From: the human T2T-CHM13v2.0 reference genome, Homo sapiens | Direction: 5' to 3' (one strand) | Assembly: GCF_009914755.1 (NCBI RefSeq) | Contig: NC_060932.1 | DNA: 64,000 nt | In this document: positions 1 through 64,000 of the stretch, piece by piece | How the letters are laid out: each line of letters starts with the position of its first letter | How positions within the stretch are numbered: the stretch's first letter is position 1 | The notes under the pieces: model-generated | The model's input: the letters and a program-made list of their open reading frames with translations, nothing else | What the model was told of the DNA's origin: nothing | Database searches by the model: none | Position numbers and translations under genes: made by a program

Positions 1-1500
<1,500 letters not shown>

Positions 1501-1627
1501 CATTTCCTGACCCCACAATGACAATCACAAACCTCCTCGGCGGCCAGGGTCTCCTCCTCCCACGGCTCCATGTGTCCCACTCTTGTCCACAAGGCATATA
1601 GTTTGTATTTTTAAAAATCACAAAGTT

Positions 1628-2992
<1,365 letters not shown>

Positions 2993-3041
2993 GGTTGGGA
3001 CAGGGCCCCGGGAGAAGGCGTCTGAGGGCACGGGTACTCAC

Positions 3042-3136
3042 CTCCTGGACTTGCCATCCCCTTGGGCTTTGTGCTCAGCCCTCGCCCTCCTCAGCTCTGC
3101 CCTGGCCTCAGCCACCTGCTCCTTCTTTGCCTGGAT
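3042..3136 (-). CDS. TOP1MT: TOP1MT exon 12 (linker domain); exons 13-14 are outside the window
   Basis: IQAKKEQVAEARAELRRARAEHKAQGDGKSR; cag|ATC ... AG|gtgagt; 95 nt. Confidence 0.95.
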
Positions 3137-3313
3137 CTGCAGGAAAAGGGTCCAGACAGGGCTGCCCCTCCCCGTCCCGCACCAGCCCCTGTGCCCACAC
3201 CCTTCCACACCCTACGTGCCCACCGCAGCTGGCTCCCAGGCCTGTGCCGAGGCTCTGGGGAGGGGGACGGGTCCCTCGAGGGCTGGGCTGGGGGCTCTCC
3301 TGGGAGCTGCTAC

Positions 3314-3441
3314 CTTCGTCTGGAGATTCTGCATCGACTTCTCGAACGTACTGGGGGTTGCTCGCTGATGGTTGCAGAGAATGGCCACGACTCGGTTGGC
3401 TCGGTTGTAGGATAAGATCTTAGCTGCTATGCTGTCCTCGG
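3314..3441 (-). CDS. TOP1MT: TOP1MT exon 11 (catalytic His468, equivalent to TOP1 H632)
   Basis: [43 protein letters not shown]; 128 nt. Confidence 0.97.
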
Positions 3442-3728
3442 CTGAGAGGCACGGGCTGTCAGAGGCAGCACCCACGGGGCCGGCCACCCTCCCTGTCTGC
3501 CCTGAGCCGGCCTTAACGCGCCACACAGCGCAGCCCCTTCTACTCACACAGGCACCCACTGGGATGGGGAGAGTGAGGGCCAAGGGTCAGTGACCCTCCA
3601 AGGTGGCCTCGAGAGCAGGGCCCAGCGTCTTTAACCACAGCAACAAGGCTTCACGTGGGGCCACAGCACAGGTAGCACCACCCGGGCCTTCCCAGGCCCC
3701 ATGGCAAGGAGGCCCAGCCGCCTGGACG

Positions 3729-3882
3729 GGCGAGTCTGCCTGTCACAAGTCCCCAGCACCCGGCTTCCCCTGGCGAGTCTGTGGGTCCCTGCCTGTCACA
3801 AGTCCCCAGCACCCGGCTTCCCCTGGCGAGTCTGTGGGTCCCTGCCTGTCACAAGTCCCCAGCACCCGGCTTCCCCTGGCGA
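3729..3882. repeat. 53-bp tandem repeat, about 3 copies (TOP1MT intron 10)
   Basis: gagtctgtgggtccctgcctgtcacaagtccccagcacccggcttcccctggc at 3775 and 3828; a 43-bp variant at 3732. Confidence 0.9.
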
Positions 3883-4927
3883 CATCCCCTCAAGGTACCA
3901 CGTTGTCTCCATTTTCCAGTCAAGAATGAGGTTCAGAGAACGTAAGCACTGGCCCCAAGGCACCTACTGGAGCGGCCACTCCTTCACGCCCATCCTGCAT
4001 GGCCCACCCAGCTCTGGAAGCACGTCCACAGTGGGCCCAGCACCTTCATTTCCTCTCCCAGGCCCGGCCTCGGCCCCTATGCCCTCACCCAGAATCTTCT
4101 GCCTCCCTCAGTGGAGGGGGCGTCTCCTCTCCTGGGGCTCTCACCTGGATGCCAGCTAGCTCCTCCGCATCCCACAGCCCCATTGCTGCCCCAGCTCCAA
4201 GGTTGTCCCCAGGGCAGCACAGCACCGGCCTCTGAGGCCCACGGGTGCACGCGAAACACATGCCGAGCGTCAGCGCCCCTGAGCACCCAGCCTCGGCGCC
4301 TCCTCCAGGAAGCCCTGCTTGGGGAGTGCGGTGGGCGCCGGGGTGGGAGGCACCCTCTGGACAGTCTGTGCATCCAATCTGCCCGGACATCACAGAGCAG
4401 CCCGGACATCACGGAGCAGGGGCAGCGCCAGGGACAGAGGGAGGAGAGGCCCTCACCAAGCTTAGACGGCATCCCCAGGTTGATGGCAGGGGACAAAGAG
4501 CAGAGGGCCCTGAAGCTGAGACAGGGCCGTGGACAGAGGCCCAGAGGTCGGGGTGCTCAGACAGCTGAGGGTGGGAGGGACAGAACCACTGGAAAGTGCA
4601 GAGGCCTCCTGGGCCTTCAAGAAAGAACCCTGAGGAGGAGCTGAGGAACACCACCAGGCCATGGGGCCTGAGTAGGGCTCAGCAGTAGGGGCCGCCCCGC
4701 AGGGAGAACGTGGCTGGGATGCCTGGGGTCCCGAGAGCCAGAACCTCCCTCCTCCTCCCCAGGACTCTGGCCACCTAGGCTGCCAAGCAGCCAGCCCACA
4801 ACCTCAGCCCATTTCCCAAAGAAGCGGCCCCACCCCGAGGCTCACTCAACAAGGGCCAGCCGGGGAGCCCGGTCTGGGGCAGGGGCCGTGCTCCCCCGCG
4901 CTGAGTGTGGGTGTGGGGCCTGCTCAC

Positions 4928-5042
4928 CGCGCGTCAGGGCCCGCAGCTGCTCCTGCAGAGTGATGGAGGCGTTGTAGGTCCGGAACACCTTGGCCGTCAG
5001 CCCGTCCATCAGCTCCTGGAGGTGCTTGTTCAGGCTGGTCGT
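4928..5042 (-). CDS. TOP1MT: TOP1MT exon 10 (catalytic Arg426, equivalent to TOP1 R590)
   Basis: [38 protein letters not shown]; 115 nt. Confidence 0.97.
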
Positions 5043-5222
5043 CTGGGGAGGAAAATGGTCTCTATAATTATGTGGTTTTGCGGGGCCGTCCCAGCCTCCC
5101 GCGGGAAGGAAAGGACATGTCAGTCGTTGGGTCAGGACAAAACCCTGGGCCAGACTCAGCGCCCACGCCCTCTCACTGGGTCCTGCCGCCGCCCACTGCT
5201 GAGGAAACACGAGCCGGCTTAC

Positions 5223-5291
5223 GGTCAGCCTGTCGAAGAGGTCGTCCCGGGGGTCCTTGTTCTCCATAAAGAGCTGTAAGTTCTTGTACAC
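5223..5291 (-). CDS. TOP1MT: TOP1MT exon 9
   Basis: [23 protein letters not shown]; 69 nt; AG/GT. Confidence 0.96.
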
Positions 5292-6489
5292 CTGAAGGAG
5301 AAAGAAGGAATTTCAGAGGACAGAAAAAACCCGAATCCAGTGAGGACCTGAAGGGCGTCTACGCAGAGCCTGGGAGCCCACGGGAGGCTTCCCTGAGGAA
5401 GGTGGCCCGAGCAGCATCACCGTCACCTGTCGGCATCCTCCCGTGACACGGCCCCCACCCTCCAGTGTGGCAGTCACCGCTACCACACGCACAGGCAGCG
5501 TGCTCAGGAGGTGGGCGTGACTCCTGCCCTGCAAACCCCCTGGGTGACCGCGGCAGGTGGCCCAGAGTCCCCGGCTCCTTCTTCCATCAATGCCGGATTT
5601 CCACCAGGTGAGCCCACACCCTTGTAATGTGAGACACTCATCTGACATCACAGGACCTCAGGGCCTTCGGGGTTCCTGTGTCCAACCTCCCTCCACCAGT
5701 CCCTTTGGGGAGAGGACATTAATTCCCTTCTGGAAAGACCAACCCTGCTCCGAGGAAACGCCAGCCTGCACCTGCACCCATGCCTGCCCTCCCCTCAGTT
5801 TCACCTGCTGGTCCTCCTACAAGTGGCAGGCACCCTCCCTGAGCGCTGGGCATCGGCTCCAGGGCGGAGGTTGCTGTGGCCTCTGTGTTGCTCTCTCCAG
5901 CACCAGCATGGCAGCCCTCCCTCACCAGACACGGGCAGGAGGCCCCGCACCCCCAACTGGCCCCCTCATCAGCCTGGCACCATGGCTGATGAACCCCATT
6001 CTACAAACCCACAGGCACCGGGACACGGCGGGAAGCCCCAGCCCACAGCTCCCGACTTCTGGCTTCTTCCCTCATCTTCCTCTACACGTTTGGTTTCACA
6101 CCGCTGATCTTGACGAGGCTTTATGTCCCGCCTTTTTCTCTACATCACATGCATTCCGTTACCGAGTGCTCCCCTGGACAGCACTGCAAATGGCTGGCTA
6201 GTCCTCTGTCTGGACAGAGTGCAACTCCCCATCCAGGCCTGCACCACAGCCGATGCTTCACCACGGCAGGGGCACTGTGGTGAGCACCTCCTTGCCTCTT
6301 CCTTTCGTGTGTTGGCTTCTGTCTCCTACCTCCGATTAATTCATTCCTTAGGAATGACTTCCCGACCAGACTGCCTGAGGCCGGGCCCTGCCAGGGACTC
6401 CTGTTTCTCTGCTGCCCTCAACACCTGTCCCCAAACTTCCATTTCTGTTTTTCAACGGCTCCACTCCATCCCACGGTTGGGTCACATTA

Positions 6490-6681
<192 letters not shown>

Positions 6682-6961
6682 TGAGGTGCAGGGAGTTCGT
6701 GCGTGGATCTGTCCAACGTCACTGCGACGTGGCGCCCACCCAGACAGGGGACACCGTGACTCTTCAGGACAGCCATTCAAAGGTGAGGATGCTCCCCAGG
6801 TTCCAGTCTTCCTTCAAGCCAGTCTGGAGACCAGAGATCTACCCAGCCCTTCCCGACCACACTCATCCCTCTGGGCATCGATGCTGGTGGAGCTAGGGGC
6901 TGTGGGGGTGGTGGGCAGCCACTAGTCCCTGCAGCAGAGGAAAGAGGGCAGCCCCTCCCAG

Positions 6962-8140
<1,179 letters not shown>

Positions 8141-8405
8141 TCCGGCCGGGGGGCAGGAGACGAAGCTGGCGTGACACACGTGCCCTTTTCAGCCCCCGAC
8201 CAGCTCCCTTGTGAACCCTTGGGTCTACCATGGTGCACAGCCTCTCCTTCACCTTTACCCCGATCAGCCCCGGCACAGCAGGCCTCACCCAGCAGGCAGG
8301 ACGTGGCAAACGGGCCACAGACCCCATGGCAGCTCCGGCACGCCCCCAGACATCCAGAGCAAATACGTGTCACATAGCGGGGGCAGCTGGCGCGAGGGCA
8401 CTCAC

Positions 8406-8591
8406 CGGCTTCTCCACCGGCACTCTGTTGTAGTAGCGGATGCAGTCCTTCCCCAGGAAGTCAAATTCCACCACGTGTTGGCAGCCATCGGCCTCCGGGT
8501 GCAGCTGGACGTGCTCCACGCGGAGGGAACAGCAGCCCACGGTGTCGGCCGCCTCACCGTCCTCCTTCTCATTTCCTGCTCTCAGTGCCAG
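8406..8591 (-). CDS. TOP1MT: TOP1MT exon 8 (catalytic Arg324 and Lys368, equivalent to TOP1 R488/K532)
   Basis: [62 protein letters not shown]; 186 nt; phase 0-0. Confidence 0.97.
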
Positions 8592-8625
8592 CTAGTTGGT
8601 GGGGAATGGTCAAAGTGGGTGGTGC

Positions 8626-11600
8626 GTGCACACGCACGCCACACACACGCACGCCACACACATGCACGCCACACGCACGCCACACACGCCACACACACGC
8701 ACTCCACACACGCACGCCACACACACGCACGCCACACACGCACGCCACACGCACGCACGCCACACAGGCACGCCACACGCACGCACGCCACACGCACGCA
8801 CGCCACACGCACGCACGCCACACGCACGCCACACACACGCACGCCACACACACGCACGCCACGCACGCACGCCACGCACGCACGCCACGCACACATGCCA
8901 CACACGCACGCCACACACAGGTATGCCACACACGCACGCCATAAACACAGGCATGCCATACACACGCACGCCACACACGCACGCCACACACACACACGCT
9001 ACACACACACGCACGCTACACACACACGCCACACACACGCCACACACACAGGCACGCCACACACACACAGGCACGCCACACGCACGCCACACACGCATGC
9101 CACACACACGCACGCCACACACGCATGCCACACACAGCCACGCCACACACACACGCCACACACACACAGGCACGCCACACACGCACGCCACACACACGCA
9201 TGCCACACACACGCCACACACACAGGCACGCCACACACAGGCACGCCACACACGCACGCCACACACGCACGCCACACACGCACGCCACACACGCACGCCA
9301 CACACAGGCACGCCACACACGCACGCCACACACACGCACGCCACACACACACGCACGCCACACACACACGCACGCCACAAACGCACGCCACACACGCACG
9401 CCACACACGCACGCCAGCCACACACGCACGCCACACACGAACGCCACACAAACGCCACACACACGAATGCCACACGCACACCACACACGCACGCCACACA
9501 CGCACGCCACACACGCACGCCACACACAGGCATGCCACACACATGCACGCCACACACAGGCACGCCACACACGCACGCCACACACAGGCATGCCAAACAC
9601 GCACGCCACACATGCATGCCACACACACAGGCACACCACACACAGGCACGCCACACACACAGGCACGCCACACACATGCACGCCACACACGCACGCCACA
9701 CGCACGCCACACGCACGCCACACACGCATGCCACACGCACACCACACGCACGCCACACACAGGCACGCCACACACACACAGGCACGCCACACACATGCAC
9801 GCCACACGCATGCCACACACGCACGCCACACGCATGCCACACACGCACGCCACACACATGCTCACCACACGCACGCCACACACATGCACGCCACACCCAC
9901 AGGCACGCCATACAGATGCATGCCACACACACAGGCACGCCACACACGCACGCCACACAGGCATGCCAAACACGCACGCCACACATGCACGCCACACACA
10001 CAGGCACGCCACACGCACGCCACACACGCATGCCACACGCACGCCACACACAGGCATGCCACACACAGGCACACCACACACATGCACGCCACACACATGC
10101 ACGCCACACACGCACGCCACACACATGCTCACCACACGCACGCCACACACATGCACGCCACACACATGCACGCCACACCCACAGGCACGCCATACAGATG
10201 CATGCCACACACACAGGCACGCCACACACGCACGCCACACACACAGGCACGCCACACACGCACGCCACACATGCTCACCACACACGCACGCCACACACAT
10301 GCACACCACACGCACGCCACACACAGGCATGCCACACAGGCACGCCACACAGGCACGCCACACGCACGCCACACACACAGGCACGCCACACAACAGGCAC
10401 GCCACACAGGCACGCCAAAGATGCACGCCACACACACGTACGCCACACACACAGACACGCCACACACATGCACGCCACACACATGCAGGCCACACACATG
10501 CATGCCACACAGGCACGTCACACACACACGCCACACACGCACACCACACACGCACGCCACACACGCACGCCACACACGCACGCCACACGCACGCAACACA
10601 CGCACGCCACACGCACGCCACACGCACGCCACACACAGGCACGCCACACACGCCACACACGCACGCCACACACGCACGCACGCCACACACGCACGCCACA
10701 CACAGGCACGCCACACATGCAACACACACATGCATGCCACACACAGGCACGTCACACACACACGCCACACACGCACACCACACGCACGCAACACACGCAC
10801 GCCACACGCACGCAACACACGCACGCCACACGCACGCCACACACGCACGCCACACGCACGCCACACACAGGCACGCCACACACGCCACACACGCACGCCA
10901 CACACGCACGCCACACACAGGCACGCCACACACATGCACACACACACATGCACGCCACACAGGCACGCCACACACAGGCACACCACACACGCACGCCACA
11001 CACAGGCATGCCAAACACGCACGCCACACATGCACGCCACACACACAGGCACACCACACACAGGCATGCCACACAGGCACGCCACACACACAGGCACGCC
11101 ACACACGCATGCCACACACAGGCACACCACACAGGCACGCCACACACAGGCACGCCACACACACAGGCACGCCACACACATGCACGCCACACACGCACGC
11201 CACACACGCACGCCACACACATGCTCACCACACGCACGCCACACACATGCACGCCACACACATGCACGCCACACCCACAGGCACGCCACACAGATGCATG
11301 CCACACACACAGGCACGCCACACACGCACGCCACACACACAGGCACGCCACACACGCACGCCACACGCACGCCACACACATGCTCACCACACACGCACGC
11401 CACACACATGCACGCCACACAGGCACGCCACACACACATGCACGCCACACACATGCTCACCACACATGCACGCCACACACATGCTCACCACACATGCACG
11501 CCACACACATGCACGCCCCACACACAGACATGCCACACACAGGCACACCACACACACAAGTGCACACACACCACACAATGCACATGCACACCCTACACAC

Positions 11601-11636
11601 ATGTTCACACCCACACACGTGTGCACATGCACACAC
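8626..11636. repeat. 3.0-kb complex (CA)n/CACGCACGCCA repeat array filling TOP1MT intron 7
   Basis: Core units cacgcacgcca, cacaggcacgcca and cacatgcacgcca separated by variable (CA)n; intron 7 spans 8592-11762. Confidence 0.97.
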
Positions 11637-11762
11637 CCCCCCCATCAGAATGAGGTTCCACCCCACACACAGGCCCACGTCGCCACACTGCACCATCCAA
11701 CTGGGAGTCCTCGCCAGGAGAACCAGGATGAAGAGCCGCCAGGAAGCGAGAAGGCCGCATAC

Positions 11763-11906
11763 CTTATCGATGAAATACAGGGCCACCGCCCGCTGTCTCG
11801 TCTTCATTTCCCGAGACTTCCAGTCAGCCCGGTACTGGGAGCGGATCTCGTCCACAAATCCCCGCAGGCGTCGAGCTGTTTCAAACTTCTGCCAAGCTGT
11901 CTCCCC
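11763..11906 (-). CDS. TOP1MT: TOP1MT exon 7
   Basis: [48 protein letters not shown]; 144 nt; phase 0-0. Confidence 0.97.
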
Positions 11907-12248
11907 CTAAACGAAGAAAATAACAGGAAAGAAAACATTCACATTCCTGTTAAATAACGGAGGAGGCTGTCAACTCTCCCTCCCCCAAACCTCGTGCTTC
12001 TCCACTCAGTGGTGCCGTGGTCAGGGGCTGGGGCAGCAAATCTAGCTGGGTGATGCCGGCAGTGAGCACCCATGCCCACTCCTGGCTTTGGGGCTTGTGC
12101 CTGCTGGCACAGCATGACCTCAGCACGGGCTGGCCGACTCCCAGCCCATCTCAGAAGCCTCTGCCGGTGCCCGGCTTACACACCTCCCTGCCGGCGTCCT
12201 CAGGGGGACCTCCTGGGGAGGAAACACCCTGCCAAGCCCTGCGCTCAC

Positions 12249-12393
12249 CTTCAGCTTCGAGCAAGGGTTCAGCATGATGTACTTGATGGAGTTCTGAACG
12301 CTCTCGGTCCAAGCTGCCAGCCACGTGACGGTGTTATCGGAGCGCACCTCCTTCCACTGGTGCCCCGCCGGCGGCTCGGGGATCTTCGAGTCC
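12249..12393 (-). CDS. TOP1MT: TOP1MT exon 6
   Basis: [48 protein letters not shown]; 145 nt; codon 256 (12299-12297) is GTT = Val. Confidence 0.97.
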
Positions 12394-13109
12394 CTGCAGC
12401 AGAACAACGACCCAAACATAACTTGGAGACCTTATTCTCTGGAATGCAAGCAAAAGGAGCTGCTCTGGTCAACCATCCCACGTGGTGGCTATGGTGGTGG
12501 CATGGCTCCTGACCGAGTCTGGCATCAGAGGTGGCCTGCCTGGCAGCTCAGACAAAAGCAGCCACTCAATCTACCCTCTGCACACACAGGAAGGCCACAG
12601 TGCACCAGGAGGCTGGGCGGCCACCCAAGCAAGGCACCGCTCTGCACAGACCTCTCAGCACCAACTGGGACGACGAGTGCCCTGCCCCACACAGCCTGGC
12701 CACTGGGGGTCCTGCAGGCAGGGTCCCTACTCCACCCTGTGGTCACACAGTACAACACGTGGCCCAGCAGTCCCCTCTCCACCACTTGGAATGTCCCTCC
12801 AATAAGTTCAAAACACCTAATGCTACTGGGCCATCCAGATGGTGTGGGATATGAAAACCACATGGAGGTGTCCTTGGCGGGAGAAAGTCTCAGCCATAGC
12901 AAGGCGAGGACTTCCGACCCCGTGGGAAGCACCCTGGGAAGGCCGCCCTTGCCCGGCCACGCCTACAGGCTGAGCTCCACAGGAATGGTGTGGGGGTCAC
13001 CAACCACATGTTTCTCGGTGTGCCTCCCTCTCCCAGGAGGTGAAGAAAAGCCAGCCTCACCCGGGTGGCGGGGGTCCAGTGCCCGCCTGCTGCCCGCCCG
13101 GCCACGCAC

Positions 13110-13297
13110 CTGCTGCAGTTGATAACCACATCCTCTGGCGTGATCCTTCTCTTCAGCATCCCCATCTTGGGATGGTCGCCACGGCCACGGAACAAGCCAG
13201 GCGGCTCAATCTTGAAGTTGCCTATTTTTTCTTGGTGACCATCTAAAATACAGTAGCCGAACTCTTGCTGAAGTTTTTCTGCCTCTTCTTTTAGCTT
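13110..13297 (-). CDS. TOP1MT: TOP1MT exon 5
   Basis: [62 protein letters not shown]; Topo [12 protein letters not shown] motif; 188 nt. Confidence 0.97.
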
Positions 13298-13985
13298 CTG
13301 AGTTAATAAAACAGTCAGTGGACATTAGCAGTGAAGAGAAGAGAACAGGCCTCAGTCCGTTGTTGCTAACCCGGGACCACCCTGCTCTGTCTGGCTAACT
13401 CAGCTGGACCCTCAAAGCCCTTCACAATCCATGGAGGTTGCAGGGGCAGGGGACGGTGCAGGTGGGCTTGCAGGGGGCACCGAGAGCCATGGCCTAACCA
13501 CCCCATGGCCTGGACTCCCCGGCCCCTGCACAGACTTCGGCTGTTTTAGGCCTAAGCAGTAAAGCCAGGTGGAGGGAGCGTGGCTGCCCGCCATGGAGGA
13601 GGAGGGCTAAGGGAATCCCTGAGAAGGCCACATGGAGATCACAGCACGGCAGGTTCCTGTTAGATGTAGGGAGACGCATGGCACAGAACAGCAAGAAGCC
13701 GACTGGCCTGCACAAGCCCCGCCCTCAGCCCACGGCCCGTCTGGGAACCCACCCTTGATCAATGATGGTAAATTATCCATTTCAAACCGGGTTTACTCTC
13801 AAATGTGCTCTGGGGAAGCGGAACGACACTTAAGCACATGCAGGGGCGCTAAGGCTGACGAGAAAAGAGCAGCTTTGTGAGAAGGGGCTTCTCTAAGGCC
13901 ACAGGCCTTTCTCAGTCTTTGGGCCAGGCCGGCCTCTCGTTCCCAGGGGCCACTTCAGGTCACACAACGCTCGAGGCAGCCCAAC

Positions 13986-14108
13986 CTGCTTCTCCTCCCT
14001 GCTCAGGACTTTCCGGGCTGCGGCCTTGTCCACAAAGTATCTGTGGATCTCCGTGAAGTCACACTTGTCCAGGCTCTTGATGACTTCCCTCTCTTCCACC
14101 GCCATTTC
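13986..14108 (-). CDS. TOP1MT: TOP1MT exon 4
   Basis: EMAVEEREVIKSLDKCDFTEIHRYFVDKAAARKVLSREEKQ; 123 nt; AG/GT. Confidence 0.97.
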
Positions 14109-14119
14109 CTGCAAAAACC

Positions 14120-14216
14120 ACAGACACGCGCTCTCACCATGTCTGAAGGACAGACATGCAGAGCGCTCTCGCCATGTCTGACGGACAGAAACGCGCTCTC
14201 GCCATGTCCGACGGAG
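14120..14216. repeat. Three short (~30-36 bp) repeats next to the exon 4 acceptor
   Basis: gcgctctc(a/g)ccatgtc(t/c)ga(a/c)gga x3. Confidence 0.8.
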
Positions 14217-14565
14217 GCGTGTGTGCAATAGGCAGAACCTGCGCACGGTCCTGCGGCCCCGTAAATAGAGCCTCTCCCCGCAGACCCCACAGATAGAGCT
14301 GGTTCTGTTATTGCAGGCATGGAGTTGGGTGGGGCAGCGGAGGGCACAGTTCTCCAAAAGCAACTTCACAACAAGTCAGTAGTAAAACTGGCTAAAACCT
14401 TTGCACCCAATAATTCCACTTTGAGATCCATCCTAAATAAACTCTCCAGTATGAAAACCCGGATGACGACCGCACTAAGGGCAACTGCAGAAACGCCATG
14501 ACCGGACAGAGCAGGATACATGGTCGGGAGCTCATTTGGTGAACGTGACGGGATTCGCGAGGGCA

Positions 14566-14915
14566 AAGTCTCAGTCCATACGTGCTGCTGCCACAAAATA
14601 CCGGGGACTGGTCAGTTGTAAATCATAGTCACAGCTCTGGGGGCTGGAAGGCTGGGATCAGGGTCCCAGCATTTGACGTCTATGGAGGGCCCAGTCCCTG
14701 CTTCTGAGAGGATGCCCTGAAGGCTGTCCTCACACAGTGGAGGGGACAGAAGGACAGAAGGGGCCCAGCTAATTCCACCCAGCCCTGCCCTAAGGCCCTA
14801 AATTAATCCTAAGGGCTGCAGCAAGGTGGAGTCCTCACAGCCCAATCAGCTCCTAAAGGCCCTCCCTCTGTCCTGTGGTGCTGGGGATTCAGTTTCAAGG
14901 TGAATTTTGGAAAGC
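14566..14915 (-). mobile_element. MaLR LTR (MLT1A/MST-like) remnant
   Basis: gtctcagtccat...gctgccacaaaatacc...tcacagctctgggggctggaag...gggattcagtttcaa. Confidence 0.6.
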
Positions 14916-15589
14916 ACAGCAGAAAACAGTTTGACGATGATCTACCCGTGTGGAGACTAAGCGGGATAAAATGCTAAGTGGGGAAAACATTACAGGCACA
15001 CTGATCACACTCACACGAAAACTAGTGCCCAGGAAAAGCCAGGACGCGGGAACAGGAGACACTGACCTGAGGGAGAGCCGCAGATCACAGGCAACTGTTT
15101 CTCCTTTCGTTTCCTACACAACAAAAACTCTGCACAGCCCATGGACAAAAGCCCAGGCTTGCGGGCACCAGCTCACGGTCCCAGTCCAGGCTCGGCCACT
15201 TAGGCCTGTGAGACCTCAGGAGCTGCTGTCAAACGTGTCTCGCTGTGGGATGGGGATGATCCGCCTCTTCCGAGGAGCTCAGGTACGACACCATCTGTGC
15301 CAGGATGGAGCCCTGCTCGGCCACAACCACGGGCTCAGGGTCCGTCCCTGTGTCTCCCGGGGCCGCCGGATGTGCCACCCACTCCTGTTCTGCTGCTTTG
15401 TGACACTGCCTCCCTTCCTAGCTCTGCTAGTGACTGGAAGAAGTGCTGACCAGAGGGAGAATGAGGATGCCGGGCAGCTGGTGCCACCTCACAAAGCTGT
15501 CGTGAAAGGCAGAGGGGTGGCATCAGGACAAAGGAAGAGGGTCCAGAAGCGGAGCCTGCACAGGGGACAAGGAAGCACAGGCTCCAGCA

Positions 15590-16560
15590 GCTGGCTCGGG
15601 GCAGTCAGACACCCACATGCAACACACGAGCCTCGGCCTCTACCCCACACTATAACCAAAATTAACTCAGAGTTCCACCTAAACCAAGCTGACCTCAATG
15701 GAAACCTAAAACCAAAACTTCTAGGAAAAACATAGGAGGAAATCTCTGTGCTGCCGAATTCAGCAGATTTCTTAGACAAAACAACAAAAGCAAACCTGTG
15801 ACAAAACATGAAACGTGGGACCTCATCAGTATTCCAAACTCCTGACCTTCCAAAGACATTGTTAAGAGAACGCAAATAGAAACTACAAACACCATGAAAG
15901 ATTTTTGCAAATCATATTTCTGATAATGGACTTAAAACAGGACACAAAAGTACTCACCATAAAAGACAGATTGATAAACGGCATAACTAAGTTACAGTTT
16001 TCTGTTTGGAGACCTCACTGAGAAGTGAAAAGGCAAAGTCTGGGAGATGACATTCACAGCATGTGCGTCTGGCAAAGAACCTGCACCCAGGATGCGTTTT
16101 TAAAACTCCGATAAATGAGCGAGGAATACGCAAGCAACTCAGTTTTTTAAATAGACAAAAGTTCACGAAAGAAAATACTGAAATGACACGTCAGTACACC
16201 AAAAGATGCTTAATATCACTTGTCATTAGGGAAACGCAAACCACACCCACGGCGAGGTGTCATTTTGTGCCCACTAGAAAGGTGCCTCGCACCCGCGGCA
16301 GGCGTGTGGACAGTTCAGTCTGGTGTTGCTAGTAAGCTGGACATACGTGACCCAGCAATTTCACCCCAAGTCCTGTCAGAGGCAACTCACACGTATGTGC
16401 CCTCACCCACGTGGGAATGTTCATGGCAGCTTTACACATGCAAAGGCCTAAAACAGGAATTAATCAAACACCCACGAATAGGGAAATGGACTAGCATGAG
16501 TCACGGAACAGAGGAAACGCGACCCGGCCAGAGCCAGGCAGATGCTGCGGGACAAGCAGT
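15590..16560 (+). mobile_element. Old L1 3' region fragment
   Basis: aaaattaactcag; aaaacttctaggaaaaacataggag; aaaagatgcttaatatcacttgtcattagggaaacgcaaac. Confidence 0.7.
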
Positions 16561-17114
16561 CAGGGGCGAGCCTCGCAGGTGTGGGGCAGACAGAAACCCC
16601 GGAGGGCACAGAGTCCGCGGCACACACATAAAATCAGTCAGGCCATGGGCGAAGGGCAGTCACCTTGAAAATGAGCAAGGAAAAAGCCTTGAGGCAGCAC
16701 CCTCCCCTCCAAAGAGCTTCTCGCCAAGCATGTCTTCCTGGGGGCTGGGAAATGGCATGCGGCCTCCTCTACTCTCCTTCTTATATGCCAGACCCCTGTC
16801 CTTTCAGCGGTCCATGGAGTAAGGACCACAAATCGGCCTCCACATCCACAGCCTGCCTGGGAAGGGAAAGGTCTGAGGTGCACTAGGCTGGACACACTGG
16901 CACCGCCTATGGTCCCAGCTACTCAGGAGGCCGAGACAGGAGGATGGCTTGAGCCCAGGAGCTCGAAGCTGCAAAGAGCCATGACGGCACCTGTGAGTGG
17001 TCACACAGGGGCCACCGAGAACTTGCGAGGGGCGTTCAGAGGCAGCACTGCAGAACCGCAGACGCCTAGCCAGCCAGGTCCAGGACAGCTGTGGCGGCCG
17101 CCCAGGGTACCTAC

Positions 17115-17236
17115 CTTTCGCCAGTCATTGAAGAAGTTCTTCCGGAAAACCTCCTTTGTTGTGTATTCATGATCTAACATCCTCCCATAAAAAGTGGCGA
17201 CCTCCTCCGCTGCCACGCTCAATCTCACAGGCCTTC
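17115..17236 (-). CDS. TOP1MT: TOP1MT exon 3
   Basis: [41 protein letters not shown]; AG/GT boundaries; 122 nt; contains Met99 (ATG 17180-17178). Confidence 0.97.
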
Positions 17237-18988
17237 CTGCAGGCATCGGAAGACACATCGTATGAGAGAGCGGCCAGAGGCTCGGCCTCCAGCTGACATG
17301 ACCTCATTGCTTTAAACTACGCTTTCGTGCGTACTATGCCAAGAGCAAGAAGCCAGGCCTTATTCTGTAAGTTCAGAAGCATGTTCTGCATGACACACGA
17401 CAATCAACCTGCGTGGAGGTGGCGACCACAGTGATCTGGGAGCGGGTCGTGAGAAAGCTGCAGAAGATTTCAGGCGCTACTGCTTTCTCCTCCTTTACCA
17501 CTTAACGTTGCTACTACATTTATATTACATGAAAATGGAACATGTACAATTTTAAAACACACCAATTTCCACAAAATTTCACAAGTAAAATAAAAGTTAA
17601 GGCTTCAAAGCAGAAAACTGAATAACTAGGTGTACCCTTTTACAACTCTGCGGCCTCTGTCCCACCATTCCCTGCATTTTATTCTAAGATCAGTGTGGTT
17701 TAGAGATGGGGGGTGAGCTGGGAGCAGGCGAGCAGAGTGAGAGGCTCGTGGTGGGAACGAGGGTGTTCACCAGGAATTCTTTCAACTGCACGTCTGAAAA
17801 GCTTTCATAAGAAAATTTTAGAGAAATAAATGCATAATCATTTGGTAAGAAGGAGGAAGGCATTTCTGATAAACAGCAGCAATCCTTCCCCAAACTAGCT
17901 TCTCAGGACAGAGGACGAGAGGCCCAGAGACCAGCAGCACAGGCCCGAGGGGCTCAGCTCCCACTGCCCCTCTGTGGAGGCTCGGCCCCACTGGGCCCCA
18001 CGCGACACCACCACTCCCCGGACTGTCCACCATGGCCCTGCATAAGCAGTCCTCGCCTGCCATGTCCCTCCTGGCCAGGGAGGTCCTGCAGGGCTGCTGT
18101 GGGGCAGGCGAGGCAGCCGCTACACCAGGCCAGGGGCACAGCGCGAGACGCTCAGTAAGGTCCCATGGCCTCCCGTGGGCAGCCCCCACAGACACAGCTA
18201 GAACCTCTGTCCCTGTGGAAGCTCCAGTACCGCTTTGGAGAAACAGGCTTTGAACAAAACATTGCATCAAAGGAGCTCAGCAAACTCAGGTGTGCATGTG
18301 ACTCGGCAGGGGGCCCACGGGAGGGCTGGTGGGAGGGGCACAGCATGGCGTGGGGGCCTGCCCTGGGGGAGAAGAGGTTTGCTTTTCTTAGAAGGATGCC
18401 TTCTAGCAGAGATGAAGAAAATAGGCTGAAGCAGCTAAAATCAGCAGCACAAGAGCCAAGCCAAAGCTCCTGGGCCCTGGGGTAGAGAGGAGGGCTCAAG
18501 GGCAGGAGGGGTGTGTGGGCCCTGCTGCCCCAGAGCCCCCGGGTCCTGCCTCTGAGGGTGGCTCAGCGCTCATGTCAACCACGGGCTCCGCTTCTTGCTG
18601 AGAATCACAAGCTGGGGTCAAGTGACCGTTCTGTGATCCATGTGTGTACACGCAGTGTACGTACTGTGTATACTCAGAACACACAGGGAACACAGTGGTG
18701 CGGGGGGAGGGAGGGGGGGTCCACTTTGCCCAGAGGGTCCTGGACACAACAGGCACAGCCAGTGCAGGCTCAGCAGGAAAGGCAGGGACGGGAGCCCCCG
18801 AACTGCCACCCTCTGAGCATGGGTCAGTTGGTCAGCAGCCCCCACGCATCACCTGCAAGAAGAGGGCACAGAGCGCTCATAGCCAGAAGCCTGCAGGGGG
18901 GCTGAGGGAGCGAGCCAGATGCCCACTGGGAGCCCACGCCCAGGGAACCAAGCGCAGGCTGGGGAGGAGCCGCTCCCTGCATCCTTAC

Positions 18989-19104
18989 CTTCATAGAAGA
19001 AACGCACTCCGTCGGGAAGGGGCTCGTATGGGGGTGCGAAGTACGGGCCCTTGTGCTCCAGCTGTCTCCACTTCACCCCGTCTTCGTGCTTCTCCTTCTC
19101 CCAC
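18989..19104 (-). CDS. TOP1MT: TOP1MT exon 2
   Basis: tttag|G TGG... encodes [38 protein letters not shown]; donor G|gtaag; 116 nt. Confidence 0.97.
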
Positions 19105-20515
19105 CTAAAGACGGAGACAGGACGTGTCACTCTCCTGGGCCAGGCCCTGCATGAGCCTCTTCCCCGCTCCCACAGTGGCTCCTCCCTGTGGCTCCTAGCA
19201 GGTGAGCAGTGTGGCCTCCACCTCACGGGGGAGGAAAACAAGGCCTGCAGAGGGAGGCAACCCTACCTGACCTCAGACCCCATGCCCGTGTACCCGCCCA
19301 TGCCCCCCACCTGCAGAGGCCCGTGTGCTGCTGAGTCACGGATCCCACCAAACCCAGCTAAGCGGGAAAGGGCAAGCCCAGCTAAGTGGGAAAGGCAACG
19401 TGCCTCTCCCAGGCTCTAGGGCCTCTCCCCAGATGGGTCCCTTCAGAGCCGGTCTAGAATCTTCGGGAACCTCTCCATGGGACCATTTCATTTGCTAAAT
19501 AAAGGACCTGGCTGCTTATGAGAGAGCCCTGCCTCCGAGGAGCTGGGTGGAAGGGGGTCCAGCAGTGCAGCCAGTGGAGAGGCACCACAGCAGGGCGCAG
19601 GACCGCCGCCCACAGAGGATCGGGCAGGGTGGAAGGGTGGAAGAGGCAGGGCGGGGTGGAGGAGGCGGGGCAGGGAGGGGAGGCCCTGAAGCCAGAAGCC
19701 TCAGGGGTTTTCAGGGAAGGGCTCCTTTTGTAAGGCACTAACACAGTGAGGCTCCACAGGGCTCCCTGCCAAGGTCCCCCTCCCCAGGGCGCCCCCTTCT
19801 GGCAAGCCCAGCTCTGGAGATTGGGGGGGTGTTGGAGGGGGTGGGGGGACACAGCCAGCGTGGCGGCTACAGCCCATCCTAACTCTCCAGGCCAGTCATC
19901 ATCTATCCATTGAGGCAAGCCCAAGCCTGCCCTGAACCAGCACTGCGCTGGGTCCTGCGGATGCAGATCACCAAAACCCATACGAAGGGCTCAACTGAAC
20001 CTAGATTCTGAGATGGGCCTGGGAGAAGAGGAGCGAGATGGGGCGTGGCTGGCAGGCAGTGGGCAGGCTCGGTCAGCAGGGCTGCGGGAAGAGCAAGTCC
20101 AGCACCCAGGATGGCCAGTGCAAAGGCCTCAGTGGGAGAGGCTTTGGCGAGAGGGTGGGAGCACCATCAGGATGGGGGAGAGTGAGATGGGCACACCTTC
20201 TGAGCCTCCCCCAGACGCACAAGGACAGAAGGTTCCAGATCACACCCCCACCTGCCAGAGCCAGGAGACCTGCACGTGACCCCAGCCAGGTAGTGCTGTT
20301 GGGGGCCTGGTGGGCCTGGTCGGCTGGGATGAGTGTCCTCAGAGCAACAGGAAGTCTCTGAAGGGTCTGAGAGGGGAAAGCATGTGCAACAGACATTTCT
20401 GAAAGGGCCTTTCTGGCTGTTTCTGCAGAGGAGGGAATGGGCAAGGTTAGAAGACGTAGAGACGGAGCTGATAAAGTAGGGAGAAGTTAACGGGCTCAAG
20501 AACCTTCCAGGGTGG

Positions 20516-21243
20516 AGCCGGGCGTGGTGGCTCACGCCTGTGATCCCAGCACTTTGGGAGGCTGAGGCAGGCTCAGGAGCTCAAGGCCAGCCTGGCCAAC
20601 ATGGCGAAAGTACAAAAAAACTAGCTGGCAGATGCTGCAGGCAGCTGGAGTCTGGAGGGAGACTCGGGGAGAGGGGGGTTCTGCTGACTCTGCAGAGCTT
20701 TTCCACGTCAGGTGAGACCAGCCTCACCTTTCTTACAGGTTTTAGGAGTTCAAGAGAGCCCACCAGCCCTGATACAGCATGTCTAGGGTGGGGCTGGTAG
20801 GAGGCTGCACCACTAAGTGCCCTGAAGGATGCAAACCTAGACAACGCCTTCTTAGAGAATAAGGGAAGATGGATCATGTCGGGTGTGAGAAAATGGGAAA
20901 CCACGTGTATCTCGGAACTAACTGATAGGAGCCAGGCGCGGTGACTCACGCCTGTAATACCAGCACTTTGGGAGGCCGAGGCGGGCGGATCACTTGAGGC
21001 CAGGAGTTCGAGACCCGCCTGGCCAACATGGCAAAACCCCCGTCTCTACTAAAAATACAAAAATTAGCTAGGCGTGGTGGCGGGTGCCTGTAATCCCAGC
21101 TACTCAAGGAGGCTGAAGCAGGAGAATCACTTGAACCCAGGAGGCAGAGGTTGCAGTGAGTTGAAATTGCACCACTGCACTCCAGCCTGGGTGACAGGGC
21201 AAGATTTTGTCTCAAATAATAATAATAAAAATAAAAATAAAGA
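20516..21243 (+). mobile_element. Partial Alu (20516-20625) and full Alu (20929-21243)
   Basis: Alu consensus match; (AAT)n/(AAAAAT)n tail. Confidence 0.88.
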
Positions 21244-22299
21244 ACTGACAGTGACCCTGACTGCCAAGTCCTTCACAAAGCCTCTAGGGTAGTCACATCA
21301 CCAGTCTCATTTCACAGATGAAGACACTGAGGTGAAACAACCTGCCGGCCAGCGGCCAGGCAGGGCTGCACCACTGGGTGTGCGCTCAAGCCCAACTGAG
21401 GGCTGCACATTGTAGTGACATTCTTTCACCCCTGCAGAGACCAGGGCACCAAGCACCACCATCAGACACAAGCTGGCTTTCAAAGCCAGAGACCTTGCTC
21501 CAAACCCACCTGTCCACCTGGGCGACTGCAGCTCAGCAGCACTTTTTGGAAAGCACCTACCTGCCTGTGCACCCTCGGAGAGATGTGCCTCAATGCAGGG
21601 CCCACAGCCAGCCCCAGCTCCAAGCGCAGGCCAGAACTCCCTCCTCCCAAGACACCCTGCCCCATCTGGGGCTCTCTTTGGGTCCCAAGCTCCTGCAGGC
21701 AGACAAGACATTTCTGCAGCATGGCCTTAGGCAGCTGTGCAGGCCCTCAGCTGTGAATGGGTATGCTGATAGCGCACCACCAGGTCACAGAGACATGCCA
21801 CGCTGGAAGCACTAAGTGAATGATGATAAACCGCGAGACCTGGCGGGAACTCCTGCAGGATCTCCCACGCACCAGTGAGGCTGTCAACTCTCCAGCTCTT
21901 CGGAAACTCCAGCATTTCATGCGCAGAGACCCATCCCCATGCGGCTACCCCAGGCCCAGTATGCGCCGGCAGGGCTTCTCACATGTCCTCCAGGAAAGCG
22001 CCTGGGACCACCAACGGCCACCAGGGCCACTGGATCCATGCGGCTTGTGCCTGGTGATGTAGATATGACAGTGAGCGCCCGCCGCCATGCAGAATCGGTC
22101 CTGGAGACAACCCGGGAACCGACTCCAGGAAAGAGCGGGTCTCAGAAGACCATGCACAGCAACATAAGCTTTTTATAAAGTACCTAACCAAACCCTACAG
22201 TGTTGAGGCCCAGGCACAGCTACACAAATGATGAAACCACAAGCGGAAAAAAAGAGGGGAGATTTCCCCAAATAGGGTTGGTGGGGTGGTGCCTGGGGA

Positions 22300-22790
22300 A
22301 GCAAGGGCGACGTCATGGGGGGGCCTGTACACCCCGGGCAGGAGGCGGGCCGGTCACACCGCGGCACGCATGCTCTCCTGGCCCGACTTTTGGGAAAACC
22401 GGAAGCAGGGCAAGGCCGTCCCACGAGGCCTGCCACTCCCCTTTCTGGACCTACCCAAGCCCGGTGCTCAGGGCCCTCGCCGCCTGCTCACTGGGACACC
22501 TTACCTGGCTCCACTGCCCTTCTGCGTCCTGCGCGAGCCCGGGACACCCCGGGAGGCCGGGCGGCGGGGGACCTCCCCGAGCAGCGTCAGAGCCGCCCGG
22601 AGCCGCAGCAGCCGCACCACGCGCATCTGCCAGCCTCCGGGAAAGGGCGACAAGCTGGGCCCCGCCCCAGCGGCCAGCCCCGCCCCGCCCCCAGCGGCCA
22701 GCCCCGCCCCCGAGCGCGGCCTCCGCCCCCAGCGGCGCTCATCCCAAGGCTGGGCGGTCTAAGCCTGCACGGGGCTGCGGCAGCAGGACC
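22300..22790 (-). promoter_or_regulatory. TOP1MT: TOP1MT proximal CpG-island promoter with tandem GC boxes
   Basis: CpG-rich; repeated CAGCGGCCAGCCCCGCCCC (GGGGCGGGG on the minus strand, Sp/KLF type) at about 22659-22735, just upstream of the ATG; no TATA seen. Confidence 0.8.
22505..22626 (-). CDS. TOP1MT: TOP1MT coding exon 1 (mitochondrial targeting peptide, aa 1-41)
   Basis: ATG at 22626 gives MRVVRLLRLRAALTLLGEVPRRPASRGVPGSRRTQKGSGA(R), an Arg/Leu-rich presequence. Donor AG|GTAAG, 122 nt, phase 2. Lies in a CpG island. Confidence 0.96.
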
Positions 22791-23924
22791 ACTGACTGTC
22801 CTGCCGGCCTCCCCCTGGTTTCCCTGCCTTCGTGGTCCAGCGCCCCTTCACGCTGGGCGGGGACCCAGATCCAAACCCAGTCCCACTGACCTCTGCAGCA
22901 CAGGGCTGGCTGTCAGGATGCCCCACAGGTCACACGACCAGGCCAGTGAACTCCTGCCCAGGGCTTGCACACAGCTCTCTCCCAGAGCCTCTGAGGGCAG
23001 GGGCACCTAGCAGGTCCTTCCTAAGTACACGCTCTGCTGCTCTGGAGAAGGGACCTCACAGGCTCAGATGGCCCCCTACCTCATCCCCTACAAACAGCAG
23101 CACTTCCAGGACGCAGAAACCGGCAGAAGCACCTGCTGTCCAGCCCACAGCAGCCCCTCAGAGGTGGTGCCTCTGGACAAAGGTCACAGGAAGTCCTGCG
23201 AAATCATCCCTGCCAACCAGCCTCTCACTCCCAAGGAGACCAGAGACCAGGCACAGCTGGAGCCTCCTTCCTGCGCTCAGTCCCCAGCGTGACTGCTGAC
23301 CCTGACCAGGGTTTAACCCCAGTGTCTTCACTGGGGAGCATGGCCAAGGGGCAAAACCTCTAGATCAGCACTTGGCGGTAGGCCCTGAGCCACAACAGGC
23401 CACACCGCTCACCTCTGGCAGCACCGCAGCCTTGGTCTTCCCCGGTAAAACCCTGACACCAGGACCGTGGGAAGCAGATGAATTCACATGCATTCCGCAC
23501 TTTCACTGTGACCGTTGGGGGGAATGCAGTGGACACAGGCAGGAAAGGAGTCCGGGCTGCCACCGCACGCCCTCAGCGACCCTCCCCTGCCACCAACTGA
23601 CTCAGTGTCCATGTCATCTAGCTGCTGGAAGCCATGGGCAGAGGCCGAGGGCTGCAATTGCTCGCTCTTAGGGCCCAGGCAGACCTGGTAGGTGTCCCAT
23701 CATTTCAGAATGAGCAGCTCAGCAGCTGAAGGTACACACACACCAGGACACAGCAGCTGACTCTCCAGGTGGGCCACCTCCTCCCAGGGGCTGCGGAACA
23801 GTGATGCATATTTTTTCAGGTAACCCTTTCTACAAACCAGAAGAGGGCCTTGGCCCAGGCCCACCATTCCTTCAACGGAATCCTGAGGTCAATGTGTTTT
23901 CCAGTTCAGGTTTCTAAGGGTTTT

Positions 23925-26500
<2,576 letters not shown>

Positions 26501-26949
26501 CTGCAGTCAACATGCTGGGGAGGGTGTGGAAAAGTGGCACCCACTGCACAAGGCCAGAGACACAGTTGGGGAGTCTGGGCCTGCAGACCAGAAGGGGTTT
26601 CTATGAACTGTCTGCCAATATTCCTGGGGTTGGCGGCCTCCTCCCCTTGTGCCCTCTTCTTCCCCAGGCCACTCAGGGGTTGCCCAAGGGAGCGGGGACA
26701 GGGCTTCACGCACTCTTCCTCACAGCAGGTAGGAGGACCCCTGTTTTGCATGAGAGAAACTAGGCTTAGAAAATTTAAAGAATTTCCCCAGAATCAAACA
26801 GGTGCTGAATGCAGGAGCTGATACCTATAAAGACGTTTCCCACCCAGAAGCCGGAGCTCCAAGGCTATGCAGGGACTGCCCAGGTGGGAGGCGGCGCCGC
26901 CCAGCAGACACAGCTGCGAGCAGTGGTGGAGTTTACCCCATCCAGAAGC

Positions 26950-27330
26950 CACACTGCAAAAGAAACAGTGACTTTGACCTTAACAATATACTTAATTTCA
27001 ACTATTTCAACCAAAATACTGTCATTCAACATAATATGCTAATGCGATGGTATGCATCGTTCTTCTCAAAGCAGGCGTGCGTATCACACCCCCAGCACAT
27101 CTCCACTGGGAGAGCTGCGCAGCTCGTGGCTGCGTACAGGACACAGCAGGGGTGACGGCTACAACTGCAGTGTGGCCCACTTGTGGCCATGTGACCTTGG
27201 CCCGGTTACTTAACCTTTTTGTACCTCAGTTTCCTCATCTGAAAAATGGACATAGCAGTACCTACTTCATAGAGGACTGACCAAAAGCAATGCCAGACAC
27301 ACAGCAAACACTCACTTACTGCTGGCTGCT
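26950..27330. mobile_element. Degenerate MER DNA-transposon remnant followed by a MIR
   Basis: MIR core tgtgaccttggcccggttacttaacc...cctcagtttcctcatctgaaaaatgg at about 27189-27250; the MER3/MER33-like portion is weaker. Confidence 0.55.
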
Positions 27331-27434
27331 CCCAGTACCCTACAACCCACAGCTCAAAGCTGCCGATGCAAGAGGGCACTCTGGGGGGCACCCAGGCTCC
27401 CTGGCAACCTACAGTGGGCAGGCAAAGGCCAGCA

Positions 27435-27990
27435 CTGTAGCATTCCCACATTCCCAGCACTGGTCTACACAGCACTCCCCGCCTCCCCCACCAGGGACAG
27501 GGAGGGGAAGTGGGCCTGTGCTGGTCTAAACTGCATTCCCCTGCTCCCAGCGCTGATCTACACAGCATTCCACCCCTGCCAGCACTGGTCTACACAGCAT
27601 TCCCCCCGTCCCAGCACTGGTCTACACAGCATTCCCCCACTCCCAGCACTGGTCTACACAGCATTCCCCCCGTCCCAGCACTGGTCTACACAGCATTACC
27701 CCACTCCCAGCACTGGTCTACACAGCATTCCCCCGTCCCAGCACTGGTCTACACAGCATTCCCCCACTCCCAGCACTGGTCTACACAGCATTCCCCCGTC
27801 CCAGCACTGGTCTACACAGCATTCCCCCGTCCCAGCACTGGTCTACACAGCATTCCCCCACTCCCAGCACTGGTCTACACAGCATTCCCCCACTCCCAGC
27901 ACTGGTCTACACAGCATTCCCCCCCTCCCAGCACCGGTCTGCACAGCATTCCCCCACTCCCAGCACTGGTCTACACAGCATTCCCACCAC
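27435..27990. repeat. 31-33-bp VNTR, roughly 15 copies
   Basis: Unit cccagcactggtctacacagcattccccc(ac/g)t. Confidence 0.95.
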
Positions 27991-28036
27991 CCCGTCAGGA
28001 CATGGAGGGAGAGAAGGGGTGGGGTAGGGTACACAC

Positions 28037-29047
28037 CATTTCCACCTGCTGCCTTCGGCCTTCTCCCACCCTTTCTGGCTCTCCTCCTGTGGCTTAGCTG
28101 CCTCCTGGCCATCTTTCTTCTCTCCCTCTGGACACCCCAGCATCAACTGGCTCCCCCTCCTTCCACTTCTCTCTGCTTCTGGCTGGCTTCCGGCTGCCCT
28201 GAGCTTTCTCTTCTTGGGGCTTCTTCACCAGGCCCCCCACCTCCCAGTCACCCTTTGCCCCAGGGCAATGGCGAGGCCACGCCGCTGGCTGTGGTGCCCC
28301 GTCCAGCTCACTCCCACACTGCACTTCTCTGTCTTCCTCCAGGTCCTGAGCTTTTCATTTCTTTGGTTTTCGAGTCCCCTCTTCCCCAGCTTTGTCTGTC
28401 TCCCTCTTCTTTTCTTTTCTGGAAACCAAGGCCTCCTGTCCCACTTTTGTGCCACTACCTAATTTGTCACTTTCTTCTTTCTTGGTTTTTCCCACCCACA
28501 CTTCTTTTACATCCTCGTCCTCGTTCTGTGCTTGTCTCCTGGCCCGTAACTCTCCTTTCTGCTCAGTGTGGCCCTGGCTCGTCCTCCGTGCTGGGGTGGG
28601 CACCATGCCCTCACTGTGCACCTGCTCCTGGCCACGCTTCGCACCTCTTCTGTGGGAACTGCTCTGTCTATCCCACTGCCCAGAGCGCGCTCCTCCCCAG
28701 CTCCCACGGCGGCCCCTGCACTCTTCCGCTCCCCACAGCTGAGGGTCTCAGGCTTGCCCCTAGCGTCCCCGCCACCCTCTTCTCGTGCTGCCGCCCCAGT
28801 GCATCTCCCCACACGTTTGTCCTGAAGCCCTTTCTCCCCTTTCTCTTCGGATATTCTTTTTTTTTTCTCAGTTTGTGCCTCTCTTCCACACAGCCCTTGC
28901 CCCGGCCAGTGTCTGTGAGCTCACAGTCCAGGTCCTCTTCCAGAGCCCCCTTCCGGCTGGGCACCGCCTGCAGGGCCATGCCCTTCTATCTCTTCTCTTG
29001 GGTGTCAGGACCCCGGGCACATCCACCAAGGGCCATCTTCATCTTGT
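28037..29047 (-). pseudogene. Decayed coding exon resembling the charged N-terminal domain of nuclear TOP1 (relic upstream TOP1MT exon)
   Basis: Purine-rich on the minus strand. K/E-rich peptides lie in shifting frames, with 2 stops and about 3 inferred frameshifts. The last frame reads RSPKKRKL...KPQEESQKGWEKAEGSRWK-TG|gtgtgt, a phase-2 donor compatible with exon 2. Acceptor ttcctgcag|AC at 29047. Confidence 0.6.
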
Positions 29048-29168
29048 CTGCAGGAACCTCCGTGTGGCCTTGGGACCTTGCCCAGAACAGAGAGCACACA
29101 CCATGAGAGGGGCCACAGGGCCACAAACATACCCACCCGGAGACCCCAGAGGAGGAGGGAAGGTTCAC

Positions 29169-29264
29169 CTTCCCCACCCCAGCAATGGCTGCCCTCCATG
29201 GGCCTAACAGATGCTTTTAACTCAGCTTTGGAAAATGGCCTCTTGATCTCAGCCCTTGTGGCCT
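29169..29264 (-). other. Candidate 96-nt upstream TOP1MT exon (phase 1-1)
   Basis: ctcctgacag|AG...GAAG|gtgaac; open frame EATRAEIKRPFSKAELKASVRPMEGSHCWGGE, in frame with the 29047 acceptor. Confidence 0.5.
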
Positions 29265-29449
29265 CTGTCAGGAGCAGAAACCAAGGGCAATGAACAAAGG
29301 AGCCAGGGGTCAGCTTGGGGCTGCTCCCAACTCCGGAGCAGGTGCAGGCCGCAACAGGCCATACTGCCAGCGTCCACCCTGACCCAGACACAAAACACCA
29401 GAAAGGGAAGGTCACAGAGCACTATCCCGACACCACTGCCCCATCTAGT

Positions 29450-30776
<1,327 letters not shown>

Positions 30777-33700
30777 TAAGCATTCATCAGGCATGAGTGC
30801 CTGGGAAGTTGCTTATCAGAATCATGTTCACACATTCATTTCCTATTTAAGATGCCGACTTGGCCTTTTTTCTTGGGTGGCTTTTCATGGTGATTAGTCT
30901 TCACTGGCGTGGTGATCTGTGCAAATCTAGAATTCAAATGTATACATAAACATGCAGCTCTGCGGCTCATTTAGGGTTGCCATTCTAACAACAGAGAGTC
31001 AGAACAACCTCATGGAAGCCTCCCAAGCTCTTCATGACCCTTTTCTCATTTTTCAAAAGTACACCTGGCAAAGCTGCTGGTGACCCACGTGCTGGGCATC
31101 AAGGAACCTCTGACTCTGAGCACAGCACCAGCTGGCGGTGGGAAGTCCCGCCCGAGGCCAGAAGCTGCGAACACATCTCAGGCCCCTCCCGGCCTCGGGA
31201 AGAGTGGGCAGGCAGTAAAAGGCAGCTCCCAGGTCCCCTCTGGGACCATCTCTGTCCCCACCAACACCACGGCAGTTCAGAGATCATCAATTTGGAAAAA
31301 CAGTCTTTCCAAAGTAACTTTTGAAGAAGAAGTGTGAGAAAATATATTCAGAAACAAAACCCACATTGAACAGAGAGAGGAACAGACACTTCGCTTAAGT
31401 GGGAATGGCACGGGGCCCACCTCGGGCTGCACGCTGGGTCAGAGGCGCCATCCCTGGGAACCCCGAGGAGGTTATGGGGGCACCAGGCACCCCGGTCTGA
31501 ACGCTCCCACTCATCGGCTGACTGGCCACCCTCACCCACACCTCACACTATGGCTGCTCTCACTCCACCATCTGACCATCACAACACACGCCCACATCCA
31601 TGCAGACTGGAGACACAGTGAAACACGCGTCTTGCAAGGAAAAACCTGTGAGATTTCTGAAAATCATGTTAGAGCCCTACTGAGGCAGAGGCCTGGGCCA
31701 GCCGAGAAAGGTGAGAGGAGGCCCTGTTGTAACACAGCTGGAAAGCAGGATTCATAGATGGATTTCATGTGGAATCTAGGCCCTCAAGGATGGGGCCCTC
31801 AAAGATGACACCAAGGTCTGTGCTTGAGAAGACAGAAGGAGCCGCTTCACCGAAACGAGAGGACTAGGGAGGGAAGGGCAGCAGACACCCACGGTCCTCT
31901 CAGGATGTGCTGACTGCAGAGGCCTAGAGTCCCACAGGGAAGCCGTGGGAGGCCCCCTCTGCCCCAGCCCAGCTCAGCCCTCCTGCTTGAGGAAGAAGGA
32001 GTGGCGGGACACCAGAGGGACAGGCTAGGAAGCACTCAGTAGCAGTGGCAGGAGCTCAGGAGGCTTTGGGCTGGCCCTGAGACACCACCACCCACTGGCC
32101 AGCAGCAGCTGGTCCTCCAGGTCTCCGTGACTCCCCCAGCCCCATGCCCACCCAGGATACAAAGGCAAGCCTCCCCACTCCCCAGCCACTCCCTTACTCA
32201 GTGAGGACCCAGGGCTGCTCACTGTGCCACCCGCCCGCCGCGCAGCACCATTCCCCAGCTACAGGGACAGCTGATGGTCACACAGACCCCACAGCGATCT
32301 CTGTCACTCCCAGACGCCGCCTCCCCAGTAACCCCTGTTGTGGGGGTGTAGACGGAGAGGCGCAGACACTGTCCTGTCAACAAGCCAGGCTCCATGTTGT
32401 CCGTAAGTCCAGGGCCCAGCACCTAAGGGTGATTAACTGGCAAGGACACCAAACAGCGGAGGAGGAGGGACCTCAGCTGAGCGAGATGAGCGACAGTGAA
32501 CAAGGCCAGGCAGGAGACAGAATGGATGGGCGTCAAGGGAGGAGCCACCCAGCACCTGGAGAGCAGCTGTGGTCACAGGCACGAATTCATCACAGCCACA
32601 GTCATCAGCACGGGCTGCAGTCTGGGGTAGAAAAATCAGAAGGAAGGAAACGTTAAAGTTTTAAGCAATAAGAGACCCAGGGGCCGTGTTAAAAGGTAAC
32701 TCATTCTCTACCTCATCCCAACTCAATGACACAATCCTGGCTCCACCTGGGCCAGCACAGGGGCTTGTAAAAGAGTATGCATGGGAGACTCCCCATAGAC
32801 AGGTCCCAGTCCCCGGACACAGACACGTACCACACTGCAGGCACCAGCCAGTCCTTCCCGAGGAGCTTACCCTCACTGGGCAGAGCCACGCACTGAGGGG
32901 CAGAGCCCACAAGCCCACTGGCAGCCGAGGTCACCCCCATGCCTGACCTGGCAGAGCCCTGCAGGAGGCAGGTCCACAGGGCATCCCTGGTGGCTGAAAG
33001 GTCTGAACCAGCACTGGGCACAGGAGCCCAGCAATGCCAGCCCGAGGCGTCTGCTGGTCTCCGGAGGACACAGTTGCAAACTCGACACAGACACAGAGAA
33101 GCAGGCTGGCCCCTCCAGCTCCTGCTGCCACGCGCGGCTGGGAGGTGTCACTCACACCCCACGTGGAACAGGGCCTCTCGGGCTATACTCCCACACCTCT
33201 GGCTGGCACTTCAGCAGAGAGTTTTTCACTGTTTTAAATTAAAATACAGATAAGGCTTGCATTAATTTAGTAGAAAAGTTTAGCGCCAACTCAGGGCTTT
33301 CATAAATTATAGAAGAATACATTACATAGTACCAGAACACAGAGAAGAGATAAAGTAATTCACACTTAAACTATACTGATGAAGTCAGTCATCAGTAAAA
33401 TGGCAAAATCCAAATCATCGACACTTTTTCTAAATTGAAGTCCCACAAAGCATTTACTATTGCATTGCTTTTCAAACAAACCGTTATCTAACAACCCACT
33501 GTTAATGGGGTAGACTGTGGAGGGTCTGATTCTGCCCTATCAGCACATCCGCAGGAAACACCTGCAGAAATCATCACCAGGGAGATGCCGGGGGCAGGGG
33601 TGATGGTCGAGTGTGTGTGGACATGTCTGTATTCTGAGTGTGGCAGTGGCTTTCCAGAGGGACACTTCTGCCACAACTCATCCAATGGTCACTGTCAACG

Positions 33701-34136
33701 AGTACAGTTTATCACGTGTAGATAATGTGTCTGTAAAGTTCACTTCTCACAAAGTGCTCCTGTGTGACTCCAGAGCCCAGGAGAATGGGAAGCTCTTCTG
33801 GCTCTTGGCCAAGGGTTTGTTTCACCTCCAGAACAGCTCCGAAGGCAATGCCAGGCCTCCTGAAGCTCAGGAGTGAAGAGGAAATGCCAGGTTCCTAAAT
33901 ATGAGGCTGCTCCAAACTCCTTACAGGCAGTGCAGGAACAGAACACCCAAAGGGGTTATCTTCATAGAGCACTTTTACCACCCAACTAATGGGATATTGA
34001 GACACCCAGAAACTTAGTTCTTGGACCAGGCATTGCCCCTCAAATTTGCTTTCCCTTGCCAAGATCTCACAAAATGATTTTTTAAAAAAAGATATATTTT
34101 AAACAAACAAAGCAGCACAAGAGAATAAGAAAGGGG

Positions 34137-35320
<1,184 letters not shown>

Positions 35321-35327
35321 AGGCAGG

Positions 35328-35362
<35 letters not shown>
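35321..35362. repeat. (CAGC)n tetranucleotide microsatellite
   Basis: aggcaggcagccagccagcc... Confidence 0.9.
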
Positions 35363-35364
<2 letters not shown>

Positions 35365-36959
35365 GGGAAGAGTTGAAACAATCCAGGAACTTTATAAAGC
35401 ACAATGGGAGAGAGGGCAGAGCCACCCTCAGTCCAAGGTGGGCTGTGCGGGACCACCGCTTTGAGCCCCACAGCAGGCCAGGCCTCGAAGCTCAGGCACC
35501 GAGGTGAGGACGGGTACCTGGAGCTCAGCAGGCTCCTCTGTGACGCAGCTGTAGCAGCCAGGGGTCTCCCCACGCTGAGGAGGGTGAGGAGGGGTGGCTG
35601 CCATGGAGGGTGCCCAGGAGATGTGGGGCCTGACCAGGGCCTCCACATCCCACAGCAGCCTTGCAAGCCAGAGGGGACCTCCACCCAGGGCCTCCTTCTG
35701 TGCTAAGAGTGGAGTTCCTGGAGTTGGAAAGTCCTGCCGCCTAAGCCCTACCACCCTGGAGAGGCCCCACTCAGGACAAAGCCCACTGGTAAACCCAGGC
35801 CCGCCCCATCCAGAGATACTCCCACCAGCTCCCTGCTCCAAAGTCCCTCAGTCATTGTCACAAATAGTGAGCAGCAGACATGTGAGAAAATCACAAGAAA
35901 ATGTCCACACAGAGGACAGCACAAGGGGTGGTAAGACCATGAGACCACCTGGGGCAACAAGAGAATTGATAGAAAACCCAGTCACGGCTTTGAAAGGGCC
36001 CAGGACTTCATGCCCTGAGCCGCAGCTACGGCTCAAGACTCCATGTGACCCTGTGGCCCTTCTGTCCCACACTCACCTGACAGACACCCCCCACCGACCT
36101 CCCCCACAAGCCCAGCTGTGTAGCCTGTTAATCCTGCCATGTAAAGGGGTGCCCTGCAGGGGTGTGGCAGGAGGGTCCTAAGAAGACCAGCATATTTCAT
36201 CCTGTGTCACTCTTGTACTCACTGAGAGCTGGGGGGTGGGGGGGGGTGGGGGCCCTCCAGGTGGGCCTGATCTAGCCCCATGCGCCGCTGAAAAGCAGTT
36301 TCCTCCAGGTGGTGACAGGGAGAGTCAGAGACTGGATTCAGGTGCCTCTGCAGGCTGTGAGGATGAAGGGCCAAATGGAGGGGCATGGAGAATGGACGCC
36401 AGCTGACAGCCAGCCAGAAAACGGCCCTTGGTCCCACAGCTACAGGGACTGACCCAACTCCCAGGAGCCTGGTGCCCTGAGGCAGGAGCCCAGCCCGGCC
36501 AGCGTACCCCGACTCAGCACACCCCAACTCACCCTAAGCTGAGAATCCTGCCAAACCCACTTGAGCATCTGACCTACAGAACTGTGAGCTATGACCAGGC
36601 ATTGCTTATTGCCTGCACAGAATGCTCGTAGCTGGCTTAGAGGGCAGAACCGCGGTCTCCAGGGCAGCAGCCAAATCACCTGAGGATCCTCTCCTCAGGA
36701 GGCAGGTTCTCAGCTCCTCACCACAAAACTACCCACCAGAGACCAACAGGCGGGCCATGAGCCTCTTCTGTTTAATGTTTCATTAGAGAAAATCTCAAGC
36801 ACACACAAACAGAGAGAGAACGGCTTATGAAAACTCATTATACAAATTGAGCTTTTCCTACCACACCCAACCAAATCAGAGTCGAGGGACCCAGGAAAAG
36901 CTCTCAGGCACACGGCACCTGCTCCCAGAGCCCCCCTCCCACCCCCCTGCCCCCTGCAA

Positions 36960-38920
<1,961 letters not shown>

Positions 38921-38922
38921 TT

Positions 38923-42360
<3,438 letters not shown>

Positions 42361-43597
42361 AAAACTTTAGATAAATTAAATTTAACAAAGTTTAACTGAG
42401 CAAAGAGTCATCTGAGAATTGGGCAGCTCCCAGAACCAGAACAGGTCCAGAGCAAGTCCGGGGCTGCTGCATGGTCAGACCACACTTAAGGACAGGAAAA
42501 AAAAGGGACAAAAAGTGAAAAAGACAAAAACAGAACAAAAAGAAAAGAAAAAAAGGAAAGTGACGGACAGAAAACAGTCACGCAATTTTGTGAAGTTGCA
42601 GCAACATTTAACGCTTGGGATATTTCACCATAAAAGTCTCCATTTCTGGCTTCATTTGAACAGATTCAGCAGCCTGGGAGGTGTGGCCCGTGCACCGCCT
42701 GCCTACTTAGAATTACATTCCCAGCTCACAGCCGGGATGGCAGGAGAGTGCGGAAGTGGCACATGGCAGACACAACCGGGGATGACCCAGCTCCTCACCA
42801 GAGGGCAGGTACCGGAAACCAGCAAACACGATTTGACAGGACGCAGAGCAAACACCGCATTAAACAGCTCCTGCGTTCCAAGGCCAGGTGCTTAGTTCAT
42901 CTATGGAAACCTTACTTAAAACGACACAATTAGCTCAAACGGACTCATCCTACCTTAGATTCTACTCGCCGCGAATGGATGCATGCAGCCTGCCATCAAG
43001 CCACGGAGGTACCACATTTCTCAAAAGCAAAAGCTAACCGTTTTTCCATCGGGCTCTTTTCTTTGTTCTGCGGGACACAGAAAGCTATTTACATGATTAT
43101 CTGACACAAGAAAGCAGGAGAGAAGAGAGCAGAGGGAGAGAAAGGTGAGTGAGGACTGCAGGCCTAATGCCTTTCAACTTTTTTTTGGTTCTAATCTTTG
43201 AAAAAGATGTGGTCACACTGGTTGTTAACCACAGTAACAATCTGACAAGATGATTTATCTAAAACAAAAACAAACAGAAAGGGCCCCTGGCACATGAGGG
43301 AGATGCCAGACCCCCTTGTTACATCTGGGCCCCCGACACGAATGTGCAAGAGCCGGACCTCTGCACCTGTCAGAGGCGGCTCGCATTACGAACCTGCTCC
43401 ACAGTCCTGTGGATTCCTAACTCCGCTCAAGCGGAAACAAAGACTGGAAAAAGAACACGAGGCAGGTCCCAATTCCACTGCAAAGGCCAGGCTCTCAGGA
43501 CGAAAGCTGATCTCACCCTGTGCCCTCGCTCCCCCCATTCCCTCACTGCCCCATTTCACCTCACTCTTAGAAGAGGGATAAAGGGAACAAACCTTAC

Positions 43598-43668
43598 CCA
43601 ACAGTAAGATTGTCCCGCCCTGGATTTTCTTTTGAAACGGAGAATTTATTTTCTTCCCTCAAGCACTG
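43598..43668 (-). other. Candidate non-coding upstream TOP1MT exon
   Basis: Pyrimidine tract ccctgttctcttgtgacttatag| and donor TGG|gtaagg in non-repeat sequence, on the TOP1MT strand, downstream of the distal CpG island. Confidence 0.45.
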
Positions 43669-44138
43669 CTATAAGTCACAAGAGAACAGGGTTACGTTGA
43701 GGACATTTCCATGTCATAATAAACAGAACTTCTGTGAAAACACTAGGATGAACCCCACCACAGCATCCTGCATGTGGCCAGCGGGCAGACAGACACAACT
43801 CTGAGAATGGGGCCGGCCAGGCCCAGGCCACTCACTCCCCGGCCCACGGCTGCTTGCCATTACAGTTCAACCAAAGCCTGGCAGCAGCCGTCAAAGGATT
43901 CCAGGTAACCAGTAACCAACCCTCCCAGGATGGGCAAGCGTGCAGTCCCCACACCTAACTCCAGCTCCTTCTACACCCTACACACGACCCAGGCAGCATG
44001 CTGGCAGCAGATCCAACCCTTCTGAAATTTGACATAAATGCACCTTGTGTGAACACAAAGTACATATTTTTAAATTTATCTAAGTAAATGATCAAAAAAG
44101 CTTTTTATACTTGTAAAATACTCATTTCAAAAAGGTTC

Positions 44139-45735
<1,597 letters not shown>

Positions 45736-46623
45736 TAAATAAATAAAAATGAAACATTCACAGTAAATAAAAGGCTGGAACCTGGTCTTCGCCCTGTCTT
45801 CCCTGATTTTTATGCTTTGGCTTCTTCACTTTGAGCTTCTTTGCATTTTCCAGCCTTATCTGCCCAGTACTCTCTCTCTTCCTTTAATCAAAGAAATACG
45901 CTCCTGTAACTCCAAAGAAGAAACGGCAACACCAGTGCCAAAATGATGTTTTTGACAGGAAGAAACATAAACTTCACAGGAAAGCAGTGACATCACGCCC
46001 CTCCCATTCCTCCCCTGTTCTGATCCTGGGCTGTGGTTCAGACAGGACCTACAGCCCAGACAGCTCCTTCCACCCCATTCTCTACCATTGTAGTGATGAG
46101 GTTAGACCCGAATGTTACAAGAGCTGGGCAAGCAGGTGAAGCACCCCCAGCAACAAAATCCATCATCATAAACATGCAAAGGCCACTGCTTCCCAAAAGT
46201 ATTTGCTACCTCTTGAGAGCAACTTTATCATCCACTGGCAACTGCTTCAAATTGGGCCCCGACTGTCTCCCATCACCTATCTGCAACTGAGTGTCCCCAC
46301 CTGCAAGAAAACACACACGTCTCCAGGGCCCTGGGGTGAGCAGCAGGACCGTTCCACAGAGGTGAGCCTGGACCCAGGCAGCAGGGACACTGCTGCACCT
46401 GCGGCTGGAGTGACACCGAAAACACAGCAGCAGCTGAGAGGGCAGGAGAGGCAACCGGCCACGAGCCTCTGTTGGCTCCAACCACCAAAGGATGGTGCTT
46501 ATTCCTGACCCCATTACTACGCAACCAGGCTCACTAGAAAGTTTCCATTAGCCGGTCTGGAGCATATTCCTGGGTGTGATATGCCATCATGTTCATGTTT
46601 TTTAAATCACTATTAAGTAAAGC

Positions 46624-46773
46624 GTTTTTTTTGTTTTCTGTTTTTTGGTTTTTTTTTTAGAGACAGGGTCTCACTATGTTGCCCAGGCTGGTCTCAAACC
46701 CTGAGCTCAAACGATCCTCCTGCCTCAGTCTCCCAAAGCGCTGGGATTATAGGTGTGAGCCACCGCACCGGCC
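46624..46773 (-). mobile_element. Alu monomer (FLAM-like)
   Basis: Poly-T plus a reverse left monomer. Confidence 0.85.
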
Positions 46774-47329
46774 CTTAAGTAGACTATTTTGAATGCTGCA
46801 TAGAGACTCCCCTGAAAATAGCCTGTTCTTGGGTTTTAGCTGGGAGCTTATGGCTTTAGATGCGCCAGACCAAAAGAAAAAAAAACAGCTGCAAACCTGA
46901 GGTGTTACAAGGTGGCTGCCAGCAAAGCGATCCAGGAGAAGGGAGGCAGGTCACCACGCCAGGAGAAGAGAAGGGCAGGGAAAAGGCCAACTCCGGGAAG
47001 AAAGGCCCTGGGGCAAAGCGCATCCAAAGCCGTCACTCTGGGGCAGAAGACAGAGCGGAATCCCATCAGCGACGGCCGTTTCCAGACCCTTTTCCTAGGC
47101 AGCCAGACCGGCACCGCTGGCCAGGTGCAGGGCCCAAGCAGAAAGTCAGGAGCCAAGGGAGCGATGAGGAGGGGTGGGGCAGCCAGGGGAGAGGACACCG
47201 AGCGGGAGGGGTAAGCGAAGGGGGAAGAGAACAAGGGGGCCTGGAGGGGGGACACAAAAGGAGGGCCCATGGAGATGGAGGAAACACTGAGGGGTGAAGC
47301 ACACGGAGGGGGGACACAGAGGAGGAGGG

Positions 47330-47900
47330 GACACGTTGGTGGCGTCGTGCGCGGAGGGGGAGGTACACGGAGGAGTCGCGGAGAGGCGAGGGATGTGGGA
47401 GGTCGTCACCAACAGCGCGACCTGGGTCACCCACAGGAAGAGGGCCACTGAGGGCCCCGCCTGACCCCTCCCTCCTGGTGGCCCTGCGCCCTCAGGCCGA
47501 GTCCCACCTCCTCTGCAGCTCTTCCAGGACCCACGCGGTCCCACCGCACCACGGCTCCCCCGGACCCCGCTTCCCCGAGGCCTGCGCGGAGACGCCGGGA
47601 AGGCCCGAGCCCGCGCATGCGCAGCCGCCGCCACGTGCCTGCCTTGACGCCGCCGGTGCTGCCGGGAAGGGGGCGGGCTGCGCAGGCGCGGGAGAGGCCC
47701 ACGCGGTGGCCACGCGGGGCGTCCGGTGGCTGCGCTCGGTTGGGCCCCTGGGCTCGCGCGCTCCGTGGGCCGCGGTGCTGACGGGCACCCAGGAGGTGGG
47801 GTGGGAGGCGGCCGGCCGGGGTGGAGGGGCGTTCCTGGGCCGACGTGCTGTTGGCTTCCGCGACGTGGTGGAGTCTCGCCAGTCCCTGCAGCGCTTCTGC
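47330..47900 (-). promoter_or_regulatory. Distal CpG island, probable alternative TOP1MT promoter; NRF1 site and E-box
   Basis: CpG-dense with no convincing CDS; GCGCATGCGCA at 47613-47623; CACGTG at 47632-47637; candidate donor GAG|gtggga at 47508. I recall that TOP1MT has long transcripts starting about 25 kb upstream of exon 1. Confidence 0.65.
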
Positions 47901-49725
47901 GACTCTGAAGATAAAGAGGATCGTATTTTGAGAAAAGCTCATGGAGCAAGGAGCTCAAGGAGCAAGGCCTGAGGTGCAAGCTGTCACCGGGTCGCATCTG
48001 CTTAGCAGCCTGCACATTGCTAGCGAGAGTCTCCACTCAGCCTGAACATAGTGCTTGGGAGGAGGAGGGCCGCCAGGCCACACCCGTGGGGTGCAGGATG
48101 CGCCATGTCGGGGTCCGTGAGTCTGGGGTGACGTGAGATCCCAGAGGCTGAGTCTGGAAAATTGAGCGGATGTGGCCGCGGTAGCAGAATGGACGAAGGC
48201 CTCCAGGCCGAGAGGGAGCTCTGTGTACAAGGGCACGGCAAGTGGCCACCGGTGGCCAGTGTGGAGTACGGCTCCCTCCAAAGCAGGCTCTTCCTGCAGG
48301 TATTTTATCCGGGAGGTGGACTCAGGAAGCACAGGTAAGGGAGTAGGGAAGTACACGTGTTGGGGAGCAGGTGAGAGCCGGGGCCCCTGGACTAGTCCTC
48401 CTGGAGGCCTCTGGGAGAGCACAGGACACAGTTCCGAGTGGGTTTGCTCTGGTTTTGAGGGGCCATCCTTGCCGCCCCACCTCTGCCAACTGCACTTCCA
48501 GCAAGCCCCGGGCATAGGCCAGCACCCCTAAGCACTGAGAAAAGCGCTCAGGCAGGAAGTTGCAGGTGCTGGGGGCGGGGGGGCGTTGGGGTGCATGGGA
48601 AAGGCAGGGTGCTGAGAGCGTCAGCCGCACTGCATGTGTGTGCGTGGTGGGGCTGGGGAAGGGCTGGCGCGTGTGGACACGATGGTGCGGGCACCGGGGA
48701 GCACCACCCCCACATGATCCCCTGTATGTTGCAGAGAGATGATGGCACCAGTGGGCACACTGCTCGCAGGTCAGGAGGAAACAGGGCTTGGTCAGGCCAG
48801 AGACAGTAGGAGCCTAAACCGCAGGCCTGCAGAGGTTGAGGGGAGGTGTCTGATAATTAGTAGGGTGTGGAAATGAGAATGAGCGAGTTGAGGATGGTGC
48901 CCAGGCTTCTAGTTTGGGTGGTCCGGTGAGTGGCGCTGTCTTCTGGCCCTAAAGCCCTGTCACGGTAAGGAGAACTGCCTGGAAAACGTACACTTGGGGA
49001 AGACAGAAGAGGTTATTACAAACACTCCTTCACTTTACAACTTGGCTATTTTGTGATAAGTTTTAGTGCATTTATTTGAGTTTATTAAAGATGCCATGTT
49101 ACTGCCTTCTTAACAAATGGACATAGGCAGATAGCTGTTTTCCTGTTGTGGTGAGTAATGGCCAGGAGAGGCAGCCTTCTGTGGAGCAGGCACCGCAGAA
49201 CCTTTGCATGCAGATGGCATCTCCTCTACAATGGCGCCGGGGTTGCTAGAGCCACAGACGCTGAGCTTATTTTACTCAGAAAGCCACAGAAACAATAACC
49301 AAAAAAGGATACTATGAAGGCAGCATAGATCATATGCTTTTTAAAAAGCCCATCGTCAGCATCAGTGACAACACCATTACCGCTCAGTCACCGAGATTAA
49401 AAATTAGTCACACGTGGAAAATAGAAACAGGTTTTCAGGGAGAAGAAGGTTTTGATTCCACTGAATAATGCTCCCTCTTTTGCTTGGTAAATAGATGATC
49501 CATATTTCCTGATGATGTACATTTTCGAGGGTAGCTATGCCTAGGTGGTCTCAGATTTGGGGAAAAAGCCTTGGCCTCAGTTGACTGGGAAGGGCTCAAA
49601 AACTATAAATTGTATCCAAAAATGTCTGACAACAAGGTATTCAGTAATGACATCAGAGACTCCATCCAGACTGAATCTAGATTAGGTCACAAATGATTAA
49701 CAGTCCTTGGAATTAAGAACTTTTA

Positions 49726-50300
<575 letters not shown>

Positions 50301-50822
50301 ATTTTTAAAAAAGAACGTTTTTCTTGTGTGCATCACAATACTTCAGCGAGACACAATCCTCATCTGAGCCACCACGGGGCTGGCCCTTGCCCCTCTCCTT
50401 CCCTTTAAGCCCTGGTCCAGCCCAGCCTTCGGTCTTCTGAGCCTCCATGTACCTCGGCTGGGCCCCGGCCCCTGTCCTCAGCCCGTCCTGCCCGCTTCCC
50501 CTCCCTGGCCACTCTGGGCAGAGGCCTTGCTTCCTGTGTCACTGACACCTGGGGACAATCCACAGAGGTACCCCACACTCCCAACACGGCATCTGTCCCG
50601 CCTGTGCCCCCCACCCACCAAACCTCTGCTCCCCTCCATCTTCTCTCCTGTTACCGTGGTTGAACACTTCACGCCCCCTATTAAGTGCCAGCCACCCATC
50701 AGCCCTCCCCTGGCCCCACAAACAGTACTGCACCTGTCCTCAGAATTCAAATGTGCCCACTCCCTATGGCCGTCTCTGCTCTTCTGACTCACCTTAATCC
50801 CCGTTGAAGCACTCTCATTCTT

Positions 50823-51195
<373 letters not shown>

Positions 51196-53348
51196 TCAAT
51201 GGCGCAGGATGGCGCATGTGTTGGTCACTGGCTTCCCTTGGAACTGGTTCCTCCCTGAGCTCCTGGGGGCCACCTGACCCTGTTTCTGTTGCCCTCCTCC
51301 TTGGGCCCACTGTCGTGAACTATCCTGGCACTCTGTCCCCAGCAACTGTATAGCAAAGACGTCTACAGTGTGGACCTTGGCCTCCAGCCTGGCCCCTGAG
51401 CTGGAGACTCGGCAGCCTTCAGGACCCTTCCCCTGAGCTGTGTGAGAGAAGCTCCAGCCCAGCATCCCAAACCCAAGGCTCTGCCTGCCGAAACCTCCTC
51501 CTCCCAAACCGTCCCCGTATGGTGGTCACACCAGCCATCTCTGAGCTGCCAAGGCCAAAACAGTGTCGGAGTCCTCTACACCTCTTCCTCCCACCGCCCC
51601 GTGGAACCCACCGGCAACCCTCACACACGTTCCAGTATCACTGCTCTATGGCGGTGGGCTCTGCACCAGGCTGGACCACAGAAGGCCATGGTCGCTTCAG
51701 TTGTATAAAACACGCCACAGGTGCATCCAGCTGCTGGGATCAGTGCCGGTAAGTGCCCACTGCAGAAACCCAGTGTGCTGTGCCCGGGGCACCCTCACCA
51801 AGGCACTGTCCTAAGAATGAAACTGGCAACCAGAGGAAAGTCCACAGCAGGCCACTCTGCCACATTCCAAGGACAATCATGTGTTCCCCTTCCCCATATC
51901 CTTTTCTTTTTATTTGCCAGAAAAGTGCAGTTCTCCAGAAGCCAGCAGGCCAACCATGGGCGTCTCCCTCCCTCCCTCCCTAAGCACACTCAGCACCCAG
52001 GAGGGACATGAGCACCCACAGCCTGGGAAGGTCCCTCAGCGGCCGGGAGGGACATAAGCACACACAGCCCGGGAAGGTCCCAGAGCAGGCTGGGTGCTCC
52101 TTGCTTACGGAGGCCCCACCAGGGCCTGGCAGGGCACCCAGAAGATGAGGGCTTTAAAGAGCTCTCTTTGTCCCCATGTGGCTCCTTCTACCATGCTCCC
52201 GGCAAGCTAATGTTCTCAGTGGCTCTTTTTTTTTTTTAACAACTCTTATTTTCAAATAAGAATAAATATGTGTGTCTGTTCTCTGGGGGTTTAGGCAGCC
52301 CCGAGCTGACCCTGTGACTGGGGAGGGATTGATGGCCCCGTCTCACCGGGAAGCCAGGTGCATCTTTTACTAAAGGTGGTTTCTGAATGATGAATGGCTT
52401 TCTCACGAACATAACACTGTTGATTGTATTTACAAACAATTCATTTTCACGTTCTGTTGATTCTGCCCCAGCCGTCCCTCCTGTTGCCTCCACAGATGAT
52501 GCATTGGTGGCTATTACCACCATTGATGAAGGCGTCCTGCTCGCCCTGTGGTACCTGTTACTCCATTCATCACAGTTGAGCAGCCTGCGTGCAGCGGGAG
52601 AGCGTGTTCTCTTCGGGCCTTGCAGTTATTTATCCTTGAATTTGTGTGGGTTTGTGCACCTCTAAATACAGGTGCAAACCCACACTCCAAGATCTTAACA
52701 GGCGCAACAGTGGCCAAAATACACGGCCAGTTAAATTCTTGGGGTTTAGCCAGTCCCCCAAAGCCCACCTCTTCCACTCCACATTCTAAAAAAATACCGA
52801 TGCGCATAAACAGTGTCAGCAACCTCCACTAATTAAGGCTTCCAACCAGAAGGAAAGCTGAAGTAAGTACCAGCGATCAGCATCAAATCATCAACTTTTA
52901 GGGCTGACCTAAAAGACCCCAAGCCTGAATGCCCCAGCACCCACTGGGCAAGGGGCAGCCAGTCCCCAGCATGGCCTAATCCAGGCCAAGCAGGAAATTT
53001 CTGGAATCAGCTGCTTTTTCCACATTTCTCTATCTAGACCCCCTCCTCCTGGCTGCCTCTCTGGTTCAGTGGTGGCGTTCCCCTGAGCTTGACCGGGCTC
53101 TGCAGATGGGCTGGCATGCATGGAAGAAGCTGGCGCTGTGAGGAGTCCTGGCTTCCCGCTCACAGCCATTGGGCCTTGGGTGAGTCAGTCAGTCTCTCCA
53201 GACCTTGAGGTCTTCACCCAGGACATGTGGAGGCTCAGAAAGGAGCCCAGGTTCCTGCCCATCTGGAAAATCTGCATGTTCCTGGTTGCAGCAAGAGTCT
53301 GCCAGGCTCACACTTGCAAAGTACTGGTCCATATAAAAGCATAAAGCA

Positions 53349-53770
53349 GGCCAGGCACAGCGGCTCACACCTGTAATCCCAGCACTTTGGGAGGCCAAGG
53401 TGGGCCAATTGCTTGAGCCCAGAGTTTGAGACAAGCCTGGGCAACATAGCGAGACCCCATCTCTACAAAAAATACAAAAGTTATCTGGATGTGGTGGCGC
53501 ATGCAAGCGGTCCCTGCTACTTGGGAGACCGAGGTGGGAGGATTGCCTGAGCCTAGGAGGTTGAGGCTGCAGTGAAGTGAGCTGTGATCACACCACTGCA
53601 CTCCAGCCTGGGCGACAGAGAGCCACCCTGTCTCAAAAAAAAAAAAAAAGGCCAGTCACAGTGGCTCACACCTATAATCCCAACACTTTGGGAGGCCAAG
53701 GCAGGCAGATCACTGGAGCTCAGAAGTTCAAGACCAGCCTGGGCAACAGGGCGAAACCCTGTCTCAATTT
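53349..53770 (+). mobile_element. Alu followed by an Alu monomer
   Basis: Consensus match. Confidence 0.9.
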
Positions 53771-54142
53771 TTTTTTCCTTTATAAATTACAAAAGAGAAA
53801 ACGAGCATAAAGCAGCCCCATCAGCAATTATCACCTCATCTGCAAAAGGTCCCGGCGCTCACTGCCGTGCCCCTCCCGCCGCTGTCCAGTTCCCTGCCTG
53901 TCACACCAAAATTCTCCTCTACTTTCTCACCTCCCATCCTTTCATTTTTCCCCCTAAATTTTTAAACTTCAGAAGTGCACAATACACATGTAACAAACCC
54001 ACACATGTACCTCCAAATCTAAAATAATTTAAAAAAACAAAAAGGAAACTCTAAATTTTTTGAGTGCAGTGATACATTCTTGCTGTGCCAAATCCAGTAA
54101 CACAGAAGCATGCAAAGAAAAAGGCAGCACCACCCCCCTCCA

Positions 54143-54173
<31 letters not shown>

Positions 54174-54275
54174 CGCACATATGCACGCACACACACGCAC
54201 ACGCACACACGCACACGCACACACTCCAGCCTGGGCGACAAGAGCAAGACTCCATCTCAATAAATAAATAAAGAA
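54143..54275 (+). repeat. (CA)n/(CACG)n microsatellite fused to a short Alu 3' end
   Basis: acacacac...gcacacactccagcctgggcgacaagagcaagactccatctcaataaataaa. Confidence 0.88.
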
Positions 54276-54842
54276 AATAGTAATTGAATATTTTCCTTCA
54301 GGAAACAGCACCCTGCAGGGAGGGGAAGTCTTATGACCCTCAAAGTTTGAGAGCCTCTCTTAACTTCCCAATGGCCTCTGTCTGCTGAACCAAGAAGCCT
54401 GCAAAACAAATACGTAAGAACTGGATACCATTTCAGTCACACATGCTTGCTGACAGTCACTGATATGGTAATGCCTCCTGTACACATAGCTGACTCTGAA
54501 GACTGCTAAGAGGGTTTGGGTCTCTGCTGTACAGGACCTTGGCAGCCTGCAAGGAGATGACTCACATGGAAGTCCCCACACAAGTGCACCCAGTGTGAAC
54601 TTTGGAAGCATCGGCCCATGCTCAGGCCCACAGGTAAGATGGCCAGGAGCCCCTGCCCTTGAGGAAACTTGAACCACAGAGCTGCTGGCGAAGGGGGTGG
54701 GTGAAGGTCTCATGTAGCCTGTGTGATTCAGGCAGAAGTGAGAAGGACGGGTGGGAACCCACCAAGTGGACGACAAGCTGAAGGGCTCCCAGGGAGCAGA
54801 CACTTCAAGGGCCCCAAAAGGCCAGGAGAAAGAAAAAAAAAA

Positions 54843-55133
54843 GCCGGGTATGGTGGCTCATCCCTGTAATCCAGCACTTTTGGGAGGTTGAGGCAGATGA
54901 ATTGCTTGAGCCCAGAAGTTTGAGACCAGCCTGGGCCTGGGCAATGTGGCGAAACCCTGTCTCTACAAAATATACAAAAATTAGCCGGGTGTGGTGGTGC
55001 AAGCCTGTAGTCCCAGCTATTCAGGAGGCTGAGGTGGGAGGATCACATGAGCCCAGGAGGTGGAGGCTGCAGTGAGCTGTGATCGTACCACTGCACTCCG
55101 GCCTGGGGAACAGAGTGAGGCCCTGTCTCAAAA
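54843..55133 (+). mobile_element. Alu
   Basis: Consensus match. Confidence 0.9.
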
Positions 55134-55639
55134 GGCCAGGAGTGGAAGACAGGCCCTAGCCAGGAGGTTTCACGTGGCTGGCAGGGGCCTTATGAGAAGG
55201 CTGTTGCTGGGAGGGGCCTGCTGCAGATGGCTGCGGCAGACCACGGAGCTTAGCCTTCAGGATTTAGATCTGGGGATGACAGGCTCCTGTGTGCTTGTTG
55301 CGGAGCCGGGAGCACAGGCACCAGAATGATCCCAGGGCTCAGCTCCAAGGCTCCGCTGGGCCTGTGGTGGGGCAGTGAACGTGGACAAGACCTGGGCTTC
55401 AGAGGAACTTGATGACCAGGAGCCGTGGTTACCGCCTGTGCCCTGGCCTTCCTGCTCTTCAAAGGGTGTGTTCTGAGCTGAGGCGAGACCCACACGAAAT
55501 CCGAGCGGGCTCCGGAGTCACCAGACACCTAGGGAAGTATGGAAGGCCCGGAAGGACACACACAGCCGGGTGAGCCCCGCAGGGAGCTGTGCAGTCTCAG
55601 GTCGTCCAGTCCTGGGGCTGCAGGCCAGTTCTCCAAGCA

Positions 55640-55900
55640 GGTGGTCCTGGAGGCAAGCTGGTTTTGAAAGTAGGTTCTGAAAATAGGTCAGTCCAGGAAA
55701 CAAGCTCTGGAAGTAAAGAGATTCGGAAAGCAGGTTCGTTCTGGAAACAAGTTCTACAAACAGGTAGTTCTGAAAGCACGTGGGTTCCAGAGGCAGGTGC
55801 TAGAAGGATGTGGGTTCTGTACGGAGGTTCTGGAGGGAGGCGGGTTCTGGACGGAGGTTCTGGAAGGAGGCGGGTTCTGGAGGCCGGTTTTGGAAGCAGG
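55640..55900. repeat. Degenerate short-period repeat (ggttctgga(a/g)g...)
   Basis: Recurrent ggttctggaag / ggttttggaag / gttctgaaa every ~12-20 bp. Confidence 0.65.
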
Positions 55901-56079
55901 ACGACACCGACAGAGGCGCCTCGGACTGGGGCCAGGCCTGGAGCCTCCGCTCCGCGGGCAGAGAGAAGAAAGCAGGCATTGTCGGAGGACTCACACAAGC
56001 ACTTGTCCCTAACAAAACCGTTTTTAAAAACCCCATTGTGAACATTTTTGGAACAAGCCTCTTAGAGGGTCCCGTTGCC

Positions 56080-56830
56080 GGGGTGACAGGACGAAACGGC
56101 GCGAGCGGGCAGACTCCTGGAGTCCCCGCAAAGGGAGCCGAGGAGCTAGGCGCGCCGAGTCCAGGTCCGCCCTGACTCTCAGCTTGGGACGTTCCGTATA
56201 GTTTTTTTCTCCGTTTCCCGAACTTCTCCCGCACGCTCAGCGGCCGCCGCGGCGCATGCGCAGTACAACCTGCCAGCCAGCCGCGGGCGTTCCGGCCGCG
56301 GTTGCCAGGGGTTACCGTCCCGCGGGCGGGCGGAGCTGGCCGTCCAGAGCCCGCCTTCCTGGAACTCTGGTTGGCTGATATAGCTGTCCGTCGAAGCGGC
56401 ATTGCCGCCTATTGGGCAATGGCCAGCTTCGCACGCCAGACCCGTGCCCCGCCCAGCCGCGCCGCGGGCCGCCCCCACTCAGGAGGGACAGTCGGGGACC
56501 GGCGCGGGCACTCAGGAGCCCGCGGCCCAGGTGGTGCGGGCGGCCCTAGCCCGGCTGCGGAGCGCTGCGCGAGCGGCGGGCTGGCTGACCCCGAGGGACC
56601 CCCAGCGCAGCGGGTGCGGCGATGATCCTGGAGGAGAGGCCGGACGGCGCGGGCGCCGGCGAGGAGAGCCCGCGGCTGCAGGTGCGCAGAACTGGCGCGG
56701 CGGCGGGAGGAGGGGCCCGGAATCCCGGCCTTTTCCTGCCCCCCCTCGAGGCGCGTTCCGGGCGCCCCCCTCCTACGTCTCATTCGGCCCGGACGCAGGC
56801 AGGGAAACTGAGGCCAGAGCCTGCGTCCCT
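56080..56830. promoter_or_regulatory. RHPN1: RHPN1 / RHPN1-AS1 bidirectional CpG-island promoter
   Basis: CpG-dense; NRF1 motif GCGCATGCGCA 56252-56262; RFX X-box-like GTTGCCAGGGGTTAC 56301-56315; inverted CCAAT (ATTGG) at 56411; GC boxes. Confidence 0.8.
56622..56681 (+). CDS. RHPN1: Rhophilin-1 coding exon 1
   Basis: gcgATG gives MILEERPDGAGAGEESPRLQ; donor CAG|gtgcgc; 60 nt, phase 0. Confidence 0.93.
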
Positions 56831-59800
56831 CCTCCTCTGAGCTCGGTGGAGGTGCTTCCAGGCCACTCATGTGAGCCGGGAAATGCGGACAGCCAAAGTC
56901 TGGATCATCCTCACCGCTGAAGCGGGTTGGGGGGACGCCCTCCTCGTGTCCCCCTTCTGGGCGGATGTGGGGCTGGGCTCTGTGAGCGCCCTCCCCACAC
57001 CCGCCATCGTGTTCCTTTCCGGCACCTGTACAGCCTCCTTCCCTAGTTCGGTCCTCCCTCTGCATCCGCTCAGGAACTGCATGCCCATTGGGTGCACTGG
57101 TAGCAGCGGGCAGCGAAGCCTCCTGGGTATGGGAAACCGAGAGAGGTCTTCCCGGCTGGCCTCTTCTCACTTCCCAAACCTCCTTCCCTTCTGAAGTCCC
57201 TAACCCGGGGTGCTGACTGGGCAAGTGGGAGGGGTGGGCAGGGCTGTGGAGACCTGCTGAGTCTGTGCCTGGGAAGGAGGGGACGTCTGTGGGCCTTGCT
57301 CTGCAGCCCAGAGCCTGCTTGTTCCCTGCGGACCAGCTCGAGGCTGCCCCAGTCCTCCTGCCAGGCCCTGGGCGCCCACGCCCGCCACGGGCTTTCAGCC
57401 GCGGGCTGCTCCTGCTCCTCGCCCCGGGTGAGCCTTTGATAGCGCGCGGCCCTCCTCCCCTCTGGGACGTCAGACTGTGTTGTCCCTGGGCTGGTTCTAC
57501 TCGGCTTTGGTGTTTGGGGTTAGGTCTCCTAGAGGAGGAGGCGGTGCTATCAGCCAGGGTTTGGCTTCAGGTCACTGGGCTGGTGATGCTGACCGTAGCC
57601 CTCAAGGACGCCCTTCTTGCCCACCCCGAGGCGTGCCAGAGGCTGCAGCACCTCCTGGGCACTGGAGGGAAAGAGGCAGCCTGTGCCTGCCCCCTGTGAA
57701 CTTGCTCTGTCAGGGCGGCCATGCCTGCAGGTGGCCTGGGACGGCACATGTTGTTTTGGGTGGAATGTTTGGGAGGCTGTACAAACAAGATGTCCCAGAG
57801 GGCTCCGGAGGTGACGCTTTTCAGGCTGGGGGCTGTGCCTGGGCTCCCTGTCCTGGCCCTCCCTGGGCTGCCACCTTGGAAAGTTGGGGAGAAGCTGTTT
57901 CCAGGCTGCCGTGTCTCTCACAGCGTCCAGAAATGACCCCACAGTCAGGGTACTGGGGAGGGGCCCGTGGGAGGTGGCAGTGGGGCGGAGGCAGGCCCTG
58001 TGTCACACGCGCACCACTCAGGCTGTCCTGCCATCTGGAAAGTCTTCCCCGATGCCTGCTGCCGGGCTAGAGTGAGGCCTGTTCCACCCCCATCAGGCTG
58101 GCCCCCAAACTGGCCCTAAAGCTCAGAGTTCAGTGGGTCAGGGGTCGGTCGTTCATCCACTTAGAGGCCACACCTGGGCCTGAGGCCCTGTGGACAGGTC
58201 TGGGTGACTTGTATTTGCCCCAGGCGTGATGAGAGCAGGCTTCCAGCAAGCGCTTACCTGGTGCCAGGGCCAGTGCTACAGCTGGAGTCCTGCCATTGGT
58301 GCCTCCCAAGCCCTGGGCCTCAGCCCGTCTGATGAACAGGGTGAGTAAGTGGCCAAGGCTGCCAAGCTGGGAAGGGGAGAAGCCTGGCACGGCCCAGGGT
58401 GGCCAACCCAGCTGCCGTCCCTCCCGCAGGGGCTGCAGGGGCTCCCGGGGGAGGACCACAAGGAATACAGCCTGGCTGTATGCAGAAGGTTCTGTGGTTT
58501 CCTGGGGAGGCCAGTGGGAGAAGGGGGAGCAGGCTGCAGAGGGAGAGCGTTGGAGCAGCAGGTGGGCAGGGTGGCTGTGCCCCCCTCACCTGGTCTCCAG
58601 CATGCCGAGTGGGTCAGCCTGAGGTTCCCCAGCCTGGCTGGACAGGAGCACCCTCTGGGTGCTGGTTACAGGTTCCCAGGCCCCTGCCCAGGTAGATTGG
58701 GCTCCAGGAAGAGGGGTGCTCAGGAAGCACCAGTGCCTGGGTACCCCAGGGAGCATCAGAGAGAGTGGGAGTCCCTGCCGTGAGTGGCCAGTCTATGATT
58801 CCTCTGGCGTGCGTGCTGCTTATAGCCCTGTGTCCCAGGAGACACCTGTGCAGCAATGCCCTTTGAATTCTGTTCCCTCATCAGTGGGGGGCAGAGATGG
58901 TGGGTCAGGTGGGTGCTGGGCTTCCACCCTCCTGGGGCTTCCAGTTCTTGCATTCAGGTGAGACTTCAGTGGGGGCAGAGGAGAGGGGTACCTGAGATGG
59001 GTGGCTGTCAGCATACAGGGTGCCCAGGGCCAGGGCTCTGAAGGGAAAAAGCTGGTTTGCTCCAGGTGGGTGACCTCTCCCTGGGGACTGCCTGGCCCAG
59101 GGCCAGGGGATCCTGGGGGAGAGTGGAGGTCTGGCCCTGCTCTGATGTTTTGCTGTTCCCAGACCTGGGCTGGGATAACTATCTCTGCCTTTTGCCCGTC
59201 CCCAGGTCAGCCCCACTCTGGCCAGGGCCACACTGTTTCCTCCTGGGCAGAGGAGCCCCAGTGTCAGGGTTGGGGGGCTGTTTCTCTGTTCTTCGTCCCT
59301 CTCCATCGAGGCATGGCCAGGCCCTTCATGTGTGGCTGCCTCTCGGGACCCCCACAGACCACAGCCTCTCTGTCCTTTCCTAATGCAAGGCGGAAATGGC
59401 CACAGTGGGGTGTCAGGGCACCGTGGACGTGGGGGTGGGGAGCTCCAGGTCACCTTTGTCTCCAGAGGGTGGGGAGGTTGTAGCAGGAGTAGGGGCCTGA
59501 ACGCCTGTGTCTATGCCCCTTCCACTGGGCTCAACCTTCAACCCAGTGTGGAAAGTGGGGCATGGGCCGCCCACCTCCAAGGTCTACCCAGCCTCAAAGG
59601 TCCGGCTCGGGTCTGCTCCTCCGCCTGTAGGCCGGGAAGTCACTTGGCCTGCAGGGAGCACTGCGGGTAGGGAGGCCGAGGAATGGACCAGGCCCACAGC
59701 AGGTGCCTGTGGGGCTCCAAGGGGCCAGGCTCCCCGCAGCTCTCCTGGGGCCAGGAGGGGAGCAGGGACCTGGCTGGGTGTCTGATGCCCGTCGCACAGC

Positions 59801-60354
59801 CAGAGCCCTTAAAGCTGCTGGAGCCTTGCAGCGGGGCCTTTGCGGGGAGGGGGTGTAGCTGCGGTGGGTGGCACGGGGGTCTCCTAGGTACTGGGCAGAG
59901 GCCCTCGAGGTGGTAGCGCCGGTGGGAAAGGTAGGGATGGGAGGCGGGGGTGGGCGGGCCTCAGGTTCAGGGAGCTTCTCAGATCTGAGGCGCCCATGCC
60001 CCTCTCCCACCTGTGGGCCTCTCCAGCCCGAGTCCCTGAAGCAGCTCTGGAGGGAATTTCTTTTCTGGAGGAGGCGGGAGTGAGAAACGGGAGCAGGGTG
60101 AGGGTTCCCAAGTGCACATCGGCCCGTCCGCTGCTGGGTGGTGTCCACGGGGGCAGGGCTGGGCTGGGGGAGGCCAGGGTCCTGGGCCGGCACACCCTCC
60201 TTCCGGCTGCCTGTGTCCCTCCCTCCAGCTGCCTGTGTCCATCCCTCCGGCCGCCTGTGTCCCTCCCTCCGGCCCCTAAGCGCCAACTCATCTTCAGTTC
60301 AGGGACCTCCGTCAGGCTCCCTCACCCCAGCACTCAGCAGGAGGCTGCCGGCCT

Positions 60355-61377
60355 GGGTGTCCAGGGGATGGTGCGGGTGTCCAGCAGACAGTACAGGGGT
60401 TTGGGGGATGGTACAGGTGTCTGGGGGATGGCGTGGGTGTCCAGCAGATGGCGCAGGGGTTTGGGGGATGGCACAGGTGTCTGGGGGACAATGCGGGGGT
60501 TTGGGGGATGGCGTGGGTTCCAGGGGATGGTGCAGGGGCTTGGGGGATGGTGTGGGTTCCAGGGGACGGTGTGGGGGTTTGGGGATGGCGTGGGTTCCAG
60601 GGGACGGTGTGGGGGTTTGGGGATGGCGCGGGTTCCAGGGGATGGTGTGGGGGTTTGGGGATGGCGTGGGTTCCAGGGGACGGTGCGGGGGTTTGGGGAT
60701 GGCGTGGGTTCCAGGGGACGGTGCGGGGGCTTGGGGGATGGTGTGGGTTCCAGGGGACGGTGTGGGGGTTTGGGGATGGCGTGGGTTCCAGGGGATGGTG
60801 CAGGGGCTTGGGGGATGGCGTGGGTTCCAGGGGAGGGTGCGGGGGCTTGGGGGATGGTGTGGGTTCCAGGGGACGGTGTGGGGGTTTGGGGATGGCGCGG
60901 GTTCCAGGGGATGGTGTGGGGGTTTGGGGATGGCGTGGGTTCCAGGGGACGGTGTGGGGGTTTGGGGATGGCGCGGGTTCCAGGGGACGGGGCGGGGGCT
61001 TGGGGGATGGTGTGGGTTCCAGGGGACGGTGTGGGGGTTTGGGGATGGCGTGGGTTCCAGGGGACGGTGTGGGGGTTTGGGGATGGCGCGGGTTCCAGGG
61101 GACGGTGTGGGGGTTTGGGGATGGCGCGGGTTCCAGGGGACGGGGCGGGGGCTTGGGGGATGGTGTGGGTTCCAGGGGACGGGGCGGGGATTTGGGGGAT
61201 GGCGTGGGTTCCAGGGGACGGTGTGGGGGTTTGGGGATGGCGCGGGTTCCAGGGGACGGGGCGGGGATTTGGGGGATGGTGTGGGTTCCAGGGGACGGTG
61301 TGGGGGCTTGGGGATGGCGCGGGTTCCAGGGGACGGGGCGGGGATTTGGGGGATGGCGTGGGTTCCAGGGGACGGTG
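60355..61377. repeat. 38-39-bp G-rich VNTR in RHPN1 intron 1
   Basis: Unit gggggtttggggatggcgtgggttccaggggacggtgt; about 23 homogeneous copies plus 3-4 diverged 5' copies. Confidence 0.96.
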
Positions 61378-61379
61378 CC

Positions 61380-61613
61380 TCATCCTCCAGTCTCTGTCTC
61401 TGCCTTCCCATGGCCACCTCCATGTGACTGTGTTCAAATTCCCCACCTCGTATAAGGACCCTTGTCACTGCGATTAAGGACCCCCTACTCCAGGGTGGCC
61501 TCATCTTAACTCATTATATCTGCAAAGACCCTATTTCTAGAAAAATTGCAGTCACAGGTACTGGGAGTCAGGACTTGAACCTGTCTTTTGTGGGGACACA
61601 ATTCACCCATAAT
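61380..61613 (-). mobile_element. MLT1-like MaLR LTR fragment
   Basis: tataaggac...cctcatcttaact...tctgcaaagaccctatttc...ggggacacaattca. Confidence 0.75.
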
Positions 61614-63186
61614 AGATGGTCACCCGCTCAGCTGGCTGCTGTGATTTTGGGGGGCTGGACGAGCAGGCCTTCTGTCTAGGAAATCAAACCTTTCTTGTAT
61701 AATGGGAATAAACTAATTAAAATGCACACAAAGATCTCGTTCACATTAGCAAAAAGAACTCTCTCCAGATATCTAGGAGAAAACCCAGGAAAACACGTGT
61801 GAGCTCTTTACGGGGAAGACGGGAAGGCCTGAGAGACGTGTGTGCGTGGAGAGGGTGTCGGGTCCACAGAGGGGAAGACCCAGTGCGTGTGCACGTTGGC
61901 CCCATGAATCCGCAGCTTCATGCAGTGGTAGGTCAGTTTCATGGTGGCAAGATTCACCTTCAGACGCCACAAGGTCCTGGGGAAGAAGAGGTCCTGTCTC
62001 CCGACAAGGGCGGGAAGCAGTCCCAGGAGCCACCAGAGGCCTTGTCTTGCTGCTGACTGGCAGAAATGGCCAGGTTGGCCACGCCTGACTCAGACCAGGC
62101 TCGCCCCAGGGCTGGGTGGGAGTCAGTGTCCCTGAGCAGTGAGCCCTGAGCAGCACTGTGGGTCTCAAAGCATGGAAGGAGTGGGTGCTGGAGAGGCAAG
62201 CCAGCCAGCCCACGCCTGGGAGCCCACCCAGGGGACAGCCACAGGTAGCTGCAAATAATCTTGTCCGGGTGGAGACCCAGGCATTCCCACATGGCCACGG
62301 GGAAGAGTGGGGGTTGGGAGGCCATGGTGAGAGGGAGGGACACGTGAGGATCATGTGGGCAGGACCCCAACACCACAAGGGTGGGGTGGGCTGAGGCATG
62401 AAACTGGATCTCCCTAGAGTGAAATGTAAGCTCCAGCACGCTGGCACCACTGACGACACAGGAGCCATCAAAGTCCAGAAGGGGCCCCGCTGGGCACGCC
62501 CCACTCTTTCGCCATGGCTGGTGCTGGGCAGGGCCGCGGGGCTGCAGTCTGGGTGCAAGGCTCAGAGTCATTTCTCTGTGGATAGGGAGGGCACGGGTGT
62601 GCGTTCGCTTCGAGAACCATTCCCAAAGTCAGACCGCAGCCTCTGCACCAACCATCGGGGGCCAGTGGCCGCCCCCAGAGCCTCAGGGACCCTGTCCTTT
62701 GAGCCCACGCCTAAACCCACATGGGAATGATTTGGAGGCGTGGGTGAGTTGGATGGGAAAAAAATTGGGAGGGGCAAGGGGGGGATCCAGAGTGAAATCC
62801 AGAAGCGCAGAAGGAAGGCTGTGAGGAGCAGTGGGCCGCCTCCTGCAGGGCTCCCGGAGCCCCTACTTGTCCAGGCTGCCTGGTGAGACCCTGGCTTCTG
62901 GTGTCCTTGGCAGGTGCCAGCCTCCCCCGCTGACCCCCATCACGAGTCAGCAGCTTACCCCACCGACCACGTCCTTCTGCATTGACTGCCTCCTGTCCTG
63001 CTCTGGCCAGGCCTGTGTTCACACTAGTTCTGTCCAGCCCCTCCCTGTGAGGCCAGCTCCAGCCCCAGCGCATGGTGACCATCCCGTTACCCATGGGCAG
63101 GATGCACTCCTCTCAGTGGCTGGCGAGGCGCAGCCTGGTGCGGGCGCCACGGGGTCGGGCTGTGATCGCCTGTGGCCTCCCTGCAG

Positions 63187-63302
63187 GGCTGTGACTCCCT
63201 GACGCAGATCCAGTGCGGCCAGCTGCAGAGCCGCAGGGCCCAGATTCACCAGCAGATTGACAAGGAGCTGCAGATGCGGACGGGCGCTGAGAACCTCTAC
63301 AG
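63187..63302 (+). CDS. RHPN1: Rhophilin-1 exon 2 (start of HR1/REM-1 Rho-binding domain); gene continues beyond the window
   Basis: ctccctgcag|GCDSLTQIQCGQLQSRRAQIHQQIDKELQMRTGAENLY AG|gtcagt; HR1 GAENL motif; 116 nt. Confidence 0.95.
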
Positions 63303-64000
63303 GTCAGTGCTTGAGACTGCCCGGCCCCGGGAGCAGGGCCCACCTGGGTGAGGGGGGCAGGACAGCCACGCAGGCAGATGTCTGCCCCATGGCCGGGTCA
63401 CAGAGACAGGTGCATGAGCAGCTGGGTCCTGGTGGGCACGTAGTACACGTGATGCTCAGCCATGACCCTCACAGACCTGCCTCCGTGGGCCTCTGTGCTG
63501 GGCTGGAGGTGCCAGGAAACCAGTGTCCCTGCCGGGTGTGCAGCTTGGGAAGCCCCAACAGTGCACGTGGGGGCTTCTCAGAAGAGGCATGGTTGAGGCT
63601 GAGCTGTGGCAGGTGACGGCGCGTCCCAAGGTTGGGGACCTGGGAGGGGGTGGAAGACCTGGGCTGCCTCTTCCTTAGAGCACACCGCCTGTGTGCCACA
63701 CATGTGCGTGTGAGTGCCCCTCGGTCCCCTTAGCACCTGCTACCTCGCTGCCCCCATCCTGGCCTTCCCTGGGGACCTCCGGTCCCTTTGCCAGGCCCTG
63801 ATGCAGGCACAGAGAGGTGTGTGGCTCTCACCCACCATCCAAGGAGTGATGTTTGAGTGCTGTCGAGGGCTGTATGAGCCCCAAAGAAAGCCGTGGTGCT
63901 GAGGGAGGTGCCCCCAGGCCAGAGTCGGAACATGCAGGTGCTGGGGTCGGGGTGATGAACTGTAGGGGGCATCACCTGTGAGCCCCCGGATCCCACTGCT

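What the first reader, a model, noticed from the sequence alone, without database searches (positions are those of the whole stretch)
28228..29264. About 1.1 kb of pseudogenised K/E-rich coding sequence in two exons, with readable lesions
Seen: a 96-nt exon (29264-29169) splices in frame across a 121-nt GT-AG intron to an acceptor at 29047. The peptide reads DKMKMALGGCARGPDTQEKR* (TAG 28988-28986) then KGMALQAVPSRKGALEEDLDCELTD...EERHKLRKKK. After a shift in the T10 run near 28860 it reads RISEEKGEKGLQDKR...AVPTEEVR. After a second shift it reads QAQNEDEDVKEVWVGKTKKEESDK...RKEKKRETDKAGEEGTRKPKK* (TGA 28357-28355) then KAQDLEEDREV. A third shift near 28228 leads into the NLS/WKW frame. RKEKKRETDKAGEEGTRKPKK resembles TOP1 KKEKKRKLEEEEDGKLKKPKNK. 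Inference: a long charged N-terminal extension of about 370 aa was lost in the lineage leading to humans, i.e. a unitary pseudo-isoform inside a living gene. Frameshift positions are my best reading, and low-complexity similarity alone is weak evidence. Parts may already be annotated as minor TOP1MT exons.
Basis: partly seen in the sequence, partly recalled or inferred. Interest (0 to 1): 0.75.

Follow-up and report, generated by a model that had tools for sequence, protein, structure and literature searches.

The report
Lost nuclear-type isoform of TOP1MT
The human gene for the mitochondrial DNA-untwisting enzyme TOP1MT carries five broken upstream exons matching a long, highly charged front end found intact in predicted proteins of other mammals, birds and a reptile, so a second, likely nuclear form of the enzyme was probably lost in our primate ancestors.

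Summary
Nine of 120 listed TOP1MT database proteins (colugo, donkey, rhino, pig, tamandua, wallaby, glider, echidna; 934-1141 aa) have a charged 377-581-aa N-terminus ending W[KR]W|W. Three unnamed sauropsid-type proteins have it too.

The human relic is one 1040-nt exon (29076-28037), not two. It scores 389 against colugo (shuffles 87±11). Four further exons lie upstream: 46300-46210 (ATG 46273), 45881-45782, 43668-43598 and 30926-30860. Their splice phases chain in frame into exon 2, replacing the mitochondrial-targeting exon, for about 447 aa.

Human lesions: five frameshifts and two stops; the first stop is at codon 9.

The last shift lies near 28120, so the PKKRKL 'NLS' is out of frame. 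The TOP1 resemblance is only compositional.

No long form appears in 42 ape/Old World monkey rows or 19 muroid rows. That may explain why TOP1MT is described as purely mitochondrial. Nuclear localisation, expression and the date of loss are inferred, not shown.

The parts
46210..46300 (-). Relic exon A. Holds the start ATG at 46273 and has 64 coding nt to a phase-2 donor, one short of the orthologous 22 codons. The frameshift lies in the first codons and gives a stop at codon 9.
   Evidence: Top ungapped hit (of 64000-19200, minus strand) for the first 21-22 aa of colugo, donkey, rhino and tamandua, scores 33-41 vs next best 18-21. Not top for pig or wallaby. AG/GT and first stop.
45782..45881 (-). 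Relic exon B, 100 nt, phase 2 to 0, frame open, basic (KKLKVKKPK), weak donor CAG|GTTCCA
   Evidence: tblastn of colugo and donkey 56-62% identity; boundaries; donor 5/9 consensus
43598..43668 (-). Relic exon C, 71 nt, phase 0 to 2, frame open. Spliced straight to exon 2 in monkey models.
   Evidence: Cercocebus P0046 and unnamed P0032, P0035, P0037, P0040
30860..30926 (-). Relic exon D, 67 nt, phase 2 to 0, frame open. An ATG at 30888 in another frame gives a short basic start that macaque and orangutan models use.
   Evidence: tblastn 60-76% identity to colugo, donkey, rhino and pig
28037..29076 (-). Relic exon E (the finding), 1040 nt, phase 0 to 2, purine-rich and K/E-coding. Ends AAA TG|GT so that it would join exon 2 as KW|W.
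   Evidence: (139 of 319 aligned residues identical to colugo); last 11 nt match the end of TOP1 exon 8 at 10 positions
29055..29056 (-).
   Evidence: colugo, donkey and rhino alignments; from the true acceptor the frame stops at 29007-29005
28986..28988 (-). Premature TAG
   Evidence: in frame in the colugo and rhino alignments
28849..28942 (-). Frameshift 2, position uncertain; best candidate is the A10 run 28866-28857
   Evidence: rhino 28852, tamandua 28929 and 28849, pig 28894, colugo 28942
28658..28703 (-). Frameshift 3
   Evidence: 28670 in 4 of 5 eutherians, colugo 28658, wallaby 28703
28355..28357 (-). Premature TGA
   Evidence: in frame in 7 of 8 alignments
28105..28162 (-). Frameshift 4, likely in the GA-rich run near 28120 (not at 28228)
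22505..22645 (-). Living first exon with the mitochondrial targeting sequence; also ends in phase 2, so it is an alternative to exons A-E
   Evidence: Hub annotation; phases
18989..19104 (-). TOP1MT exon 2, phase-2 acceptor shared by both N-termini; homologue of TOP1 exon 9
47508..47610 (-). Annotated upstream non-coding first exon in GC-rich sequence, 1.2 kb above exon A; inferred ancestral promoter of the long isoform
   Evidence: Hub annotation; sequence; promoter role is inference
29169..29264 (-).

Best explanation
Five decayed upstream exons of human TOP1MT match the N-terminus of a long predicted isoform in other amniotes, which likely acted as a nuclear topoisomerase IB and was probably lost in the primate line before apes and Old World monkeys split. 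Mechanism: an upstream promoter (inferred) gives an mRNA that splices exons A-E to exon 2 and skips the mitochondrial-targeting exon. Phases and frame compatibility are shown; splicing is taken from other species' gene models. The protein swaps the short Arg-rich presequence for about 380-580 charged residues with several K[KR]x[KR] motifs (shown) and restores the W-x-W-W cluster that the mitochondrial form lacks (shown). It would therefore be predicted to enter the nucleus and clamp DNA more like TOP1 (inferred), possibly in a restricted tissue such as the germ line (speculative). In humans a frameshift in exon A stops translation at codon 9, and exon E has four more shifts and two stops (shown). 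The remaining upstream transcripts skip the coding relics or use only small ones.
For: Long models in 9 of 120 listed hits from 8 mammal species across eutherians, marsupials and a monotreme. Three of the 149 new representatives are long and TOP1MT-type: P0127 sits with named birds (support 100), P0133 in the sauropsid group (91), and P0263 was not put in the tree. Colinear tblastn hits to four separate human exons, plus exon A. Phases 2,0,2,0,2 join in frame; total 1342 nt, one short of frame. Shuffle controls. Under neutral drift an exon of E's size would stay open with probability about 1e-6 after 0.1 substitutions per site (assumed indel rate). N-termini are 36-52% charged, with 3-18 NLS-type motifs and 3-7 acidic residues in the first 30, vs 0-1 for five mitochondrial presequences. 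Dalla Rosa 2009 (PMC2770673, Discussion) states that two of the three key tryptophans 203/205/206 are missing in Top1mt; all long forms have them. 0 of 42 named ape/Old World monkey rows are long. Seven lesions give about 0.04 substitutions per site since loss, 95% interval 0.016-0.084.
Against: All long forms are predicted models; I saw no RNA-seq reads, peptides or localisation data. The N-termini evolve very fast: 38-49% identity between eutherian orders vs 82-88% for the core, so constraint on sequence is weak. Echidna does not match the human relic above local shuffles. Nuclear-targeted human Top1mt binds mitotic chromosomes poorly (PMC2770673, abstract and Discussion), so the core may be ill-suited to the nucleus. 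Absence in primates and rodents rests on the best 120 of 1853 clustered hits. No New World monkey row was listed, and 4 tarsier/strepsirrhine rows were short but not necessarily those species' longest models. The date uses a recalled indel-to-substitution ratio and recalled branch lengths.
Confidence: 0.75

Rival explanations
1. The long isoform is real and was lost, but it is not a nuclear enzyme. It is a cytoplasmic, nucleolar-sequestered or tissue-specific storage or regulatory form whose tail matters only for charge and length.
For: Very low sequence constraint. Tamandua matches a different human frame than colugo near 29000-28930, hinting at compensated frameshifts in intact orthologues. 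The human Top1mt core works poorly on chromosomes.
Against: Multiple NLS-type motifs, no presequence character, and a W[KR]W|W junction kept from birds to colugo.
Confidence: 0.13
2. The long models are annotation artefacts from stop-poor purine-rich intronic DNA, and the human stretch is simply the orthologous intron.
For: Models are predictions; purine-rich DNA has strong frame biases (a 616-codon open frame lies on the opposite strand); identity between orders is near what neutral drift could give.
Against: Five separate exons with compatible phases, conserved start and W[KR]W|W end, small exons 56-76% identical. Open frames in 8 mammal species and 3 sauropsid-type proteins. The exon C end motif recurs in P0127, P0133 and P0263.
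Confidence: 0.05
3. Part of the relic still works in humans. Small exons C or D spliced directly to exon 2 give a presequence-less TOP1MT with a short basic start, so the isoform was trimmed rather than lost.
For: B, C and D keep open frames and GT-AG sites. Macaque, mangabey and orangutan models splice C or D onward. The human exon D ATG at 30888 reads in phase with exon 2.
Against: None of A-E is in the human RefSeq exon list given by the hub. Donors of B and D match only 5 of 9 consensus positions. Human B and C have no in-frame Met. B+C differ at 9 of 53 residues from the monkey-like P0035, near neutral expectation (expectation recalled).
Confidence: 0.07

Closest known systems
Predicted long TOP1MT isoforms in NCBI/UniProt (colugo X2 1003 aa, donkey X3 1004 aa, tamandua X2 1062 aa, wallaby X1 1134 aa, echidna 1081 aa)
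   Same: Orthologous, colinear N-terminus, same start and same W[KR]W|W junction to exon 2
   Different: The human copy has five frameshifts and two stops. The models carry only the name 'mitochondrial', and no searched paper describes them.
Nuclear TOP1 N-terminal domain (exons 1-8, residues 1-205)
   Same: Charged low-complexity tail with NLS-type motifs; last exon phase 0 to 2 ending TG|GT with KW|W; intron phases 2,0,2,(2),0,2 match A-E if one symmetric exon is dropped, and marsupials and echidna have a roughly 49-aa insert at that place
   Different: Twice as long or more, mostly from one expanded exon (1040 vs 107 nt). No sequence similarity above local shuffles in 10 of 11 long N-termini. 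Exon D's best offset is exactly the start of TOP1 exon 7, but the score is matched by 99 of 300 shuffles, and exon C does not match exon 5.
Canonical TOP1MT (601 aa, presequence exon 1; Moreira 2023 PMC10081982)
   Same: Same 13 terminal exons and core
   Different: Alternative 5' exon set; presequence absent; tryptophans equivalent to TOP1 W203 and W205 present
Novel upstream Top1mt promoters in mouse podocytes and sperm (Ouro-Seq, bioRxiv 10.1101/2025.01.17.633678, passages only)
   Same: Upstream 5' exons replace the original first exon in particular cell types
   Different: The passages seen give no long charged N-terminus, orthology or loss; Supplementary Note 6 was not seen; whether these exons are homologous to A-E is untested
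Unitary pseudogenes and lineage-specific exon losses (e.g. hominoid urate oxidase; search listing only)
   Same: Orthologous coding sequence disabled in one lineage without a duplicate
   Different: Here only one isoform's exons died, inside a gene that remains active

Membership tests
Pseudogenised isoform (unitary loss of exons) | Orthologous intact coding sequence in outgroups | tested here: met
   8 mammal species; 6 of 8 match the relic with 0 of 200 local shuffles reaching the score
Pseudogenised isoform (unitary loss of exons) | Disabling lesions in the focal genome | tested here: met
   Five frameshifts, two stops, first stop at codon 9
Pseudogenised isoform (unitary loss of exons) | No other copy in the same genome | tested here: met
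   One match only for 28040-29264 in the own genome (the tool skips simple and very common words)
Pseudogenised isoform (unitary loss of exons) | Lesions fixed in the species and shared with relatives, dating the loss | not testable with these tools
   One human assembly and no primate genomes held; only indirect protein evidence
Pseudogenised isoform (unitary loss of exons) | Outgroup isoform is expressed and under purifying selection | tested here: inconclusive
   Open frames are improbable under drift, but identity is low and there are no orthologous DNA or RNA data
TOP1MT orthologue group (for the long proteins) | Core clusters with TOP1MT, not TOP1 | tested here: met
   Quick IQ-TREE, 33 rows: all long forms included fall in the TOP1MT clade (SH-aLRT 99), human TOP1 outside; the careful search did not finish
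Nuclear type IB topoisomerase (works like TOP1) | W203-x-W205-W206 cluster before the core | tested here: met
   W[KR]WW in 9 named and 3 unnamed long proteins and at the human relic junction
Nuclear type IB topoisomerase (works like TOP1) | Charged N-terminal domain with NLS-type motifs and no mitochondrial presequence | tested here: met
   Composition and motif counts only; such motifs are common in K-rich sequence
Nuclear type IB topoisomerase (works like TOP1) | Nuclear localisation and activity on chromatin | not testable with these tools
   Needs imaging and assays; the human core binds chromosomes poorly
Direct descendant of TOP1 exons 3-8 | Exon-by-exon homology to TOP1's N-terminal exons | tested here: inconclusive
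   Phase pattern and terminal junction agree; sequence tests not significant

The most novel reading that the evidence does not exclude
TOP1MT was ancestrally a dual-targeted gene. It kept the nuclear N-terminal exon array from the TOP1 duplication and added the mitochondrial exon later. Most amniotes therefore still have a second nuclear topoisomerase IB, possibly germ-line enriched, which apes/Old World monkeys and muroid rodents lost independently. The textbook 'mitochondria-only' view would then be an artefact of studying human and mouse.
Probability: 0.4. Interest if true: 0.85.

Novelty: new variant of a known kind. Interest (0 to 1): 0.7.

Why it matters
Papers read here say TOP1MT localises exclusively to mitochondria and lacks TOP1's long N-terminus (PMC10081982, PMC6514783). 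A long, TOP1-like isoform intact in horse, pig, colugo, marsupials, echidna and birds, but dead in humans, would change that account and the story of how the two paralogues divided their work. It would predict a second nuclear camptothecin target in some animals, since W205 governs camptothecin response on negative supercoils (PMC2094083, abstract). It also gives a clean, datable case of isoform-level gene loss in primates. It can be tested at once with public genome alignments and RNA-seq.

Tried and rejected
Direct search with the 217-residue relic frame found nothing among 1671 candidates. A search with the colugo N-terminus returned only 3 proteins among 7990 scored and missed known long forms, so it says nothing about absence in primates. 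PDB and Pfam gave no match for the relic frames, and Pfam finds no domain in the long N-termini. The ESM Atlas returned only a generic topoisomerase cluster at 0.85. AlphaFold2 on the 8-row alignment gave mean pLDDT 40 with a poor core too, so it is no evidence of disorder. Rejected: the 96-nt exon, the 29047 acceptor (exon D joined to it stops after two codons), the shift at 28228 and the in-frame PKKRKL NLS, and the quoted TOP1 resemblance. Exon C versus TOP1 exon 5 was not supported. Zhang 2004 (NAR) and Zhang 2007 (Biochimie, human TOP1mt splice variants) are not held and could bear on novelty. Earlier scan findings were not available. T10 polymorphism, PhyloCSF and primate genome alignments could not be run.

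Full report
Observation. The stretch is purine-rich on the minus strand and single-copy in the assembly. It ends at a donor, TG|GTGTGT at 28037, in phase 2. That is the phase of the TOP1MT exon 2 acceptor and of the living presequence exon. TOP1 exon 8 on chr20 ends the same way, and the last 11 nt agree at 10 positions.

Outgroups. A search with TOP1MT exon 5 found 1853 proteins and listed the best 120. Nine rows from eight species are 934-1141 aa and have a long charged N-terminus ending W[KR]W|W: colugo, donkey, black rhino, pig, tamandua, tammar wallaby (two), sugar glider and echidna. A profile search of the 50% representatives listed 150 proteins. Of the 149 new ones, three are long and TOP1MT-type. 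P0127 groups with three named birds (support 100) and P0133 with the sauropsid group (91) in a quick tree of 33 rows, where all long forms fall in the TOP1MT clade (99) and human TOP1 falls outside. The careful search did not finish, and P0263 was not included. All three share a motif with the end of marsupial and echidna exon C. The long form is therefore at least amniote-wide as a predicted protein.

The human relic. tblastn of the long proteins hits 29082-27988 (E 1e-22 to 2e-9 for five eutherians) and three further places upstream: 45883-45782, 43668-43600 and 30931-30857. An ungapped scan adds the start exon at 46274 for four of six queries. AG/GT boundaries give exons A 46300-46210, B 45881-45782, C 43668-43598, D 30926-30860 and E 29076-28037, with phases 2,0,2,0,2 and 1342 nt from ATG to the last donor. 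None is in the RefSeq exon list supplied by the hub. Frameshift-aware alignment of exon E gives 139 of 319 identities to colugo. Scores exceed all 200 local shuffles for six of eight orthologues; glider is borderline and echidna is not significant. The lesions are one frameshift in exon A (stop at codon 9), four in exon E (near 29055, 28942-28849, 28703-28658, 28162-28105) and two stops. The four shifts in E sum to zero, consistent with its 1040-nt length. B, C and D remain open.

The last shift is about 100 nt further on than stated, so PKKRKL is read in the wrong frame; rhino and pig do not discriminate between the frames. TOP1's own N-terminus scores weakly against the relic (90 vs 66±9; 1 of 200 shuffles).

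How it likely works. Shown: alternative 5' exon sets converge on exon 2. The long set encodes 36-52% charged residues, 3-18 K[KR]x[KR] motifs and an acidic start unlike five presequences. It supplies the two tryptophans that Dalla Rosa 2009 reports as missing from Top1mt and important for the DNA clamp (PMC2770673, passages and first part of the Discussion). W205 also governs camptothecin response (PMC2094083, abstract). Inferred: transcription from the GC-rich upstream start near 47610, nuclear import and TOP1-like DNA binding. Against: the same paper finds nuclear-targeted human Top1mt binds chromosomes poorly, and the tails are only 38-49% identical between eutherian orders. An open 1-kb frame in so many lineages is still very unlikely under drift (with an assumed indel rate). 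A germ-line role is speculation, prompted by fast evolution and by upstream Top1mt promoters in mouse sperm and podocytes (Ouro-Seq preprint, passages; supplement not seen).

When it was lost. None of 42 named ape and Old World monkey rows is long (my count). Several macaque, mangabey and orangutan models splice exon C or D onward and skip E. Two unnamed monkey-like proteins (P0035, P0040) imply a 2-nt offset at the start of exon B relative to human; this is inferred from protein only. Seven lesions correspond to about 0.04 substitutions per site (0.016-0.084). By recalled branch lengths that fits the catarrhine or simian ancestor. None of 19 muroid rows is long either, which suggests a separate loss. 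These absences come from a truncated, clustered list, and the follow-up search was crowded out.

Relation to TOP1. TOP1 exons 3-8 have phases 2,0,2,2,0,2. A-E match this if one symmetric exon is dropped, and marsupials and echidna carry a roughly 49-residue insert between C and D (no DNA seen). Exon D's best offset on TOP1 1-204 is exactly the start of exon 7, but I noticed this before testing and the score is not significant. Inheritance from the duplication is plausible but unproven.

Literature. Six searches with TOP1MT among the terms listed no paper describing a long or nuclear isoform or its loss; mostly returned papers without the term. Moreira 2023 (parts 1-3 of 5 and passages) treats TOP1MT as exclusively mitochondrial with a short N-terminus and never uses the word isoform. 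The 2019 review says the same (passages), as does a 2025 preprint (one passage). Zhang 2004 and 2007 were not held.

Verdict. This is a real feature: a pseudogenised isoform inside a living gene, larger and older than first read. The class is known, but this instance appears undescribed and challenges a standard statement about TOP1MT. Interest 0.7; confidence in the relic-of-long-isoform core about 0.9, and in the full account with nuclear role and date 0.75.

Noticed in passing
window 27521-27985: 32-bp GC-rich tandem repeat, 14.6 copies, starting about 50 nt after the exon E donor.
   Followed up: no
window 29525-30421: 34-bp tandem array, 27 copies, resembling an amplified Alu end (label recalled), between exons D and E; it could have weakened D-E splicing.
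   Followed up: no
window 27256-29106 (+): 616-codon stop-free frame antisense to exon E and the 32-bp repeat; probably a by-product of purine-rich minus-strand sequence.
   Followed up: no
window 30888-30860 (-): ATG in exon D in a second frame gives a short basic start in phase with exon 2; macaque models P0028-P0030, P0062, P0065 and orangutan P0010 use it.
   Followed up: partly
window 29000-28930 (-) vs P0033: Tamandua aligns to a different human frame than colugo, rhino and pig here, hinting at compensated frameshifts among intact orthologues.
   Followed up: no
rows P0057, P0058, P0063, P0074: The four whale TOP1MT models listed have neither the long N-terminus nor a typical presequence start; either annotation gaps or further 5' exon loss.
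   Followed up: no
P0108, P0112, P0117, P0120 (alignment A1 columns 93-149): Marsupials and echidna carry a roughly 49-57-residue insert between exons C and D that eutherians lack, possibly an extra symmetric exon.
   Followed up: partly

What the first reader, a model, noticed from the sequence alone, without database searches (positions are those of the whole stretch)
28037..28227. Hidden upstream exon end that would restore the nuclear TOP1 WKWW motif and an SV40-type NLS onto TOP1MT
Seen: on the TOP1MT strand, the frame after TGA 28227-28225 is open and reads RSPKKRKLRAAGSQPEAERSGRRGSQLMLGCPEGEKKDGQEAAKPQEESQKGWEKAEGSRWK, then TG|GTGTGT at 28037. Exon 2 starts with a single G then TGG, so this splice gives ...[16 protein letters not shown]. 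Established: nuclear TOP1 reads KKRKL...KPKKEEEQKWKWWEEERYPEGIKW here, and W205 matters for controlled rotation. TOP1MT is described as sharing the last 13 exons with TOP1 and replacing the N-terminal domain with a targeting-peptide exon. Inference: this is the relic equivalent of the last TOP1 N-terminal exon, so the locus once encoded (and in other species may still encode) both nuclear- and mitochondria-targeted topoisomerase IB from alternative 5' exons. An in-frame ATG at 28143 could still give a 36-aa non-mitochondrial N-terminus, although it lies downstream of the NLS.
Basis: partly seen in the sequence, partly recalled or inferred. Interest (0 to 1): 0.9.

Follow-up and report, generated by a model that had tools for sequence, protein, structure and literature searches.

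The report
Dead exon of a lost TOP1MT form
The stretch is the decayed tail of an old exon showing that the human "mitochondrial" topoisomerase I gene once also made a long, nuclear-topoisomerase-like protein, a form that gene predictions suggest many other vertebrates still make.

Summary
On the TOP1MT strand, the frame after TGA 28227-28225 is open, reads ...GSRWK, and ends TG|GTGTGT at 28037. Spliced to exon 2 (G TGG...) it would give WKWW.

Similarity to TOP1 exon 8 alone is not above composition. Orthologues settle the question. Predicted long TOP1MT isoforms of donkey, rhino, pig, colugo, anteater, marsupials, monotremes, reptiles, birds, amphibians and fishes carry a 340-930-residue charged N-terminal domain. 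It ends W[KR]WW just before the core in 54 of 55.

Their N-domains map colinearly onto the human window as five relic exons: 46280-46210, 45881-45782, 43668-43598, 30926-30860 and 29076-28037. The finding is the 3' end of the last one.

In human the long form is dead:
- The start codon is ATA.
- The big exon needs 4-5 frameshifts and has an in-frame stop at 28357-28355.
- Only the last ~26 codons keep the ancestral frame.

The "SV40-type NLS" PKKRKL is out of that frame, so it is a by-product of purine-rich DNA. No primate protein listed carries the motif.

The parts
28037..28117 (-). Last ~26 codons of relic exon E5r, still in the ancestral frame (KDGQEAAKPQEESQKGWEKAEGSRWK + TG). GT donor at 28036-28035. 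This is the core of the finding.
   Evidence: The colugo, donkey and anteater alignments all run in this frame from about 28117-28105 to 28037. Colugo ends ...KTDGSRWRWW.
28118..28227 (-). It is out of the ancestral frame, which here reads GGLVKKPQEEKAQGSRKPARSREKWKEGEPVDAGVSRGRE.
   Evidence: all 4 alignments use the other frame across 28218-28201; the rhino alignment switches at 28150, the other three at 28117-28105. (ORF 28094-28354).
28037..29076 (-). Relic exon E5r: the large last exon of the ancestral N-terminal domain (1040 nt = 346 codons + 2). Acceptor ...ctctctgttctgggcaag|GTC. Broken by an in-frame stop at 28357-28355, a second stop at 28988-28986 in the colugo alignment, and frameshifts near 29055, 28942-28849, 28670-28658 and 28150-28105.
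   Evidence: tblastn E 4e-21 colugo, 2e-23 anteater. (with composition correction and SEG: 7.6e-15 and 4e-12; reversed controls best 0.46).. (5, 9 and 6 stops in the three frames).
30860..30926 (-). Relic exon E4r (FAQITTPVKTNHHEKPPKKKGQ). Open. Acceptor ttctag|A. Donor CAA|GTCGGC.
   Evidence: 75-76% identity to donkey and rhino; E 6.7e-7 with composition correction.
43598..43668 (-). Relic exon E3r (QCLREENKFSVSKENPGRDNLTV + GG). Open. Acceptor cttatag|CAG. Donor GG|GTAAGG.
   Evidence: 61-65% identity; E 3e-5 to 4e-6.
45782..45881 (-). Relic exon E2r (KRESTGQIRLENAKKLKVKKPKHKNQGRQGEDQ). Open. It holds the basic cluster that reads SKKRKVKE in donkey.
   Evidence: 62% identity to donkey; E 1e-9 without composition correction, 0.033 with it.
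46210..46280 (-). Relic first coding exon E1r (IGDGRQSGPNLKQLPVDDKVALK + AG). ATA at 46280-46278 where donkey, rhino and colugo have the start Met (MGDG...).
   Evidence: weak alone, E 0.09-0.9, 48-54% identity, but colinear with the other relics.
22505..22645 (-). Annotated exon 1 (mitochondrial targeting peptide). It lies inside the intron between E5r and exon 2, so it is an alternative first exon.
   Evidence: Hub table.
18989..19104 (-). Exon 2, first of the 13 shared exons. Starts G TGG.

Best explanation
The segment is the 3' end of a decayed exon, here called E5r (29076-28037, minus strand). It was the last and largest exon of an ancestral TOP1MT N-terminal domain.

Ancestral layout (inferred): an upstream promoter drove five coding exons, E1 to E5. 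They encoded a long, highly charged, non-mitochondrial-looking N-terminal domain ending W-K-W. The last Trp codon was split TG|G onto exon 2, exactly as in TOP1 exon 8/9. A second promoter inside the E5-exon 2 intron drove the targeting-peptide exon (today's exon 1), which splices to the same exon 2. One gene therefore gave a TOP1-like long enzyme and the mitochondrial enzyme.

Shown: many vertebrates still have both predicted forms. In the Tasmanian devil the two are identical from the junction onward.

Shown for human: the long form is dead. The start codon is ATA, and E5r has at least one in-frame stop and 4-5 frameshifts. The small exons E1r-E4r and the last ~26 codons with the GT donor of E5r are still readable.

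Inferred: the long form is nuclear. The loss predates the human/Old World monkey split. The human RefSeq 5' exons at 47.6 and 47.0 kb are vestiges of the old promoter.
For: (1) Colinear homology. N-domains of donkey, colugo, anteater and rhino long isoforms hit, in order on the minus strand, 46280-46209, 45883-45782, 43668-43600, 30931-30857, 29082-28036 and then exon 2 at 19103. With composition-based statistics and SEG on, E values are 7.6e-15 (colugo) and 4e-12 (anteater) for E5r, 6.7e-7 for E4r and 3e-5 for E3r. The five reversed-sequence controls gave nothing better than 0.46.

(2) The end matches residue by residue: human ...EPVDAGVSRGRE / KDGQEAAKPQEESQKGWEKAEGSRWKW against colugo ...EPVGAGVSSGNEKKVDQEGERGQQKTDGSRWRWW.

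(3) W[KR]WW precedes the core in 54 of 55 long vertebrate forms in which my core pattern was found; 57 were examined and 2 had no pattern match. The one exception looks like a retained intron.

(4) The tetrapod long forms cluster with primate TOP1MT and apart from TOP1 (quick tree, SH-aLRT 92 for the 22-row clade).

(5) Same gene, two 5' ends: the Tasmanian devil long and short forms are 512 of 512 identical from the junction onward.

(6) The intact open frames are not chance. The human E5r strand is A30/G40/C19/T10, which predicts 12 stops per 345 codons, and the human frames have 5, 9 and 6.

(7) An unnamed 7,582-nt contig encodes 1399 uninterrupted residues that are 88% identical to the newt long form, so it looks like a transcript.

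(8) Same intron phase as TOP1.

(9) A mouse long-read preprint reports capped Top1mt transcripts from promoters upstream of the known one, in podocytes and maturing sperm cells, that replace the coding first exon (passages only).
Against: All long isoforms are database predictions. I saw no protein-level or localisation evidence and no DNA of other species, so dN/dS and the shared-mutation test could not be run.

The eutherian N-domain evolves almost as fast as the dead human copy. Human versus colugo is 141 of 319 aligned codons; donkey versus colugo is 42%. Constraint there is therefore mainly on the open frame and on composition.

Frameshift positions depend on my own aligner and differ by species: 28117, 28110/28105 or 28150.

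The N-domain upstream of WKWW shows no significant similarity to TOP1's N-domain (best E 0.051 in 6 pairs). Homology with TOP1 exon 8 therefore rests on position, phase and the motif only.

Fish and shark long forms were not resolved as TOP1MT or TOP1 in the quick tree.

Absence of primate, rodent, carnivore, bat and ruminant long forms is absence from listed database rows, not from genomes.
Confidence: 0.87

Rival explanations
1. Chance resemblance. A purine-rich, low-complexity intron stretch happens to read K/E/R-rich peptide and WK-TG|GT.
For: The motif TGGAARTGGT is expected 0.49 times per window and was seen twice. Local similarity to the TOP1 exon 8 peptide scores 37, which 326 of 2000 shuffles reach. 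That score ranks 17th of 4205 donor-anchored frames, behind poly-A-derived K runs. There was no PDB hit at E<=10 and no chr20 hit in the whole genome.
Against: Colinear matches of five exons to orthologous N-domains, with E down to 7.6e-15 under composition correction, against 0.46 for reversed controls.
Confidence: 0.02
2. A still-usable cryptic human exon. Transcripts from the upstream promoter include part of E5r, start at ATG 28143 and use the donor at 28037. That would give a non-mitochondrial TOP1MT with a 36-residue N-terminus and a restored WKWW.
For: The frame is open from 28224 to 28037 with an ATG at 28143. GT is kept, with G at -1 and +5. The upstream promoter is still used in human (RefSeq exons 47508-47610 and 46897-47037 in the hub table). 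Old-World-monkey-like cDNA-type records splice E2r and E3r to exon 2.
Against: The exon is not in any of the 17 RefSeq transcripts (hub table). None of the primate-named proteins listed carries W[KR]WW, and the monkey-like records skip E5r. The ATG is out of the ancestral frame. The strand is 10% T and 19% C, so there is little pyrimidine for a nearby acceptor. Inclusion of all of E5r would put 5 stops ahead of the ATG in that frame.
Confidence: 0.06
3. The long isoforms of other species are annotation artefacts, and the human stretch is conserved for another reason such as an enhancer or a non-coding exon.
For: All long forms are automatic predictions. N-domain identity between orders is only 41-49%.
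Against: Open frames of 340-930 codons occur where 12 stops per 345 codons are expected. W[KR]WW is found in 54 of 55. A cDNA-like contig encodes the newt form. The exon phases are consistent in the human relics. Long and short forms share an identical core.
Confidence: 0.05

Closest known systems
Human TOP1 exon 8 / exon 9 junction (chr20)
   Same: The exon ends ...TGG AAA TG|gt and the next exon starts G TGG, giving W-K-W-W. The intron sits after the second base of the same Trp codon. A basic/acidic stretch precedes it. The three clustered Trp residues (203, 205, 206) are said to regulate clamp opening (PMC2770673, passages seen).
   Different: TOP1 exon 8 is 107 nt; the TOP1MT relic exon is 1040 nt. 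There is no significant sequence similarity beyond the motif. TOP1's KKRKL lies in exon 7.
Predicted long TOP1MT isoforms in public protein sets (for example Equus asinus X3 of 1004 aa, Galeopterus X2 of 1003 aa, Sarcophilus X1 of 1143 aa, Xenopus laevis X2 of 1110 aa)
   Same: Orthologous exons, the same order, and the same W[KR]WW end joined to exon 2.
   Different: Their frames are intact and start with Met. The human copy has ATA, stops and frameshifts.
Mouse Top1mt upstream promoters (bioRxiv 10.1101/2025.01.17.633678)
   Same: Capped transcripts from promoters upstream of the known one replace the targeting-peptide exon, in podocytes and maturing sperm cells (passages only).
   Different: In the passages I saw they are called 'de novo' or novel and are not linked to an ancestral N-terminal domain. 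I could not test orthology with the human relics.
Genes that give nuclear and mitochondrial enzymes from alternative 5' exons or start codons (recalled examples: UNG1/UNG2, LIG3, TOP3A)
   Same: One catalytic body with two N-termini that decide the compartment.
   Different: For TOP1MT this is not the textbook view. The papers I read call it exclusively mitochondrial (PMC10081982, passages; PMC12718117, passage). Localisation of the long form is untested.

Membership tests
Last N-terminal-domain exon of the vertebrate TOP1MT long isoform | Lies on the TOP1MT strand between the upstream N-domain exons and exon 2, colinear with orthologous proteins | tested here: met
   hits in order at 46280, 45883, 43668, 30931, 29082-28036 and 19103.
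Last N-terminal-domain exon of the vertebrate TOP1MT long isoform | Significant sequence similarity to orthologous N-domains | tested here: met
   E 7.6e-15 and 4e-12 with composition correction; reversed controls 0.46 or worse.
Last N-terminal-domain exon of the vertebrate TOP1MT long isoform | Ends W-[KR]-W with the Trp codon split TG|G and a GT donor | tested here: met
   54 of 55 long forms have W[KR]WW.
Last N-terminal-domain exon of the vertebrate TOP1MT long isoform | Intact open frame through the exon and a start codon in the first coding exon | tested here: not met
   stop at 28357-28355 in 4 of 4 alignments and 4-5 frameshifts. ATA at 46280-46278.
Homologue of TOP1 exon 8 | Same intron position and phase | tested here: met
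Homologue of TOP1 exon 8 | Sequence similarity above composition | tested here: not met
   (326 of 2000 peptide shuffles reach the score; DNA 32 of 1000). (no chr20 hit). (best E 0.051 in 6 N-domain pairs).
Classical monopartite (SV40-type) NLS at 28218-28201 | Basic cluster K-K/R-x-K/R (consensus recalled) read in the frame the protein uses | tested here: not met
Such clusters are common here.
Classical monopartite (SV40-type) NLS at 28218-28201 | Drives nuclear import | not testable with these tools
   Needs a localisation experiment.
Expressed human exon | Overlap with an annotated transcript exon | tested here: not met
   No exon of the 17 RefSeq transcripts in the hub table overlaps 28037-29076 or the other relics.
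Expressed human exon | Junction reads 28037->19104 | not testable with these tools
   No RNA-seq data were available.

The most novel reading that the evidence does not exclude
In most vertebrates TOP1MT is not a purely mitochondrial gene. From an ancient upstream promoter it also makes a long type IB topoisomerase with a charged, NLS-rich N-terminal domain and the full WKWW clamp motif, which would be a second nuclear or nucleolar TOP1. Primates, and perhaps other eutherian lines, lost it. The upstream TOP1MT transcripts of human and the 'de novo' podocyte and spermatid promoters of mouse are its vestiges.
Probability: 0.45. Interest if true: 0.8.

Novelty: new variant of a known kind. Interest (0 to 1): 0.68.

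Why it matters
The papers I could read describe TOP1MT as a 14-exon gene whose product is exclusively mitochondrial, with a paralogue that swapped the TOP1 N-terminal domain for a targeting peptide. The relic exons in the human gene and the intact long forms elsewhere suggest a different history. On that view the duplicate kept a TOP1-like N-terminal domain and added the targeting-peptide exon as an alternative first exon. Many vertebrates, including pig, horse, chicken relatives and Xenopus, may still have a second non-mitochondrial topoisomerase IB.

This bears on several things:
- How results from human and mouse transfer to other model animals.
- Camptothecin targets in those species.
- The meaning of upstream TOP1MT transcripts in testis and kidney.

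It is directly testable with a GFP fusion and junction reads. For the human genome itself the element is a dead exon with no expected function.

Tried and rejected
(1) Chance resemblance was my first reading. I rejected it.

(2) PDB sequence search with the 62-residue peptide: 0 hits at E<=10.

(3) Whole-genome search with the peptide and with 501 nt of DNA. There was no copy elsewhere, only the neighbouring 32-bp minisatellite repeats itself, and one E 1.14 hit on chr12 with stops.

(4) Word-indexed search with the colugo N-domain found only 3 proteins.

(5) Similarity of N-domains to TOP1 N-domains: no hit better than E 0.051 in 6 pairs.

(6) An ungapped comparison of the Tasmanian devil long and short forms (250 of 511) was an artefact of an offset. 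The proper alignment gives 512 of 512.

(7) The careful tree did not finish in the time allowed. Only the quick tree is reported.

(8) Papers not held: Zhang 2001 (PMC58513), Zhang 2004 (PMC407812) and Zhang 2007, Biochimie, on alternative splicing of human TOP1mt. I saw them only as reference-list entries. The 2007 paper may already describe upstream human exons.

(9) Literature searches for a long, nuclear or dual-targeted TOP1MT form found only the mouse long-read preprint.

Full report
**1. The observation**

The sequence is as described.
- On the minus strand TGA lies at 28227-28225, and the next 62 codons are open. They read RSPKKRKLRAAGSQPEAERSGRRGSQLMLGCPEGEKKDGQEAAKPQEESQKGWEKAEGSRWK, followed by TG|GTGTGT at 28037.
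- Exon 2 begins ag|G TGG GAG AAG..., so the join would read RWK-W-WEKEK.
- The annotated exon 1 ends in the same phase.
- I located TOP1 on chr20 by searching the genome with the exon 2 peptide. Its exon 9 starts G TGG GAA GAA GAG. Its exon 8 is 107 nt, translates to DGKLKKPKNKDKDKKVPEPDNKKKKPKKEEEQKWK, and ends TG|gtaaca.

**2. Is it more than chance? Taken alone, no.**

- The 10-mer TGGAARTGGT occurs twice in the window, against 0.49 expected.
- The best local alignment of the 62-residue peptide to the TOP1 exon 8 peptide scores 37. That score is reached by 326 of 2000 shuffles of the peptide.
- Among 4205 GT-anchored open frames of the window it ranks 17th, behind K runs from poly-A tails.
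- A DNA alignment is marginal (32 of 1000 shuffles) and is driven by the shared GTGGAAATGGT.
- The peptide finds nothing in the PDB at E<=10. In the whole genome it does not find chr20.
- The strand is purine-rich: A 30, G 40, C 19, T 10%. Basic runs are common in all three frames, with 10 runs of 4 or more K/R in 27.9-29.6 kb.

**3. What changed the picture**

A search of the large protein set with the 40-residue exon 3 peptide returned the usual ~600-residue TOP1MT proteins. It also returned proteins named TOP1MT of 900-1150 residues.

A second search, restricted to proteins of 880 residues or more with a macaque TOP1MT as query, listed such long forms from:
- donkey (a cluster of 34 members), rhino, pig, colugo and anteater;
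- four marsupials, platypus and echidna;
- turtles, birds, alligator and lizards;
- frogs, a caecilian and newts;
- eel, gar, sharks and rays.

It listed no primate, rodent, carnivore, bat or ruminant, although a primate would have scored best with that query.

All these proteins have a charged N-terminal domain (K+R 22-28%, D+E 16-27%). In 54 of 55 with a recognisable core, the domain ends W[KR]WW directly before EE..DG.KW. I examined 57; 2 did not match my core pattern, and the one exception looks like a retained intron.

The colugo ends ...EPVGAGVSSGNEKKVDQEGERGQQKTDGSRWRWW. The human segment reads ...GEKKDGQEAAKPQEESQKGWEKAEGSRWKW.

**4. Mapping onto the human window**

tblastn of the N-domains against the window gives colinear hits on the minus strand:
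- 46280-46209 (weak);
- 45883-45782 (62% identity to donkey);
- 43668-43600 (61%);
- 30931-30857 (75-76%);
- 29082-28036;
- then exon 2 at 19103.

With composition-based statistics and SEG on, the large exon still scores E 7.6e-15 (colugo) and 4e-12 (anteater). The small exons score down to 6.7e-7. The five reversed N-domains give nothing better than 0.46.

Reading the flanks gives these exon limits, with consistent phases:

| Relic exon | Coordinates | Notes |
|---|---|---|
| E1r | 46280-46210 | 23 codons + 2 nt |
| E2r | 45881-45782 | 1 nt + 33 codons |
| E3r | 43668-43598 | 23 codons + 2 nt |
| E4r | 30926-30860 | 1 nt + 22 codons; donor GTCGGC |
| E5r | 29076-28037 | 346 codons + 2 nt |

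The finding is the last part of E5r. The annotated targeting-peptide exon (22505-22645) lies inside the intron between E5r and exon 2, so it is an alternative first exon.

**5. State of the human copy**

E1r begins ATA where donkey, rhino and colugo have the start Met.

I wrote a protein-to-DNA aligner that allows frameshifts and ran four orthologues against 29130-28036.
- It needs 4-5 frameshifts, near 29055, 28942-28849, 28670-28658 and 28150-28105.
- It passes an in-frame stop at 28357-28355 in all four alignments.
- It passes a second stop at 28988-28986 in the colugo alignment.
- The three frames of E5r hold 5, 9 and 6 stops.
- Only the last ~26 codons are in the frame that matches the orthologues.
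- Upstream of the last frameshift the matching frame reads GGLVKKPQEEKAQGSRKPARSREKWKEGEPVDAGVSRGRE.

TOP1's own KKRKL is in exon 7, about 3.3 kb upstream of exon 8. The proposed NLS correspondence fails on that count too.

**6. Are the long forms real, and are they TOP1MT?**

- In a quick maximum-likelihood tree of 37 core domains, the 22 tetrapod rows form one clade (SH-aLRT 92). It includes all the tetrapod long forms and the short gorilla, macaque, lemur and guinea-pig TOP1MT. The clade is apart from the TOP1 clade. Fish and shark rows were not resolved, and the careful search did not finish.
- The Tasmanian devil long form and its short, targeting-peptide form are 512 of 512 identical from the junction on. 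One gene gives both.
- From the base composition, 12 stops are expected per 345 codons. Intact frames of this length in many lineages are therefore maintained.
- An unnamed 7,582-nt contig encodes 1399 uninterrupted residues that are 88% identical to the newt long form, which is what a transcript would look like.
- The first 25 residues of 47 long forms hold 2-8 acidic residues (median 4, none with zero). Ten short forms hold 0-1. The long forms therefore do not start like targeting peptides (the property of targeting peptides is recalled).
- E2 carries a basic cluster that reads SKKRKVKE in donkey and AKKLKVKK in the human relic. Nuclear localisation is an inference from this and from the general likeness to the TOP1 N-domain.

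**7. Limits**

- All long forms are automatic predictions.
- I had no DNA of other species, so I could not do dN/dS or a test of shared disruptions.
- Between eutherian orders the N-domain is only 41-49% identical, against 84-88% for the core. That is no better than the dead human copy against colugo (141 of 319). Constraint is therefore on openness and charge rather than on sequence.
- The N-domain has no significant similarity to TOP1's N-domain beyond the motif.

**8. Literature**

- The passages I read call TOP1MT exclusively mitochondrial, with a short N-terminus and 14 exons, the last 13 shared with TOP1 (PMC10081982; PMC12718117).
- PMC2770673 states that the first eight TOP1 exons (residues 1-205) are unique to TOP1, and that Trp203, 205 and 206 matter for the clamp.
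- Five searches for a long, nuclear or dual-targeted form found only a mouse long-read preprint.
- Zhang 2001, Zhang 2004 and the 2007 Biochimie paper on TOP1mt alternative splicing are not held. They may bear on priority.

**9. Verdict**

The NLS, the ATG and the idea of a merely hidden, usable human exon are not supported. In human this is a dead exon. The wider implication, a long non-mitochondrial TOP1MT form in most vertebrates, is the interesting part and remains to be tested.

Noticed in passing
window 27521-27985: A 32-bp minisatellite of 14.6 copies with 91% matches. In minus-strand sense it starts about 50 nt downstream of the relic donor. It is the only part of the region that repeats in the genome search.
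   Followed up: partly
window 27256-29106, + strand: A stop-free frame of 616 codons on the opposite strand. It is a by-product of the CT-rich + strand, not a gene candidate.
   Followed up: partly
window 45877-45782 and 43668-43609 (relic exons E2r, E3r); proteins P0040, P0042, P0043: Unnamed cDNA-like records (contigs of 2.1 kb, 582-620 aa), closest to Old World monkey TOP1MT, splice E2r and E3r straight to exon 2 without the targeting-peptide exon. This gives a ~60-residue N-terminus with KKLKVKKPK. Human has TTG where they have the ATG, and a 2-nt difference just after it.
   Followed up: partly
window 22039-21872, minus strand: The N-terminus of a 618-aa Chlorocebus isoform maps here, overlapping the RefSeq alternative exon 21873-22045. 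Its frame ends ...PHW before exon 2. The human copy has 2 stops in that frame.
   Followed up: no
window 47508-47610 and 46897-47037: The RefSeq alternative 5' exons lie just upstream of relic exon E1r, whose acceptor is ...cttgcag. They may be the untranslated leader exons of the old long-form promoter. This rests on position only and was not tested.
   Followed up: no
window 30860-30858: The donor of relic exon E4r reads CAA|GTCGGC, which looks weak next to E3r's GG|GTAAGG. It may be a further lesion of the human copy.
   Followed up: no
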